Assembly: GCA_963779755.1 (NCBI GenBank) | Contig: CAVZZO010000001.1 | Location: 1,056,001 to 1,120,000, forward strand | DNA length: 64,000 nt | From: an uncultured Gemmatimonadales bacterium | GTDB taxonomy: Bacteria > Gemmatimonadota > Gemmatimonadetes > Gemmatimonadales > GWC2-71-9 | Reading direction: 5' to 3' | Shown: one piece after another, positions 1-64,000 of the stretch | How the letters are laid out: each line of letters starts with the position of its first letter | Numbering within the stretch: position 1 is the first letter of the stretch | Notes under the pieces: generated by a model | Seen by the model: only the letters and a program-made list of their open reading frames with translations | Database searches by the model: none | Told to the model about the DNA's origin: nothing | Translations under genes and position numbers: made by a program

Positions 1-1165
1 CGTCCCGGATGAGCCGGGCGAAACGGGCCGAACCGGTGACGTTGGTGCGCTCGCCCACGTTCACGAAGAGCGTGTCCGGGGTAATCACCAGCGGCTCCAG
101 GCCGGCGAGCCGCGCATGCCGCGGGATTTCCGGCAGCCGGCGCGGTGCGACACCCGCCACCGCCTGCGCGATGGCGCGGATATGCTCCGGCGTCGTGCCG
201 CAGCAGCCGCCCACCAGGTTCACCGCTCCCTGCCGCGCCAGGTCGCCCAGCACGGCCGCCATGGCCTCGGGCGTTTCGTCGTACTCGCCCAGCTCGTTGG
301 GCAGGCCGGCGTTGGGATGGGTGCTGACCGGCACCGGGGCCACGCGAGCCAGCTCCTGGACCCAGGGGCGCAGGGCACGGGCGCCCAGCGCGCAGTTGAG
401 CCCGACCGCCAGCGGCTCCGCATGGGCGACGCTGTACCAGAAGGCCTCGACCGTCTGGCCCGAGAGGGTCCGGCCGCTGGCGTCGGTGATGGTGCCCGAG
501 ATGAGCAGCGGCACGCGCTCGCCCAGGTCTTCGAAGAGCGACAGAATGGCGAACAGCGCCGCCTTGCAGTTCAGGGTATCGAACACCGTTTCGACCAGCA
601 GCAGGTCGGCGCCGCCTTCCAGCAGCGCGCGCGCCGCCTCGCTGTAGGCGGCCACCAGCTGATCGAAGGTGATGTTCCGGAAGCCGGGGTTGGTGACATC
701 GGGCGAGATGGACGCCGTCCGGTTGGTGGGGCCCAGCACCCCGGCCACGAACCGGGGCCGGTGGTCGCGCGTCTCCCAGCGGTCCGCGGCGCGCCGGGCC
801 AGCTCGGCACCCGCACGGTTCAGCTCGGGGACGAGCGCTTCCAGGCCGTAATCGGCCTGGGCCACACGCGTGCTGTTGAACGTGTTGGTTTCGAGGATAT
901 CGGCGCCGGCTTCCAGGTAGCCGTCATGGATCGCCTCGATGATGTCCGGCTGCGTCAGCGTCAGGAGGTCGTTGTTGCCCCGGAGGTCGCGGGGATGCGC
1001 GCGGAATCGTTCGCCGCGGTAGCCGGCCTCATCCAGCCGGTGGCGCTGGATCATGGTGCCCATGGCGCCGTCCAGCACCAGGATGCGCTGCTGGAGCAGG
1101 GCGGGCAGCCGGGCCAGCCGGGCGGCCCGGGTATGCGGGTGGGTGATACTGCCGGATGGACTCAC
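1..1165 (-). CDS. metH: Cobalamin-dependent methionine synthase (5' part; runs off window start)
   Basis: Manual minus-strand translation from GTG 1165: ...[16 protein letters not shown]...DLRGNNDLL..., ending in the [11 protein letters not shown] region; GGAG SD at 1177-1180; absent from the ORF track because no stop falls in the window. Confidence 0.95.
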
Positions 1166-1183
1166 AGTGGGCGGGGCTCCTTC

Positions 1184-1218
1184 AACACAAAGGCCTCGGG
1201 CTAAAACGGCCGCGAGGC
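1184..1218 (-). terminator. Putative riboswitch-controlled intrinsic terminator upstream of metH
   Basis: GCCUCG(C)GGC-loop-GCCCGAGGC followed by CUUUGUGUU; mutually exclusive with the GCUAAAACG/CGUUUUAGC hairpin at 1200-1229. Confidence 0.6.
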
Positions 1219-1270
1219 TGCGTTTTAGCGGGATGTTTAACGTGGCCGCAATCAGCGCAAATCGCCACGA
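1218..1270 (-). ncRNA. SAM-II (SAM_alpha) riboswitch aptamer
   Basis: Minus strand CGUGGC GAUUUG CGCUGA UUGCG GCCACG UUAAACAUC CCGCUAAAA CGCAG: P1 CGUGGC/GCCACG plus GAUUU, UUGC and GCUAAA motifs; upstream of metH. Confidence 0.88.
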
Positions 1271-1343
1271 ACTGGGGTCAGGATTCAGGAGTGAGGAGTG
1301 AAGGCCGCGGCCCCTCCCCTCGCCCCGCCCGACCGTATAGTCT

Positions 1344-1418
1344 GTCCTGCCGTCCTGCCGTCCTGCCGTCCTGCCGTCCTGCCGTCCTGCCGTCCTGCCG
1401 TCCTGCCGTCCTGCCGTC
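1344..1418. repeat. Perfect octamer tandem repeat (GTCCTGCC)x9
   Basis: Nine exact copies plus a partial GTC, read directly. Confidence 0.97.
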
Positions 1419-1461
1419 TTCAGATATAGCACCGCCTCTCATCAAAGACCAGTCGCGCCCT

Positions 1462-1761
1462 CTACAGCCCCAGCCGTTCCGCCGCCTCGCCGGGGGTAAT
1501 GCCTGCGATGATGACGGTCTTTCGCCGTCCGCTCTGGCCACTGGCGATCGTCACGGCCGACCGGCCCACCCGCAGCCGGCCCGCCAGGAAGCGGATCAGC
1601 GCGTCGTTGGCGGCGCCGTCGACCGGCGGGGAGGTGAGGCGAACGCGGAGCCGGCCGTCGTGGAGGCCGGCCAGGGCGCTGCGGGAGGCCCGGGGCTGCA
1701 CCAGCAGGTGCAACCGGACGCCCGTAGCACAGGGTTCCACCGGGGCATGGCCCGGCGTCAC
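1462..1761 (-). CDS. yggU: DUF167/YggU family protein
   Basis: LLVQPRASRS...VRLTSPPVDGAANDALIRFLA...SGQSGRRK; GTG start overlaps yggT stop (GTGA). Confidence 0.9.
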   Translation of the reverse strand: MTPGHAPVEPCATGVRLHLLVQPRASRSALAGLHDGRLRVRLTSPPVDGAANDALIRFLAGRLRVGRSAVTIASGQSGRRKTVIIAGITPGEAAERLGL

Positions 1762-2339
1762 GCCCGCAGCAGCTGGAAGAGAAACCACCGGATGATGATC
1801 AGTGCGAACCAGGCGACCAGGGGACTGAAGTCGAGCGGCCCCATGGCGGGCAGCAGGCGCCGGATGGGCACCACCAGCCAGTCGGTGAGCCGGTAGGCCA
1901 GACGCATGCCGCCGCCGAAGCGCGACGAGCCGATCCAGCTGCCGATCACCCGCAGCAGGAGGGCCAGGGCCAGGATCCAGTAGGCCAGGTTGATGGCCAG
2001 CCCCATCCAGGCGCGGGGCCCGCCGTGGGCGAGCGCCCCGGCGTAGAACACGGCATTGATGATCCAGTTGACCACCGCCAGCAGCAGCAGCCCGCCCACC
2101 AGAACGACGCCGGCGAGCCAGAGCGGGGCGTCCTGCGGGTTGCCGCCGAACCGCGCGACCCGTCGCTCGATGGGACGGAGGAGGGGATCGCTGATGGATC
2201 GTACCAGCCTGGGCCAGGGGCCGAACGCCTTCAAGCGGCCGCGGCGCACGGCCCAGTGCGTCGCCACCACCACACAGGCCAGCAGAAAGGCCCCCAGGAC
2301 TACCCAGCGCGTGACCGCGCCAATCCAGTAGACGATCAT
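1758..2339 (-). CDS. yggT: YggT family membrane protein
   Basis: Two YGGT repeats (SDPLLRPIERR; TDWLVVPIRRLLP..GPLDFSPLVA); adjacent to yggU. Confidence 0.9.
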   Translation of the reverse strand: MIVYWIGAVTRWVVLGAFLLACVVVATHWAVRRGRLKAFGPWPRLVRSISDPLLRPIERRVARFGGNPQDAPLWLAGVVLVGGLLLLAVVNWIINAVFYAGALAHGGPRAWMGLAINLAYWILALALLLRVIGSWIGSSRFGGGMRLAYRLTDWLVVPIRRLLPAMGPLDFSPLVAWFALIIIRWFLFQLLRA

Positions 2340-2345
2340 GTTCCC

Positions 2346-2786
2346 TCAGCGGGGGACGGTGAAGGTGGTCGTCCCGCCCCCGGCGTATTCGCAGGCGAGC
2401 GTATAACTGCCGCGGACCGTGGCATCCTCCAGAATAACCGGCGTGCCCCGGCAGGAGGCCAGCTGGTGTCCGGTGGTGTCCCGGAAGGCTACCGTCACCT
2501 CCGGGGTGCCATCCCGCGGAGTGAGCGTGCGGGCGGTCGTCGGGGTGAGCTGGTCGAGACCCAGCTCCCGCAACGACCGCGGCGCCTGGCCGCGATGAGA
2601 ACTGCGGTAGCTCATGGCCCGGTCGACGAGATCGTAAATCTCCCGACCCAGGACCTGCGCATCCTGCGCCGCGGTGGCGGGATGCGCCTGCGCGGCGGCG
2701 GGGGCCCGTGCCTCCTCGGCCGGCGGCTTCCGCTGGCAGCCCGCCAGCGGCAGGAGACCGGCGAACAGTATCAGGGATCGCACCAT
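2346..2786 (-). CDS. Hypothetical lipoprotein
   Basis: MVRSLILFAGLLPLAGC lipobox; ATG 2786 preferred because the longer ORF start lies in a repeat. Confidence 0.7.
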   Translation of the reverse strand: MVRSLILFAGLLPLAGCQRKPPAEEARAPAAAQAHPATAAQDAQVLGREIYDLVDRAMSYRSSHRGQAPRSLRELGLDQLTPTTARTLTPRDGTPEVTVAFRDTTGHQLASCRGTPVILEDATVRGSYTLACEYAGGGTTTFTVPR

Positions 2787-2816
2787 CAGTGGCCTGATTT
2801 CCGGAGAAGAATGATT

Positions 2817-2880
2817 CACAGATAACGCAGATGAGACAGATAACACAGATGGCACAGATGACTCAGATTACACGGATGAC
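2817..2880. repeat. Degenerate 9-nt period tandem repeat (CAGATnnnn, about 7 units)
   Basis: cagataacg cagatgaga cagataaca cagatggca cagatgact cagattaca cggatgac. Confidence 0.85.
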
Positions 2881-3024
2881 ACCGATTCCTCCAATCCGGT
2901 CGCTGCCTCCGGCCCTGGGCCCGGCAAGGATGGGCCGGCCCGAGACGGCTGCTGATCTGTGCCGTCGGTGGATACGAGAAAGCCCGGCCATGCGGCCGGG
3001 CTCCGGATTGTCTTTCGCCGGGGG

Positions 3025-3471
3025 TCAGGCGGGGACCGGGACCCCGATGCGTTTTTCCATGAGATACCAGGTTCCTCCACCGATGTAGGTCTCGCGGCGG
3101 AGCACCCGCTGCCAGCCGCAGGCGCAGAGCATCGCTTCCGAGCGGAGGTCTTCGGTCCAGAACTCCAGCAGGTGCGCGTCGGCCTCCAGGGCGCTCTGCT
3201 CGAATGCACCGAGCAGGCGGTGGGCGTGGCCCTGGTGGCGCTCTTCCGGGGTAATGGCCAACTCCTGCAGGTGGGCCACGCCGCCCTGCAGGGAGAAGCG
3301 CAGCCCGCCGATCCAGTCGCCGATTTCGTTGGTGAGCACCAGGTAGCGGTCCTCATGATGGACCGTGGAGCCGGTCTCTTCCTCATGCCGGAGCAGGAGC
3401 TCTTCGAACCACTCGGCGAACTCCTCGCCGCGCTCCATTTCTCTGATGGTGACCTCGCCGATATCCGACAT
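3025..3471 (-). CDS. GNAT family N-acetyltransferase
   Basis: LQELAITPEERHQGHAHRLL acetyl-CoA motif A; GGAG SD before ATG 3471. Confidence 0.8.
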   Translation of the reverse strand: MSDIGEVTIREMERGEEFAEWFEELLLRHEEETGSTVHHEDRYLVLTNEIGDWIGGLRFSLQGGVAHLQELAITPEERHQGHAHRLLGAFEQSALEADAHLLEFWTEDLRSEAMLCACGWQRVLRRETYIGGGTWYLMEKRIGVPVPA

Positions 3472-3514
3472 CGCACTCCATCCAGCGGTGTAGGGGGACT
3501 TGCAGACCGCAGGC

Positions 3515-3531
3515 TGCAACCTTGGTGCCAA
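3515..3531 (-). promoter_or_regulatory. Sigma54 -24/-12 promoter of the GNAT gene
   Basis: TTGGCACCAAGGTTGCA (GG-N10-GC) about 45 nt upstream of the start; IHF-like AGTCAACAGCTTG at 3615-3627. Confidence 0.7.
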
Positions 3532-3854
3532 CCGTCCCCGCCGGGGGTTACTCCATTATTGTAGCAGAAAAGCCGCGACGACTGTGGCTCCGATCACCCT
3601 TGTAAGATGATTCAAGTCAACAGCTTGTATCTTGCGGCCCGGACCGGATTTGGCCCGCCGCCCTGGGCCCGGAAACCCCGGGCGATTGCCCCTCACGGCC
3701 CGGCTTCGGCCCCGGTTGTACCCTGAGAGGACGGTGCGCCGGCCCGGGGATGCACGTTGATATAACGCCGCGGACCGCCGGAAGTTCCGCAAGGCGCACG
3801 TGCGGGTGATTATTTTCCTGTGGCACTCACGCGCTTCGGCGCCTGGAGGACTAC

Positions 3855-4304
3855 ATGCCGACGACATCAACCGCTCACCGCTCCGCCACCATCCGTTGCC
3901 CCTTTTGCAGCACGCTCAACCGGGTTGATCTGACACGGCTGGGGCAGGGGCCCAAGTGTTCGGAGTGCGGCAAGCCGCTGCGGCTTGACCGGCCGGTAAA
4001 GGCAACCGACGCCGATTTCCAGCAGACCATTGCGAATACCAGCGTGCCGGTGGTGGTGGACTTCTACGCCGACTGGTGCGGTCCCTGCAAGATGATGGCG
4101 CCGGTGCTGGATGATTTCGCGCACCAGCACGCCGGGCAGGTGCTGGTGCTCAAACTCGATACCGACGCCAATCCCGCCACCGCCCAGCGGTTCGGCATCC
4201 GGGGCATTCCGACGCTGATCGCGTTCCGGCAGGGCCAGGAGGCGGCGCGCCGGGTGGGGCTGGTGCAGCGGCCGGAGCTGGACGCGCTGGTGGCCGGCAC
4301 CTAG
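3855..4304 (+). CDS. trxC: Thioredoxin 2 with N-terminal zinc finger
   Basis: CPFC...CSEC zinc finger plus WCGPC active site; GGAGG SD. Confidence 0.93.
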   Translation: MPTTSTAHRSATIRCPFCSTLNRVDLTRLGQGPKCSECGKPLRLDRPVKATDADFQQTIANTSVPVVVDFYADWCGPCKMMAPVLDDFAHQHAGQVLVLKLDTDANPATAQRFGIRGIPTLIAFRQGQEAARRVGLVQRPELDALVAGT

Positions 4305-5668
4305 CGCAGACCCACGGCGATGGCCGTCAGGAGCAGGGCGACCGCGAAGAGGCCCAGCGCCAGCAGCATGGGCACCACGAAACGGAGCCAGCGTCCGAAG
4401 CCCACGCCCGCGGCGGCGAGGATGGCCATGAGCGCTCCGTTGGTGGGGGTAATCAACTCGCAGAAGCCGGCGCCCAGCTGGTAGGCCAGCACGGTCACCT
4501 GGCGGGTGAGCCCCAGCAGGTCCGACAGCGGCACCAGGATCGGCATGGTCAGTACCGCCTCGCCGCTGACGCTGGGCACGGGCACGTGGAGAAGGGCCTC
4601 GACGGCCATGATGCCCAGGGCCGACAGCTGCCGGGGCAGTGAGGCAATGGGGGCGAACATGCCCTGGACGATCGTGTCGATGATGCGGCCGTCCTGCAGT
4701 ACCACCGAGATGGTCCGGGCGAAGCCGATGAGCAGGGCCGCGTAGGCCATGGACCGGAACCCCGCGACGAAGGCATCCGCCGTTCCGCCTGCCCCGAGGC
4801 CGCCGAGCAGCCCCGCGACCACGCCCATCACGAAGAACAGGGCCGACATCTGGTCGAAGTCCCAGCCCAGTCCCAGGATCCCGTAGACGAATACCACGAA
4901 GGTGAGCAGGACCAGGAGCAGCACCGCCAGGCGCCGTCCGCCGCCGGTCGCGGCCGCTTCGGCCGGCGGGGCTTCGGCCGCGACCCGGTGGCGCCGGGCG
5001 TAGCGCATGGTGCCCCAGATCCAGATGCCCAGCCCGATGGCCAGGGCTGCCAGCCGGAACCCGGCGCCGGAGCCCAGGGGCAGCTGCGCCAGCTTCTGGG
5101 CGATCTGTACCTGGAAGGGATTGACCGGGCTCAGCGCGGCGCCCACCGCGGCCGCGCCGAGGCTCACGGCCACGGCGGTCAGCTCGTCAAAGCCCAGCCG
5201 GCGGGTGAGCAGCAGCAGCACCGGCACGAAGGCGATGATCTCCTCCTGCATGTTCTCCAGCGCGCCCGCCGCCGCGAAGGCGATGCAGGTAACGGGAATG
5301 ACCAGGATCTCGCTGTGCTGCAGCGCGCGCGCCAGCGCGTGCACGCCCTCGTTCAGGGCGCCGGTCCGCTCCACCACGGTAAATGCGCCGCCGATCAGGA
5401 AGACGAGGAAGATCACGCTGGCGGCGTCGGCCATGCCGCGGGGGATGGCCACCATGGCCGCGAAGGGACCAACCGGCGCCGGCTCCACATGGTGATAGGT
5501 GCCGGCGACGACCACCTCCCGGCCAGTGGCCGGGTCCTCCCGCCGCTGGTACTGCCCGGCCGGGAGGATGTAGCTCAGCGCGGCCGCCAGGATGATGCAG
5601 GCGGTGAGGAGGACAAGGGGATGGGGAAAGCGGAGCCGGCCGGCGCCGGCGCTCACCGGGTCCGGCAC
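4301..5668 (-). CDS. YfcC family (C4-dicarboxylate anaerobic carrier-like) transporter
   Basis: FPHPLVLL...PAGQY...NPFQVQIAQKLA...PSVSGEAVLTMPILVPL...ITPTNG; about 12 hydrophobic segments. Confidence 0.85.
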   Translation of the reverse strand: MPDPVSAGAGRLRFPHPLVLLTACIILAAALSYILPAGQYQRREDPATGREVVVAGTYHHVEPAPVGPFAAMVAIPRGMADAASVIFLVFLIGGAFTVVERTGALNEGVHALARALQHSEILVIPVTCIAFAAAGALENMQEEIIAFVPVLLLLTRRLGFDELTAVAVSLGAAAVGAALSPVNPFQVQIAQKLAQLPLGSGAGFRLAALAIGLGIWIWGTMRYARRHRVAAEAPPAEAAATGGGRRLAVLLLVLLTFVVFVYGILGLGWDFDQMSALFFVMGVVAGLLGGLGAGGTADAFVAGFRSMAYAALLIGFARTISVVLQDGRIIDTIVQGMFAPIASLPRQLSALGIMAVEALLHVPVPSVSGEAVLTMPILVPLSDLLGLTRQVTVLAYQLGAGFCELITPTNGALMAILAAAGVGFGRWLRFVVPMLLALGLFAVALLLTAIAVGLR

Positions 5669-5922
5669 TGCCGGGTGGCAGGGGGCTTGTTGCCGCAGGC
5701 GATGGTCTCGTTCATGCCGGTGGCCAGCACGCCGCAGGCGGTGCGCTGGGCCGACTGCGCCGCTTCCTCCTCGTTCTCATGCGAGGCAGTGGCGCAGTTG
5801 CGCTGGCCGTTGAATTCGACGCAGACCTCGCAGGTCGCCTTCTGGGCGGAGAGGGTGTTATAGAGCAACAGCCCCGCGAAGGCGACCACCGCGATGATGG
5901 TCAGAATGGTGGATTTGCGCAT
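5653..5922 (-). CDS. Small exported/membrane-anchored protein with six Cys
   Basis: N-terminal hydrophobic helix, CEVC plus four more Cys; sits within the operon. Confidence 0.75.
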   Translation of the reverse strand: MRKSTILTIIAVVAFAGLLLYNTLSAQKATCEVCVEFNGQRNCATASHENEEEAAQSAQRTACGVLATGMNETIACGNKPPATRQCRTR

Positions 5923-5929
5923 GGGATTC

Positions 5930-6655
5930 CTAGCCGCGGGCGAACGACAGCAGGGCGGGCAGGGAGCCCAGAATGAACATGATGGCGCCTACCCCGGCGG
6001 CCTGGCCGGTGGAAATCCTGCCCTTGATCCGGATTCCCAGCGCCAGCAGAACCGTGGACCAGATGATGAAAAGGTCGACCCGTCCCAGCAGCGCCAGCAC
6101 GCCGGCACTGGTATGTGTCGGGTCGGCAAAGCGGGCGAGGCTCAGGCTGACATCGGCCACGCCGTGAATCTTCTCCGGCGGCAGCAGGGCGGCCAGCACC
6201 GCCATGACGATCCACTGCACCAGGCGCGGATAGTAGGAGAACACGGCGACCATGACGGCGCCCCCCAGCATGGCGGTGGATGAGAACAGCTTGCCCACCA
6301 CCCAGAGCACCACGCCCACCACCAGCGGGAGGATCAGCGTACTCAAGATGATGCCGATGCCGGCGAACTTGCGGCTGATTTCCATCCCCCGCTGCACCTG
6401 TTCCTGGGTGAGCTGCGGGTTCTTGGCCAGCGCGGCCTGCACCTGACGCGAGGTCTCCGCGTCGAACACCGGCGTCATCAGGCCGCGGGTCGCGAAATAC
6501 AGCACGGCGGTCAGCACCACCAGCACCAGCAGCGGCAGGACGATGTTGCTGCCGTCCCGCCGCTCGAACACCTTTCCCGGAGCGTAGAAGATCTCGAAAA
6601 TGTCTTCCCAGAAGGCGGCCTTGGGTTCCTGCGGAGGAGCAGCCGTGGCAGTCAT
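5930..6655 (-). CDS. Yip1 family membrane protein
   Basis: EIFYAPGKVFER, about five TM segments, DLFIIWSTVLLALG. Confidence 0.8.
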   Translation of the reverse strand: MTATAAPPQEPKAAFWEDIFEIFYAPGKVFERRDGSNIVLPLLVLVVLTAVLYFATRGLMTPVFDAETSRQVQAALAKNPQLTQEQVQRGMEISRKFAGIGIILSTLILPLVVGVVLWVVGKLFSSTAMLGGAVMVAVFSYYPRLVQWIVMAVLAALLPPEKIHGVADVSLSLARFADPTHTSAGVLALLGRVDLFIIWSTVLLALGIRIKGRISTGQAAGVGAIMFILGSLPALLSFARG

Positions 6656-6668
6656 GGGATGGCTCCGG

Positions 6669-6995
6669 TCAGCGGGGAACGGTGATGGTGCTGGTGATCC
6701 ACTTCAGGTAGTCGGCGCTGCCCGCCTCGAGCGGCAGCGCGATGATTTCGGGAACCTCATAGGGATGCAGCGCGCGAATACGACGCTCCAGCGCCGGCCA
6801 GGCCTCGGCGGTCGTCTTGCAGTGACAATACCACTCCTCGGCCGTCTCCACCTTGCCCTGCCAGCGATAGGTGCTCGCGACCGGGCCCGCCACCTGGGCG
6901 CAGGCCGCCAGCCGCTCTTCCACCAGCCGGGCCGCGAGCTGCTCCGCCTCCTGCCGCGAACCCAGGGCGGTGGTTACCTGGAGATAGGGCTGCAC
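6669..6995 (-). CDS. cutA: Divalent-cation tolerance protein CutA
   Basis: LVEERLAACAQV..STYRWQGKVETAEE..KTT..HPYEVPEII; GTG start 6995. Confidence 0.95.
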   Translation of the reverse strand: MQPYLQVTTALGSRQEAEQLAARLVEERLAACAQVAGPVASTYRWQGKVETAEEWYCHCKTTAEAWPALERRIRALHPYEVPEIIALPLEAGSADYLKWITSTITVPR

Positions 6996-7009
6996 CGGCC
7001 GGCGAGAGG

Positions 7010-7375
7010 TTACTGGGCCGGGATCTTGGTGTCGTCGCCCCGCTTGCCGTCGGCGATGGGGTCGATGGCGGTCCGCCACCCATCCTTGAACTCCACCGTG
7101 AGCCGGTGCGCCTGGGTATCGGCCTCGATGCTCACGATGTCCGGGAACTTGCGGGCATAGGCCAGGGCGACGCGCGCCTGCGACCCCGAGCCCGAGTTGT
7201 AGGGCCGCGCATATTCCCGCCCGATGGCGACGACGATAGCCTGATCCCGCCCGTAGGAGGCGAACTTGTCGGCGTCGATCAGGCCCTTCTGGCTGGAGAC
7301 GTGGTCGTAGTAATCGTACGACCGGCAGCCAGTGGCCAGAAGGCCGGCGGCGAGCAGGAGGGCAAGGCGCTTCAT
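7010..7375 (-). CDS. Hypothetical lipoprotein
   Basis: MKRLALLLAAGLLATGC lipobox. Confidence 0.8.
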   Translation of the reverse strand: MKRLALLLAAGLLATGCRSYDYYDHVSSQKGLIDADKFASYGRDQAIVVAIGREYARPYNSGSGSQARVALAYARKFPDIVSIEADTQAHRLTVEFKDGWRTAIDPIADGKRGDDTKIPAQ

Positions 7376-7523
7376 CGGGTATCCCGGGTAAGAGTGACCG
7401 GCTCAAAAGTCATTCCGGGGGCGCTGGATGTAAAGTCCCGGGACCGATATCCTCCATGGCCGGCGGGCCTCCGCCCCTCGTTCGGTTGCCTGCATTCTCT
7501 TCTCGGCAGGAGTCCGGGAGCCC

Positions 7524-8459
7524 ATGACATCCACGCGCGCTCTTTTCGTCTCCCTCCTGGCCCTGCTGCTGCCGGCCGCCGCCCATGCCCAGGATTCGTT
7601 GTCGGGCTCCCTGGTGGTGTTCAACGCCGGGTCGCTGGCGCGGCCGTTCCACGCGCTGCTCGCCGCCTTCGCCGCCGATCATCCCGGGGTGCGGCCCGCG
7701 CAGGAAAACTCCGGCAGCCTGGAGGCGGCCCGGAAGCTCACCGACCTGGGCAAGATCCCCGACGTGCTGGGCGTGGCGGATTACCACATCCTCCCGTCCC
7801 TCATCGTTCCCAGGTTCGCGCCGTGGTACCTGCTCTTCGCCCGGAACCGGATGGTCATCATCTACTCCGGCCAGTCCATCGGGGCCCGGGAGATCAACGG
7901 GCAGAACTGGTGGCGGGTGGTGCAGCGGCCCGGGGTGCGGGCCGGGCGCTCCGAGCCCGCGCTGGACCCCAACGGATATCGCACCCTGATGGTTTTTCAG
8001 CTGGCGGAGCGGTATTACCGCCGGCCGGGGCTGGAAGCCAGGCTGCTCCGGGCCTTTCCGAAGACCTACATGCGGCCCAAGGAGGCCGATCTGACGGCGC
8101 TGGTGCAGGCGGGGGAGCTGGACTACGCCTTTTCCTATGTATCGATTGCCCGCGCGAGCGGGCTGAGATACGTGACGCTGCCCGACTCGATCGACCTGGG
8201 CGACCCCAGCCTGGCCCGGTGGTACAGCGAGGCCGCGGTGCGCCTGCCCGGGGCCACCCGAAAGGACACCGTCACCTTCCGTGGCGAACCGATCGTCTAT
8301 GGACTCACCATCCCGGCCGATGCCCCCCATCCGGCGCTGGCCCGGGCCTTCGTCCGATTCGCGCTCTCCAGGCGGGGAGAGGAGCTGATGCGCGAGGCGG
8401 GGCTGGAGGTGCTCGAATCCCCCGTTATCAGGGGCAGGGAAGCGCCCAACCTGAAATAG
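7524..8459 (+). CDS. wtpA: Tungstate/molybdate ABC substrate-binding protein, WtpA type
   Basis: Signal peptide; NAGSL, SGS, DPNGYR, RPKE, YGLTIP motifs. Confidence 0.8.
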   Translation: MTSTRALFVSLLALLLPAAAHAQDSLSGSLVVFNAGSLARPFHALLAAFAADHPGVRPAQENSGSLEAARKLTDLGKIPDVLGVADYHILPSLIVPRFAPWYLLFARNRMVIIYSGQSIGAREINGQNWWRVVQRPGVRAGRSEPALDPNGYRTLMVFQLAERYYRRPGLEARLLRAFPKTYMRPKEADLTALVQAGELDYAFSYVSIARASGLRYVTLPDSIDLGDPSLARWYSEAAVRLPGATRKDTVTFRGEPIVYGLTIPADAPHPALARAFVRFALSRRGEELMREAGLEVLESPVIRGREAPNLK

Positions 8460-8538
8460 GTTGTCCCTTGTCCCCTGTCCCTTCTCCCTCTAACCTCCCC
8501 CCGTTCCTCATTCCTGACCCCTGTTCCCGGTTTCTGAC

Positions 8539-10167
8539 ATGAGTGCCATTCTCTCGATCCCCACCCCCCGCAACGAGCCGGTCCTCAGCTACGCGCCCGG
8601 CACTCCGGCCCGCGCCGAGCTGAAGGACGTGCTGAAGCGGATGGGCGGGGAGATTCCCGAGATTCCCTGTGTCGTCGGCGGCAAGGAGGTCCGCACCGGC
8701 AAGTTGGCGGACGTGGTGGCGCCGCACGATCATCGCCACGTGGTCGCCCGGGTGCACCAGGCCGATGCCGCGACCATCCAGCAGGCGGTGGCGGCCGCCC
8801 GCGAGGCCCAGCGGGAATGGGCCGCCTGGAGCTATCAGGACCGGCTGGCGGTCTTTCTCCGCGCGGCAGACCTGCTGGCCGGCCCCTGGCGGCAGGAAGT
8901 GAACGCCGCCACCATGCTGGGCCAGAGCAAGACGCCCCACCAGGCAGAAATCGACAGCGCCTGCGAACTGATCGACTTTCTGCGTTTCAATCCCTGGTAC
9001 GCCGAACGGATCTACCGGGAGCAGCCGGAGTCGCCCGCCGGCGTCTGGAACCGGATGGACCACCGGCCGCTCGAAGGGTTCGTCTACGCCATCACGCCCT
9101 TCAATTTCACGTCCATCGGCGGCAACCTGCCCACCGCGCCCGCCATGCTGGGCAACGCGGTGCTCTGGAAGCCGGCGGGTACCGCGGTCTACAGCAACTG
9201 GCTGTTCTTCCGGGTCCTGGAGGAGGCGGGCCTGCCGCCCGGTGTGATCAACTTCGTGCCCGGCCCGAGCGGCATGGTGACCGACCTGCTCCTGGCCGAC
9301 CGGCACCTGGCCGGTATCCACTTCACCGGGTCGACCGAGGTCTTTCAGCTGCTGTGGCGGAAGGTCGCCGAGCACCTGGAGGGCTACGCCGGCTATCCCC
9401 GCGTGGTGGGCGAGACCGGCGGGAAGGATTTCATCGTCGCCCATCCCAGCGCCGACCCGGCAGCCCTGGCGGTCGGGATGGTGCGCGGCGCGTTCGAGTA
9501 CCAGGGACAGAAGTGCAGCGCCGCCTCCCGCGCCTACGTGCCGCAGTCGCTCTGGCCCGAGGTGCGGGAGCGGGTCCTGGCCATGATGCAGGAAATCCGC
9601 ATGGGAGACGTCACCGACTTCCGCACCTTCATGGGGGCGGTGATCGACGCCCGGGCCTTCCAGCGGCTCAAGGGGTATCTGGACGAAGCCGCCGGGGCGA
9701 AGGGCGTCAGCGTTCTCGCCGGCGGAAAGTGCGACGACCGCACCGGCTGGTTCGTCGAGCCGACCCTGCTCCAGGTGGAAGACCCGCGCTACCGCACCAT
9801 GTGCGAGGAGCTGTTCGGGCCGGTGCTGACCCTGCACGTCTACCCGGACGCCCGCTGGTCCGAGACGCTCGATCTGGTCGACAGCACCAGCCCCTACGCG
9901 CTCACCGGCGCCGTCTTCGCGCGCGACCGGCGGGCCGTGGTGGAAGCGGAAGCCCGGTTGCGGAACGCGGCGGGCAACTTCTACATCAACGATAAGCCGA
10001 CCGGCGCGGTGGTGGGCCAGCAGCCGTTTGGCGGCGCCCGCGCCAGCGGCACCAACGATAAGGCGGGCTCCATGCTGAACCTGATCCGCTGGATCAGCCC
10101 CCGGTCGATCAAGGAAACTTTCGTGCCGCCGGCGGAGTGGACGTATCCGTATATGGGTGAGAAGTGA
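8539..10167 (+). CDS. pruA: L-glutamate gamma-semialdehyde (P5C) dehydrogenase
   Basis: NEPVLSYAPG, PFNFT, FTGST, ETGGKDF, EYQGQKCSA, EELFGP, GQQPFGGARASGTNDKAG. Confidence 0.95.
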   Translation: MSAILSIPTPRNEPVLSYAPGTPARAELKDVLKRMGGEIPEIPCVVGGKEVRTGKLADVVAPHDHRHVVARVHQADAATIQQAVAAAREAQREWAAWSYQDRLAVFLRAADLLAGPWRQEVNAATMLGQSKTPHQAEIDSACELIDFLRFNPWYAERIYREQPESPAGVWNRMDHRPLEGFVYAITPFNFTSIGGNLPTAPAMLGNAVLWKPAGTAVYSNWLFFRVLEEAGLPPGVINFVPGPSGMVTDLLLADRHLAGIHFTGSTEVFQLLWRKVAEHLEGYAGYPRVVGETGGKDFIVAHPSADPAALAVGMVRGAFEYQGQKCSAASRAYVPQSLWPEVRERVLAMMQEIRMGDVTDFRTFMGAVIDARAFQRLKGYLDEAAGAKGVSVLAGGKCDDRTGWFVEPTLLQVEDPRYRTMCEELFGPVLTLHVYPDARWSETLDLVDSTSPYALTGAVFARDRRAVVEAEARLRNAAGNFYINDKPTGAVVGQQPFGGARASGTNDKAGSMLNLIRWISPRSIKETFVPPAEWTYPYMGEK

Positions 10168-10169
10168 GC

Positions 10170-10295
10170 GTGAGGCGTAAAACGTGAGACGTAAGGCGTG
10201 AGGGGTGAGGCGTAAGACGTGAGGTGTGAGGCGTGAGGGGTGAGGGGTAAGGTGTAAGACGCGAGGCGTAAGACGTGAGGCGTGAGGAGTGAGAT
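10170..10295. repeat. Degenerate heptamer tandem array (GTGAGGC/GTAAGAC variants), 18 units
   Basis: 18 in-register 7-mers directly after the pruA stop. Confidence 0.95.
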
Positions 10296-10346
10296 GTCAG
10301 CCGGCGTGACCGCGTAGCTCGCACGTCTTCGGCAACGGTACCGGGT

Positions 10347-10721
10347 ATGTCTACCATTCTCGTCCCCCCTCCCAAGCCGCCGCGCTTCGAGCCGCCCTAC
10401 AGTCCCTGGCGGGGGGCGGTGCGAGCACTCGGCGTTACCGGCTTCCTGTTGTTTCTGGTTCTGGGGGCCATGGTGATGACCGAGAACAAGGTCCCGTGGC
10501 CGATTACCGTTTTCGAGCTGGTGGGGGCGGGCTTTCTGGCCCTGCTGCTGGCCTGGCGCCTGGAGTTGCTCGGCGGCCTCCTGCTCACCGGCAGTATGGT
10601 CCTCGCCATCATCTGGTTGCCCCCCAGTCTCGACACATGGCGGCCCTGGTTTCTGGCGCTCGAGGTCTTCCTCGGGCTGGTCGGCGTCCTGCTCGTCCTG
10701 CTTCCCCGGAGCCACTCCTGA
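10347..10721 (+). CDS. Hypothetical four-TM membrane protein
   Basis: Four hydrophobic segments; typical codon usage. Confidence 0.7.
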   Translation: MSTILVPPPKPPRFEPPYSPWRGAVRALGVTGFLLFLVLGAMVMTENKVPWPITVFELVGAGFLALLLAWRLELLGGLLLTGSMVLAIIWLPPSLDTWRPWFLALEVFLGLVGVLLVLLPRSHS

Positions 10722-10750
10722 TCGCGCCGTCCGGCCTGGCCCTGGCCGGG

Positions 10751-11500
10751 ATGCTCCTGGCGGGCACCACGGCGGCGCAGCAGCCCGGGATCTCGTATGG
10801 AGCCGGGCAGTTGAACGAAACCGGCTGGCGCCAGACGGTCGTCGCGGTGGTCACGACCCACGCCGGGCGCAGCATGGCCCGCGATACCCTGGAGCGCGAG
10901 GGCCGGCTGAGCCTCCAGGCGACGCCGGCAGTGGAAGGCCTCCGGATCCGGACCTGGTTCGACAGTCTGCTGCTCCGGCGCAGCTCCGCGACCGGCACCC
11001 TGCGGCCCGATACCGACGGGCTCATCGGGGGTCGCTATACCGGAATCCTGAGCCCGGACGGCCGCTATACGGCCTTACGGACGCCGTTTCTCCCCCAGGA
11101 AACTCTGGAGGTCGAGGACCTCTCCGGCGTGGCTGCCGACCTTCTGCCCCGGCTGCCCCCGATGCCGCTGCGCCCCGGTGCGCGCTGGCAGGACAGCTCG
11201 GGTACGCTCACCATCACCCGCCTCGGTGACAGCGCGGCGCTGGGCCGTTCCCTGGAACGCTACCGGCTGGAGCGGGAAACCGCCGCCACCGAGAGCCGGA
11301 TAACGGCCGACTCGAGCCGCTACGCGGTAAGCCGCAAAGAGACGGAGACCGGCGAATACGTGTGGGATCCGGAGCGGGGGCTGCTTCGCTGGGACCGGGA
11401 GATCCGCTCGCAGGCCGAGATCCCCGCCGGCGGCCCCTTCCCCCGGGCGGTGCGATCGGAGATCCGGCAGCGGATCCGGGTGGAACGGATCGAGGACTGA
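10751..11500 (+). CDS. Hypothetical exported protein (start uncertain, may be about 10718)
   Basis: Signal-peptide-like LALAGMLLAGTTAAQQ followed by a beta-rich soluble domain. Confidence 0.65.
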   Translation: MLLAGTTAAQQPGISYGAGQLNETGWRQTVVAVVTTHAGRSMARDTLEREGRLSLQATPAVEGLRIRTWFDSLLLRRSSATGTLRPDTDGLIGGRYTGILSPDGRYTALRTPFLPQETLEVEDLSGVAADLLPRLPPMPLRPGARWQDSSGTLTITRLGDSAALGRSLERYRLERETAATESRITADSSRYAVSRKETETGEYVWDPERGLLRWDREIRSQAEIPAGGPFPRAVRSEIRQRIRVERIED

Positions 11501-11543
11501 AGGTCGGCGCACCAAGCCTGGCTGCGGCAGCCGCTCGGTACCC

Positions 11544-11573
11544 TTGACGCGGAGTACTTTGTGACGTAAAGTA
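11544..11573 (+). promoter_or_regulatory. Sigma70 promoter overlapped by a palindromic operator
   Basis: TTGACG-N17-TAAAGT; inverted repeat TACTTT-N7-AAAGTA at 11555-11573. Confidence 0.7.
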
Positions 11574-11641
11574 ACCCCGATACAATGGCTCCGGAACGGC
11601 AGTCCCTCCAGGCCCAACTCTCTCCCCGAGGGGAGCACCGC

Positions 11642-13396
11642 ATGCGATTCCCTTCCATAGATGCCCTGGCGCGTCACGCGCGCTCGGCCCTGACGCGGTT
11701 TCCCTGGACCATGGCGGCGGCGACGGTGGCGACGGTGGCGGGAATGGTGGCCGTGGGGCACGGAGGCCGGGACCAGTGGGTGCGGCTCACCATGGTGGCC
11801 CTGCTGGGCCTGCCGCTCACGATGGCCGTGAGCCTGCTGGGCTGGCGCCGAGGCTGGGCCGGGGTGAAAACGGGCCTGGTCCAGGTGGCGGGAATCCTCG
11901 TGCTGGCGGCGTTCTACTTCGCCTGGCCCGGCCCGGAGGAAAAGCACAACGCCATTCGCTATTTCCAGCTGAGCGCCGGGCTGCACCTGCTGGTGGCCTT
12001 TCTGCCGTTTGGGGGCGAACGGGACCAGCCGGCGTTCTGGCAATACAACCGCCGTCTGTTCGAAGGCTTCCTGCGGGCGGCCTTGTTCTCCGCCGTGCTC
12101 TTCCTCGGCCTGGCCGTCGCCCTGGTGTCGCTGGACCAGCTGTTCGGCGTCCGGGTTCCGGAGGAGGCCTACGGACGACTCTGGATCCTGCTGGCCTTTC
12201 TGGTCCACCCCTGGATTTTCGCCAGCGGCCTGCCGAAGGAAGTCGGAGACCTGACGCAGGCGAGAGACTATCCCCGCGGCCTCAAGATCTTTACCCAGTA
12301 CGTGCTCACGCCGCTGGTCGCGATCTATCTCGTGATGCTGACCGCCTACCTGGGGAAGATCGTCATCAGCGGATCCTGGCCCAGCGGATGGGTGGGGTAT
12401 CTGGTGGCCAGCGTGGCGGTGACGGGAGTGCTCGGCTTCCTCCTGGTCCACCCGCTGCGGCTGGAGCAGGGCGAGGCCTGGATCCGGACCTACTCACGCT
12501 GGCTCTTCATCGGGCTGATTCCGGCCGCGATCATGTTTCTGCTCGCGCTGTGGAAACGGGCGGAGCCCTACGGTCTGACGGAGCTGCGGGTACTGGGATT
12601 CCTGCTGGGTGGGTGGCTGCTGGGGCTGGCGCTGTTCTATACGCTGCGCCGCAATTCCGGTATCCGGGTCATTCCGGTCTCACTGGCGGCGATTCTGCTG
12701 CTGTCGCTGTACGGTCCCGCCAGCGCTACCCGGATCGCCCTCAGGAGCCAGGCGGCCCGGCTGCGGGCCCTGCTGCAGGACGCCGGCCCGAAGGCGGCGG
12801 CCGAGGCCCGGACCCGGGAGATCAGTGCGGCGGCGCGGTTTCTTCTGGAGCACGGCGCGCAGCACGAGCTGCGCCAGGCGCTGCGACGGGGAATTCCCCA
12901 GGCGGATTCGCTGCTGGCCGGGAGCGATTCGCTGACCGACAGCACGGTGGCGGCGGTCCTGGGGACGGCGGGTCTGTACTACGAGCCGAGCGCTTCCAAC
13001 TCGCGCGGGTACATCTCGCTGTCGCTCCGGTCCGATTCCTCGGCCGTCGCGATCGCCGGCTACGATTATGAGGCGGAGGTCGGCGGCCCCGGCGAGCGAA
13101 GCGTTTTCGCTGGAGGGGATACCCTGCGGGTGCGCTCCGATTCCGGCGGGGCCGCGGTGGAACTGGTGTTTCCGGGAGCCAATCCCCTGGTGATTCCCCT
13201 CGACTCCGTCCTGCAGCCGCCCGCCCCCGGTGCGATGTGGGAGCGGCAGGTTCCGGCGGCCCGGATGCTGGTGCGGGCTGAGCGGGAGGACCTCCGTGCG
13301 ATGCTGCTGCTGAACTGGATCCGTGCCGAGCGGCAGGCGAATACCCTGCGGGTGACCGAGTGGCGCGGCAGGCTCTATTGGACGGGACGGGAATAG
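11642..13396 (+). CDS. DUF4153/DUF4173-like polytopic membrane protein
   Basis: RFPWT, FWQYN, QYVLTPLVAIYLVMLTAY, YGLTELR, SQAARL; GGAG SD before ATG 11642. Confidence 0.8.
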   Translation: MRFPSIDALARHARSALTRFPWTMAAATVATVAGMVAVGHGGRDQWVRLTMVALLGLPLTMAVSLLGWRRGWAGVKTGLVQVAGILVLAAFYFAWPGPEEKHNAIRYFQLSAGLHLLVAFLPFGGERDQPAFWQYNRRLFEGFLRAALFSAVLFLGLAVALVSLDQLFGVRVPEEAYGRLWILLAFLVHPWIFASGLPKEVGDLTQARDYPRGLKIFTQYVLTPLVAIYLVMLTAYLGKIVISGSWPSGWVGYLVASVAVTGVLGFLLVHPLRLEQGEAWIRTYSRWLFIGLIPAAIMFLLALWKRAEPYGLTELRVLGFLLGGWLLGLALFYTLRRNSGIRVIPVSLAAILLLSLYGPASATRIALRSQAARLRALLQDAGPKAAAEARTREISAAARFLLEHGAQHELRQALRRGIPQADSLLAGSDSLTDSTVAAVLGTAGLYYEPSASNSRGYISLSLRSDSSAVAIAGYDYEAEVGGPGERSVFAGGDTLRVRSDSGGAAVELVFPGANPLVIPLDSVLQPPAPGAMWERQVPAARMLVRAEREDLRAMLLLNWIRAERQANTLRVTEWRGRLYWTGRE

Positions 13397-13532
13397 GACG
13401 GGAAGAAGACGGGAATAGGACGGGAAGAAGACGGGAATAGGACGGGAAGAAGACGGGAATAGGACGGGAACCTGTTTCAGTCCTGCTCCCGTCTTTCTCC
13501 CGTCCTTCTCCCGTCCTATTCCCGTCCTTTTT
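13386..13532. repeat. Alternating 11-mer array with inverted copies between convergent genes
   Basis: GACGGGAATAG/GACGGGAAGAA, seven full units plus a partial (13386-13470), then four inverted TCCCGTC units (13486-13526) and TTTTT. Confidence 0.93.
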
Positions 13533-15118
13533 CAGTGTGCCGGTCCTCCCCCCATCACCTTGCCCGTCCGGAACAGCAGCAGCAGCGGCAGCGCCGCGGT
13601 GAAGGTGATCCCCATGAGCAGGAAGATCTTCTCGAAGGCCAGCACGGACGCCTGCCTGCTCACCAGGTGATCCATCAGCGCCAGGGCATGCCGGCTGGCT
13701 TCCGCGGCCGTCTCCCCCATGCGCTGGAACTTGTGGGTCGCGCCGGCCATCCAGTTCTGCACGGCGGTACCCGAATCGGTCACGTGGGCGGCCAGCGCGG
13801 TGCGGCTCTGTTCGCCGAAGTGCCGGATCAGCGTGGCGGTGACGGCGATGCCCATGCTTCCGCCCAGCTGGCGCGAGAGGTTGAACAGGCCGGTGCCCTG
13901 GGGGATCCGGGCCGGCGCCAGGGTCGCGACCGCGGCATTGGTGAGCGGCACGAAGATGAGCCCCAGGCCCACCCCGCGCAGGATCATGGGCCAGAACAGG
14001 TCGTGCATGCCGATGTCGGTGGTAAAGTGGTAGTGCATCCACATGGCCCAGAGGAACAGCAGCACCCCCACGGTGATCGATGCCCGGGCATCGATCCGGT
14101 TGGCGAAGCGTCCGGCCACCGCCATGGTGGCGGCGCTGGCGAGGGCGCCGGGGAGGATCACCTTGCCGGTGTCCCAGGCCGAGTAGCCCAGCAGCGTCTG
14201 GAGGAACACCGGCAGGGCGAACACGCTGGCGTAGAGCGCGAAGCCGAGGATGGCGCCGAAGATGACGCCGGCGGCGAGCTGCCGGTCGCGCAGGACGTGG
14301 AGGTCCACCACGGGGTGATCGGCGGTCAGCTCGCGCCAGATGAAGCAGAGGACGCCCAGCGCGGCCAGCATCCCCTCCACGACGATCTCCCGGGAGGAGA
14401 ACCAGTCGTGCGCCTCGCCGCGCTCCAGCATGATCTGCAGCGCCCCGATGCCCACGATGAGCAATGCCAGCCCAAGCCAGTCCACCCGGTCCGACCGCTC
14501 CACCTTGTGCCCCGGCTCCGGCACGAACTGCCAGCAGAGCAGCGCGGCCATGATGCCCAGCGGGATGTTGATGTAGAAGATCCAGGGCCAGGAATAATTG
14601 TCGGTGATCCATCCGCCCAGCGTGGGCCCGAGCGTGGGGCCGACCATCACGCCCATGCCGAAGATGGCCATGGCGGTGCCCCGCTCCTCCAGCGGGAACA
14701 CGTCGAACAGAATGGCCTGGGCGGTGGAGATGAGCGCGCCGCCGCCCAGTCCCTGGACCACCCGCCAGAACACCAGCGATTCCAGGGTATGGGCGTTCCC
14801 GGCGAAGAAGGAGGCCAGGGTGAACAGGGCGATCGAGCCGGTGTAGTAATTGCGCCGCCCGAACCGGTCCGAAAACCAGCTGGTGAGCGGCAGCACGATC
14901 ACGTTGGCCACGATGTAGCCCGTGCTGACCCAGGCGATTTCTTCCAGCGTGGCGCCCAGGTTCCCCATCATGTGGGGAATGGCCACATTCACGATGCTGG
15001 TATCCACCAGCTCCAGCACGCTCGCCAGCGTGACCGCAAACGCGATCAGGTACCGGTTGCGATAGACCGACGCGCGGTCGATGCCGGCGCCGGGGAAGGG
15101 CAGGACGGCAGAGCTCAT
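13532..15118 (-). CDS. emrB: DHA2 family MFS efflux permease
   Basis: ELVDTSIVNVAIP, SDRFGRR, GPTLGPTLGGWITDNYSWPWIFYINIP. Confidence 0.92.
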   Translation of the reverse strand: MSSAVLPFPGAGIDRASVYRNRYLIAFAVTLASVLELVDTSIVNVAIPHMMGNLGATLEEIAWVSTGYIVANVIVLPLTSWFSDRFGRRNYYTGSIALFTLASFFAGNAHTLESLVFWRVVQGLGGGALISTAQAILFDVFPLEERGTAMAIFGMGVMVGPTLGPTLGGWITDNYSWPWIFYINIPLGIMAALLCWQFVPEPGHKVERSDRVDWLGLALLIVGIGALQIMLERGEAHDWFSSREIVVEGMLAALGVLCFIWRELTADHPVVDLHVLRDRQLAAGVIFGAILGFALYASVFALPVFLQTLLGYSAWDTGKVILPGALASAATMAVAGRFANRIDARASITVGVLLFLWAMWMHYHFTTDIGMHDLFWPMILRGVGLGLIFVPLTNAAVATLAPARIPQGTGLFNLSRQLGGSMGIAVTATLIRHFGEQSRTALAAHVTDSGTAVQNWMAGATHKFQRMGETAAEASRHALALMDHLVSRQASVLAFEKIFLLMGITFTAALPLLLLFRTGKVMGGGPAH

Positions 15119-16224
15119 GAACCGGCTTTGGTATTGATCGTGACCTGTACCGACATGCCGGGACGAAGCGGGTAGCCCGGCTCGCTGCCCTTCACCCGGA
15201 TGCGCACCGGGACCCGCTGAACAACCTTGGTGAAGTTGCCGGTGGCGTTGTCGGGCGGCAGCAGCGCGAATTTGGCGCCGGTCGCCGGGCTGATGCTCTC
15301 CACCGTGCCCTGGAACTCATGCCCGCCGTAGGCGTCCACCGTGAAACTGGCCGGTTGCCCCGGGCGGATGTCCTCCAACTGGGTTTCCTTCAGGTTTGCC
15401 GTCACCCAGACGTCGCTCAGCGGCACCAGGGTCATCAGGTCCTGCCCCACCTGTACCAGCTCGCCCGGTTCGATGCTGCGCTCGGCGATGATGCCGGAGT
15501 CGGGGGCGGTGATGACGGTATAGCTGAGCTGCAGCCGCGCGTTATCCACCGCCGACTGGGCCGCGGCTACCCGCGCGCTGGCGCCCCGCAACGCCGCCTC
15601 GGCCGAGGAGACGTTGCTGCCCATGGCGGAAGCCTGCCGCCGCGCCGCCTCCAACCGCGCCGCGGCCGCGTCATACGCGCTCTGCGCGGCGTCGAGCTGC
15701 TGCGGCGAGATGATGTGCTGCTCGGCCAGGCCCTGGTAGCGCCGCAGGTCGGACTCGGCCTTACGCATGTCCGCCTCGGCCGAGGCCACGGTCGCGCCGG
15801 CGCTGGCTGCGGAGGCCCGGCTGCTCATCAGCTGGGCCTGCGCCTGGCCGGCTCGCGTGCTGCTGCCCGCCTGGCTCAGCGCCGCCGCGAGGTCGGCCTC
15901 GGCCAGCTTCAGCTTGAGCTGCAGGTCGCGCGAATCGAGCGTCACCAGCGTGTCGCCCGTCCTCACCCGCTGATTGTCGTCCACCCAGACGGAATCCGCG
16001 AAGGCCTGGACCTTGGGGGCGATGGGTGTGAGGTGACCGTCGATCTGGGCGTTGTCGGTGGTGACGTGGGTGCGGCCGTAGAGGTACTTGTGCACGCCCC
16101 AGACCGCCGCCGCCACGACCACGACGGCCACGATGATGAGCCGCAGGCGTCCCCGGCGTGCCGGAGCCTCGGGGGCAGACTCGGCCGCGGGATCGCTGTC
16201 CTTCATGCGAACTTGGGTTGCCAT
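15115..16224 (-). CDS. emrA: EmrA/HlyD membrane fusion protein
   Basis: TDNAQI..., FALLPPDNATGNFTKVVQRVPVRI, LRPGMS. Confidence 0.92.
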   Translation of the reverse strand: MATQVRMKDSDPAAESAPEAPARRGRLRLIIVAVVVVAAAVWGVHKYLYGRTHVTTDNAQIDGHLTPIAPKVQAFADSVWVDDNQRVRTGDTLVTLDSRDLQLKLKLAEADLAAALSQAGSSTRAGQAQAQLMSSRASAASAGATVASAEADMRKAESDLRRYQGLAEQHIISPQQLDAAQSAYDAAAARLEAARRQASAMGSNVSSAEAALRGASARVAAAQSAVDNARLQLSYTVITAPDSGIIAERSIEPGELVQVGQDLMTLVPLSDVWVTANLKETQLEDIRPGQPASFTVDAYGGHEFQGTVESISPATGAKFALLPPDNATGNFTKVVQRVPVRIRVKGSEPGYPLRPGMSVQVTINTKAGS

Positions 16225-16301
16225 GGCGTCAGTGTCTTTCCGTTCTTCGCGGGCGGGGGGGCCGCCCTGGGTTCGTCGTTATTCCGGCCGTCTCCGGCCG
16301 C

Positions 16302-17612
16302 CTACTGTACCTGGTCGAGAATGCCCAGCGCGCGGTACGCGGTTACGCGGGCCGACCCCAGCCGGACCTCCGCCTGTATCAGGCCGTCGCGGGCCGCGAT
16401 GACCGACCCCTGGGCGTTGGTCGTTTCCACGCTGCCGGCCACGCCGGCCCGGAACCGCTGATTGGCCTGATCCAGTTCCTGCAGGGCGAGCTGCAGCCGC
16501 TCCTGTGCCAGATCCACCTGTTGCCGGGCGGAGCCGAGGTCGAGCAGCGCCTTGCGCACCTCCGTCTCCACCTGCCGCGCCAGATCCTGCTCCCGGATCC
16601 GTTGCGCCTCCAGCCGGAGCGACTGCTCCTGCGCCCGCACCGGGCGCCGCAGGCCGTCGAAGAGTGGAACGGCGAGGCCGATCTGCACGTTCCACGAGCC
16701 GGCCAGCCCGCTCACGCTCTGGCCCGACTGCTGGTAGAAGCCGCTCGCCGCGAGACTGGGCAGATTCTCGTACTTGATGGCCTTGAGCGAGCGCTCCACC
16801 ACCTGCGTCCGCCGGTGCTCCGCCGCCATCTCGGGCCGGTGCCCCAGCGCGAACTCCACGGCGGAATCGGGCGGCACGGGAAGATCCTCCGGGGCCGGCA
16901 GGAGGGAGTCGGCCAGCGCCAGGGGCTCGGCGGGCGGCAGGTTGAGCGCGCGCTTGAGGTCCAGCATGGCCTGGTCGCGGTCGTTGCGGGCGATGACCAG
17001 CTGGGCCCGTACCGCCGCGAAGTTCACCTGGTTGCGGGTCACGTCAATCACCGGGCTCACGCCGGCATCGAACTGCTGCTGCGCCACATGCAGCAGGTCG
17101 GCCGATACGGCGCTGTCGGCCTGGCGGGCGTGAACGGTTGCCACGGTGCTCTGAGCCCGCAGGTAGGCCAGCCCGGCGGTGGCGGCGGTCAGCTCACCCA
17201 CCGACCGGGCGTCGAGGCCCGCGGCGGCCGCGGAATCGCCGGCGGCGCGCAGGCGTTCGATGGTCGAGGCGTTGAAGAGCACCTGCGACGCGCGAACCTG
17301 CAGCCGGTAGATGCTGAACGGATCGGTCACCCCGCTGGCGATGGGCAGGCCGAACTCGTCCAGGTTCAGCGTCTGCCGGGTCAGGCTGGCCGATCCGTCG
17401 ATCTGCGGGAGCAGGTCGGCCCGGCGCAGGGCCACCTTGCGCCCGGCGCCGCTGGCGCCGATGCGGGCCAGGGCGGCGTCGACTCCGCGCTCCCGCCCCA
17501 GCCTGATGGCCTGGCTCAGCGTCAGCGGCCCGTTGAGCGGCGAAGCGGGAGCCTGGGCCAGCGCCGGCAGCGGCAGCGCCAGCAGGAGAGCGGCGAAACG
17601 TACGGCGTGCAT
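16302..17612 (-). CDS. TolC family outer membrane efflux protein
   Basis: Signal peptide, LTLSQAI, two OEP repeats, VPLFDG; in operon with emrAB. Confidence 0.9.
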   Translation of the reverse strand: MHAVRFAALLLALPLPALAQAPASPLNGPLTLSQAIRLGRERGVDAALARIGASGAGRKVALRRADLLPQIDGSASLTRQTLNLDEFGLPIASGVTDPFSIYRLQVRASQVLFNASTIERLRAAGDSAAAAGLDARSVGELTAATAGLAYLRAQSTVATVHARQADSAVSADLLHVAQQQFDAGVSPVIDVTRNQVNFAAVRAQLVIARNDRDQAMLDLKRALNLPPAEPLALADSLLPAPEDLPVPPDSAVEFALGHRPEMAAEHRRTQVVERSLKAIKYENLPSLAASGFYQQSGQSVSGLAGSWNVQIGLAVPLFDGLRRPVRAQEQSLRLEAQRIREQDLARQVETEVRKALLDLGSARQQVDLAQERLQLALQELDQANQRFRAGVAGSVETTNAQGSVIAARDGLIQAEVRLGSARVTAYRALGILDQVQ

Positions 17613-17614
17613 GG

Positions 17615-18277
17615 TCAGTCCTTGGTTGCGCCGGCGGCGCGAGGAAGAAGGCCGTTGAGGATGAGATCCAGCGCGCCCTCCAGCACTTCCTCATCCGTCG
17701 GCGTATCGGGATCGAACGCGCTGAAGAGGCAGCGATGCTGGGCGAACTGGACCAGCGTGAGCGGAATGGTCCGGGCCACAAACCGGGTATTGACCGGGCG
17801 GAATTCGCCGGCGGCAATGCCTCGCTCCAACGTCTGAATCAGGAGGCGGCGGGAGCGGAGAACTACTTCGTCGAAGTAGAACCGGGCCAACTCGGGGAAG
17901 TGGCCCAGCTCGGAGTGGACCAGCCGCGACATGCGCGCCATATCCTCGCTCCGGACACTCTGCCAGAAACGCCGGATCAGCGCGATCAGCAACTCACGGG
18001 CGCTGCCGGTATGGGTGCGGACCAGCTCCTCGCCCGCCTGGATGATGGGTACCTTCCGGGCGCGGACCATCTCCCGGAACAGGGTCTCCTTGGAATCGAA
18101 ATAGAGATACACCGTTCCCTTGCTGACGCCGGCCTTCCGGGCCACATCCTCCAGCCTGGTCTCGGCATAGCCGCGCTCGGCGAACATGGCGTGAGCGGCG
18201 TCGATGATCTCCTCGGGCCGGGCATCCGGGCGGCGGCGCCACTTGGGGTTCTTCGGGCTTGTTTCGGGCGTATCCAT
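17615..18277 (-). CDS. TetR/AcrR family regulator
   Basis: HTH LEDVARKAGVSKGTVYLYFDSKE; AGGAG SD at 18287-18291 favours ATG 18277. Confidence 0.93.
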   Translation of the reverse strand: MDTPETSPKNPKWRRRPDARPEEIIDAAHAMFAERGYAETRLEDVARKAGVSKGTVYLYFDSKETLFREMVRARKVPIIQAGEELVRTHTGSARELLIALIRRFWQSVRSEDMARMSRLVHSELGHFPELARFYFDEVVLRSRRLLIQTLERGIAAGEFRPVNTRFVARTIPLTLVQFAQHRCLFSAFDPDTPTDEEVLEGALDLILNGLLPRAAGATKD

Positions 18278-18293
18278 CTTGAACAACTCCTAA

Positions 18294-18337
18294 TAACTGA
18301 CCGGGCAGTAATGTATAAATGACTGATTGGTCGTCAA
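18294..18337 (-). promoter_or_regulatory. tetR operon promoter with two TetR-type operators
   Basis: TTGACG-N16-TACATT; imperfect palindromes ACTGACCGGGCAGT and TGACTGATTGGTCGTCA. Confidence 0.7.
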
Positions 18338-18513
18338 GAGGGGGAATACGGGGAACGGGAAACCGCCCGAAGACCAAAGGAAAGACACGAAGACCGGGGA
18401 GAATGTGACTGCAGGGAGGCGCAGGGTCGTTTGTGCGTCCTTCTCCTTCTCCTCTCTTGCTGCACCCCGCGTGACGTCGTAGTATTTCCCAACCCCTCCG
18501 TCGAGGCCTGCCG

Positions 18514-19632
18514 ATGTCGGATCGCTTCATGAGCTCCGACGACTACGACGAAACCGCCCACCAACTCTATAACGAAGGCCGATACGATGAGGCGCTGGAT
18601 GCACTGAACGAAGGTCTCTCTGTTTATCCCCACGCTGTCGAACTGAACATCGGGAAAGCCTACGCCCATCTGGCGCGGGAAGAATACGCCTGGGCCCGGC
18701 GCGTCTTCGAGACGGCGCTCTGTCTCGAGCCCGATCACGAGGAAGGGTTGGCCGGCCTGGGCGAGACGCTGCTCAAGTTCGGCGACCGCGCCGGTGCCCT
18801 GGCCTCCTTTGAGCGGGTGCTGGCGCTGGGATTCCAGGACGATCACGATCTCATGCTGCAGATCGGCCGTGCGCTCTTCCGGGAGTCGCTGCTGCCGCAC
18901 GCCGCCCGGTTCTTCGAGCTGGCGGTCAACGCGCAGACCGAATCGCCCGAGGCGGCCGCCTGCACCGGCTACGTCACTCACCGGTTGGGCCAGGATGCCG
19001 CGGCACTCTACTGGCTGCGCCGCGCCCTCGAGCTGGACCGTGAGCATACCGAGGCCCGGATCTACCTGGCCAACATTCTTTATGACCGGGGGGAATCCGA
19101 AGCCGCACTCCATCACCTGGAGCAGACCGTACCGGAAGACCATTTCGACGAACTGGGCCTCTGGCGCTGCATCGAACTCAAGAAGGCACTCTACCGCCTG
19201 GCCGATGACGATCCGGAGCTGACACCCTGGCTGGGCCGGCTGGAGGACCTCAACACCGTGCCCGACAGGGTGGACCTGCTCCTGGCCGAGGTGGAAGCGC
19301 AGCAGTCCGACGGCACGGTGCGCGATCCCAACCAGCTGGATCTGTTCGGCACGCTGGTTTCCGACCTGCACGCCATGCAGAAGCGCCCGATCATGACCGA
19401 CCAGCATCAGGTGGCCACGCTGGCGGGACGGACCCTGCGGGGCACCTGGGAGGAGATCCTGCTGCAGATGAAGGAAGCCGAGGGCGGCTGGGCCCACGCC
19501 TCGCTCGCCGAATACATGCTGTCGCTGGCCGAACGGGGACGGGCCGAAACCGGCGTGATTATTCCTACTACCGACGCCGAGGCCTTCATCCGGGCCAGCG
19601 CCCAGGCGGGCGTGTTGCGCATCATTCAGTGA
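18514..19632 (+). CDS. Tetratricopeptide repeat protein
   Basis: Multiple TPR units (YNEGRYDEAL, ALCLEPDHEEGLAGLG, ALELDREHTEARIYLA). Confidence 0.85.
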   Translation: MSDRFMSSDDYDETAHQLYNEGRYDEALDALNEGLSVYPHAVELNIGKAYAHLAREEYAWARRVFETALCLEPDHEEGLAGLGETLLKFGDRAGALASFERVLALGFQDDHDLMLQIGRALFRESLLPHAARFFELAVNAQTESPEAAACTGYVTHRLGQDAAALYWLRRALELDREHTEARIYLANILYDRGESEAALHHLEQTVPEDHFDELGLWRCIELKKALYRLADDDPELTPWLGRLEDLNTVPDRVDLLLAEVEAQQSDGTVRDPNQLDLFGTLVSDLHAMQKRPIMTDQHQVATLAGRTLRGTWEEILLQMKEAEGGWAHASLAEYMLSLAERGRAETGVIIPTTDAEAFIRASAQAGVLRIIQ

Positions 19633-20543
19633 TTGCACTGCAGGGTGTCTCCAAAACCTATCGGGGGTGGGGCCGCCGCAATCCGGTGCACGCGCTGGAT
19701 GGCCTGACGCTGGCGGTGGAGCGGGGCGAGATCTTCGGAATTGCCGGGCCCAATGGGGCCGGCAAGTCCACCATGCTGTCCATCCTCCTCGGCTATATCC
19801 GCCCTACCGCCGGCACCGCGCTGATCGACGGGCGCCCCCCCCGGGCCTATGCCGAGTCCGCCGGCATTTCCTATCTCACCGAGTTGGTATCCATTCCGCC
19901 GTACTGGCGCCTGGAGTCGGCTCTGGAACGGTTCGCCACCCTGGAGGGGCTCTCCGGAAGCGAGCGGCGGGTCCGCGTGTCCGAGGCCATCGACCAGATG
20001 GGCCTGGACGAGCACCGGCGTAAGCAGGTGCGGCATCTCTCCAAGGGCAACCTTCAGCGGCTGGGTGTCGCCCAGGCGCTGCTGGGCGAGCGCGACCTGG
20101 TCATTCTGGACGAGCCCACCCACGGGCTCGATCCGGTCTGGATGCTCCGCTTCCGCGCCATCGTCGCCCGGCTGCGCCGGCCCTCGCGCACCATCCTGAT
20201 CGCTTCCCACAACCTCGACGAGTTGGAGCGGATCACCGATCGCGTGGCCATCCTGGGGCAGGGGAAGCTGCAGCGGGTGGTGGCGAGCGGCGGTGGAGAG
20301 ACGGGCGGGGCGTACCGGCTGGCGCTGACAGCCGATCACCCCGCCCTGGCCGAGGTTTTCCCCGCGGCCGTGCGGGTGGAGGGCCGCGCGCGGGAGTTCC
20401 GTGTCGAGGGCGATCTGGCGGCGCTGAACGGCGCCTTGCAGCGTCTGCTGGCGGCGGGCGCGCAGGTAGCGGCATTCTATCCGGAGCGCAGCGGGCTGGA
20501 GGCCGAGTTCCACTCCGCCGTGGGCGGGGAAGGAGGCAAATGA
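19629..20543 (+). CDS. ABC-2 type ATP-binding protein
   Basis: GPNGAGKST, LSKGN, ILDEP, SH switch. Confidence 0.93.
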   Translation: MIALQGVSKTYRGWGRRNPVHALDGLTLAVERGEIFGIAGPNGAGKSTMLSILLGYIRPTAGTALIDGRPPRAYAESAGISYLTELVSIPPYWRLESALERFATLEGLSGSERRVRVSEAIDQMGLDEHRRKQVRHLSKGNLQRLGVAQALLGERDLVILDEPTHGLDPVWMLRFRAIVARLRRPSRTILIASHNLDELERITDRVAILGQGKLQRVVASGGGETGGAYRLALTADHPALAEVFPAAVRVEGRAREFRVEGDLAALNGALQRLLAAGAQVAAFYPERSGLEAEFHSAVGGEGGK

Positions 20544-21250
20544 TCCGTCTCCCCCTGGCCTATGCCCGCTGGATGCTCCGCGATCTCGCCCGCCAGCAGG
20601 GGCTGGTGATTCTGATCGTCGCCGTGCTGGTGCTGTATGGCGTCTCCCGGGTGGATCCCACTCCGCTGCCGCAGCAGGCGGGCGGCATCCTGGCCGGCAT
20701 TGTCTCGACCCTGGCATGGCCCCTGGTGCTGTTCTGCTCCGCCGCCATCGTGAGCCACGACCGCTATCAGGGGTTCTACCGCAGCTACTTCAGCCGCCCC
20801 GTCTCACCGGCGGGTTATTACCTGCAGCGCTGGATTCTGGGCGGGGTGACGGCCCTGCTGGCGGTGCCGGTCCTGGCCGGCGCGACCGCCCTGGTGACCG
20901 GTGCATTTCCCTTCCCCTGGAAGCTGCTGGCGAACCTGGCCCTGTTCTATCTCCTCTTCGGCGGCGTGGCGTTCTTCTGGACCACCCTGATCCGTCTCGA
21001 CTGGCTGGTCGCCCTCCTCCTGCTGCTGGTGCAGACGGTGCTCTTCAAGATGCAGCAGGGAGGGCTGCAGCTGGGCGCCATCGCCGGGCTCCTCTATCAC
21101 GCGTTGCCGCCGTTCCATCTCGTTTCCCTCGACGGCCCGGTGCCGGCCGGCGCAGCGCTGGCGCATGTCCTGCTCTACGGCGGCGGCCTGGTGGCCGGGG
21201 CCGTGGTCATCCTCCTGGTCCGGCCGCTCGGCGCCGGGGGGCGCTCCTGA
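20540..21250 (+). CDS. ABC-2 type permease
   Basis: About six TM segments; ATGA overlap with the ATPase gene. Confidence 0.75.
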   Translation: MIRLPLAYARWMLRDLARQQGLVILIVAVLVLYGVSRVDPTPLPQQAGGILAGIVSTLAWPLVLFCSAAIVSHDRYQGFYRSYFSRPVSPAGYYLQRWILGGVTALLAVPVLAGATALVTGAFPFPWKLLANLALFYLLFGGVAFFWTTLIRLDWLVALLLLLVQTVLFKMQQGGLQLGAIAGLLYHALPPFHLVSLDGPVPAGAALAHVLLYGGGLVAGAVVILLVRPLGAGGRS

Positions 21251-23865
21251 TGCCGGGCTGGACCGACGGCGTACGCCGGGAGATTCTGCCCAACGGGCTC
21301 ACCCTGCTGGTGCAGCGCGATCCCGCGGCGCCCGCGGCGGCGGTCGTCACGCACGTGAAGGCGGGCTTCTTCGACGAGCCCGACCGCTGGCAGGGAATCT
21401 CCCACGTGCTGGAACACATGTTTTTCAAGGGAACCGAACGGCGTGGCCCTGGCGATATCGCCCGGGAGACCAAGTCGGCCGGCGGCTATCTCAACGCCGG
21501 CACCAGCTACGACTACACCACCTATTACGTGGTGCTGCCGGCCCCCTCGCTGGAGCGGGCGCTGGACATCCAGGCCGATGCGCTGCAGCACTCGCAACTC
21601 GACGCGGGCGAATTGCAGCGCGAGCTGGGCGTCATCATCGAGGAGGCCCGCCGCAAGCTGGATTCCCCCGGCGCGGTGACGCACGAGACGCTGCACGCGG
21701 TCATGTTCGACCAGCACCGGATTCGCCGCTGGCGGATCGGCCGGGAGGAAGTTCTGGCGCGCTTCACCCGCGACGACGTGCTGGGCTACTATCGGTCGCG
21801 CTATGTTCCGTCGCGGGTGATCGTCTCCATCGCGGGCGATGTGGATCCCGACCAGGCGCTGGAGCTGGCGCGCCGCGCTTACGGCGGCTGGGCACCAGGG
21901 GCCGCGGCCAGCGATCCCTCGCCGCCGGAGCCGCCGCACCGCCAGGTCCGCGCCCGCACCCTGCGGGGCGATGTTACCCACGCCCACCTGGCCCTGGGCT
22001 GGCATGCCGTTCCGCCGCTTGACCGCGAGGCGCCGGCCCTGGATCTCGCCTCCGCGGTGCTGGCGATGGGGCGGGGGAGCTGGCTCTATCGCGAGTTGCG
22101 CGATCCGGGGCTGGTCACCTCCTCCGCCGCCTGGTATTACGCACCCACCGAGCTGGGCATCTTCGGCGCCGCGGCCCAGTTCGAGCCGGGGCGGCTGGAC
22201 GATGTTCTGCGGGGTATCGCGGCATCGGTGCGCCGGCTGGCCGATGTCGGACCGGGCGCCGAGGACCTCGAGCGCGCCCGCGCCATGTTCCTCACCCGCT
22301 GGGTGCGCCGGCTCGAGCCGACCGACGGCCGCGCCTCAGCCCTGGCCGGCGCCGAGGCGCTGCGCGACGTCGATCTGCTGGATGAGGAATACCGGGCCAT
22401 CCAGGCCGTAACCTGCGATGATATCCGCGAGGCCGCCGCCCGTTACCTCCTCCCTGATGCCGTCGCCGGGGTGCTCTACCTCCCGCGCCAGGCGGGCAAG
22501 GATCTCGACGCCTCCCGGTTGGCGGAGGTATTCCGGACCCGGGGAGTGGCGCGCGCCGTGCCGCTGCCGCCGGTCCTGCCGCCCGCCCCGGCGCGCAGCC
22601 CGCGCTCCCGCCGGGAGGCGGAGGTGGCTGTCGCTGCGCTGGATGGCGCCGATCTGCTGGTGCGGCGCAAGCCGGGCATCCCGGTGGTGCACGTGGGCGT
22701 CTACCTGCCGCAGACGGGCGATCCGCCGGGGCAGGCCGGGCTCGGCGCCCTGGTGACCCGCAGCGCGGTTCGCGGCGCGGGGCAGCTGGATGCGGCCGGC
22801 CTGGCGCTGGCGTTCGAGCGGCTGGGGGGAGCGCTGGGGGTGGTAGTGAGCAACGACTGGCTGGGCTTTGCCGCCTCGGTCGATGCCGGCCGGCTGGGAA
22901 CGGCGAGCCAGCTGCTCCACCTGGTACAGACCCGTCCCACGCTGCGGGACGACGATATCGCCATCGAGCGCGGCGTCCTCGCCGAGGAGGCGCGGCAGGT
23001 GGCGGACGACATGTTCCGTTTTCCCTTCCGGCTGGCCTTCGGTGCGGCCTTCGGCGATCGCGGCTACGGCCTGCCGGTGACCGGCCTGCCCGAAACGCTG
23101 GAAGCGCTGGATGCGGCGACGGTGCGCGCCGCCGCGCCCGGGGTGCTGCAGCTGCCCCGGCCGGTGATCGTGGCCGTCGGCGAGGAAGACCCGGAGCGCG
23201 CGCTCGAGACGCTGGCCGGCGTTTTCGGCGATCTGCCGGCGCGCGAGCCCTCCCTCGCCGGGCCGGCCAATGGCTGGGCGGTGGGAACCGAGCCGGCCAC
23301 CCGGGTGGCGCAGCGCGACCGGAACCAGACGGCGCTGGCGATGCTCTTCCCCGGGGTGGACCGGCGCGATCCCGAGCGCTATGCCGCCATGGTCCTGGCC
23401 TCGGTGGCGAGCGGCCTGGGCGGCAGGTTGTTCGAGAGCCTGCGGAGCCGGCGCTCGCTCGCCTACACGGTGCTGGCGGCGGCCTGGTTGCGGGGGCGCG
23501 CCGGCGCATTTCTGACTTACATCGCCACCACGCCCGCACGGGAAGACGAAGCCCGCGTGGCCATGCTGGAAGAGCTCGACGCCTTCACCCGCGACCCGGT
23601 GACCGAAGGCGAGCTGGCGCAGGCGGTGAACTATCTGGCGGGGCAGTCGCTGGTCGAGCGGCAGAGCGGGGCGGCGCTGGCGGGAGAAATTCTGGAGGCC
23701 TGGCTCATCGGTGAGGGGCTGGAGGAGCTGGAGCCGCCGGGGGCGGGATTCCGCCGGGTCACGGCGGGCGCGGTGCAGCAGGTGGCGCAGCGCATGTTGC
23801 GGCCCCAGCTGCGCGCCGAAGGGATCGTTCGCGGCCGACCGGCGTCGGCGTCGGATCAGCCCTGA
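21250..23865 (+). CDS. M16 (pitrilysin/insulinase) zinc peptidase
   Basis: LPNGL, HVLEHMFFKGT inverzincin motif, NAGTSYDYT, C-terminal SLRSRRSLAY; TGATG overlap. Confidence 0.93.
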   Translation: MPGWTDGVRREILPNGLTLLVQRDPAAPAAAVVTHVKAGFFDEPDRWQGISHVLEHMFFKGTERRGPGDIARETKSAGGYLNAGTSYDYTTYYVVLPAPSLERALDIQADALQHSQLDAGELQRELGVIIEEARRKLDSPGAVTHETLHAVMFDQHRIRRWRIGREEVLARFTRDDVLGYYRSRYVPSRVIVSIAGDVDPDQALELARRAYGGWAPGAAASDPSPPEPPHRQVRARTLRGDVTHAHLALGWHAVPPLDREAPALDLASAVLAMGRGSWLYRELRDPGLVTSSAAWYYAPTELGIFGAAAQFEPGRLDDVLRGIAASVRRLADVGPGAEDLERARAMFLTRWVRRLEPTDGRASALAGAEALRDVDLLDEEYRAIQAVTCDDIREAAARYLLPDAVAGVLYLPRQAGKDLDASRLAEVFRTRGVARAVPLPPVLPPAPARSPRSRREAEVAVAALDGADLLVRRKPGIPVVHVGVYLPQTGDPPGQAGLGALVTRSAVRGAGQLDAAGLALAFERLGGALGVVVSNDWLGFAASVDAGRLGTASQLLHLVQTRPTLRDDDIAIERGVLAEEARQVADDMFRFPFRLAFGAAFGDRGYGLPVTGLPETLEALDAATVRAAAPGVLQLPRPVIVAVGEEDPERALETLAGVFGDLPAREPSLAGPANGWAVGTEPATRVAQRDRNQTALAMLFPGVDRRDPERYAAMVLASVASGLGGRLFESLRSRRSLAYTVLAAAWLRGRAGAFLTYIATTPAREDEARVAMLEELDAFTRDPVTEGELAQAVNYLAGQSLVERQSGAALAGEILEAWLIGEGLEELEPPGAGFRRVTAGAVQQVAQRMLRPQLRAEGIVRGRPASASDQP

Positions 23866-24203
23866 GGCAGCTCTTCCACCCCGCCGGCGCCGAGCCGCCG
23901 GGCCATGACCTCCAGCGCCCGGGCCGCGGGCGCGGTGCCCGGCGTCAGCAGGTCCACCAGGCAGAGCCCGTCCTCGGGAACGGCATGGATGACGATATGC
24001 CCCTGGCGGCAGAGATGGGCAACCACGATCTCCCGCGGCCCCTCCCGCTGGACCGGCGGCCCGTAGCCGTTCAGCCCCAGCGATCCCGCGGCCGCGATCA
24101 ACAGCGCGGACAGGCCGTCGGCGTCGCGCAGCCGGGCGGGGGAGACGCCGGTCAGGCACGCGGCCCGGTGGTGGTACGATTCCACGGCGCCGGTTTCAGA
24201 CAC
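23856..24203 (-). CDS. S-adenosylmethionine decarboxylase (SpeD)-like protein lacking the ES processing site
   Basis: VVAHLCRQGHIVIHAVPEDGLCLVDLLT aligns to the SpeD pattern VVLAESHISIHTWPE..AAVDVFTC. Confidence 0.65.
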   Translation of the reverse strand: MSETGAVESYHHRAACLTGVSPARLRDADGLSALLIAAAGSLGLNGYGPPVQREGPREIVVAHLCRQGHIVIHAVPEDGLCLVDLLTPGTAPAARALEVMARRLGAGGVEELPQG

Positions 24204-24936
24204 GCGCGGGCCAGGCCGTGACCGCGTCCCGATAGCCTTCGGGGACGCCCACGTCATAGACCGGTGCCTCGCACCGGATCCCCCGCAGCACGCCCTCCGC
24301 CGCCAGCCGCCGCAGCACCGGCGTTTCGTCGAACGCTGCTCCCGACTCGAGCCGGCCCGCTTCCTGGTCGAACAGATCGAAGATCTCCCCCGGCAGGGCG
24401 ACCCGCCCCAGCACGAAGAGCCGCGCTCCGCCGCCGGCCCCCAGGGCGCTCACGCGGTACTCACCGGTCTCCAGCGGTGAGACCGACGCTTCCCGGGTGG
24501 GCCGGGCCCGGCCGCCCGCCGGAGGCGAGGGTGCGAGCAGCAGCGTAGGCTCGCCCGAGGCGCCAAAGGCCTTGCGGAGGGCGGAGCAGGGGCTGGTGTC
24601 GCGCACCAGGAACTCGGGGAGCACGGTGAGGAACGGTGCACCGGCCAGGGCGTCGCGGGTGCGGCGAATGGCGTCGCCCAGGCCCTGGGGATGGTCCTGC
24701 GGGACGAACTCCAGCTGCAACGGGCCGGCCCAGGCGCGGGCGGCCACTTCCAAGAGCGGCCGCGCGGGATTGGTCACGATGACGGCGCGCAGCAGGCCGG
24801 CGGCGGCGATCTCGTCCAGCACCCAGAAGAGCACCGGCCGGAGCGCCACGGGCAGCAGCTCCTTGGGGATCCAGCGAGTGGCGGGATAGAGCCGGCTGCC
24901 CAGCCCGCCGCAGGGGATGACGGCTGTGTCGATCAT
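24196..24936 (-). CDS. Divergent GalU-like sugar-phosphate nucleotidyltransferase
   Basis: AVIPCGGLGSRLYPATRWIPKELLPV, QDHPQGLGDAI, YDVG. Confidence 0.8.
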   Translation of the reverse strand: MIDTAVIPCGGLGSRLYPATRWIPKELLPVALRPVLFWVLDEIAAAGLLRAVIVTNPARPLLEVAARAWAGPLQLEFVPQDHPQGLGDAIRRTRDALAGAPFLTVLPEFLVRDTSPCSALRKAFGASGEPTLLLAPSPPAGGRARPTREASVSPLETGEYRVSALGAGGGARLFVLGRVALPGEIFDLFDQEAGRLESGAAFDETPVLRRLAAEGVLRGIRCEAPVYDVGVPEGYRDAVTAWPARV

Positions 24937-25014
24937 GATGGAAGGTAGCAGCAGTCGTTCTCAGCTCTTCGCCGGGACCAGCCAATGTTCGGAGCAGCTC
25001 CCGGCTCCCGGCTC

Positions 25015-25473
25015 CTAGAACATCGACATCGCCAGCAACGACCGCAGGTTGTCGTTGGTGGCGCGGAGGCGGGTCGAAAGCATGCGGACCACCGACCAGA
25101 GGACCTTGTAGGCCAGGTCGCGGTTGAAATCGAGCAGCAGCTCGAAATCGGGCCGGGAGATGGTCATCAGAATGCAGGGGGTGTGGGCCAGGGCGTCGGT
25201 GGAGCGTTCGCTGCGGTCGAAGACGGCCATTTCGCCGAAGCAGGAACCCGCCTTGAGAATGGCCAGGGCTTCCTCGCCGGAGCCGGGAATGGTGCGGCTG
25301 ATCCGCACCTCGCCTCCGAGAACGAGAAACAGGCGGTTGCCCTTGTCGCCCTCCTGGAAGATCGTCTCGGCCGCCTGGTATTTATGTTGCTGGCAGATCT
25401 CGGCGATGCGGGCCAGCTCGCCGTCATCCAGGTCGGCAAAGATGGCGGTATTGCGGAGCAGGTCCAGGTTCAT
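25015..25473 (-). CDS. Stand-alone cyclic nucleotide-binding domain protein
   Basis: IFQEGD..LFLVLGGEV..FGEMAVFD..RST; no HTH. Confidence 0.9.
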   Translation of the reverse strand: MNLDLLRNTAIFADLDDGELARIAEICQQHKYQAAETIFQEGDKGNRLFLVLGGEVRISRTIPGSGEEALAILKAGSCFGEMAVFDRSERSTDALAHTPCILMTISRPDFELLLDFNRDLAYKVLWSVVRMLSTRLRATNDNLRSLLAMSMF

Positions 25474-25502
25474 GACGCGCCTCGATCCGGGGCAGGGAAA
25501 CG

Positions 25503-26072
25503 ATGTCCGAAACTACCGGCCGCCCAGAGGGGGAGCAAGACGGATCGCGGCTGGCCGCCGCCGATCTGCTGACCTTGCTGCGCTTTCCGCTGGCGGCGGC
25601 GTATCTCGCGTTTCCTTCCTTCGCGGCACGGCTCGGCATCCTGGCCGCTGCCGCGGCCAGCGACCTGCTGGACGGGCCCATGGCGCGCCGGCGCGGGGCC
25701 TCGCGTTTCGGCGCCATTCTCGATCCCATCGCCGACAAGGTCTTCATGGCCTGCGCCTTCGGCGTGGTGCTGGTGAGCGGGCGGCTGGCGTGGTATGAAG
25801 TGGCCGGCGTCCTGTTGCGCGATCTCTGGGCGGCGGCGGCCTTCGTGAGCACTATCATTCTGCGGCGGCCCGTCACTATTCCCGCCCGCTACGGCGGCAA
25901 GGCCGTCACCGTGGCGCAGGTGCTGACGCTGGCGGCGTTCCTGACCGGATCGCCGCTGCTGCGACCGCTGGCATGGGCCACCGCGGCGGTGGCCCTCTAT
26001 GCCATCCGGGATTATCACCGGGCCGCCGCCCGCGAGGCGCGGCCCCTGGGAGGAGAATCAAGCCAGGCATGA
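25503..26072 (+). CDS. CDP-alcohol phosphatidyltransferase (PgsA-like)
   Basis: SDLLDGPMARRRGASRFGAILDPIADK signature. Confidence 0.9.
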   Translation: MSETTGRPEGEQDGSRLAAADLLTLLRFPLAAAYLAFPSFAARLGILAAAAASDLLDGPMARRRGASRFGAILDPIADKVFMACAFGVVLVSGRLAWYEVAGVLLRDLWAAAAFVSTIILRRPVTIPARYGGKAVTVAQVLTLAAFLTGSPLLRPLAWATAAVALYAIRDYHRAAAREARPLGGESSQA

Positions 26073-26479
26073 GCATCGAAACCAAACAGGCGGCGCTCCA
26101 GTGGACAGGCGGGATGCGCTTCGAGGGCGGCGAGCCGGGGAAGCCCGCGATCCTGCTGGACGGCAGCGGCGAGGCCGGGGCCAGCCCGATGCTGGCGCTG
26201 CTGCTGGCGGTCGCGGCCTGCACCGGGGCCGACATCGTCAGCATCGTGGGTAAGATGCGGCAGCCGCTCGCGTCGCTCCGGATCGAGGCCGCCGGCACCC
26301 GGCGGGAAGAGGAGCCCCGGCGCTACGTCGAGCTGCGGCTGCATTACTACGCCGCGGGCGACGGCCTGGACGAGGCCAAGCTGCGGCGGGCGATCGACCT
26401 CTCGCTCGCCAAGTACTGTTCCGTCCTGCATTCACTGGCCCCGGATATCCGCGTCACGTATGACCTCACGCTGGGCTAG
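26069..26479 (+). CDS. OsmC/YhfA family protein
   Basis: SPMLALLLAVAACTGADI...LSLAKYCSV; ATGA overlap. Confidence 0.88.
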   Translation: MSIETKQAALQWTGGMRFEGGEPGKPAILLDGSGEAGASPMLALLLAVAACTGADIVSIVGKMRQPLASLRIEAAGTRREEEPRRYVELRLHYYAAGDGLDEAKLRRAIDLSLAKYCSVLHSLAPDIRVTYDLTLG

Positions 26480-26906
26480 CGTGCTCGCCCTGCTCCTGGC
26501 GGGATTGCCCGCGCAGGCGCGGGCGCAACGATGGGCGGAGGCAGGCTTCGAAGGCGTCGCCACCGCGGCCGATCCGGGGTATGCCGGCGGGGGGCTCTAC
26601 GCGGCGCTGCGGCCGCCGGGGCGGCTGCGCTTCTCGTTGCTGGTCACCGCCGGCGCCCGGGGCGGGGAACGGGCGGCCCGGAGCGAGGCGGCGGTGCACT
26701 TTCTGCTGAGCCCGGCCAGCCGGCGGGGAGGATGGTACGGAGGCGGCGGTCTGGCCGCAGTGGCCGGCCGCGCCACCCACGAGTATGTCATGCTGGTGCT
26801 GGGATACGAAACCAGCCCCGCTGGTCCCGGCGGCTGGGCGCTGGAACTGGGGCTGGGGGGAGGCCTCCGGCTGGGAGCCGGATACCGATGGCGCCGCTCG
26901 TGGTGA
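26460..26906 (+). CDS. Hypothetical small exported, possibly beta-barrel, protein
   Basis: Signal peptide (AQARA/Q); Gly/aromatic alternating strands; ends LGAGYRWRRSW. Confidence 0.6.
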   Translation: MTSRWASVLALLLAGLPAQARAQRWAEAGFEGVATAADPGYAGGGLYAALRPPGRLRFSLLVTAGARGGERAARSEAAVHFLLSPASRRGGWYGGGGLAAVAGRATHEYVMLVLGYETSPAGPGGWALELGLGGGLRLGAGYRWRRSW

Positions 26907-26927
26907 GCGGCGCCGATGACTTCCCTG

Positions 26928-27200
26928 TTATTCCTCTGCGGCGGCCCCGACGGTCTCGGGATGCGCTACCACCGGCTGGCAATATCGCTCGCCCAGCAGG
27001 CGGAGCTGGCCCAGCTCCGTGGACTCGAGATCGTCGTACCGCTCCTCGAGATACTGCATGGTGTCGTCGAACCACTCCTTCTGGTGCTCCGGTGCCGCCT
27101 CGAGCACTCCGCAGCGCAGGATGTGGCTGAACAGCTCGTCGCGCGCCTGATTGAACGCAAGGGGAATATCCGGTGTCTGCCGGACCTTCTTTTTCCCCAT
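26928..27200 (-). CDS. Hypothetical protein
   Basis: 90 aa with natural composition; AAAGGAGG SD upstream. Confidence 0.75.
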   Translation of the reverse strand: MGKKKVRQTPDIPLAFNQARDELFSHILRCGVLEAAPEHQKEWFDDTMQYLEERYDDLESTELGQLRLLGERYCQPVVAHPETVGAAAEE

Positions 27201-27374
27201 TCAAACCCTCCTTTACAAAGTTGGTAGTCGCCTGCTACGCCACAATATAAGCGGCTTGCGCACGAAGGTGCAAACCGGATATTTGCCCGGCGGGCGCCCG
27301 GCGGCATTACATTTCCGCCCTTATGACGGGACCAGTGGAGCCCAACCGGCGGCGGGCCGCCGGAGGACGGATAG

Positions 27375-27680
27375 ATGGCCGAACACGATGAGACCTACGG
27401 CGAGGAGCGGCGCGAGCGGCTCCTCGCCTTGCTGCGGGAACTGGGCGACCGGATTCGGGAGCTGGACGGGCGGGGCGAGCTGCTGGCCCGGGCGCCGGAG
27501 CTGATGCGGCTCCTGGGCGACGTGCGCTCCGAGCTGTTTCACTACGAGGTCCGATCGACCTACGACTCACCCGAAGCGGCCGAGCATCGCCGGATTGTCG
27601 ACGATGCGCGCCGCTCCGGCACTTTCGACAGCGATCCAGAGGAGGACGACGAGCCATGGCGCCGGCCCAGGGAGGAATGA
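27375..27680 (+). CDS. Hypothetical acidic helical protein
   Basis: GGAGG SD; stop overlaps the dsbA-like start (ATGA). Confidence 0.75.
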   Translation: MAEHDETYGEERRERLLALLRELGDRIRELDGRGELLARAPELMRLLGDVRSELFHYEVRSTYDSPEAAEHRRIVDDARRSGTFDSDPEEDDEPWRRPREE

Positions 27681-28351
27681 AGAGCTTCTATGCCGTGCTC
27701 GGGGTGATCGCGCTGGCAGGCCTGGCGGTGATCGCCTGGCTGGCCCTGCGGCCGGCCGGGGATACCTCCATCCCCGCCAATGTCACGGTCACGGCGGCCG
27801 ATACCAGCGGGTTCCACGGCTATTTCATGGGCTCCGATTCGGCGCCGGTGGAGGTCACCGAGTACGCCGACTATCAGTGCCCCGGCTGCCAGCAGTTCGA
27901 GCTGCTGCAGATGCCCATCGTCCGGGAACAGCTGATCGGCACCGGCCGGGTTCGCTGGCGCTACCGGGACTTTCCCATCGACCAGCTGCATTCCCACGCC
28001 CGGGTGGCGGCGCATGCCGCTGCCTGCGCCGACGAGCAGGGACGCTACTGGGATATGCACCGGCTGCTCTACCAGGGCCAGTCCAACTGGGCCGAGAGCG
28101 GCAAGGCCGACAACTATTTCCGGGACTACGCCAAACAGCTGGGGCTCGATCTCGACCGTTATGATGCCTGCATGAAGTCCGGGAAGTACGCGGGCCGTAT
28201 CCAGGCCAGCAAGGACGAGGGCGAGCGGGTGGGTGTGAACAGCACGCCGACGCTGCTGATCCGCGGCCGGCTCTATCCCGGCGGCCTCAATTCCGATGCG
28301 CTTGAACATCTGGTGGATTCCCTGGCACCGGCGGCCGGCGCGACGCCATGA
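27677..28351 (+). CDS. Membrane-anchored DsbA family oxidoreductase
   Basis: TM anchor, EYADYQCPGC, RDFP, GVNSTPT cis-Pro loop. Confidence 0.9.
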   Translation: MKSFYAVLGVIALAGLAVIAWLALRPAGDTSIPANVTVTAADTSGFHGYFMGSDSAPVEVTEYADYQCPGCQQFELLQMPIVREQLIGTGRVRWRYRDFPIDQLHSHARVAAHAAACADEQGRYWDMHRLLYQGQSNWAESGKADNYFRDYAKQLGLDLDRYDACMKSGKYAGRIQASKDEGERVGVNSTPTLLIRGRLYPGGLNSDALEHLVDSLAPAAGATP

Positions 28352-28779
28352 AGTACCGCATGGCGGCGGCCCTCCTGAGCCTGGCCGGGGTGCTGGTGTC
28401 CGCCTATCTCTATCTGTTCAAGCTCGGCTTCATCGGCACGCTGGCCTGCGGCTCCGGCGACTGTGAGCGGGTCCAGTTCAGCCGCTGGAGCCATATCGCC
28501 GGCATCGAGGTGTCCCTGCTGGGGCTCCTGGGGTACGGGGCCATCATGGCGGTGAGCCTGGTCTCGCTGCAGCCCCGCTGGGCCGAGGCGCGCTGGCCGG
28601 TGCGCGCCCTGGTGCTGCTCGCGGGCGGCGGCGTCGCCCTCTCGGCCTGGCTCACCGGTGTGGAGCTGTTCATCCTGCACGCCATCTGCCGCTGGTGCGT
28701 CGGGTCGGCCACGATCATCACCCTGACCTTCATCGCCGCCCTGCTGGCCTGGCGCACGGCGCCCCCGGCGACGGCGTGA
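28348..28779 (+). CDS. Vitamin K epoxide reductase (VKOR) family protein
   Basis: CGSGDC loop cysteines, S..S, CRWC, four TM segments. Confidence 0.92.
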   Translation: MKYRMAAALLSLAGVLVSAYLYLFKLGFIGTLACGSGDCERVQFSRWSHIAGIEVSLLGLLGYGAIMAVSLVSLQPRWAEARWPVRALVLLAGGGVALSAWLTGVELFILHAICRWCVGSATIITLTFIAALLAWRTAPPATA

Positions 28780-30725
28780 CCGAAGCCTCGGGCGCCCGGG
28801 AGCCCCGGGTTTCCACCCCGCATGCTGCCCCCGTCCCGGAAGGCCGGGCCCTGATCGGGCTGTCGTTCGCGGCCCTGGGTGTGGTGTACGGCGATATCGG
28901 CACCAGCCCCCTGTACGCCATCAAGGAGTGTTTCTCCGGCGTGCACGGCCTGCCGCCGACCGAAGAGAACGTCCTGGGCGTGCTCTCGCTCATCTTCTGG
29001 TCGCTCAATTTCGTCATTTCGTTCAAGTATCTCGGCCTCATGATGATGGCCGACAACCGGGGCGAGGGCGGCATTCTCGCCCTGCTCGCCCTGATGCGCC
29101 CCCGCAGCGCGGCCCGGGCGGGGCGCTGGGTGCTGATCGCGGCGGGGCTGTTCGGTACGGCGCTGCTCTACGGCGACGGCGTGATCACGCCCGCGATCTC
29201 GGTGCTGGGCGCCATGGAAGGCCTGGCCGTGGCGGCGCCAGCCTTCAGCCACTGGGTCGTGTGGATCACCGTGATCATCCTGGTGGTGCTGTTTCTGCTG
29301 CAGAAGCGCGGCACCGCGGGCGTGGGGAATCTGTTCGGCCCCATCACCATGCTCTGGTTCTTCTGCATCGCCACGCTGGGGCTGGCCGGCATCCTGCGCG
29401 AGCCCGGCGTGCTGCGGGCCATCCTGCCCTGGTACGCCATCAAGTTCTTCATCGATGACGGCCTGCGCGGCTTTCTCATTCTGGGTGCGGTCGTGCTGGT
29501 GGTGACGGGCGGCGAAGCCCTCTACGCCGACATGGGGCATTTCGGCAAGAAGCCGATCCGGCTGGCCTGGTTCGTCCTGGTGCTGCCGGCGCTGCTGCTC
29601 AACTACTTCGGCCAGGGCGCCCTGCTGCTGGACAACCCCGAGGCGGCGTACAACCCGTTCTATTCCCTGGTGCCCTCCTGGGCGCTGTACCCCATGATCG
29701 TGGTGTCCACCATGGCGGCGGTGGTCGCCTCGCAGGCGCTCATCTCCGGCGCCTTCTCGCTGACCCGCCAGGCCATGCAGCTGGGGTATTCCCCCCGGAT
29801 GACCATCATCCATACCTCGCATACCAAGGAAGGGCAGATCTACATCCCGGAGGTGAACTGGGGGCTGATGGCGGCCTGCGTGGGCCTGGTGCTCGGGTTC
29901 CGCTCGTCCACCAACCTGGCGGCGAGCTACGGCGTGGCCGTAACCGGCACCATGACGATCACCACCATTCTCTTTGCCTTCGTGGCGCGGGCCCGCTGGC
30001 ACTGGTCGCGCGGCCGGGTGGCGGCCATTACCGGGCTGCTGCTGGTCGTGGATCTCGCCTTCTTCAGCGCCAACCTGGTAAAGATCCCCGACGGCGGCTG
30101 GTTCCCCCTCGCCGTGGCCGCCCTGGTGTACACCCTCATGACCACCTGGAAGCGGGGCCGGTATTTCCTCTCCCGCATCATGCGCGACAACAGCCTGCCG
30201 CTGGACCTGTTCATTCCCGATATCGCCCGGCGCCAGCCGCCGCGGGTGCCCGGGGTGGCCGTCTTCATGACCTCCGATGCCAGCGGTGCCCCGCCGGTGC
30301 TGCTGCATCACCTCAAGCACAACAAGGTGCTGCACGAGAAGGTGGTGCTGATGTCGCTGGTGAGCGAGGAGATCCCGCAGGTGGACGAGGCCGACCGGGT
30401 GGAGTTCAACCCGCTGGGCGAGGGGTTCTACCAGGTGGTGGCGCGCTACGGCTTCATGGAGACGCCCGACGTGCCCTCGGTGCTGCTCTCACTCCGGCGC
30501 CCCAAGCCCGAGGCGCCGGAGGAGACCGAGCCGGTGGTGGCCCGGCTCATGGATACCACGTTCTATCTGGGGCGGGAAACGCTGCTGCCGACCGGGACGT
30601 CGCGCATGGCGCGCTGGCGCAAGCGCCTGTTCATCGTGATGCAGCGGAACGCCCAGAGCGCCACCGCCTTCTTCGGCCTGCCGCCCAACCGGGTGGTCGA
30701 GATGGGGGCGCAGATCCAGTTGTAG
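28776..30725 (+). CDS. kup: KUP/HAK/KT potassium transporter
   Basis: GVVYGDIGTSPLY, ADNRGEGG, GGEALYADMGHFG, GQIYIP; GTG overlapping the VKOR stop. Confidence 0.96.
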   Translation: MTEASGAREPRVSTPHAAPVPEGRALIGLSFAALGVVYGDIGTSPLYAIKECFSGVHGLPPTEENVLGVLSLIFWSLNFVISFKYLGLMMMADNRGEGGILALLALMRPRSAARAGRWVLIAAGLFGTALLYGDGVITPAISVLGAMEGLAVAAPAFSHWVVWITVIILVVLFLLQKRGTAGVGNLFGPITMLWFFCIATLGLAGILREPGVLRAILPWYAIKFFIDDGLRGFLILGAVVLVVTGGEALYADMGHFGKKPIRLAWFVLVLPALLLNYFGQGALLLDNPEAAYNPFYSLVPSWALYPMIVVSTMAAVVASQALISGAFSLTRQAMQLGYSPRMTIIHTSHTKEGQIYIPEVNWGLMAACVGLVLGFRSSTNLAASYGVAVTGTMTITTILFAFVARARWHWSRGRVAAITGLLLVVDLAFFSANLVKIPDGGWFPLAVAALVYTLMTTWKRGRYFLSRIMRDNSLPLDLFIPDIARRQPPRVPGVAVFMTSDASGAPPVLLHHLKHNKVLHEKVVLMSLVSEEIPQVDEADRVEFNPLGEGFYQVVARYGFMETPDVPSVLLSLRRPKPEAPEETEPVVARLMDTTFYLGRETLLPTGTSRMARWRKRLFIVMQRNAQSATAFFGLPPNRVVEMGAQIQL

Positions 30726-30777
30726 GGACGCGGCGCAGGGGCGAGGCATGCCTCGCTCCTGCGCCGCCCCGCCCGTC

Positions 30778-32727
<1,950 letters not shown>

Positions 32728-33059
32728 GGATGGCTTGGGGGGTGAGGGCCGGGAAGAGGGCGGGCGGCAGCCCCGCCACAGGATCGATGAACCTTATCCC
32801 GGAAGGGCGGGAGAGGGAACCGGCGGGTTCGTTGCGGTCGAAGGCCGCAGGTCAAACTCCGGGCAATTCCGGGAAGGACTGAGGATTGAAGACTGAGGCG
32901 GACCCGCAGCGAAATCGTGTAAACGGTAGAGATCACAATGGCGGTGATAGGGGCCGCGACCTAGCGACTAGCGACTCAATGCCGCGGAGCGCGGTGCAGG
33001 AGCTGGCAACCCACCCCCTTGCGCCTGCTGAAGTCGTTGCATCACATGTGGTTGCGCGT

Positions 33060-33076
33060 TTGGCACCAGTCTCGCA
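33060..33076 (+). promoter_or_regulatory. Sigma54 -24/-12 promoter
   Basis: TTGGCACCAGTCTCGCA: GG 33062-63, N10, GC 33074-75. Confidence 0.6.
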
Positions 33077-33117
33077 ATAGTGAGATGTCGAGGCCGGAAA
33101 AGCCGGCCGACAACTGA

Positions 33118-33218
33118 TCCGCCCGATAAGAGCACACCCGGAGCGATCCGGGGCCGCAAAACTAGAGGTCTCCTCCGGCCCGATGGCCGGCGCGAGATAG
33201 CTCGGTGCCGAAGGTGGA
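33118..33218 (+). ncRNA. GEMM-I cyclic dinucleotide riboswitch, A20 variant (3',3'-cGAMP type)
   Basis: P1 UCCGCC/GGUGGA; CGAUAAGAGCACACCCGGA-GCGA-UCCGGGGCCGCAAAA; P3 GAG GUCUC...GAGAU AG CUC; UGCCGAA; register matches the Vc2 aptamer. Confidence 0.85.
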
Positions 33219-33228
33219 CGCTACACGC

Positions 33229-33283
33229 GGGAGCGTGATGCGGTCGCTGGAGGACACGCGGCGAACATCACGCTCCTTTTGTA
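33229..33283 (+). terminator. Riboswitch expression-platform hairpin/terminator
   Basis: GGGAGCGTGATG...CATCACGCTCCT stem with inner TCGCTG/CGGCGA, ending in a short T run (TTTTGTA). Confidence 0.65.
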
Positions 33284-33305
33284 CCCGGGCGGTAGGAGGC
33301 AGGCA

Positions 33306-33614
33306 ATGTCCCTACAATCGAGGACGACCATGCTGACCGCGCCGGAGCATCTGGGCCTGGACTCACGTAATGAATTCCGCCGCTCGGCGGTGCAGCTGCT
33401 GGATCAGCTCCCCGAAGGCCAGGGTCGGCTGGTCATCGATCTCAGCGCCACCCGCCGGGTCGACTCCGCCGGCCTGGGCGCGCTGATGCTGGTGCAGCGC
33501 CGGGCCGCCGAGCGCCGGCAACTGGTGGTGCTGCGCAATGCCAGCGACGAGCTGCGTTACCTGCTGGTGCTGACCAAGCTGGACGACTTGTTCGAACTGG
33601 AGTCGGCCATCTAG
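33306..33614 (+). CDS. STAS domain (anti-sigma factor antagonist) protein
   Basis: LVIDLSATRRVDSAGLGALM with the conserved Ser; AGGAGG SD. Confidence 0.9.
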   Translation: MSLQSRTTMLTAPEHLGLDSRNEFRRSAVQLLDQLPEGQGRLVIDLSATRRVDSAGLGALMLVQRRAAERRQLVVLRNASDELRYLLVLTKLDDLFELESAI

Positions 33615-33629
33615 CAGGCGGGGCTGCGG

Positions 33630-33700
33630 GAAAGGACCGAGAGAAAAGGACCGAGAGAACAGCCGCGTTTCTCTCAGTCCTTTTCTCTTTTCTCCCTATT
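33630..33700. repeat. Purine-rich/pyrimidine-rich inverted repeat
   Basis: (aaggaccgagaga)x2 followed by tctctcagtccttttctc. Confidence 0.7.
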
Positions 33701-33745
33701 ATCTTCCCCCCCGTCACACCCCGACTCCTCCAGCCCCTGACCCTG

Positions 33746-34492
33746 GTGCCAGGAAGCCCCTCCGACATCCCGGTTTCCCTCGCCGATGACGCCCCGCTGC
33801 TCGCGATCCGGGGGGTGACCCGCTGGTTTGGGCCCACCCCGGTCCTGCGCGGGGTGGATCTGGATCTGCGGCCCGGTCAGCTGATCGTCGTGATGGGAGA
33901 GAACGGGTCGGGCAAGAGCACCCTGCTGCGGGTGGTGGCCGGCCTGATGAAGCCCTCGGCCGGGACGGTACTGGCGGCGGGGCGTCCGGTGCATGCCGGC
34001 GATCCCTCCACCCGCGCCCCGCTGGGGCTCATCGCCCACCAATCGCTCATGTACGACGACCTGAGCGTGCGGGAGAATCTGACCTTTGCCGCGGCCCTGT
34101 ATGGTCTCCCCCATCCCGCCGCCGCGGTGCGGCAGGCGCTGGAGGCGGTGGACCTGGTCGAGCGGGGCGACTGGCGGATCAGCCGTCTCAGCCGGGGCAT
34201 GCTGCAGCGGGCGTCCCTCGCCCGGGCTTTTCTTCACCAGCCGCGCATCCTCCTGCTGGACGAGCCGTTCACCGCGCTCGATGCTCCCAGCGCCGACCGG
34301 GTCCGGGCCTGGCTCATGGCGCAGCTGCAAGGCGGCTGCGGGGCGATCCTGGTGACGCATCAACTGGTGGAGGTCTGGGACCTGGTCACCGATGTCGCGG
34401 TCCTGGTGCAGGGGCGCTGGGGGATTCTGGGCCCGCGGCCGGCGGACCTGGGCGAGTTCCTGCTGCAGTACCAGGAGGCGATCAGTGGGTAA
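33746..34492 (+). CDS. ccmA: Heme export ABC ATPase CcmA
   Basis: GENGSGKST, LSRGMLQR, LLDEPFTALD; upstream of ccmBC. Confidence 0.88.
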   Translation: MPGSPSDIPVSLADDAPLLAIRGVTRWFGPTPVLRGVDLDLRPGQLIVVMGENGSGKSTLLRVVAGLMKPSAGTVLAAGRPVHAGDPSTRAPLGLIAHQSLMYDDLSVRENLTFAAALYGLPHPAAAVRQALEAVDLVERGDWRISRLSRGMLQRASLARAFLHQPRILLLDEPFTALDAPSADRVRAWLMAQLQGGCGAILVTHQLVEVWDLVTDVAVLVQGRWGILGPRPADLGEFLLQYQEAISG

Positions 34493-35165
34493 CGGACTGC
34501 GGGTGGTCTTCGCCCTGGCCGCCAAGGACCTGCGGCTCGAGTTCCGCACCAAGACGGCGCTGCTCTCGGCCACGATGTTCGCCGCCCTGGTGCTGGTGAT
34601 CTTCAACTTCGCGCGCGACCCGACCGTGGTCTCCAACGTGGAGCTGGCGCCCAGCGTGCTCTGGGTCACCTTCGCCTTCGCCGCGGTGATCACCCTGAAC
34701 CGCGCCTTCAATGTGGAGCGGGAGAACGGCGCGTTCGACGGCCTCCGGCTGGCTCCGGTGCCGCGGGGCGCGATCTACCTGGGCAAGCTGCTGGCGAACC
34801 TGATTTTCGTGGGGCTGGTGGAGGCCATCGCGCTGCCGCTCTTCGTGGTGTTCTTCAACGTGGACCTGGGCGGCGCCGTCTTCGGGATCATCGGGGTGAC
34901 GGCGCTGGCCACCATCGGGTTCGTGAGCGTGGGGACGGTGTTCAGCGCCATGGTGGTGCGCACCCGCTTCGCCGAGCTCATGCTGCCGGTGCTGCTGCTG
35001 CCGTTCATGGTGCCGCCCATCGTGGCCGCCGCCCAGGCCACGACCCGCCTGCTGGGGGGCCGTCCGTTGAGCGAGCTTCTGGGATGGCTTAGGTTACTCG
35101 CCTTGTATGATATCGTGTTCGTGGTTCTCTGCACTCTGACATTCAGCGCGGTGGTGGACGAATGA
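34485..35165 (+). CDS. ccmB: Heme exporter CcmB
   Basis: KDLRLEFR, LWV, ERENGAFDGLRLAP, LGKLLAN, LMLPVLLLPF. Confidence 0.92.
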   Translation: MGNGLRVVFALAAKDLRLEFRTKTALLSATMFAALVLVIFNFARDPTVVSNVELAPSVLWVTFAFAAVITLNRAFNVERENGAFDGLRLAPVPRGAIYLGKLLANLIFVGLVEAIALPLFVVFFNVDLGGAVFGIIGVTALATIGFVSVGTVFSAMVVRTRFAELMLPVLLLPFMVPPIVAAAQATTRLLGGRPLSELLGWLRLLALYDIVFVVLCTLTFSAVVDE

Positions 35166-35863
35166 CCCCGTCCATTGACCGGGCCCGGCGCACTATCCGT
35201 CGCGGACAGGTGATCACCGCCGTCGCCCTGCTTCTCATCGTGGTGGTCTATGTGCTGGCCCTGCAGTACACGCCGGTCGAAGCCCGGCAGGGGCTGGCGC
35301 AGAAGATCTTCTATCTCCATGCTCCGGCGGCGTGGAGCGCCCTGCTGGCCTTTTCCCTGGTGGGGATCGCCAGTGCTCTGTACCTGTGGCTGCAGGATCC
35401 CCGGCTCGATCTCTTCGCCGCGTCCTCGGCCGAGGTGGGGGTGGCCTTCAGCTCCGTGATGCTCACGACCGGCCCCATCTGGGGCAAGCCGATCTGGGGT
35501 ACCTGGTGGACCTGGGACGCCCGGCTCACCCTCACCCTGTTTCTGTTCTTCCTGTTCGTCGGCTATCTGGTGCTGCGGGGCGCGCTGAGCGACCGGTCGG
35601 AGCGGGCCCGTTTCAGCGCGGTGGTTGGCATTCTGGGGCTGCTGCTGGTGCCCTTCATCCATCTCACGGTCTACCTGTTCCGTACCCTGCACCCCACTCC
35701 CATCCTGATGAAGCCCAGCGCCCCGTCGCTGCCCGGCGCCATGCTCCGGACGCTGCTCATCTCTTTCGGGGTCTGTACCCTGCTCTACATCGGGTTCGTC
35801 ACGGTGCGCTACGGCCTGGCCCTGCTCAACGCCGCGCGCGAGGAGGCCGCCCATGCCGCCTAG
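35162..35863 (+). CDS. ccmC: Cytochrome c biogenesis protein CcmC
   Basis: IFYLHAP; WWD motif GPIWGKPIWGTWWTWDARLT; RTLHP. Confidence 0.93.
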   Translation: MTPSIDRARRTIRRGQVITAVALLLIVVVYVLALQYTPVEARQGLAQKIFYLHAPAAWSALLAFSLVGIASALYLWLQDPRLDLFAASSAEVGVAFSSVMLTTGPIWGKPIWGTWWTWDARLTLTLFLFFLFVGYLVLRGALSDRSERARFSAVVGILGLLLVPFIHLTVYLFRTLHPTPILMKPSAPSLPGAMLRTLLISFGVCTLLYIGFVTVRYGLALLNAAREEAAHAA

Positions 35864-35984
35864 CGCCACGCCGCAGAACGGCGGCTACATGGTCGCGGCG
35901 TATATCATCACCGCCGTGATCTATACCGTCTATACGATTTCGCTGTGGGTCCGGGCGCGGAACGCGCTGCGAGACAAGGACTGA
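35853..35984 (+). CDS. ccmD: Heme exporter protein CcmD (43 aa)
   Basis: MPPSATPQNGGYMVAAYIITAVIYTVYTISLWVRARNALRDKD; GAGGAGG SD; overlaps the ccmC stop; one TM plus basic tail. Confidence 0.8.
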   Translation: MPPSATPQNGGYMVAAYIITAVIYTVYTISLWVRARNALRDKD

Positions 35985-35995
35985 GGAGCTGCGAT

Positions 35996-36076
35996 TGTCA
36001 CCCTGAGCGCAGCAAAGGGGCCGAAGCCCTCCCCGGGTTTCGGCCCCTTCGGTCGCGGCGCTCCCTCAGGGTGACA
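35996..36076. repeat. REP/MITE-like palindromic element
   Basis: Terminal inverted repeat TGTCACCCTGAG...CTCAGGGTGACA with inner AAGGGGGCCGAAGCC/GGTTTCGGCCCCTT stem. Confidence 0.8.
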
Positions 36077-36090
36077 GGTCGCTTGGCGTC

Positions 36091-36146
36091 CTCAGTCCTT
36101 TAGTCCTTCAGTTCTCAGCCCTCAGCCCTCAGCCCTCAGCCCTCAG
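36091..36146. repeat. Heptamer array (CTCAGCC)n
   Basis: Three degenerate units then (ctcagcc)x4 and ctcag. Confidence 0.85.
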
Positions 36147-36832
36147 GCCACAGTCCCTTCAACTTTTCTCCCCAGAAGCCAGGTCCACACCGCCCCCGCC
36201 ACCAGGGCCCCGATGATCGGGCCGGCCCAGTAGACGATCTGTCCGGTCCAGGTGCCGGAGACGAGCGCGGGGCCGAAGGCGCGCGCCGGGTTCAGCGCCG
36301 CGCCGGTGAGCGGGCCGCCCACCAGGATGCCGAAGAAGAGCGTGAGGCCCACGGCAAAGCCGCCCACGTTGGCCGGACGCGGCGTGTTGATCGACCCGTA
36401 GTAGGCGGACACCAGGAAGAAGCTGAAGACCGCCTCCACGAAGATGGCCTGGCCCAGCGTCACGGTGCCCGCAATGAGCGGCGTGCCCAGGGCGGCGGCG
36501 CGGGTGACGTGCTCGGGCATGCTCCACTTGAGCAGCAGCGCCCCCACCACGGCGCCCGCGACCTGGGCCACGATGTAGACCACGCCGCTCGTGAGATCGA
36601 GGCGGCGGGTCGTCATCATGCTCAGGGAGACGGCCGGATTGAGATGCCCGCCTGAGATGTCCATCATCAGGGTGACCATCACGCCCAGGACCATTGCCTG
36701 CGCCAGCGCGATGCCCAGGGTGCCGTAGCCGGCGCTGGCCATGTTGCTCACTACGGCGGCGCCGGCGCCGACGTACACGATCGCGAGAGTGCCCAGCAGT
36801 TCCGCCACTGCACGACGAGACAGGGAAGACAT
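36143..36832 (-). CDS. MIP family aquaporin
   Basis: SGGHLNPAVS and ALNPARAFGP motifs; six TM segments. Confidence 0.93.
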   Translation of the reverse strand: MSSLSRRAVAELLGTLAIVYVGAGAAVVSNMASAGYGTLGIALAQAMVLGVMVTLMMDISGGHLNPAVSLSMMTTRRLDLTSGVVYIVAQVAGAVVGALLLKWSMPEHVTRAAALGTPLIAGTVTLGQAIFVEAVFSFFLVSAYYGSINTPRPANVGGFAVGLTLFFGILVGGPLTGAALNPARAFGPALVSGTWTGQIVYWAGPIIGALVAGAVWTWLLGRKVEGTVA

Positions 36833-36927
36833 CGATTCCTCGGGTTGGAAGACAGTGGCGGGGAATTAAAAGGGGAGGGGGGGAGAGATGGTAGGGGCGC
36901 AGGGGGGACGCATGCTTCCCCCCTCGC

Positions 36928-38193
36928 TCACCGCCCGTCCGCCCGCCGCAGCACCAGCGCCGCGTTGATGCCCCCGAATCCGAACGAATTGGTGAGGAGA
37001 TACTCCGGGTCGGACTCCCGGCCGTCCTCCCGGAGGTAATCCAGGTCGCAGGTGGGGTCTGGCTGGTGCAGGTTGACTGTCGGAGGGAGCCAGCGACGGT
37101 GGCTGGCCAGGGCGCAGATCGCCGTCTCGAAAGCCCCGCTGGCGCCCAGCGCATGGCCGTAGTACCCCTTGGTGCCGCTCAGCGGCACCCGGTAGGCCCG
37201 CTCGCCCAGCACCTGCTTGATGGCCAGGGTCTCGGTGGGATCGTTGAGCGGTGTGGACGAGCCGTGCGCGTTGACGTACTCGACCTCCTCCGGCCTGACC
37301 CGGGCTTCGCGCAGCGCCAGCCCCATGGCGCGGGCCGCCTGGCTGCCGTCGGGTCGCGGGGCGGTCATGTGGTGGGCGTCGTTGGTCAGGCCGAAGCCGC
37401 AGAGCTCGGCGTAGATCTGTGCTCCCCGCGCCAGCGCGCGTTCGCGCTCTTCCAGCACCAGCACCGTGGCGCCCTCTGCCATGACAAAGCCGTCCCGGCC
37501 GGAATCGAACGGGCGGCTGGCGGTGGCCGGGTCATCGTTGCGGGTAGACATGGCGCGAATGATGGCGAAGGCGCCGAAGGTCAGGGGCGCCAGCGGCGCC
37601 TCGGCGCCGCCCGCCAGCATCATGGTCGCCTCCCCGCGGCGGATGGCGCGGAACGCGTCGCCGATGGCGATGGTGCCCGAGGCGCAGGACATGCCGTTGG
37701 TGCTGTTGGGGCCGGTGATGCCGAACTGGATGGCGATGTTGCAGCTGGACGCCCCGGCGAAGACCGACAACGCCAGCCCCGGGTCGACCGCGCGCACCCC
37801 GCCTTCGATATACCGGGCATGCTGCCCCTCGGCCTGGGCCACACCGCCCAGCGCGGTGCCCATCATGGCGCCTACCTGATCCCGGTCTTCCCGGGCCAGG
37901 TCCACCCCCGCATCCTCCAGGGCCAGCCGGGTCGCGGCGATGCTGAACTGGGAAAACCGGTCCAGCCGCTTCACCCGCCGCTCCTCGATGAAGTCCGTGG
38001 CGAAAAACCCGTCCACTTCGGCCCCGTTGCGGCTGCGGAACGGGCTGGGATCGAACCGCGTCACCGTCCGGATGGCGGACCGGCGCGAGCGCAGCCCGCT
38101 CCAGAACGCCTCCACCCCGATGCCGATCGGGGTGATGATGCCCAGGCCGGTGATGACAACGCGGCGTGTCCCATTGGTGTTTGGATAGCTCAT
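36928..38193 (-). CDS. Beta-ketoacyl-ACP synthase II / KS-alpha-like ketosynthase
   Basis: RRVVITGLG, catalytic Cys MSCASG, His NAHGSST, His KGYYGHALG, NSFGFGG. Confidence 0.92.
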   Translation of the reverse strand: MSYPNTNGTRRVVITGLGIITPIGIGVEAFWSGLRSRRSAIRTVTRFDPSPFRSRNGAEVDGFFATDFIEERRVKRLDRFSQFSIAATRLALEDAGVDLAREDRDQVGAMMGTALGGVAQAEGQHARYIEGGVRAVDPGLALSVFAGASSCNIAIQFGITGPNSTNGMSCASGTIAIGDAFRAIRRGEATMMLAGGAEAPLAPLTFGAFAIIRAMSTRNDDPATASRPFDSGRDGFVMAEGATVLVLEERERALARGAQIYAELCGFGLTNDAHHMTAPRPDGSQAARAMGLALREARVRPEEVEYVNAHGSSTPLNDPTETLAIKQVLGERAYRVPLSGTKGYYGHALGASGAFETAICALASHRRWLPPTVNLHQPDPTCDLDYLREDGRESDPEYLLTNSFGFGGINAALVLRRADGR

Positions 38194-38231
38194 AAGCCCT
38201 TTCCAGGCGGTCAGGCGGTCAGGCGCACGCC

Positions 38232-38696
38232 TCACGCCTTACGTCCCGCTTCTACGTATCCCGCGATCCCCGCCAGCGTCAGTGACGCAATACCGTGGAT
38301 GAACACGGGACCGATCACCCACCGCGCGGCCAGGGGGCCGATGGCCGGCCACGCCGGCCCGGTCCATTGGTGGACGATGGTGACATCGCTTCCGCCGTTG
38401 CCGGGATCGATCTCCCAGCAGACGTCCATGCCGCGGGTGATGCCTTCGATATGGCGGTAACGAATCCGGCGCGCTGCCGGATCTTGCCACATCTCCGACA
38501 CCCACCAGGTGGGATAGCGCACCGGTCCGAAGGGGCGCCAGGCCGCCATCTCGACAATGACGGCGTCGCCCCGCCGTTCCCGCACCCGGACCCGGCGGTA
38601 GTGCGCCAGCAGCTCGGGCCAGCGCTCCACGTCGGCCGCGGCGCGATACACCGCGTCGGGCGCCGCCGCCATGCGCCGCCGGTCGACGGTACGCAT
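38232..38696 (-). CDS. SRPBCC/polyketide cyclase-dehydrase family protein
   Basis: AAPDAVYRAAADVERWPELLAHY...W.SEM...IEGITRGMDVCW. Confidence 0.85.
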   Translation of the reverse strand: MRTVDRRRMAAAPDAVYRAAADVERWPELLAHYRRVRVRERRGDAVIVEMAAWRPFGPVRYPTWWVSEMWQDPAARRIRYRHIEGITRGMDVCWEIDPGNGGSDVTIVHQWTGPAWPAIGPLAARWVIGPVFIHGIASLTLAGIAGYVEAGRKA

Positions 38697-39391
38697 CAGC
38701 CGTCCGCCGGGCAGACCGCAACCAGCCGGTATCCCGGACGCCGATAGATGCGCGCGGGCAGGCCTGCGCCGGCAAACAGGGCGGCGAACTCGGCGCCGTT
38801 ATAGCCGCGGCGGACCGAGGTGACACCGTCGCTCCGGGTGCAGCGGTCGAACCGGAGCAGGGTCGCCCCGATCCAGAATCCGGCCTGCGCCAGCCGTGCC
38901 CGCACCAGATCGGTGGCCACCACGCCGACCCGGGCCACCCGGCGGCACTCGCGCAGCAGCCGGATCGCCGTGCCGGGATCGAAGTGATGCAGCACCTGGC
39001 TCACCAGCACGATATCGACCCCCCCGTCGGCCAGCGGCAGGGTGGAGGCGCAGCTCACGGCCGTGGGGACGCCGCGGTCCGTGGCCAGCGCCGCCGCCGT
39101 CCGGTTCAGATCGCACCCGGCGGGCCGCAGCGCCATCCCGCGCACCGCGCCCCAGCGGCGCAGGTGGTCCGGGAGGTCGCCCAGGCCGGTGCCGATATCG
39201 AAGAGCCGGTAGGCGCCGCCGCCGGCGCGGTCGAGCAGCTGGCGCAGGCCGAATCGCGCCGCGGCCCGGCCGCCGAACCAGCGGTTGCTTCGGGCAATAT
39301 TGACGAGCGATTCGCGGACCAGGCCGGGATCGGCGCAGGGATCGTCCAGGAGCTCGAAGCCGCGGTCCCGTCGCGGAGCGGCCGCGGTCAC
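38696..39391 (-). CDS. Class I SAM-dependent methyltransferase
   Basis: ELLDDP, FDIGTGLGD, SQVLHHF, DGVTSVRRG; GTG start overlapping the upstream stop. Confidence 0.85.
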   Translation of the reverse strand: MTAAAPRRDRGFELLDDPCADPGLVRESLVNIARSNRWFGGRAAARFGLRQLLDRAGGGAYRLFDIGTGLGDLPDHLRRWGAVRGMALRPAGCDLNRTAAALATDRGVPTAVSCASTLPLADGGVDIVLVSQVLHHFDPGTAIRLLRECRRVARVGVVATDLVRARLAQAGFWIGATLLRFDRCTRSDGVTSVRRGYNGAEFAALFAGAGLPARIYRRPGYRLVAVCPADG

Positions 39392-39867
39392 CGGCGGATT
39401 TCGGCGTAGCCGCCGCGGTAATAGAGCAGCGGCTCGCCCTCGTAGGTGGCGCCGTCCACCACCTCGCCCAGGTAGATGGTATGATCGCCGGCCTCGTAGT
39501 CCGCCACCCGGCGGCACTCGATATAGGCCAGCACACCCTCGAGAATCACCAGGCCGCTCGGCGTCAGCCGGTAGCCGATACCCTCGAACTTCCGGGGCTG
39601 GTTCACCGCAAAGCGGCGGGAGAGCCCCTCCTGGCCGGCCGTCAGGATATTGAAGACGTAGGCCGTGGACTCCTGCAACGCCGCATGCATGTCGGCGGCG
39701 TGCTCCACGCAGACCGAAACCAGCGGGGGATGGAGCGACACGGAGGCCAGGCTGTTGGCGGTCATCCCGGCCGGCTCCCCCGCGGCATCGCGGGTGGTGA
39801 TGATGCTGACGCCGGTGGCGAACCGGCCCAGGAGCTGGCGGAAGAGGGCGCTGTCGACCGGCGGCAT
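39388..39867 (-). CDS. Flavin reductase (HpaC/DIM6-like)
   Basis: FRQLLGRFATGVSII, SVSLHPPL, GDHTIYLGEV, PLLYYRG. Confidence 0.92.
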   Translation of the reverse strand: MPPVDSALFRQLLGRFATGVSIITTRDAAGEPAGMTANSLASVSLHPPLVSVCVEHAADMHAALQESTAYVFNILTAGQEGLSRRFAVNQPRKFEGIGYRLTPSGLVILEGVLAYIECRRVADYEAGDHTIYLGEVVDGATYEGEPLLYYRGGYAEIRR

Positions 39868-41117
39868 CAGAGTACCGCCCGCGCCAGGAAGGCGGGGTTC
39901 AGCACCGCGCGCGCCGGAATGAAGTCGCCGGTCACGCCGATCAGGGTGTCGGCCATGCCGCGGCGGCGGCCGATCCGTTCCACGCCGCGGTTGAAGAGGC
40001 CGGGCCAGAGCATGGCGTAGCCGATCAGGCGTTCCACCATCCATTTCCCCAGGAAGGCGCGCCGCCGGGCATGGCGGTAGGGGGCCAGGTCGCCGGCGCG
40101 GATGGGGCCGCCGCGGGCCAGCAGCGGCAGCGCCACGGTGGCCGCCAGCTCGGCTCCCCGGAGCGCGGTGTAGATCCCCTCGCCGGTGAAGGGATCGAAG
40201 AACTCGGCGGCATCGCCGGCCAGCAGGGCCCCATCGCCCACCACGCGGCTGGACCAGGCGGAGAAGGGCCCCGTCGCCAGCACCGGCCCGGCCAGCCGGG
40301 CCCGCCGGACTCGCCCGCGCGTGCCCGGGAGCCGCTCCAGCCGTTCCAGCAGGAACTCCGTGGCGCGGCCCCGCGCAGACTGCGCCAGCGCGGCGGGCAC
40401 CACCACCGCCACGTTGGCCAGGCCGCCGCCCAGCGGATTGATGCCGGCGTAGCCCTCTCCTCCCACGTGCAGTTCGGCGCAATCGCCCAGTCCTTCGACC
40501 TCGTGCACGTGCGCCACGAAGGCCATCCGCCGCGGCACGCCCCGCCGCCGCCGTCCCAGCACGCGCGCGACCTGCGAATGCAGCCCGTCGGCGCCGATGG
40601 TGAGCGTGGCCTGGACCGGGTGCAGCGTGCCGCGTTCGTCACGCAGGGTGGCGCCGGTCACGCGTCCGCCTAGGCGGGTCAACCCCTGGACGGCGGTGCC
40701 CTCGCGGACCAGGGCACCCGCCTCGCGGGCGGCCGCCACCAGCCGGGTATCGAGAAGGGTACGGCGGACGGCGAGCCCGGTCGGGCGCCAGGGCGTCACG
40801 CTGGAGCGGGCGAAGCGGCCCTGCAGCCGGGCGCCATGGGCCGCCACGACGGTGGTCCCGGCGAGCGGCGCCGCGCCCGCGCGCTCCAGGTCTTCCAGGA
40901 CCCCCAGCCGGTGCAGCAGCCGGGTGCCGGCGGGGCTCATGTATTCGGAACAGGCCTTGTCGCGGGGAAACCGGGCGCGATCGGCCACCAGCACCCGCCA
41001 GCCCGCGGCAGCGAAGTGGATGGCGCTGGCCGCGCCCGCGGGCCCCGCGCCGGCGATGAGCACATCGACCGATCGCGGCGGGGGGCCGTCAGGACTGGCG
41101 TTCGAAACGGTAGCCAC
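39867..41117 (-). CDS. FAD-dependent oxidoreductase, geranylgeranyl reductase family
   Basis: IAGAGPAG, FPRDKAC, GADG, LAGDAAEFFDPFTGEGI. Confidence 0.9.
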   Translation of the reverse strand: MATVSNASPDGPPPRSVDVLIAGAGPAGAASAIHFAAAGWRVLVADRARFPRDKACSEYMSPAGTRLLHRLGVLEDLERAGAAPLAGTTVVAAHGARLQGRFARSSVTPWRPTGLAVRRTLLDTRLVAAAREAGALVREGTAVQGLTRLGGRVTGATLRDERGTLHPVQATLTIGADGLHSQVARVLGRRRRGVPRRMAFVAHVHEVEGLGDCAELHVGGEGYAGINPLGGGLANVAVVVPAALAQSARGRATEFLLERLERLPGTRGRVRRARLAGPVLATGPFSAWSSRVVGDGALLAGDAAEFFDPFTGEGIYTALRGAELAATVALPLLARGGPIRAGDLAPYRHARRRAFLGKWMVERLIGYAMLWPGLFNRGVERIGRRRGMADTLIGVTGDFIPARAVLNPAFLARAVL

Positions 41118-41595
41118 CGATGTCTATCCGGTCGTGCGAGAAATCCACGGTGGTCACCGGAAAGAGCACCACTCCCGGGCCGCCGGCGAAGGTGACCGCC
41201 ACGTCGTTCCCCTGCATGGCCCAGGTGCAGGCCGTCACGGTCCGGAGCGGATACCCCAGCGCAAGGGAGAAGTTCTCGATCCGACGGACGCAGTGCCCGT
41301 CCACGCCGAAGCTCCACGTGGTGGTGATCCGGATCAGATCCTGGTCGGTCCGGTAGAGTTGGACATTGGCCCAGGTCCCCACCAGCAGGTCGGAGCCCGT
41401 CTGGATCCCACCGCCGCCGGTGCCGCCGGTCCCTACGCCCGGCTGCTGCCCGCCGCCCCCGAGGCCGGTGGGCGTCCGGGCGCTGCCCGCACAGCCGAAG
41501 CTCAGGAGGAGGCCGCCAGCCAGCGCCACGCGAGCCAGCCGCCCAGCGCGCCCGCGCCGGTGGCCACCAGGTTCACGCCGTCGTTGCTGAGCCAT
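41089..41595 (-). CDS. Hypothetical lipoprotein (lipocalin-like beta fold possible)
   Basis: LAGGLLLSFGC lipobox, Gly-rich linker, LLVGTW; GGGAGG SD; overlaps both neighbours. Confidence 0.65.
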   Translation of the reverse strand: MAQQRRREPGGHRRGRAGRLARVALAGGLLLSFGCAGSARTPTGLGGGGQQPGVGTGGTGGGGIQTGSDLLVGTWANVQLYRTDQDLIRITTTWSFGVDGHCVRRIENFSLALGYPLRTVTACTWAMQGNDVAVTFAGGPGVVLFPVTTVDFSHDRIDIGGYRFERQS

Positions 41596-42290
41596 CGCCA
41601 TCCTCCCGTCGGTTGCGCTGCCGCGCCGCAGCGATGTCGAGCCCGTTCGCAGGGCTGCTGGCAGCGGGGGCAGTAGAATCGTGCCTGCACCAGAGACCCC
41701 AGGGCGGAATCTCCCAGCATCCCCCCGAAACCTAGGACGGTTCCCGCCGGAAAGAAGAGACGCCCACCGGCCAGAGACGCCGCCACGGCGGCCAGGAACA
41801 CCGCGCCGGCCAGCCCGGCGGCGGTGCCGGCCCAGCTCACGGCGCCGCTGGTGCCCGGCGGCACCCGGCGGCCGCGGAACAGGTCGCGAGGCCAGCCGCC
41901 GAAGCGGGGGCCCCAGGCCGATGCCCAGGTGTCGGCCGTCGCGACGGCGAGCGCAGCGGCCAGCATCCAGAAGCCGGCCTGGGGATGGCGCAGCGCCACC
42001 AGCGCGCCCACGGCCGCGGGGCCGCCGTTGGCCAGGACCTGTACTGCATCGCGCCGATCGCCGCGGGCATCGAGATCCCGCGCCGCCGGATCCGGCCCCC
42101 CGCGGCCCAGGAGCGTGCTGGACAGAAAGAAGGCGGCCAGCACCGCGCCACCCCGCCAGCCGGTACCGGCCAGCACCGCCGTGCCCACGAGCACGGCCGC
42201 CGCGGCGCCGCCCGCGCTGAGGGCGCGCCCGCGCCAGGCGGCCAGGGCCAGCGCCGCCGCCACCAGGACGGCGAGCCCGGGGCCGGGCAT
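41502..42290 (-). CDS. DUF92/TMEM19 family membrane protein
   Basis: RDAVQVLANG, ADTWASAWG, VPPGTSGAVS, DSALG, SNDGVN. Confidence 0.9.
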   Translation of the reverse strand: MPGPGLAVLVAAALALAAWRGRALSAGGAAAAVLVGTAVLAGTGWRGGAVLAAFFLSSTLLGRGGPDPAARDLDARGDRRDAVQVLANGGPAAVGALVALRHPQAGFWMLAAALAVATADTWASAWGPRFGGWPRDLFRGRRVPPGTSGAVSWAGTAAGLAGAVFLAAVAASLAGGRLFFPAGTVLGFGGMLGDSALGSLVQARFYCPRCQQPCERARHRCGAAAQPTGGWRWLSNDGVNLVATGAGALGGWLAWRWLAASS

Positions 42291-42547
42291 CAGGCGGGAG
42301 GCGCTGGCTTCGCCTGTCGCAGGGAATCCAGGATGCGGGCCCGCAGCTCGGGCGGGCACTGCTGGCGCTCCAGCTGCTGTTCCAGCAGGTGGAGGAACTT
42401 CCGTTCGATGCGGGCGGCGTCGTCGCAGGCACGGCAGCGCTGCAGGTGCCGGCGGATCTCGTCCGCCAGCTCCGGCGTGATCTCCTGCTTGAGGTAATCC
42501 GCCAGATGCTCCATCAGGTCACGGCACTCGAAATCCGGGGGCGTCAT
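42290..42547 (-). CDS. zf-HC2 (ZAS) anti-sigma factor
   Basis: C...YL..E...HLQRCRAC...CPPELRARI. Confidence 0.88.
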   Translation of the reverse strand: MTPPDFECRDLMEHLADYLKQEITPELADEIRRHLQRCRACDDAARIERKFLHLLEQQLERQQCPPELRARILDSLRQAKPAPPA

Positions 42548-43113
42548 GCGCGGCCTCCCTGCCGGAGAAATCCCATTTCCACCGCATGCTGGTAGAGGTC
42601 GCTCTGCAGCTGCCGGCGAGCGCGAAAGAGGCGCGACTTGACGGTGCCCACCGGAATCGCCAGCGCCTGGGCGATCTCGGCGTAGGGCAGGCCCTCCACG
42701 TCGCTCAGCTGCACCACTTCGCGGAAATCGGTCGGGAGCCGGTCCAGCGCTTCCAGCACCCGGTCGTCCACGATCCGGTCGAAGAACTCCCCTTCCGGAT
42801 CGGCTTCTGCCATGCGGGCATGCAGCGAGTCCAGCGCGTCCCGGCTGAGGTCGGCCGCCGGTGTCTCGCGCCGCTGCCGCCGCAGGCTGTTGAGGAAGGT
42901 GTTTCGCAGAATGGCCACCAGCCAGGCGCGCGCGCTGGTCCCCGGCTGATAGCTGTGCCAGGCGCGGAAAGCCTTCAGCATGGTCTCCTGCACCAGGTCT
43001 TCCGCCTGGCTGCGGTCGCCGCCGGCATAGCGCAGCGCCATCCGGTAAAGCAGATCCAGATGCGGAAGCACCTCGGCGTCGAAACTGCGGGGGCGGGCGG
43101 AAGAGACGGCCAT
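42544..43113 (-). CDS. ECF RNA polymerase sigma factor (SigR/SigH-like)
   Basis: AEDLVQETMLKAF, AWL..ILRN, EGLPYAEIA..IPVGTVKSRLFRAR. Confidence 0.93.
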   Translation of the reverse strand: MAVSSARPRSFDAEVLPHLDLLYRMALRYAGGDRSQAEDLVQETMLKAFRAWHSYQPGTSARAWLVAILRNTFLNSLRRQRRETPAADLSRDALDSLHARMAEADPEGEFFDRIVDDRVLEALDRLPTDFREVVQLSDVEGLPYAEIAQALAIPVGTVKSRLFRARRQLQSDLYQHAVEMGFLRQGGRA

Positions 43114-43134
43114 GAGTGGAAGGTAAGGGGTGAG

Positions 43135-43240
43135 GCAGGAGGGGGGAAAGAAGAAGGAGAAACGGGAAACGGGAACGGGCAAACGCTGTCTGTTCCCTTT
43201 TCCCTTTTCCCATTTCCCGGTTCTCCGTTAGGTTTCCCCC
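43135..43240. repeat. Purine/pyrimidine inverted short-period repeats between divergent genes
   Basis: (gaaacgg)n followed by (ttccctt)n. Confidence 0.65.
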
Positions 43241-43261
43241 ACTTCATCCCACCGGTCCTCC

Positions 43262-43888
43262 GTGTCCGCTCGCTCCGTCGCCGCCGTCATCCCGCTGAGC
43301 CTGCTGCAGGCTATCCGGAATCTCGATACGCCGGTGGAGGACGGACTCCAGGAGTTCGCCGAGGAGATCGTGGCCCGCCGGCTGGGCCTGAGCCGAACCG
43401 TCGCGGCGCAGATCGCGCGCTATGAAGAGGCGGCCGAGCGGGGCGGGGATGTGCCTCAGGAAGAGGCGGTGGCGGTGTTCCGCCTGGTGGACCGGCGGCC
43501 CGATGCCGAGCTTGCGTTCGCCGACGCCGGACGTCGTGCGGCCCGCCAGGTGGCGCGGGCGGCGGCCTTCCCGGTGCGGGCCCTGGTCTCGGGTGCGCCC
43601 GCTTTTGTGGGACGGCGGGTGGGCGCCCGCGCGGCAGCCTCGGGCGCCCGGGAGGCGTTCGGGGCGGAGCTGACCCTGGCGGGCGGCATCGCCCTGGCCC
43701 GGGTGGACGAGCCGCTGTCGCTGCTGGCGGGCGAGAAAAACCGGGGGTGCGGCTTCTACGGCGCGGCGTTGGGCGAGCTGCTGCGCTGCCATACGGGATT
43801 CGAGGGCGCCATGCTGCACGAGCGCTGCCGGCTCCGGGGCGACACGGAATGCGCCTGGCGCGCCGTTCACACGGGAGACTACGAATGA
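43262..43888 (+). CDS. V4R (4-vinyl reductase)-like domain protein
   Basis: C-terminal CGFYGAAL...HERCRLRGDTECAW pattern. Confidence 0.65.
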   Translation: MSARSVAAVIPLSLLQAIRNLDTPVEDGLQEFAEEIVARRLGLSRTVAAQIARYEEAAERGGDVPQEEAVAVFRLVDRRPDAELAFADAGRRAARQVARAAAFPVRALVSGAPAFVGRRVGARAAASGAREAFGAELTLAGGIALARVDEPLSLLAGEKNRGCGFYGAALGELLRCHTGFEGAMLHERCRLRGDTECAWRAVHTGDYE

Positions 43889-45066
43889 GTGCACTGGAGA
43901 CGCTGGACCGGGGCGAGCTGCGCCGCGCCCTCGAGGCGCTGGGGGCCGACGCCTGGCTGCTGTTCGATTTCCACGGCATCAATCCCGTGGCGGCGCGGGT
44001 GCTCGGCCTGGGCGGCATGGCGACGCGGCGGCTCTTCGTGCTGCTCCCGCGCGAGGGCAAACCGGTGGCGGTGGCGCACAAGATCGAGCTGCAGCCGCTG
44101 GCCGGGTTCCCCGGCGAGGTCCAGCCCTACGCCCGCTGGGAGGAGCTGGAGGCCCGGCTGCGGCCGCTGGTGAACGGCAAACGGTTGGCCATGGAGATTT
44201 CCCCCCGCGACAACGTTCCCTATCTCGATCGGGTTCCCTTCGGCGTGGTGGAGCTGCTGGAGAGCCTGGGGGCCACGGTGGTGCCGTCGGCCGACCTGGT
44301 GACGCGGTTCGCCGCCCGCTGGAGCGACGCGGAACTGCAGGACCACCTCTCGGCTGCGGAGACCATCGCGCAGATCGCGCGCGAGGCGCTGGCCCGGGCG
44401 GTGACGCAGGGGGGCAAGGGGCTGCGGGAGACGGCGATGCAGGCCGAGGTGGTGGCCGCCATGAAAAAGTCGGGGCTGGCGCTGACCGAGCCGCCCATCG
44501 TAGGCTTCGGCCCCAACGCCGCCAACCCGCACTACGAACCACTCGAGGGGCAGGACGCCGAGCTGCGCGAAAACGAAGTCGTGCTGCTGGATCTGTGGGG
44601 CGGCCGCAGCCGCCAGACGGTGTTCGCCGATCAGACCTGGATGGGCTTCTCCGGCCCGACGCCGCCCGCGGAGGTCCAGCGCGTCTGGGAAACCGTGCGC
44701 GACGCGCGGGATGCCGCCGTGACGGTGCTGCGGGAGGCGTGGAAGCGGCGAGAGACCCTGGCCGGCTTCCAGGTGGACCAGGCGGCGCGGGGGGTGATCG
44801 AGAAGGCCGGCTACGGCGAGGCCTTCGTGCATCGGACCGGGCATTCCATCGACCGGGACCTGCACGGCTCGGGTCCCCACATGGACAGCTATGAGACCCG
44901 GGACGAGCGGGCACTGCTCACGGGGATCGGTTTTTCGATTGAGCCTGGGGTTTACCTGACGGGGAATTTCGGAGTCCGCAGTGAAATCAACGTCTATCTG
45001 GGGCCGGATGGCCCGCGGGTGACGCCGGGGGAGCCGCAGGTGGAGCTGATCGTTCCAGGGGCGTAG
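43885..45066 (+). CDS. M24 family Xaa-Pro peptidase
   Basis: ANPHY, LLD, ADQT, HRTGH, FSIEPGVY, VRSE; ATGA overlap. Confidence 0.92.
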   Translation: MSALETLDRGELRRALEALGADAWLLFDFHGINPVAARVLGLGGMATRRLFVLLPREGKPVAVAHKIELQPLAGFPGEVQPYARWEELEARLRPLVNGKRLAMEISPRDNVPYLDRVPFGVVELLESLGATVVPSADLVTRFAARWSDAELQDHLSAAETIAQIAREALARAVTQGGKGLRETAMQAEVVAAMKKSGLALTEPPIVGFGPNAANPHYEPLEGQDAELRENEVVLLDLWGGRSRQTVFADQTWMGFSGPTPPAEVQRVWETVRDARDAAVTVLREAWKRRETLAGFQVDQAARGVIEKAGYGEAFVHRTGHSIDRDLHGSGPHMDSYETRDERALLTGIGFSIEPGVYLTGNFGVRSEINVYLGPDGPRVTPGEPQVELIVPGA

Positions 45067-45068
45067 CC

Positions 45069-45189
45069 GGTCGAGGGGGTCGAGCGGAGCCTGGCTGGGG
45101 TCCCAGGTTGGTGCATACAAGTCGAGGGGTCGAGGCCGAGCACCCTCTCGACCCTCTCGACCCCCTCGACCCCCTCGACCCCCTCGACC
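45069..45189. repeat. 9-mer array (CCCTCGACC)x5 with inverted GGTCGAGGG copies
   Basis: Four gtcgag-containing units upstream; five ctcgacc units at about 45143-45189. Confidence 0.85.
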
Positions 45190-45367
45190 TACTAAGGAAA
45201 GATCCGAGCCCTACGTTTCCACCAGCAACATGTCCACGATCCCCTGGCTCGGTCGTCTTATGGATTTCGAGAGCACTGGAGGCGGGGCATGGCATCGGGG
45301 TGCATCTAGCGTCGTTTCAGAGAGTTACGATCTGAACCCTCGGTGGGTGGCCAGGCGTGACGATTCC

Positions 45368-45396
45368 TTGACACCGGATTTGGTGTTTCTCATATT
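45368..45396 (+). promoter_or_regulatory. Sigma70 promoter of the TBDR locus
   Basis: TTGACA-N17-CATATT; ACACC-N6-GGTGT inverted repeat overlapping the -35 and spacer. Confidence 0.65.
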
Positions 45397-45597
45397 GCTT
45401 CACCCGGCCGGGCCGCGGCCGGGCACGTATCGCCAGGTACAATCGTAGTTTTACGCACTTCTGATCCTCTTCAGCAGGTCGTGTAACAGCGCAGTCGCAT
45501 CTCGTTCCCGGCAGACGGGGAGGCCGGGGCGTGCATGCTTGCAGGCCGTCTGGTACGGCAGGAAACTCCAGTGTTCACGCCTTTGGAGGACGCTCTC

Positions 45598-48500
45598 ATG
45601 AAACAAAGTTGTGTAGGCGCCTTCGCGCGCGTAGCGCGGTGGTTCGCGCTCGCGGCAGTGGTGCTGGGCGTCAGCGCGGGTGCGCTGTACGCCCAGGCTG
45701 CTGGTAAAGTTGAAGGCAGAGTCCGCGACCAGGCCGGGGCGCCGATCGCCAATGCCCAGGTGACGCTCGTGGGCTCGGCGTTCGCGACCACGACCAACAA
45801 TCAGGGGTACTACTTCTTCAACAACGTGCCGCCCGGGGTGGTCACCATCCGGGCCGCTTTCGTTGGGTACAAGTCGGCCGAGGCCCGGGACGTCCGGGTG
45901 CTGGCCGGCCAGACCCTCACCCAGGACATCCAGCTGGAGCAGACGCCGTTCCAGGTGGAAGAGATCACGGTGGTGGCCACGGCCACACCGCTGGTGCCGC
46001 GAGACGAAGTCACCACCAAGCAGCGGCTCACCGGCGATTTCGTGACCAAGCTGCCGGCCGACCAGCTCACCAACGTGCTGGCGCTGCAGCCGGGCGTGGT
46101 GGCCAGCGCGGGCGGCGGCACGCTGTCCATCCGCGGCGGCCGGAGCGACGAAGCCTCCACCTACATCGACGGCGTGCCGGTGGATCCGGGCTACCGCGGG
46201 AATGCCTTCGTGGGCATCGGCGGGACCCAGATCAGCGTCGCCACCAACGCCTTCGAGCAGGCGTCGATCACCACCGGCGCCAGCAGCTCGGAGTTCGGCA
46301 ACGCGCAGTCGGGCATCATCAATATCGAAACCCGCACCGGTGGCCAGAGCTTCAGCGGCCAGCTGGGCTTCGAGAGCGACGAGCCCTTCGGCAAGGCCCA
46401 CAGCATCGGCTACAACGCCATCCGGGGCAACCTGGGCGGCCCGATCTACAAGAACCTCACGTTCTTCGTGTCGGGGGCCCTGCTGGGGCAGGCGTCGGCG
46501 ACGAGCGGGCTGCATTCCATCGACTACCCGATCTTCGTGCCGGCGGGGGTGGACACCACGGTGGCCGTGCCCAGCGCCATCAACGATCCGCTGGCCGACA
46601 CCACCATGGTGGCGGTGGAGAAGTACGCCATCTACCGCGGCGACTGCAATGCCTTCAGCGGCAGCACCAATTCCGGTATCGCCGACAACTATGGCAACAG
46701 CTGCCAGGGCATCCGGATTCCCTACAGCGCCAGCACGATCTACCAGCTCAGCGGCAAGCTGAACTACACCTTCGGCACCGGCAGCCGCATCGCGTTGAGC
46801 TACAACGGCAGCCGCAACCAGTCCCGGAACTCGAACTTCTTCAACTTCGAGGATCCCATTCTGCTGTCGGGGAACCGGTCCTGGAGCAACTACTTCACCC
46901 TGAGCTGGACGCAGAACCTGGCCAAGTCCTCCGAGCGGGCGCTGGCGATCGACGCCAACGTCGCCTATCAGATGGACCGCCGGCTCAACGGGCCGATGAC
47001 CCGGCAGAGCGAGCTGGACACGCGCAATCCGTTCGGCGGCTTCATGCTGGGCAACATCGATTTCATGTGGGACTTCAACAGCTTCCCGCTGGACCAGCAG
47101 CTGGTGGATAACTATCGCAACAACGTTCCGGGCTCGCGGCGCTCGCCGCTGGACCTGGAAAACCGCGATCAGTACTCCGTCATCGACAAGTACCGCAACA
47201 ACGCCTACGGCCTGGACGGCTTCGCCGAGTCGGGCGGCCCCACCAACCGGCTCTTTCTGTATCGCGAGAACCGCTGGGTCGGGAAGGGCAACCTCGACTG
47301 GCAGGTCGACCGCTATAACCGGGTCAAGATCGGCGGCGAGTATACCCACTACGACATCTCCAACTACTCCCACGCGCTGACCAGCCAGGCGTTCTCCGAC
47401 ATCTTCATCGAGTCGCCCATGCGTTACGACGCCTTCGTCGAGGATCGTCTCGACCTGGGCGACGTGGTGGTGGTGGGCGGTCTGCGCTACGACTACTACA
47501 AGTCGAACGGCTCGCACCCCTACGTGCTGGACACCGTCTCGACCCACGCCACCTTCGGCACCTACAGCTACTTCCCCCGGCCCAACAGCTACGGCACGGG
47601 CGGCGCGGATCTGAACGGCATGCCGTTGGTGAAGTACGTGGCGGATCAGGGCCACAGCTATGTGAGCCCGCACATCCAGGTGTCCTTCCCGGTCACCGAC
47701 CGCACCAATTTCCGGCTCTCCTACGCCCACCAGGTGCAGACGCCGGACTTCGGGCTGATCCTGGGCGGGATGAACACCGACCTGGCCGTGACCAACACCA
47801 ACCACGTGTACGGCACCGATCTGGACTTCGGGAAGACCATCTCCTTCGAGTTCGGTATCCGGCACGCGTTCAGCGACGACATGGTGCTGGACATCTCGGC
47901 CTATAACCGGGACAACCTCTCCAACTTTGCCGGCCGTCTGGTCAGCTTCTCCGATCCGCAGCGCCAAGGCGCCAACGTGGATCTCCGGGTGATGACCAAC
48001 GCCGACTTCGGCAATACCCGCGGCATCGACGTCCGGCTCGACCGGCGCTTCGGCCGGTTCTTCAACGGCGTGCTGACCTACACCTTCCAGCAGGCCAAGA
48101 ACACCGGGTCCGATCCGTTCACCTACATCAATTTCGGCTCGCGGATCGTCAACCAGATCTCCGGCGGCAACCAGCCGCCCCCGCAGTCGATCTTCCCGAC
48201 GGCCAGCAGCCGGCCGCACAACCTGACCGGCTCGTTCGCGCTCAGCTTCCCGTCGGACTGGAAAGAAGGCTCCACGGCGGGCGCCATCCTGGGTGGCGCG
48301 GGCGTCACGGCGCTGTTCCGCTACTCCAGCGGCACCGCCTTCACCCGCTGCCCGGCCGAGACGGGCAACGAGGGCGTGCTCTCCGGCGGGGTCTGCTCCC
48401 GGCAGTTCGAGGGCGACTTCTTCGGCGCCCGCACGCCGGCCTTCAAGCAGCTGGACATGAAGTTCACCAAGAGCTTCGGGCTGCGCGGCCTGGATGTGAC

Positions 48501-48924
48501 CGCCTTCCTCGATGCCCGCAATATCCTGAACTTCAAGAACATCGTGACCGTGTTCACCACCACGAACGACATCGTGAACCAGTCCGAGCAGGTCATCAGG
48601 TTCAGTTCGGACAGCTCCGCCTTTGCCGAAGAGGCGAAGGCCAACGGCGTCTACAACGACGGCAGCGGCGCCATCGACCTGACCTTCGGCGGAGCGGCCG
48701 CCAGCGGTTGCGGCAACTGGGTGAACGCGCAGAATGATCCCACCACGCCCAACTGCGTCTACCTCATCCGGGCGGAGCAGCGCTACGGTAACGGGGACGG
48801 CGTCTTCAGCCTGAGCGAGCAGAAAGCCGCTCACGACGCGCTGTACTTCACCAATGGGCGCGGGATCAACGCCTTTACCACCCAGCCGCGCAACCTGCGG
48901 TTGGGGCTCGAAGTGAACTTCTAG
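45598..48924 (+). CDS. TonB-dependent receptor with N-terminal carboxypeptidase-regulatory-like domain
   Basis: Signal peptide, GRVRD..G.PI.NA, plug IRGGRSDE..YIDGV, EFGNAQSGIIN; C-terminal LGLEVNF; GGAGG SD. Confidence 0.92.
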   Translation: MKQSCVGAFARVARWFALAAVVLGVSAGALYAQAAGKVEGRVRDQAGAPIANAQVTLVGSAFATTTNNQGYYFFNNVPPGVVTIRAAFVGYKSAEARDVRVLAGQTLTQDIQLEQTPFQVEEITVVATATPLVPRDEVTTKQRLTGDFVTKLPADQLTNVLALQPGVVASAGGGTLSIRGGRSDEASTYIDGVPVDPGYRGNAFVGIGGTQISVATNAFEQASITTGASSSEFGNAQSGIINIETRTGGQSFSGQLGFESDEPFGKAHSIGYNAIRGNLGGPIYKNLTFFVSGALLGQASATSGLHSIDYPIFVPAGVDTTVAVPSAINDPLADTTMVAVEKYAIYRGDCNAFSGSTNSGIADNYGNSCQGIRIPYSASTIYQLSGKLNYTFGTGSRIALSYNGSRNQSRNSNFFNFEDPILLSGNRSWSNYFTLSWTQNLAKSSERALAIDANVAYQMDRRLNGPMTRQSELDTRNPFGGFMLGNIDFMWDFNSFPLDQQLVDNYRNNVPGSRRSPLDLENRDQYSVIDKYRNNAYGLDGFAESGGPTNRLFLYRENRWVGKGNLDWQVDRYNRVKIGGEYTHYDISNYSHALTSQAFSDIFIESPMRYDAFVEDRLDLGDVVVVGGLRYDYYKSNGSHPYVLDTVSTHATFGTYSYFPRPNSYGTGGADLNGMPLVKYVADQGHSYVSPHIQVSFPVTDRTNFRLSYAHQVQTPDFGLILGGMNTDLAVTNTNHVYGTDLDFGKTISFEFGIRHAFSDDMVLDISAYNRDNLSNFAGRLVSFSDPQRQGANVDLRVMTNADFGNTRGIDVRLDRRFGRFFNGVLTYTFQQAKNTGSDPFTYINFGSRIVNQISGGNQPPPQSIFPTASSRPHNLTGSFALSFPSDWKEGSTAGAILGGAGVTALFRYSSGTAFTRCPAETGNEGVLSGGVCSRQFEGDFFGARTPAFKQLDMKFTKSFGLRGLDVTAFLDARNILNFKNIVTVFTTTNDIVNQSEQVIRFSSDSSAFAEEAKANGVYNDGSGAIDLTFGGAAASGCGNWVNAQNDPTTPNCVYLIRAEQRYGNGDGVFSLSEQKAAHDALYFTNGRGINAFTTQPRNLRLGLEVNF

Positions 48925-49002
48925 TAACGCACCGCCGGCCGGTCGCCCTTCCCGGGCGGCCGGTCCGCGCGGCGCCCGTCCTATCTGATGAGAGAGGATG
49001 CA

Positions 49003-52000
49003 ATGCAATCACTACTTCGTTCGAAAGGCGTGCTGCGCATCGGCCTGCTCGCGCTGACGCTGGCGGTGGCGCTGTCCAGTGTGGCGGCGGCGAAGCCGGA
49101 GCCGGGCGCGCAGGCGCGGCGGGGCTTCCGCCTCTTCGCCCGGTCGCTGGGCGCCATGACCGTCAACCGCATCTATTGCGGTCTGTCGGCCACCGGCGAG
49201 GTCTGCGTCGACTCCACCAACTCGTCCACCATCGGGGGCGGGTTCTGGCCCAAGGGGACGGCCGACCAGTACGTGTTCAACTCGGGCATCCAGCTGGCCG
49301 GGACGATCGGGACGGACGGCGGTCCCTGGGCGGGCGACACGACGGGGGCTTTCTTCTTCGATCCCAAGGGCACCACCCAGCACGGCGAGCAGGTGACGCC
49401 GATCTACAACACGCAGAATCCGGACGATGCCGCCTTCATCGCGGCGGGGACGGACAATGCGGCGATGGCGGCCCGCATCCCCAACGCGGACGATAACCGC
49501 CTGATCTTCAACTCCCTGCTGCAGGGCCGCGACAAGGGCTCGCAGGGCGACGTGTGGTGGCTCAGCTGGGACGGCAACCCGGGCCTGGTGGCCGGCCGGC
49601 CGCACCCGCTGGGGGTGGTGGTGGAGCAGCGGGGCCTGGGCTGGAACTACCCCTCGGGGAACCAGGACATCCTGTACTTCATCTACACCTTCTACAACAT
49701 CACCTCGCTGAACGCCGCCGACTACGCAGGGGTGCGGCCGGGCATGCGGGAAATCCTGATGCAGCAGGCCCAGGTCTTCCAGCAGCGCAACGAGGCCTCC
49801 TTCGGGGTCAGCATCCCCGACGGCGGCTATACCATCGATAACCTCTATGCCGGCTTCGGCGCCGACATGGACGTGGCCGACGCGGGCGTGAACTATTCCT
49901 CGGTGAACGTGCCGTTCGCGCTGGGCAACACCTACGAGCGCAGCTTCTCGCGCTTCGCGGGCTGGAGCTTCGACCCGACCATCTTCAACCAGCCGGGCCT
50001 GTTCTCCGGCACCGGGTTCGTGGGGGTGAAGTACCTGAAGAGCCCGGAGGATGCCAACGGGAACCAGGTGGGGCTGACGCTCTTCAGCAACACCATCAAC
50101 GGCGGCGTCTTCGGCGACGCCCGGAACACGACGCAGCTGTTCCGCTATCTCTCGGGGCACATCAGCCCCGCGGCCGGCGACCAGAACTGTTCGCTGGACC
50201 CGGTGGCGACGCACATCTGCTACATCAACAACACCTCCGGCGCGGACATGCGGTTCTTCCAGTCGTCGGGGCCGCTGAAGCTGGCGCCGGGGGGCTTCGG
50301 CTCCATCGTGGTGGCCTACATCTTCGCCGCGCCGGCCGCGGCGGGCGGGACGGCGTCCTGCGGGACGGTGGGCTCGACCTGCGACATCAAGCCGGGCAAT
50401 CTGGCGCTGATCGCGGGCATGGATAACCCCACGACCATCGGGGCGCCGGTGGGCGCGTGCCCCGCCTCGGGGGCCTGCGCCTTCGGCGGCAACGTGAACC
50501 TGCTGGATTCGATCACGGGCTTCCTGGGGGCGCGGGACCTGAACAGCAACGACACCCTGTCGCAGGACGAATTCAAGGTGGTGCCGAACTCGCTGCTGGG
50601 GAAGGCGCTGGTGGCGCAGGCGATCTTCGATAACGGGTTCCTGCTGCCGTTCTCGCCCGAGCCGCCGCCGTTCTTCCTGGTACCGGGGGACAACCAGGTG
50701 ACGGTGATGTGGCGGCCGTCGTCGAGCGAGCAGGCGGGCGATCCCTTCTACTCGATCGCGAGCCAGGCGACCCTGAACGGGGCGCCCAACCCGCTGTACG
50801 ACCCGAGCTACCGGCAGTACGACGTGGAGGGCTACCGGGTGTACCGGGGCCGGGTGGACGCGCCGAACTCGCTGCAGTTGCTGGCGCAGTTCGACTACGC
50901 GGGCACCACCATCCCGGACTACCGGGGCCAGATCAATCCGTCCTCGACCTGCGCGCCGGAGCTGGGGATCACGACGACCTGCGCCACGACATACGATCCG
51001 GTCGATTCGATCAACACGCCGGGGGTGCAGCTGGCGCTGCACGTGGACGTGCCGCTCTCGGGCCCGATCATCCAGGTGAAGATCGGCGACCGGGTGCTGC
51101 TGGCCGACGGGACGGCGCTGGTGGTGAATGCCGACACGGCGGGGACGGGGGGCAGCGGGTCGTGCGCGCCGTCGAACTGCCCGGAGCTGTCGGACACCGG
51201 GGTGCCGTTCGTGTACGTGGACAACACGGTGCGGAACAACTTCCGCTACTTCTACAGCGTGACGACCTTCGACATCAACTCCTTCCAGTCGGGGCCGAGC
51301 AACCTGGAGAGCCCGCGGCTGACCAAGGCGGTGACGCCGGTGGCGCCGGCGGGGAACTACGAGAACACGGCGACGCTGGACGTGGCGGTCTATGGCCGCG
51401 GCCAGAAGCTGACGGATGATGTCGTCCCGACCATCGATCCGGTGAAGGGCACCTTCAGCAAGCCCTTCCCGCCGGCCACCGGGTGGCAGCTGGGGCTCAC
51501 GGCGTTCGTGAAGCAGCTGATCGCCTCCCCGGGCGCCTTCAGCGCCACGCTGGACAGCCTGACGCTGGGCTCGGCCTACGACGGGACGCCGAATATCTAT
51601 TACATCACGCTGAACACCGCCGCGGGCGGGGCGACCCAGCTGACGGTGCCGCTGGCGCAGCCGTCCACGGACGGCGCAGTGACGCACGATGAATCGTTCA
51701 CCGTCACCAGTGTGGATGCGTCGCTGGCCTCGCGCTACGGCGGGAACGGGTCGTATACCCTGAGCGGCAGTCTGCACATGGAAGTGCCGGGGAACTACTA
51801 CACCAACTCCTTCGGCCGCGGCTGCGTGAACGGGGCGGATGGGTTCGGGGATAACTGCGACTACAACGGGGCGCGGTGGTTCGACGGGCCGAGCCCGCAG
51901 CAGAACGAGACGCAGGCGAATCCGACCGCCTGCAGCCAGCAGAACTTCACGACCAACGTGGTGACCTGCTTCACCAACGCGGGCTACCTCTCGGGCGTGG

Positions 52001-52986
52001 ACAACATCTACGAACCGATGGCGTACCAGACCATCCAGAGCACCTGGCGGCAGTTCCACGGGGCGCTGGGCGGGGCGGTGCGCGCGGCGGACTTCAACGT
52101 GTACTGGGGGACGGGCGGGACCATCGACTCGGTCATTGACGTGACCGACAACGTGGTGGTGCCGTTCAGCCCGACCATCGGGGCGAGTTGGGGCATCCTG
52201 AACGCCCAGGACGCGCCGGCCGCAGGCGCCTTCGACGCGTCCGCGACGCTCACGCCGACGGACTTCAGTTGCGTGGCGCCGCTCAACACCGTGGCCGCGG
52301 TCCAGGCGCTGATTGCCTGCGGCGCGGCGACGCCGTTCGTGCTGACCCAGACGGCGGTGCCGGGGCCGATCGGCTACATCACCGGGACGGTGGGCAATGT
52401 GGTGCCCGCCACCGAGAACGGGTTCGAGATGTACCTCTCGGGGCACATCTTCACCTTCGAGCTGACCGGCGGCGCGCTGCCGGCGGCGGGGACGGTGTGG
52501 ACCATGCGGAGCTACACCGGCGCCATCAACGGCGGCGGGCAGAACTGCACGCTCTGCCAGGCCGGGGACGATGGGCCCTACAGCTACGTGCAGCAGTGGC
52601 CGTTCCCGATGGCGGCCGTGGGGGCGGAGGTGCGCTTCACCTACGACGTGATCAACCAGGTGAACGCGCCGACGGGGAACGACCTGAGCAAGGTCCACAC
52701 GGTGCCGGATCCGTACTACGTGACCAACGCCTACGAGCAGACCACGGACACCAAGATCATCAAGTTCGTGAACCTGCCGCAGGATTGCATCATCCGGATC
52801 TACTCCTCGAGCGGGGTGCTGGTGCAGCTGCTGGAGCACCACAGCTCGCAGTTCGGCGGCGAGGAGACCTGGAACGTCCGTAACCGGAACAACCAGGTCG
52901 TCGCCAGCGGGGTGTACTTCTACCACGTCGAGGCGGGGAATGCCCGGCGGGTGGGGCGCTTCACCATCGTCAATTTCGCGCAGTAG
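49003..52986 (+). CDS. Large Cys-containing surface protein with Fn3-like segment and T9SS CTD/FlgD-Ig-like C-terminus
   Basis: Signal peptide; PGDNQVTVMW..VEGYRVYR..YFYSVTTFD; C-terminal VPDPY..IRIYSSSGVLV..W..RN...VASGVYFYHV. Confidence 0.8.
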   Translation: MQSLLRSKGVLRIGLLALTLAVALSSVAAAKPEPGAQARRGFRLFARSLGAMTVNRIYCGLSATGEVCVDSTNSSTIGGGFWPKGTADQYVFNSGIQLAGTIGTDGGPWAGDTTGAFFFDPKGTTQHGEQVTPIYNTQNPDDAAFIAAGTDNAAMAARIPNADDNRLIFNSLLQGRDKGSQGDVWWLSWDGNPGLVAGRPHPLGVVVEQRGLGWNYPSGNQDILYFIYTFYNITSLNAADYAGVRPGMREILMQQAQVFQQRNEASFGVSIPDGGYTIDNLYAGFGADMDVADAGVNYSSVNVPFALGNTYERSFSRFAGWSFDPTIFNQPGLFSGTGFVGVKYLKSPEDANGNQVGLTLFSNTINGGVFGDARNTTQLFRYLSGHISPAAGDQNCSLDPVATHICYINNTSGADMRFFQSSGPLKLAPGGFGSIVVAYIFAAPAAAGGTASCGTVGSTCDIKPGNLALIAGMDNPTTIGAPVGACPASGACAFGGNVNLLDSITGFLGARDLNSNDTLSQDEFKVVPNSLLGKALVAQAIFDNGFLLPFSPEPPPFFLVPGDNQVTVMWRPSSSEQAGDPFYSIASQATLNGAPNPLYDPSYRQYDVEGYRVYRGRVDAPNSLQLLAQFDYAGTTIPDYRGQINPSSTCAPELGITTTCATTYDPVDSINTPGVQLALHVDVPLSGPIIQVKIGDRVLLADGTALVVNADTAGTGGSGSCAPSNCPELSDTGVPFVYVDNTVRNNFRYFYSVTTFDINSFQSGPSNLESPRLTKAVTPVAPAGNYENTATLDVAVYGRGQKLTDDVVPTIDPVKGTFSKPFPPATGWQLGLTAFVKQLIASPGAFSATLDSLTLGSAYDGTPNIYYITLNTAAGGATQLTVPLAQPSTDGAVTHDESFTVTSVDASLASRYGGNGSYTLSGSLHMEVPGNYYTNSFGRGCVNGADGFGDNCDYNGARWFDGPSPQQNETQANPTACSQQNFTTNVVTCFTNAGYLSGVDNIYEPMAYQTIQSTWRQFHGALGGAVRAADFNVYWGTGGTIDSVIDVTDNVVVPFSPTIGASWGILNAQDAPAAGAFDASATLTPTDFSCVAPLNTVAAVQALIACGAATPFVLTQTAVPGPIGYITGTVGNVVPATENGFEMYLSGHIFTFELTGGALPAAGTVWTMRSYTGAINGGGQNCTLCQAGDDGPYSYVQQWPFPMAAVGAEVRFTYDVINQVNAPTGNDLSKVHTVPDPYYVTNAYEQTTDTKIIKFVNLPQDCIIRIYSSSGVLVQLLEHHSSQFGGEETWNVRNRNNQVVASGVYFYHVEAGNARRVGRFTIVNFAQ

Positions 52987-53053
52987 CCACGGCTGGACGG
53001 GGGGCGCGCCGCGCTGGCGCGTCCCGCCGTCCGCAACCAGGAGATCAGAGACC

Positions 53054-54181
53054 ATGCGTTCTTTCTCGGCACGACGGTTGCTCCTCGGGGCGGCGCTGCT
53101 CGGCGGCCTGCCCGCCGTGGTGGCGGCACAGGCCCCGGAGGTGAACCAGAACAACACGCCGTACGGCACCACGGCGGCGGAATTTCTGCTGCTGGGGGCC
53201 GGGGCCCGGGGCACCGCGCTGGGCGGGGCCTACAGCTCCATCGCCAGCGACGTGAGCGCCCTCTACTACAACCCGGCGGGCGCGGCGCTGATGACCCGGC
53301 CGGGGGCCATGGTGGGGACCTATGACTACGTGGCCAACACGCGCTACACCTGGGGCGGGGTGGCCTTCCCCTTCAGCGGGGGGGCGCGGACCTTCGGGCT
53401 GCAGCTGGGCACCTTCGGGTTCAGCGACCAGCCGGTCTACACCGCCGACCAGCCCAACGGGACGGGGTCGGTGTACTCGGTGAGCGAGACCTTCGCGGGG
53501 CTCACCTATGCGGAGAACTTCAGCGACCGCTTCTCGGCGGGCATCACGGCGAAGTTCATCTTCGACAAGCTGGGGGATGCCAACGGGCAGGCCCTGGCGG
53601 TGGACTTCGGGACCAACTTCCATGCGCTGTTGAGCGGGCACCCGGTGAAGTTCAGCTTCGTGCTGAGCAACCTGGGGACCGACCTGAGCTACAGCGGCGA
53701 CGCGCTGAACGCGGGGGTGCCGCGGCAGCCGCTGCCGGGCGAGCAGCCGGTGCCGGGGCTGGACCAGCCGGCGCGGCTGCGGACCAAGGGCTTCCCGCTG
53801 CCGACCACCTTCCGGGTGGGGCTGGCCTACGACCTGCTGACCGGGGCCAGCAACCGGCTGACGGTGCTGACCGACTTCAACCAGCCCAATAACAACGCGG
53901 CGGGCTTCGTGGTGGGCGGCGAGTGGGCGCTGAACCGGCTGGGCGGCTCGCCCTTCGGGGTGGCGCTGCGGGGCAGCTACAGCTACAACCCGGCCAACAA
54001 CCTGACGCCGGTGGACCCGACCACCACGGCGCTGACCGACGAGGAGAACCTCCACGGCCTGGCCGTGGGCGGGGGACTGAACTTCCAGGCCGGCACCCTC
54101 AACCTCGGCGTCGATTACGCCTGGAAATACCTGGGCGTCCTCGGCGGCACCAACTTCTTCAGCCTTAACGTCGGCTGGTAA
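53054..54181 (+). CDS. PorV/PorQ family outer membrane beta-barrel
   Basis: AEFLLLGAGARGTALGGAY..ALYYNPAG; C-terminal FSLNVGW. Confidence 0.85.
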   Translation: MRSFSARRLLLGAALLGGLPAVVAAQAPEVNQNNTPYGTTAAEFLLLGAGARGTALGGAYSSIASDVSALYYNPAGAALMTRPGAMVGTYDYVANTRYTWGGVAFPFSGGARTFGLQLGTFGFSDQPVYTADQPNGTGSVYSVSETFAGLTYAENFSDRFSAGITAKFIFDKLGDANGQALAVDFGTNFHALLSGHPVKFSFVLSNLGTDLSYSGDALNAGVPRQPLPGEQPVPGLDQPARLRTKGFPLPTTFRVGLAYDLLTGASNRLTVLTDFNQPNNNAAGFVVGGEWALNRLGGSPFGVALRGSYSYNPANNLTPVDPTTTALTDEENLHGLAVGGGLNFQAGTLNLGVDYAWKYLGVLGGTNFFSLNVGW

Positions 54182-54238
54182 CAGCCGCTTCGCCGGTTGC
54201 CGGGCCCCCCGGGGCCCGGCGGGCCGGGCAGGGGTAAC

Positions 54239-55690
54239 ATGCGGGGCATTCGGTACTTTGCGCTGGCGGGTGTGGCGGCTCTGAGTGTGGCAGGGTGGTC
54301 CGCCCCGGCGCGGCAGTCTGGTGATGACCTCATGGTGCGCGCCGTACGGTTCTACCGCGCCGAGAACAACATCACGCAGGTGAAGGCGTTCGTGCAGATT
54401 CCGCTGAATCTGCTGCAGCCGACGGAACAGCAGGAAGGCGGCATCCTGAGCTATCAGGTGTCCATTCAGGTGAAGGACTCGACCGGTCTGACGCTGGAAC
54501 AGAGTGCCTGGCCCCAGCAGCATGTGTCGGCCGACTTGCGGGAACCGGGGGCCTTTACGGTCAACGTGGCTGAGTTTCCGGTGCGGCCCGGCCGCTACCG
54601 GGTGGATGTGACCCTGCGGGACTCGGTGGCCGGCCAGGAATACACCGCCGGAGCCAACGTGGTGGGGTTCGCGCAGGCTCCCGATGCTTCCGATCTGGTG
54701 CTGTCTCCCCGGATGCGGCCCATCCAGGGCGACAGCATGGAGCCGACAGAGTTCAAGAGCGGGCAGCTGCTGGTGACGTCGGTCGCACGGCTGCGCCTGA
54801 CACCGCTCAAGAGCACCGCGTTCTATCTGCTCGAGGTCTACACCGAGCAGGCCGATTCGGGAACCATGCGGGTCGCGATTACCGACAGCACCGGCGGGGT
54901 GGTGGTGGAGACGCCTCCCAACCCCGTCAAGACGGCAGCGGGCGGTGGCGTTCTGCGGGGCCAGTTGAACCTGGAAGGGCTGCCGGCCGGAGAGTACGCG
55001 CTGCAGGTCAAGGTGGCCTTGTCGGGTGGACGCACCTTCGAGCGCGAGGCGCGGCTCACCATGGCCAATCTGCAGCGGACCGTCGCGCAGCAGGCCATTC
55101 GGGGCGAGCTGGCCCGGATTACCGACTCGGGCTACTTCGCCGCCATGTCGGAGGAGCAGCTCGACAAGGCCGAGGAGCCGTTGCAGCTCATTGCCAGCGG
55201 GCGCGATCTGCGGGCCTACAAGGGGGCCACGGTCACCGGCAAGCGGCGGTTCATGACGGAGTTCTGGCAGAAGCGCGACCCGGACCCGTCTACGGAACGG
55301 AACGAGGCGCGGGAACGCTTCTACGCCGCGATCGCCTTTGCCGACAGCAATTTTCGCGAGCTGGGACAGAGCGCCAGTCCCGGGTGGAAAACCGACCGCG
55401 GCCGGATCTTTACCAAGTACGGCGTGCCGGACGACTCACTGCACCGGGTGCAGCCTGGCCTGGCGCCTCCCTACCTGATCTGGCGGTATACGCGGGGAAA
55501 GGCGTACTGGTACATCTTCGCGGACCGCAACGGGCTGGGGGCTTACAAGCTGATCCATACCAACGACCTGGCCGAGTCCGGCCGGCCGGACTGGATGGAG
55601 ATCATCGGGGCCGATGCCGTGCGGGATGCCGGGCAGTTCCTCGGGATCGATTTCTTCTCCGCGGCGCGGACACCGGAGTTCGGCAGTTGA
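54239..55690 (+). CDS. GWxTD domain protein
   Basis: FW..RDPDP.T..NE...GWKTDRGRIFTKYG.PD; signal peptide. Confidence 0.9.
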   Translation: MRGIRYFALAGVAALSVAGWSAPARQSGDDLMVRAVRFYRAENNITQVKAFVQIPLNLLQPTEQQEGGILSYQVSIQVKDSTGLTLEQSAWPQQHVSADLREPGAFTVNVAEFPVRPGRYRVDVTLRDSVAGQEYTAGANVVGFAQAPDASDLVLSPRMRPIQGDSMEPTEFKSGQLLVTSVARLRLTPLKSTAFYLLEVYTEQADSGTMRVAITDSTGGVVVETPPNPVKTAAGGGVLRGQLNLEGLPAGEYALQVKVALSGGRTFEREARLTMANLQRTVAQQAIRGELARITDSGYFAAMSEEQLDKAEEPLQLIASGRDLRAYKGATVTGKRRFMTEFWQKRDPDPSTERNEARERFYAAIAFADSNFRELGQSASPGWKTDRGRIFTKYGVPDDSLHRVQPGLAPPYLIWRYTRGKAYWYIFADRNGLGAYKLIHTNDLAESGRPDWMEIIGADAVRDAGQFLGIDFFSAARTPEFGS

Positions 55691-55767
55691 GAATTGTGCT
55701 TGGAATCGCCGCGGCGCGTACCTGACGCTCGCTACCAACTTTCACCGTTCAGGAAGAGGTGCACAGT

Positions 55768-57423
55768 ATGAACCGATTGGTGCGTGGTACGGTCCTGCTT
55801 GCCGCCGTCGCCGCCATCTGGTCGTGCGAATCCGACCCGACTGGAGGCAATGCGAAGACGATTGCGACGGTGCAGGCCAATCCGTCGGTCGTGTTCGTCA
55901 ACAACCTCGGCGACAGCACCGCCGTCGTGGTTCAGGCGCTCAACGATCTGAACCAGCCCGACTCCGCCGATTTCACGCTCGGAACGATCCCCTCCTCCAT
56001 CGTGGTGAACCGCGATACGAGTTACGGGCACATCATCGGGGGCGGGAACATTCCCACCAGCGCTCGGTACTTCGTCCGTGCCGCCTCCACCACCGGCTTC
56101 GTCAACACCAGTTTCGACGTCAGCGCCGGCGGGGCGACCACCACGATCCCGGTCAAGGTGACCATCGCCAGCATCCCGGGGGCGGCTTTCAGCAACGCCA
56201 CGCCGGGCCTGGGCGATACCGTCCAGCTGACCGCCCCGGCGGGGATCACGTTCACGCCGGCGACGACCATCTCCTTTGGGCCGAACGCGCTGCCGGGAGC
56301 GAACGTCGGCGTGTCGACCGACGGCAGCATTCTCTACGTGCTCCCCTCCGCCGGCATCGCCGGCGACACGGCCATCCTGAGCGGGGTGGAGCTCAGCTAC
56401 GCGCCGGGGATTCCGTTCAATAACATCACCACCACCGCGACGATCACCACCGACACGCTGCCCAACCCCCTGCCGGTGGTGACGGTGTCCGACACCATGC
56501 CGGCGGTGGGCGACACGGTGACCGTGACGGCTCCGCCGCTCTACGGTTTCACCGACGCCTCCGAAGTGACGCTGGGCAACGGCGCCGGCAACGCCCTGGT
56601 GGATATCTCGGCCGACCGGACCCAGTTGCGGTTCATCGTGGGCCCGGACGCCAGCGGGCCGATCAGCGTGAGCGACGCGGCGCTGGGCGGGGTGGCGCAC
56701 CTCGGCACTTTCGACCTGGTCTCCGCGGATCCGGTGAACTCTCCGCCCGCCCCGGCCCTGGCCGCGGCGTTCTCGACCACTACCCCGGCGGCCGCGGCCG
56801 AGCTGTCCATGACGGCGCCGAGCCAGTATCGCTTCCTGCCGGGTGTCACGGTGAATATGGGTGGTGTGGATGCGATCGTCGATTCCGTGTCCGCCGACAG
56901 CCTTACGCTCTGGTTCGTTCCGCTCCCCGGTTCCACCGGCACGCCGCTCGTGAGCAACCTGGTGCTGTCGTTCCTTACCACCGTGCCGCTCAGCAACATT
57001 GCTGCGACGACCGCGATCACGGTCGGCGGTAGCGTATTTACGGGTACGGATGCCTCGAGTACCGCCCCCACGGTCGCGACGCCTGCGGCTGGTAGTGCCG
57101 TCGCCTTCGCCGACAGCGGCACCTGGGCCGGCGACTGCGGTGGTGCCCCCTGCAACTGGTACAAGTTCGTGGTTACCACCGGGGACGACTATACCTTCGA
57201 CGCAACCTGGGACAACACCTCGGACCTGGGGACCTACATTGTCGAGAGCGATGCGACTACTGGCGTGGATGCCTGCGACGCAGCCGGTGACGCCCCGCCG
57301 GTGTTCGAGAAGTGCACGATCACCCTGGTACCAGGTACCTACTACATTCAGATGCAGAACTTCGCACCGTTCTATCCGGATCCTGATCCGGGGATGTTCA
57401 AGCTTGTGATCTCCCGCCCGTAA
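55768..57423 (+). CDS. Surface lipoprotein with three Ig-like repeats and a C-terminal PPC-like domain
   Basis: Lipobox AIWSC; repeats S..TP..GDTV..TAP...F; NWYKF...PGTYYIQ. Confidence 0.75.
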   Translation: MNRLVRGTVLLAAVAAIWSCESDPTGGNAKTIATVQANPSVVFVNNLGDSTAVVVQALNDLNQPDSADFTLGTIPSSIVVNRDTSYGHIIGGGNIPTSARYFVRAASTTGFVNTSFDVSAGGATTTIPVKVTIASIPGAAFSNATPGLGDTVQLTAPAGITFTPATTISFGPNALPGANVGVSTDGSILYVLPSAGIAGDTAILSGVELSYAPGIPFNNITTTATITTDTLPNPLPVVTVSDTMPAVGDTVTVTAPPLYGFTDASEVTLGNGAGNALVDISADRTQLRFIVGPDASGPISVSDAALGGVAHLGTFDLVSADPVNSPPAPALAAAFSTTTPAAAAELSMTAPSQYRFLPGVTVNMGGVDAIVDSVSADSLTLWFVPLPGSTGTPLVSNLVLSFLTTVPLSNIAATTAITVGGSVFTGTDASSTAPTVATPAAGSAVAFADSGTWAGDCGGAPCNWYKFVVTTGDDYTFDATWDNTSDLGTYIVESDATTGVDACDAAGDAPPVFEKCTITLVPGTYYIQMQNFAPFYPDPDPGMFKLVISRP

Positions 57424-57444
57424 TCCGGACCGGGTTCGTAAGAG

Positions 57445-57477
57445 GAGAGCCCCCGCTTCGGCGGGGGCTCTCTTTTT
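57445..57477 (+). terminator. Rho-independent terminator
   Basis: GAGAGCCCCCGC-TTCG-GCGGGGGCTCTC-TTTTT. Confidence 0.95.
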
Positions 57478-58190
57478 CAGACCCTCGACTGCGAGTCAGT
57501 AGACTACCACCCGCTCCTTCTTCCCAATACCACGCGAGAAACACGAAGGCGAACCCTGTCCCGGCACTCCCTGTGTCGGAGGTTGCGGGCACCTGGACGC
57601 TGACACCGGGTACCATTCTGACAGAGGAAGGCTCGACTCCGGTGCAACTCAGGGACGGCGAGGGTAAGGAACCTCTTGCTGGCTTGCATGGGATACCTCC
57701 GGAGAGAGTTCTGAGGAGAGGCACGTCCGCCGTGCCACATCCTCCTATAGCCCTTCTACGCCCTCCCCCGGCCACGCCTAGGCCCCTTTTGCGACAGGTT
57801 ATGCAGGGAACGCGACAGGCCGCCGGTGAATGTCCGCGACCATCGTGGCCGTATCGTGTCGCCATGAGCGGCTAGTGGGCCGGCAAGACCATCGGCCGAC
57901 TTCCACGCGACTGCGGCGAGTCCTGACGTCTTTCGGGGGGCGCAACGGGGGCGCCGGGCCAGAAGGCGCGGCGAGATGACGCGTGGGGTCAGCGGGCACC
58001 GGAACAGTCGGCATGTCGGTTACGTTGTCCTGCGGTACCGTCAGCGCGCCGATTTACACCGTTTCCATAAATTAGGTGATCGTCTCCAGAACCCCGTGCT
58101 CGTTGCGGCGGCAGGAGAATGAAGGGAAGCGTTCTTTTCGCGAGGGCCTCCTGGCAGGCCTGGACAATCTCAGACTGCGAGTGAGGCGGG

Positions 58191-59984
58191 CTAAGTTTCG
58201 ATCCTCACCTCCTCCTCCCGGAACTGATGCTGGTACAGCCGGGCGTAGAGCCCGCCCGCCGCGAGCAGCTCGCCATGGCTCCCTTCCTCCACGATCTGCC
58301 CCCGGTTCAGCACCACCAGCCGGTCGGCCCGGCGCACGGTGCTCAGCCGGTGGGCGATGATAAACGTCGTGCGCCCCACCAGCAGCTGCTCCAGCGCGTC
58401 CTCGATCAGCCGCTCGCTCTCGCTGTCCAGGCTGCTGGTGGCCTCGTCCAGGATCAGGATCCGCGGATCCTTGAGCACGGCCCGCGCGATGGCGATGCGC
58501 TGCCGCTGGCCCCCGGAGAGCTTGACCCCCCGTTCCCCCACGACGGTGTCGTAGCCGGTGGGAAAGAGCGAGACGAACTCGTGAGCATGGGCGGCGCGGG
58601 CCGCCTGCTTCACCTCCTCCAGCGAGGCGTCGGGGCGGGAATAGGCAATGTTCTCCCGCACCGTTCCGCTGAAGAGCGCCGGCTCCTGGGGCACGATGCC
58701 GATGGCGCCCCGGAGGTCGGCCAGGCGGAGCCGGCGAAGATCTTCGCCGTCCAGCCGGATGGCGCCCGCCGTGACGTCCCAGAACCGGGGGATGAGCGAC
58801 ACCAGGGTGGTCTTCCCCGCGCCGGAGGGGCCCACCAGGGCCACGATTTCCCCGGGCCGGACGTCCAGCCGGATGTCCTGGAGAATCCAGGGCAGCTCCG
58901 GATCGTCCTGATAACGAAAGCTCACCTGCTCGAAGGCCACCCGCCCCCGCACCGGGCGCGGCAGCGCCGCGGGGTGAGGCGGATCGGCGATGGGGCTGGT
59001 GCTTTCCAGGATCTCGAAGACCCGGCGGGCGGCGCCCATGGACTCCTGGAAGCTGCTGAAGAAGTTGGCCAACGCCCCCACCGCGGCGGCGATAGTGACG
59101 GTATAGAGGAGAAAGGCCACCAGCGTGCCGGCGGTCAGCTCGCCGTCCAGCACCAGCCGGCCCCCCTGCCACAGCACCACCACGATGCCGCTGAAGGTGG
59201 CAAAGGTGATGACCCCGAAGAAGATGCCCCGCACGTGCGCCCGCCGCAGCGCGATCCGCACCACGTCGGCAACCCGCTGGTCGTAGCGCCGGCGCTCCTC
59301 GGGCTCCTGCACGAAGCTCTGCACCGTGCGGATCTGGCTGAATGCCTCCTCCGCCAGCGCGGTGGCATTGGCCACCCGGTCCTGCACCCCCGTGCTGATG
59401 TGCCGCAGCCGCCGCCCGAAGACGATGGCGCTGAAGACCACAAACGGCACCACGATGAGCGCCGTCAGGACCAGTCGCGGTTGCATCCAGGTGAGGATCA
59501 CCACCCCGCCGAGCAGCGCCAGCACCTGGCGGGAAAACTCGGCGATCTGGTGGCTCATCGTCCCCTGCAGCAGGCCGATGTCGGTCGTCAGGCGGCTGGT
59601 CAGCTCGCCGGTACGGCGCTCGGCGAAGAAGCCCGGCGGCATGTCCAGCAGCTTGCCAAACAACTCGCCCCGGAGGCCCGCCACCGCCCGCTCGCCCACC
59701 GCGCTCAGCAGATAGGTCTGGACGTAATTGAGCAGCGCCTGGATGGCGAAGAGAACGATGAGCCCCAGGGCGATGCGGTTGAGCAGGGGCCGCCCCCCGG
59801 CCACGAAGGCGGCGTCCAGCAGCCGGCCCACTATCAGGGGAAACGCCAGCCCGATGGCCGCGCTTCCCAGCAGCGCCAGGGCGGCCAGCGCCAGCTGGCC
59901 GGCCCAGGGCCGGACCCGGGGCCAGAGACGCTGCAGCTCGCGGGGAGAGGGAAGACGGAACGACGGCCGCGCGGTGGTCGCCAT
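58191..59984 (-). CDS. MsbA-like fused ABC exporter
   Basis: TMD plus NBD: GPSGAGKTT, LSGGQRQR, LDEATSSLD, IAHRL. Confidence 0.93.
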   Translation of the reverse strand: MATTARPSFRLPSPRELQRLWPRVRPWAGQLALAALALLGSAAIGLAFPLIVGRLLDAAFVAGGRPLLNRIALGLIVLFAIQALLNYVQTYLLSAVGERAVAGLRGELFGKLLDMPPGFFAERRTGELTSRLTTDIGLLQGTMSHQIAEFSRQVLALLGGVVILTWMQPRLVLTALIVVPFVVFSAIVFGRRLRHISTGVQDRVANATALAEEAFSQIRTVQSFVQEPEERRRYDQRVADVVRIALRRAHVRGIFFGVITFATFSGIVVVLWQGGRLVLDGELTAGTLVAFLLYTVTIAAAVGALANFFSSFQESMGAARRVFEILESTSPIADPPHPAALPRPVRGRVAFEQVSFRYQDDPELPWILQDIRLDVRPGEIVALVGPSGAGKTTLVSLIPRFWDVTAGAIRLDGEDLRRLRLADLRGAIGIVPQEPALFSGTVRENIAYSRPDASLEEVKQAARAAHAHEFVSLFPTGYDTVVGERGVKLSGGQRQRIAIARAVLKDPRILILDEATSSLDSESERLIEDALEQLLVGRTTFIIAHRLSTVRRADRLVVLNRGQIVEEGSHGELLAAGGLYARLYQHQFREEEVRIET

Positions 59985-60000
59985 ACTCAGCCGGCGATCA

Positions 60001-61965
60001 CTAGGGGTGCGCCGCCTCGGTGGTGACAGCCGGAGGAGGGGGAGCCGGAGCCTTCTGCAGGACCATCACGTCGGCCGGGCGGAACGGGTTGGCCGAGGGA
60101 ATGACCCGGTCCACCCCCATGGCGATGAAGAGCAGGAAGAGGTAGAGCAGGGAGAACTTGTACATCTTCCAGGCGGTGGGCCCGACCGTGTTCTCCCGCA
60201 GCAGCTTGATGCAGTACCACAGCAGCCGGGCGCCCAGCAGAATGGCCGCCACCAGGTAGACCAGGCCCAGGGTCCCGGAGAACCAGGGGAGCAGGGTGAG
60301 CGGCACCAGCATGATGGTATAGCCCAGCATCTGCACCTTGGTATGGTGGGTCCCCCGGACCACCGGCATCATGGGAACGCCGGCGTTGGCGTACTCGCCT
60401 CGCTTGAGCAGCGCCAGGGCCCAGAAATGCGGCGGCGTCCAGTAGAAGATGATGGCGAAGAGGTAGATGGCCGCCAGGTCCAGGTGGCCGGTCACCGCGG
60501 TCCATCCCACCAGCGGCGGGAAGGCGCCGGCGGCGCCCCCGATGACGATGTTCTGCGGGGTGGACCGCTTCAGCCAGACGGTGTAGACCAGGACGTAGAA
60601 CGCCAGCCCCGCCAGCGCCAGCCACGCGCTGAGCGGGTTGGCGAAGTGCCAGAAGATGGCGAACGCCACCGCGCCCAGGCTCATCCCGTAGAGCAGCACG
60701 AACCTCGGGCGCATGCGCCCCGAGGGGAGCGGCCGCTTCCGGGTGCGGACCATCCGGTCGTCCAGGTCGCGGTCGAACCACATGTTGATGGCGTTGGCCC
60801 CCCCAGCCATCAGGTAGCCGCCCACGATCACCCAGAACACCAGCCCGGCGCCCGGCACGCCCTGGCCGGTGATGAACATCGGTGCGATGGTCGTGACCAG
60901 GAGCAGGCTGATGATGCGGGGCTTGGTCAGGGCCACCAGGTCGGAGGCCAGCGAGGGGCGGCGTCCGGTGGGGGCTCCCTCGGGGGCATCCACCGGAACC
61001 GGACGCGGCGTCCGGTTGGACCGGTAGGCCAGGAACACCAGCGAGGCCCAGACGGCCGTGCCGGCCAGCAGGTGCAGGGCCCGGAGCGAGGGCGGGAAGA
61101 TGGACAGGACCATGGCCGCCGCCACGCAGATCTGGGCCAGCGTCACCAGCAGGGCCAGCCAGGCCGCCCGCCGCAGCGGGAGGGAGGCGGCGTCGTCGCG
61201 CCGGTGCAGCCGGCCCACCACGGCCACCATGAGGCCGAGGAAGGTGAAGGCCGCCAGCCGGTGGGTCCAGTGTACCTCGGCATACCAGTTGGGGGGCGGC
61301 AACAGCTTGCCGCTGCAGAGCGGGAAGCCCAGGCAGAAGGGTCCCGCATGGTAATTGGCCACCAGGGCGCCCAGCAGCACCACGCAGAAGCCCAGGACGG
61401 CCGCGGCCACGACCAGCCTATGGGTGCCGTGCCCGTCTCCCCGCGGGATGGCGGGGAGGCCGTCGCCGGAGCGCAGCGCCGCGACCATCAGAACCGCCAG
61501 CAGCAGCATGGCGTTCCCCAGATGGGCAATGATCACTTCGGGCGGCAGCGAGAGCTTGACGGTGACGGCGCCCAGGAGGACCTGGACGACCAGGAGCACC
61601 ACCGCCAGCGTAGCGGGGCGGCGCAGGTCGGGCCGCCCCGGCAGGCGGGTCCAGGCCACCAGGCCCACCAGGAAGACGAACAGGCTCACCAGGGCGGCGA
61701 CCCAGCGGTGGCTGATCTCGATGGCGGTGGGGAGGTCCAGGGGAGGGAACCACTGGCCGTTGCAGAGTGGCCAGTGCTCGCCGCACCCCAACCCGGAGCC
61801 GGTAATGCGGACCACCCCGCCCAGCACGATCAGGCCGAAGGCCAGAACGGCGGCGGTCCACGCAAGCCGGCGAAACAGCGTGGGACTGGTGGTACGGGGG
61901 CTCAAGAGATGACTCCGGGGCACGATGATCAGGCTGGGCAGGCGGGCAGGGGGGCCGCCGCCCAT
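60001..61965 (-). CDS. Heme A synthase (CtaA) - heme O synthase (CtaB/CyoE) fusion; start uncertain
   Basis: N-half [22 protein letters not shown]-half LTKPRII, DRDLD.RM.RT.KRP, YT.WLKR, WTPPHF. Confidence 0.9.
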
Positions 61966-62074
61966 AAAGAAAACAACAAGCTCGCCTCAGCACAAATGTT
62001 ACAGTTGCTCCCCGGGCCCGGGGAGGCCAATTTAACCCTTCCTGGCACCCCTTCCCTTCACCCCCGGGCATTCC

Positions 62075-63430
62075 ATGGATACACCCGCGGCCCCCGACCG
62101 CTGGGGCGAGCGGCTGCCCCGCCATCTCGGGCTCTGGAGCGCCGTTGCCGTCATCGTGGGCTCCACCATCGGGAGCGGCATCTTCCGCGTCCCCGCAGTG
62201 GTGGCGGCCACCCTGGAGTCGCCCGGGCCGGTCCTGCTGGGCTGGGTCCTGGGCGGGGTGGTGGCGCTGTTCGGGGCCCTTACCCTGGCGGAGCTGGCCG
62301 GGGCCATTCCCCGTTCCGGCGGGGTGTTTACCTATATCCTCGAGGCCTTCGGGCCCCTGCCGGCCTTTCTCTTCGGCTGGACCGAGCTGGCGGTGGTTCG
62401 GGCCTCGGCCCTGGGGGCGATCGCGACCCTCTTCGCCGAGTACCTGGGTTATTTCGCCCACCTGAGCCCGGCGCAGATCCACTATTTCGCCGCCGGGGCG
62501 GTGGTGCTGGTGGGCCTGTTCAACTATGTGGGCGTGAATTACGCCGCCGTGGTGATGAACCTGATCACCGTGGCCAAGTACCTCTCTCTCGCGGCGCTCG
62601 CGGTGCTCGCCTTTGCGGTGGGCAACGGAAGCGCCGCCAACTTCAGCCCCATGGTGCCCTCGGCGCTCAACCTGTCGGCCCTGGCCACGGCGCTGATCCC
62701 CATCATGTGGACCTACGACGGCTGGGGCGATCTGTCGTTCATGGCGGGCGAGGTCAAAGACCCGGGGCGCAACATGCCTCTGGCGCTGATTACCGGCACG
62801 TCGCTCATCATTGCGGTCTACCTGCTCCTCAACCTGGCCTATATCTACCTGGTGCCGCTGCCCCAGATGGCCCAGTCGCCGCTCATCGCCACCACGGCGG
62901 CGGAGCGGATCCCCCTGCTGGGGGCCCGGGGCGCGGCGGTGATCGCGGGCATCGTCATGCTGTCGGCCTTCGGATCGCTTACCGGCTCCATGATGACCGG
63001 CCCCCGGATCTTCTTCGCCATGGCCGACCGGGGGCTCTTTTTCCGCTTCGTCGCCCGGGTTTCGCCCCGGTTCAAGAGCCCCTCCACCGCCATCTGGCTG
63101 GCCACCCTCCTGGGCGTGCTCTACGTCCTGTTCAACAACTTCGCCCAGCTGGCCGACCGGTTCATTCTGGGGATCTGGCCCTTCTATGCCCTGGCCGTGG
63201 CGGCGGTGTTTGTGCTCCGGCGGACCCGGCCCGATCTCGAGCGGCCTTATCGGACATGGGGCTATCCCGTGGTCCCGCTGCTGTTTCTGCTGGCCTCGGT
63301 GGCCATGGTGGTGAACGCGCTGGTGACCAACACGAGGGACACTGCCGTTACACTGCTGATCACTCTGGCTGGTGTCCCGGTCTACTTCCTCTGGCGGCAT
63401 TTCCAGCCCGGCGGGGAAACGGACGGGTAA
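62075..63430 (+). CDS. APC family amino acid permease
   Basis: IGSGIF, AEL...P.SGG, YDGW, GEVKDP.RN, RPYRTWGYP. Confidence 0.93.
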   Translation: MDTPAAPDRWGERLPRHLGLWSAVAVIVGSTIGSGIFRVPAVVAATLESPGPVLLGWVLGGVVALFGALTLAELAGAIPRSGGVFTYILEAFGPLPAFLFGWTELAVVRASALGAIATLFAEYLGYFAHLSPAQIHYFAAGAVVLVGLFNYVGVNYAAVVMNLITVAKYLSLAALAVLAFAVGNGSAANFSPMVPSALNLSALATALIPIMWTYDGWGDLSFMAGEVKDPGRNMPLALITGTSLIIAVYLLLNLAYIYLVPLPQMAQSPLIATTAAERIPLLGARGAAVIAGIVMLSAFGSLTGSMMTGPRIFFAMADRGLFFRFVARVSPRFKSPSTAIWLATLLGVLYVLFNNFAQLADRFILGIWPFYALAVAAVFVLRRTRPDLERPYRTWGYPVVPLLFLLASVAMVVNALVTNTRDTAVTLLITLAGVPVYFLWRHFQPGGETDG

Positions 63431-63447
63431 CCGGGGAGTCATGCTGC

Positions 63448-63475
63448 TTGACGGCGGCGCCCCGGGCGGTATTTT
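63448..63475 (+). promoter_or_regulatory. Possible sigma70 promoter of the second TBDR
   Basis: TTGACG-N16-TATTTT. Confidence 0.45.
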
Positions 63476-63669
63476 GCCCGCGGCAGGCGCACTTGGCCGC
63501 AGGATTGCCTGCCACCCGCCCGGGGGCCTTACCGGGCACCAGCCCTACAAGATGTAGCTACGATGCTGCCAGACGGCTCGTCGTACCAGATCCAGCAGCT
63601 GGTGGTTCCTGTCCGGGGGCGCCGCGCGTGCGTTCCCGGCCCATCCGGAGTCCGTACCAGGAGCAAATC

Positions 63670-64000
63670 ATGATGCAAAGGTATCGTCGGTTGATCCCGG
63701 CGGCGGTGGGCGCACTGGCGCTCGCGTTGCTGGCGGGGCCGGTGTTCGCGCAGGGCGTAACGACCGCCGCCGTTCAGGGAACGGTGCTTTCGAGCAACGA
63801 CAGCACCGCGCTGGACGGCGCGGTCATCACCGTGACCAACACCTCCACCGGGGCGCGGTTCCAGGCCACGACGCGCACCAACGGGCGCTACGTACTGGAG
63901 AACCTGCCGATCGGGGGCCCCTATACGCTGGAGGCGCGGTCGATCGGCTTCGAGCCGGGCCGGAAGACGGGTCTGATGCTGAGCCTGGGCCAGCGCTACA
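63670..64000 (+). CDS. Probable Oar-like TonB-dependent receptor (5' part, truncated by window end)
   Basis: AGGAG SD; MMQRYRRLIPAAVGALALALLAGPVFA/QGVTTAAVQGTV...NGRYVLENLPIGGPY. Confidence 0.8.
   Translation, partial: MMQRYRRLIPAAVGALALALLAGPVFAQGVTTAAVQGTVLSSNDSTALDGAVITVTNTSTGARFQATTRTNGRYVLENLPIGGPYTLEARSIGFEPGRKTGLMLSLGQRY

Follow-up and report, generated by a model that had tools for sequence, protein, structure and literature searches.

The 64-kb window (the whole stretch of DNA that was analysed, from a Gemmatimonadales bacterium) carries a gene for a small STAS-domain protein preceded, in this order, by a conserved sigma-54-type promoter and an aptamer (Table 1). The aptamer belongs to a genuine riboswitch of the GEMM-I class, which senses cyclic dinucleotides, and is situated in the 5' leader of the sigma-54-transcribed STAS gene. 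Both the order of the parts, ending in a STAS gene of the SpoIIAA/RsbV type, and a host outside the Deltaproteobacteria had been put forward in a sequence-only reading of the locus and stand; the other parts that it listed (GCGA tetraloop, P3 helix, sigma-54 motif, STAS gene and a hairpin followed by a run of U) were every one found in the window. Since GEMM-I riboswitches are a class known for long, and variants with an A at position 20 (A20, in the numbering of Vc2) have already been described, the element does not represent a new kind of riboswitch. Rfam places a second riboswitch in the window, SAM_alpha, which is unrelated to the GEMM-I element.

Table 1. Features of the GEMM-I/STAS locus, in window coordinates.
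Feature	Position	Strand	Basis and remarks
Sigma-54-type promoter, TGGCAC-CAGTC-TCGCA	33061-33076	+	Sequence; conserved in orthologous upstream regions
5'-terminal leader hairpin, UGUC..GGCCGG-AAAAG-CCGGCC..GACA	33086-33112	+	Minimum-free-energy fold
GEMM-I aptamer, including P1	33118-33218	+	Rfam RF01051; consensus fold of 41 sequences; own covariance model
P1	33118-33125 pairing with 33209-33218	+	Consensus fold
A at the Vc2 G20 position	33131	+	Alignment to RF01051 model position 11 (consensus G); position 17 of the first aligned sequence
P2, with GCGA tetraloop at 33143-33146	33132-33157	+	Consensus fold; sequence
A47 equivalent	33158	+	RF01051 alignment (consensus GCAAA); invariant (position 44 of the first sequence)
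P3	33161-33173 pairing with 33193-33206	+	Consensus fold
C92 equivalent; C93 equivalent (pairs with G 33125)	33208; 33209	+	Consensus structure; both invariant (positions 94 and 95)
Putative antiterminator (anti-P1) hairpin	33213-33248	+	Folding; base helix in 21 of 24 window-type leaders
Terminator-like hairpin H2 and UUUUGU	33229-33282	+	Folding energy; covariation in 24 leaders
'D box', CGGGCGG	33286-33292	+	Per-sequence pairing tables; immediately 5' of the Shine-Dalgarno
Shine-Dalgarno AGGAGG; start codon ATG	33294-33299; 33306-33308	+	Sequence; N-termini of homologues align here
STAS-domain protein, 102 aa, DSAGLG motif (Ser54)	33306-33614	+	Pfam STAS_2 (2.2e-12) and STAS (7.3e-08)
Long hairpin with U/C-rich 3' arm	33628-33696	+	-41.2 kcal/mol, z -4.8

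The first in-frame start candidate of the STAS gene, a TTG at 33279, was set aside for the ATG in Table 1, which is likelier in view of its Shine-Dalgarno and of the alignment of homologue N-termini. A total of 1565 homologues were found, the best 120 of these 1565 being 69-100% identical; Ser54 is invariant in 30 STAS sequences, and the best solved relative is the anti-sigma antagonist TM1442 (E 1.4e-05, with the DSAGLG motif aligned). The protein would be of the anti-sigma-factor antagonist type (SpoIIAA/RsbV). That the riboswitch is wired into partner-switching control, as had been suggested, has the STAS family as its sole basis, with no RsbW-type kinase or PP2C phosphatase in the window; neither a HATPase_c kinase/anti-sigma factor nor a PP2C phosphatase was found among the 52 window ORFs or the 9, 7 and 6 neighbouring ORFs of the related loci L004, L016 and L019; such partners may lie in other parts of the genome. 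The conserved neighbours in relatives are instead a stand-alone receiver gene and ccmABC (cytochrome c maturation). The receiver gene, present in 77 of 80 loci, is missing from the window, where the long hairpin follows the STAS stop codon at the place that this gene occupies in relatives.

In the promoter, the GG of the -24 element lies at 33062-33063 and the GC of the -12 element at 33074-33075, with the spacing of the TGGCAC-N5-TTGCW consensus, and transcription would be expected to start near 33086-33088. The pattern matches the window twice against 0.44 expected, which is not significant alone (6 of 100 shuffles reach 2); the motif has weight because it is conserved, a strict TGGCAY-N5-TNGC pattern being found upstream of 76 of 79 orthologous STAS genes (78 of 79 with a relaxed pattern). 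It lies ~70 nt before the aptamer and, in loci that have no aptamer, ~67 nt before the start codon. No Sigma54_activat domain is encoded by the 52 window ORFs, and a generic search of 32600-33800 for promoters and terminators returned neither a sigma-70 site nor a plus-strand terminator. The predicted transcript opens with a hairpin (Table 1), and hairpins likewise placed but with other arms (e.g. GGAACCC/GGGUUCC and GGAGGCC/GGUCUCC) were seen, uncounted, in the listed leaders of relatives.

The earlier claim of a complete GEMM-I aptamer is borne out by Rfam cmscan, which identified RF01051 (c-di-GMP-I) at 33121-33212 on the plus strand with a score of 43.2 bits (E 3.9e-05, full model 1-87) against a gathering score of 35 bits. 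The RNAalifold consensus of 41 sequences, i.e. the window and 40 orthologous loci, has P1, P2 and P3 meeting in a three-way junction, and P2 is capped by a GNRA tetraloop (GCGA or GUGA among the 41). In this alignment 98.1% of the cells in aptamer helices pair, whereas sliding the partners leaves no more than 47.2% paired, and four pairs have changed on both sides; our own covariance model scores the window aptamer at 111.3 bits. Within P3 of the window, the segment GUCUC (33168-33172) stands opposite GAGAUAG (33194-33200). The register in which C92 corresponds to 33208, also proposed earlier, agrees with the consensus, in which 33209 and 33210 are the partners of 33125 and 33124 and C 33208 stays free, and the RF01051 alignment concurs that position 20 is an A at 33131. 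The A47 equivalent is the first A past the P2-closing GC. In Vc2, the alpha base of the ligand is read by G20, A47 is the intercalating adenine and C92 is the Watson-Crick partner of the beta G. The A20, A47 and C92 equivalents are invariant in all 41 aligned aptamers, an invariance that has little independent weight because the set consists of close relatives (effective sequence number 1.25). From G14 (33125) to the first P2 pair (33132) the junction measures 6 nt, presumably the same length as in Vc2. It is equally 6 nt in Gs1761 according to the published contact list (G8...A14, C15; PMC7288161).

Among 80 orthologous STAS loci, the aptamer is present in 40 and absent from 38, while 2 have upstream DNA too short to judge. 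The Rfam gathering score was passed by four of five aptamer-bearing relatives tested (42.6-50.6 bits) and by none of nine aptamer-less ones. A search for extra or divergent aptamers with our own covariance model on the window and the 80 loci (869,563 nt) returned only the 41 known copies; two weak matches (16.5 and 14.3 bits) were taken as noise. In a tree of the adjacent acs gene (FastTree with local SH-like support; 62 of 81 rows, 19 without an acs match of at least 550 aa being omitted), a single branch (support 98) separates the 31 aptamer-bearing rows from the others, and the set looks monophyletic. Its leaders come in two types. The window type is represented by 24 leaders, and in 17 of 41 a GGAGG begins 2 nt before the aptamer 3' end and the start codon lies ~8-9 nt past that end. 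In the acs tree, this direct Shine-Dalgarno type is a 12-row clade (support 100) that branches from within the window-type rows, and it appears to be a derived subclade that lost the antiterminator/terminator module in a ~80-nt deletion and uses the Shine-Dalgarno as P1 3' strand. Half of the orthologous loci do without the aptamer and the neighbouring receiver gene is already gone from the window, as one might expect if the aptamer were a decaying relic devoid of a present regulatory role. However, the ligand-contact positions and helices are all intact in 41 of 41, compensatory change is found in the platform helices, and the subclade remade its platform yet kept the aptamer, all of which make such a relic highly improbable.

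In the 24 window-type leaders, P1 pairs 8 out of 8 throughout, and its 3' strand also belongs to the candidate antiterminator, the base of which is formed by this strand (GGUG and CGC) with 33240-33248 and the apex by CACGC-GGGA-GCGUG. Alone, this hairpin has a folding energy of -18.0 kcal/mol (z -2.9); it forms in five of five folded leaders (the window and four relatives), and the anti-P1 partner changes along with the P1 3' strand (GGUGGAAUGC with GCGUUC versus GCGGG with CCCGC). The 3' half of the antiterminator is overlapped by the 5' arm of H2, a stem of 11 bp (33230-33240 with 33266-33276) that runs into UUUUGU (33277-33282), in a region with a folding energy of -33 kcal/mol (z -2.9). 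Across the 24 leaders, 76.6% of the H2 cells pair, six pairs are altered on both sides and the covariation score is reached by none of 500 shuffles. H2 was unlisted in the generic terminator scan because its loop is longer than the limit of the scan. The U-run that follows it has 5 U in 10 nt in the window and 1-5 over the 24 leaders, many relatives having 1-3. Finally, the D box has two complementary partners, the P1 5' strand (33119-33125, 7 of 7 pairs) and the last part of the H2 3' arm. In the second of these helices pairing reaches 94.1%, and sliding brings it down to 52.9% or less; its support is modest since it varies chiefly by G-U wobble. The D box may provide an extra layer of translational control.

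The notion that the direction of the switch cannot be called was too pessimistic, as comparison among relatives speaks for an OFF switch without proving it. The layout is the classic one for this sign, in which the P1 3' strand is common to an antiterminator that competes with a terminator-like hairpin. In the absence of ligand, the P1 3' strand (33213-33221) would pair with 33240-33248 and the resulting antiterminator would swallow the H2 5' arm; transcription would continue, and the D box, by pairing with the H2 3' arm or the P1 5' strand, either of them left free, would keep the ribosome-binding site open. When the ligand is bound, P1 would take its 3' strand, H2 (33230-33276, with UUUUGU) would form and expression of the STAS protein would fall. 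In the derived subclade, where this platform would have been deleted and the Shine-Dalgarno GGAGGA would itself be the P1 3' strand, the sign would be the same, through direct occlusion. Unconstrained folds favour H2 anyway, so the antiterminator would need to act kinetically. Thermodynamics was discarded as decisive for direction because the leaders disagree, whether one considers the unpaired probability of the Shine-Dalgarno, local folds in which the H2 3' arm was included or omitted, or opening energies.

The same aptamer could also be an ON switch, in which the ligand would free the D box and the ribosome-binding site from a helix with the P1 5' strand (33119-33125/33286-33292), thereby raising translation, and H2 would be a spacer rather than a terminator. 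This helix, complete in the window, has 6-7 of 7 pairs in 17 of 24 leaders and is seen in unconstrained minimum-free-energy folds, the U-run 3' of H2 is weak in many relatives, and enforcing P1 leaves the Shine-Dalgarno more unpaired in several of them (0.60 vs 0.26 in L001; 0.63 vs 0.37 in L015). However, the helix stops 1-2 nt short of the Shine-Dalgarno, which is left uncovered, and in L067, L073, L074 and L079 it is weak, with 4-5 of 7 pairs, the D box of these four matching the H2 3' arm 6 of 6 instead. Opening energies of the ribosome-binding site lean the opposite way, since enforcing P1 in 21 window-type leaders gave higher values in 8 and lower ones in 3, with 10 within 1 kcal/mol (12.1 vs 11.3 kcal/mol for the window in this comparison). 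Moreover, the nested direct Shine-Dalgarno clade must be OFF, so an ON ancestor would need to have had its sign inverted. We consider an ON switch unlikely.

As for the ligand, the sequence-only reading went from A20 to a '3',3'-cGAMP-type' riboswitch, a step that is not supported as it stands. Bispecific binding is reported for the Vc2 G20A mutant (c-di-GMP 53 nM, cGAMP 120 nM), and Cbe 1-2, a natural A20 aptamer of Clostridium beijerinckii, prefers c-di-GMP (30 nM, against 463 nM for cGAMP; PMC6140456). Published A20 RNAs thus extend from ~1200-1600-fold cGAMP-selective (PMC8835794, PMC6456294) to the c-di-GMP-preferring Cbe 1-2, and the determinants of selectivity have been called unresolved, with a possible involvement of P1 (PMC6140456). 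One letter shared with cGAMP sensors is not enough to show sensing of cGAMP over c-di-GMP. We infer a 3',3' cyclic dinucleotide with guanine as the ligand and suppose that the A20 pocket takes both c-di-GMP (via protonated adenine) and 3',3'-cGAMP. No GGDEF domain was found in the 52 window ORFs (Pfam), no GG[DE]EF motif in any frame of the window and 80 related loci (869,563 nt), and no cyclase or cGAMP synthase gene in the 64-kb window or these loci, which represent one genomic neighbourhood and too little genome to decide. Similarly, a link between Hypr GGDEF enzymes and Gemmatimonadota was not found in the literature searched. With nothing in hand for cGAMP synthesis, the role in the cell would most likely be that of a c-di-GMP or dual sensor with nanomolar affinity.

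A cGAMP-selective GEMM-Ib riboswitch, in Gemmatimonadales that would make housekeeping 3',3'-cGAMP (by means of a Hypr GGDEF, with Ser at the PleD-D344 position, or of a different synthase such as DncV/CD-NTase) and couple this signal to the STAS module, would fit the A20 found in 41 of 41 aptamers, and all the riboswitches that we found described as cGAMP-selective carry an A at position 20. The enzyme Cabther_A1065 is, we assume, of acidobacterial origin. Its presence among the Hypr enzymes tested accords with the occurrence of Hypr GGDEF proteins outside the Deltaproteobacteria as well (PMC6456294). Moreover, the A20 equivalent of Gs1761 pairs with the adenine of cGAMP (PMC6140456), and the continuation of the unit into ccmABC in relatives is a loose echo of the cytochrome regulon under Geobacter cGAMP switches (PMC6456294). 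However, A20 is insufficient, as seen with the bispecific Vc2 G20A and with Cbe 1-2, which favours c-di-GMP ~15-fold (PMC6140456), and both the ~870 kb of this neighbourhood (window and 80 loci), devoid of a GGDEF motif or cyclase gene, and the literature searched, devoid of the Hypr link, count against cGAMP selectivity, which we find doubtful. The fuller proposal of a cGAMP-selective aptamer, of housekeeping 3',3'-cGAMP outside phage defence and of an OFF-type GEMM-Ib switch on a sigma-54-dependent STAS and receiver unit, reading into ccmABC in relatives, is a shade more doubtful still. Were this proposal true, there would be 3',3'-cGAMP signalling in a phylum with no earlier report of it, and with a sign opposite to the Geobacter examples.

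The explanation that we prefer, a GEMM-I riboswitch that senses c-di-GMP or both dinucleotides and acts as an OFF switch in both platform types, is as a whole somewhat probable. Whichever ligand is bound, 41 phylogenetically bounded A20 aptamers from an under-studied phylum offer a set for testing the rule that 'A20 means cGAMP' beyond Geobacter. The association of one aptamer and one gene with two platforms (antiterminator/terminator versus direct Shine-Dalgarno capture) is useful for the study of how riboswitch platforms evolve. The wiring is a further point of interest, as it joins a sigma-54 promoter and an input by cyclic dinucleotide to a STAS/receiver unit ahead of ccmABC, a combination of which no mention was found in the literature searched.

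Among known systems, the window protein resembles SpoIIAA, RsbV and TM1442 in being a single STAS domain of ~100 aa with a DSAGLG phosphorylation-site motif. It differs from them in its surroundings, with no kinase, anti-sigma factor or PP2C nearby, a sigma-54 promoter and, in relatives, a receiver gene and then ccmABC. A c-di-GMP-I riboswitch in Gemmatimonadota or with a STAS target was not found in the searchable literature. The aptamer is like Vc2 (Vibrio cholerae, RF01051) in its three-helix fold, its P2 GNRA tetraloop, its A47 and C92 equivalents and the length of the junction between G14 and P2, but it has A rather than G at position 20, and the internal loop of P2 reads ACA/GCC where the RF01051 consensus has AAA/GAC. 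With the Geobacter GEMM-Ib riboswitches (Gs1761, Gm0970, pilM) it shares the A at the G20 position together with the C92 and A47 equivalents, and in relatives it too precedes a unit with cytochrome genes, here for cytochrome c maturation. However, no Hypr GGDEF was seen here (window and 80 loci), and the Geobacter switches are cGAMP-selective whereas the window aptamer would most likely be a c-di-GMP or dual sensor. Furthermore, Geobacter pilM and pgcA are described as transcriptional ON switches in which aptamer and terminator are mutually exclusive (PMC9262584, PMC6456294), while here the P1 3' strand is common to the putative antiterminator, which is an OFF layout. Cbe 1-2 is likewise a natural A20 aptamer from outside the Deltaproteobacteria, a likeness drawn from its description and not from a sequence comparison, but its affinities have been measured, whereas the window RNA is known from sequence alone. 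The closest parallel in logic to the platform proposed here is provided by Cd1 of Clostridioides difficile, a transcriptional OFF switch in which the ligand-bound aptamer and the terminator are reported to coexist and both to compete with an antiterminator (PMC9262584). Cd1, however, has a G at position 20 (its own G11), flagellar targets and another kind of promoter, while the window leader has the D box in addition.

By Rfam's own criterion, the element ahead of the STAS gene belongs to the c-di-GMP-I (GEMM-I) family. RF01051 matches it in full length and above the gathering score, bearing out the complete fold described in the sequence-only reading, together with the GCGA tetraloop, the P3 pairing GUCUC/GAGAUAG and an adenine at position 20, aligned to the consensus G equivalent to G20 of Vc2, the Vibrio cholerae type example. 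The register proposed in that reading (G14 at 33125, C92 at 33208) is upheld by two findings. The gap from G14 to the first P2 pair (33132) is 6 nt, which is likewise the spacing in Vc2. The contact list of the Geobacter example Gs1761 (G8...A14, C15) agrees with it (PMC7288161). Furthermore, when 41 related aptamers (the window copy and 40 from related loci) are folded to a consensus, 33125 pairs with 33209 and 33124 with 33210, leaving C 33208 as the C92 equivalent.

A20 is the single sequence criterion for GEMM-Ib and is present here; the subclass is defined by its selectivity for 3',3'-cGAMP, and the element is a candidate member. In PMC6140456, the ligand's alpha guanine is read by G20 and cGAMP riboswitches carry A there, yet a Vc2 G20A mutant gives 53 nM for c-di-GMP and 120 nM for cGAMP, and the natural A20 aptamer Cbe 1-2 (Clostridium beijerinckii) 30 nM and 463 nM. 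A20 pockets take c-di-GMP by means of an adenine in protonated form, and that paper treats the selectivity determinants as unresolved, with a possible contribution of P1. Geobacter members can be 1200-1600-fold cGAMP-selective (PMC6456294; PMC8835794). Because A20 RNAs span c-di-GMP-preferring to cGAMP-selective, A20 allows cGAMP sensing without predicting it. No GGDEF domain or motif was found in the window or in 80 related loci. Sensing of c-di-GMP, or dual sensing, is the probable behaviour of this aptamer, cGAMP selectivity is rather unlikely and any other ligand situation takes the small remainder.

Features of the window and their coordinates
Feature	Position	Strand	Details
SAM_alpha riboswitch	1202-1278	-	45.3 bits, cut-off 36 (Rfam)
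TGGCAC-N5-TYGC match	3516-3530	-	extreme start of GNAT acetyltransferase frame
152-aa protein	25018-25473	-	one cyclic-nucleotide-binding (cNMP_binding) domain and nothing else
Sigma-54 motif	33061-33076		TGGCAC-N5-TCGCA
Hairpin at predicted transcript 5' end	33086-33112
c-di-GMP-I aptamer (RF01051)	33121-33212	+	full model, 43.2 bits, E 3.9e-05; gathering score 35
A20	33131
GCGA tetraloop	33143-46
Alternative hairpin	33213-33248		GNRA-type apex, -18 kcal/mol
H2, terminator-like hairpin	33230-33240 with 33266-33276		11 bp, then UUUUGU
TTG	33279		first TTG in frame
D box	33286-33292		CGGGCGG
ATG	33306		most likely STAS start, preceded by AGGAGG
Spacer	33615-33745		130 nt, GGACCGAGAGAA repeated twice
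Strong hairpin in spacer	33628-33696		-41 kcal/mol, z -4.8

A large protein set contains 1565 homologues of the STAS protein, the named ones among the matches listed being Gemmatimonadales, and a scan of species-representative genomes yielded 80 loci (68-82% identity), titled Gemmatimonadota or Gemmatimonadales bar one MAG labelled Bacillota. The aptamer lies upstream of the STAS gene in 40 of them and is missing in 38, the upstream DNA of the other two being too short to judge. Rfam passes 4/5 aptamer-bearing and 0/9 aptamer-less loci tested, and no further copy turned up in 869,563 nt with a covariance model made from the 41. A20, the A47 equivalent, C92 and C93 are invariant (41/41), but the sequences are so closely related (effective number 1.25) that invariance of A20 says little for selection on this one base. 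In a FastTree of the adjacent acs gene (62 of 81 rows, the other 19 left out for want of a long acs match), a single branch (support 98) separates the aptamer-bearing loci (31 rows) from the rest, which fits one gain or one loss. The exceptional MAG, 'Bacillota bacterium MAG294' (L050), has its STAS locus, aptamer and acs clustering within Gemmatimonadales, sister to locus L025 (support 99), and its contig is probably mis-binned. Two loci (L010 37-114, L012 5825-5903) carry a divergent aptamer with P3 base CCAAGGGAUCUC.../...GAGAUCGACCCUGG, retaining A20 and showing compensatory P3 changes; that of L010 scores under the gathering score.

The sigma-54 motif of the sequence-only reading is indeed present. 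Within the window alone the pattern is not significant (2 matches, 0.44 expected); TGGCAY-N5-TNGC occurs in 76 of 79 orthologue upstream regions, about 70 nt 5' of the aptamer or, at aptamer-less loci, about 67 nt 5' of the start codon. Its conservation with and without the aptamer indicates that the riboswitch sits as an insert, with a conserved sigma-54 promoter on one side and the ribosome-binding site on the other. No sigma-54 activator or rpoN gene was seen in the window, whose only other exact TGGCAC-N5-TYGC match lies elsewhere (table). Aptamer-less loci (L009, L019, L022, L029 and others) have conserved blocks, e.g. CTTGCAAACTGCGC and TTTGACAAGCGGTTGAC, 5' of the motif and about 100-250 nt upstream of STAS, where an enhancer-binding protein or IHF may bind. 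The hairpin at the predicted 5' end is retained in relatives with arm sequences differing by lineage, and may be a 5'-end stabiliser.

Two platform types occur among the 41 leaders. In the direct type (17/41), the aptamer 3' end is GCCGAAGGAGGA and the start codon follows about 8-9 nt beyond, which makes the Shine-Dalgarno the P1 3' strand, so that it must be occluded when ligand stabilises P1. In the acs tree this type is a clade nested within the window type and is thus derived, apparently through loss of about 80 nt. In the window type (24/41), which includes the window with its previously noted hairpin and U run (H2), the P1 3' strand has an alternative partner just past the H2 5' arm. The base helix of the resulting hairpin occurs in 21 of 24 leaders, where the partner covaries with the P1 3' strand, and H2 shows compensatory changes. 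On such comparative grounds this layout is predicted to be the standard aptamer/antiterminator/terminator arrangement of an OFF switch. The conserved D box shows complementarity to the P1 5' strand, to the H2 3' arm and, in several leaders, also to the first codons; it may hold the ribosome-binding site open only without ligand. Thermodynamic modelling gives no consistent sign for switch direction and the U run is weak in many relatives; an OFF switch is nevertheless reasonably likely.

The STAS gene itself was found downstream of the hairpin as described, the upstream TTG being set aside as its start in favour of the ATG preceded by AGGAGG. Its product carries a DSAGLG motif; among solved structures the best match is TM1442, an anti-sigma antagonist. 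No partner kinase or PP2C phosphatase was found near the gene in the window or among the neighbour genes of the relatives L004, L016 and L019, which leaves the proposed partner switching a family-level assignment. The order in relatives is kup, acs (divergent), STAS, stand-alone receiver, ccmA, ccmB, ccmC and an aquaporin gene. At seven loci inspected (L004 5998-8760, likewise L015, L016, L037, L063, L066 and L074) STAS to ccmC are co-directional with frames that abut or overlap, start codons, and with them the receiver/ccmA junction, being uncertain. These genes may form one operon there; the ABC exporter for cytochrome c maturation might then also come under the sigma-54 promoter and, at loci that have it, the riboswitch. 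The receiver gene follows STAS in 77/80 loci and is missing from the window, where a spacer takes its place. At locus L007 (5998-6693) STAS and receiver form a single 232-aa open reading frame, which reflects genuine fusion or else a frameshift from sequencing error; in protein P0031 STAS likewise continues into receiver-like sequence.

Elsewhere in the window, a small protein with a cNMP_binding domain is encoded (table), and a SAM_alpha riboswitch lies within the leader preceding a gene with a homocysteine S-methyltransferase domain (Pfam domain from residue 118 in the open frame). Whereas SAM_alpha is a family described for Alphaproteobacteria, the present match is in a Gemmatimonadales genome.

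A limited literature collection contained no paper combining Gemmatimonadota with c-di-GMP-I/GEMM-I riboswitches, GEMM riboswitches with anti-sigma antagonists, or Hypr GGDEF enzymes with Gemmatimonadota. The Cd1 OFF switch is nearer in layout to the window element than the Geobacter ON switches are (PMC9262584).
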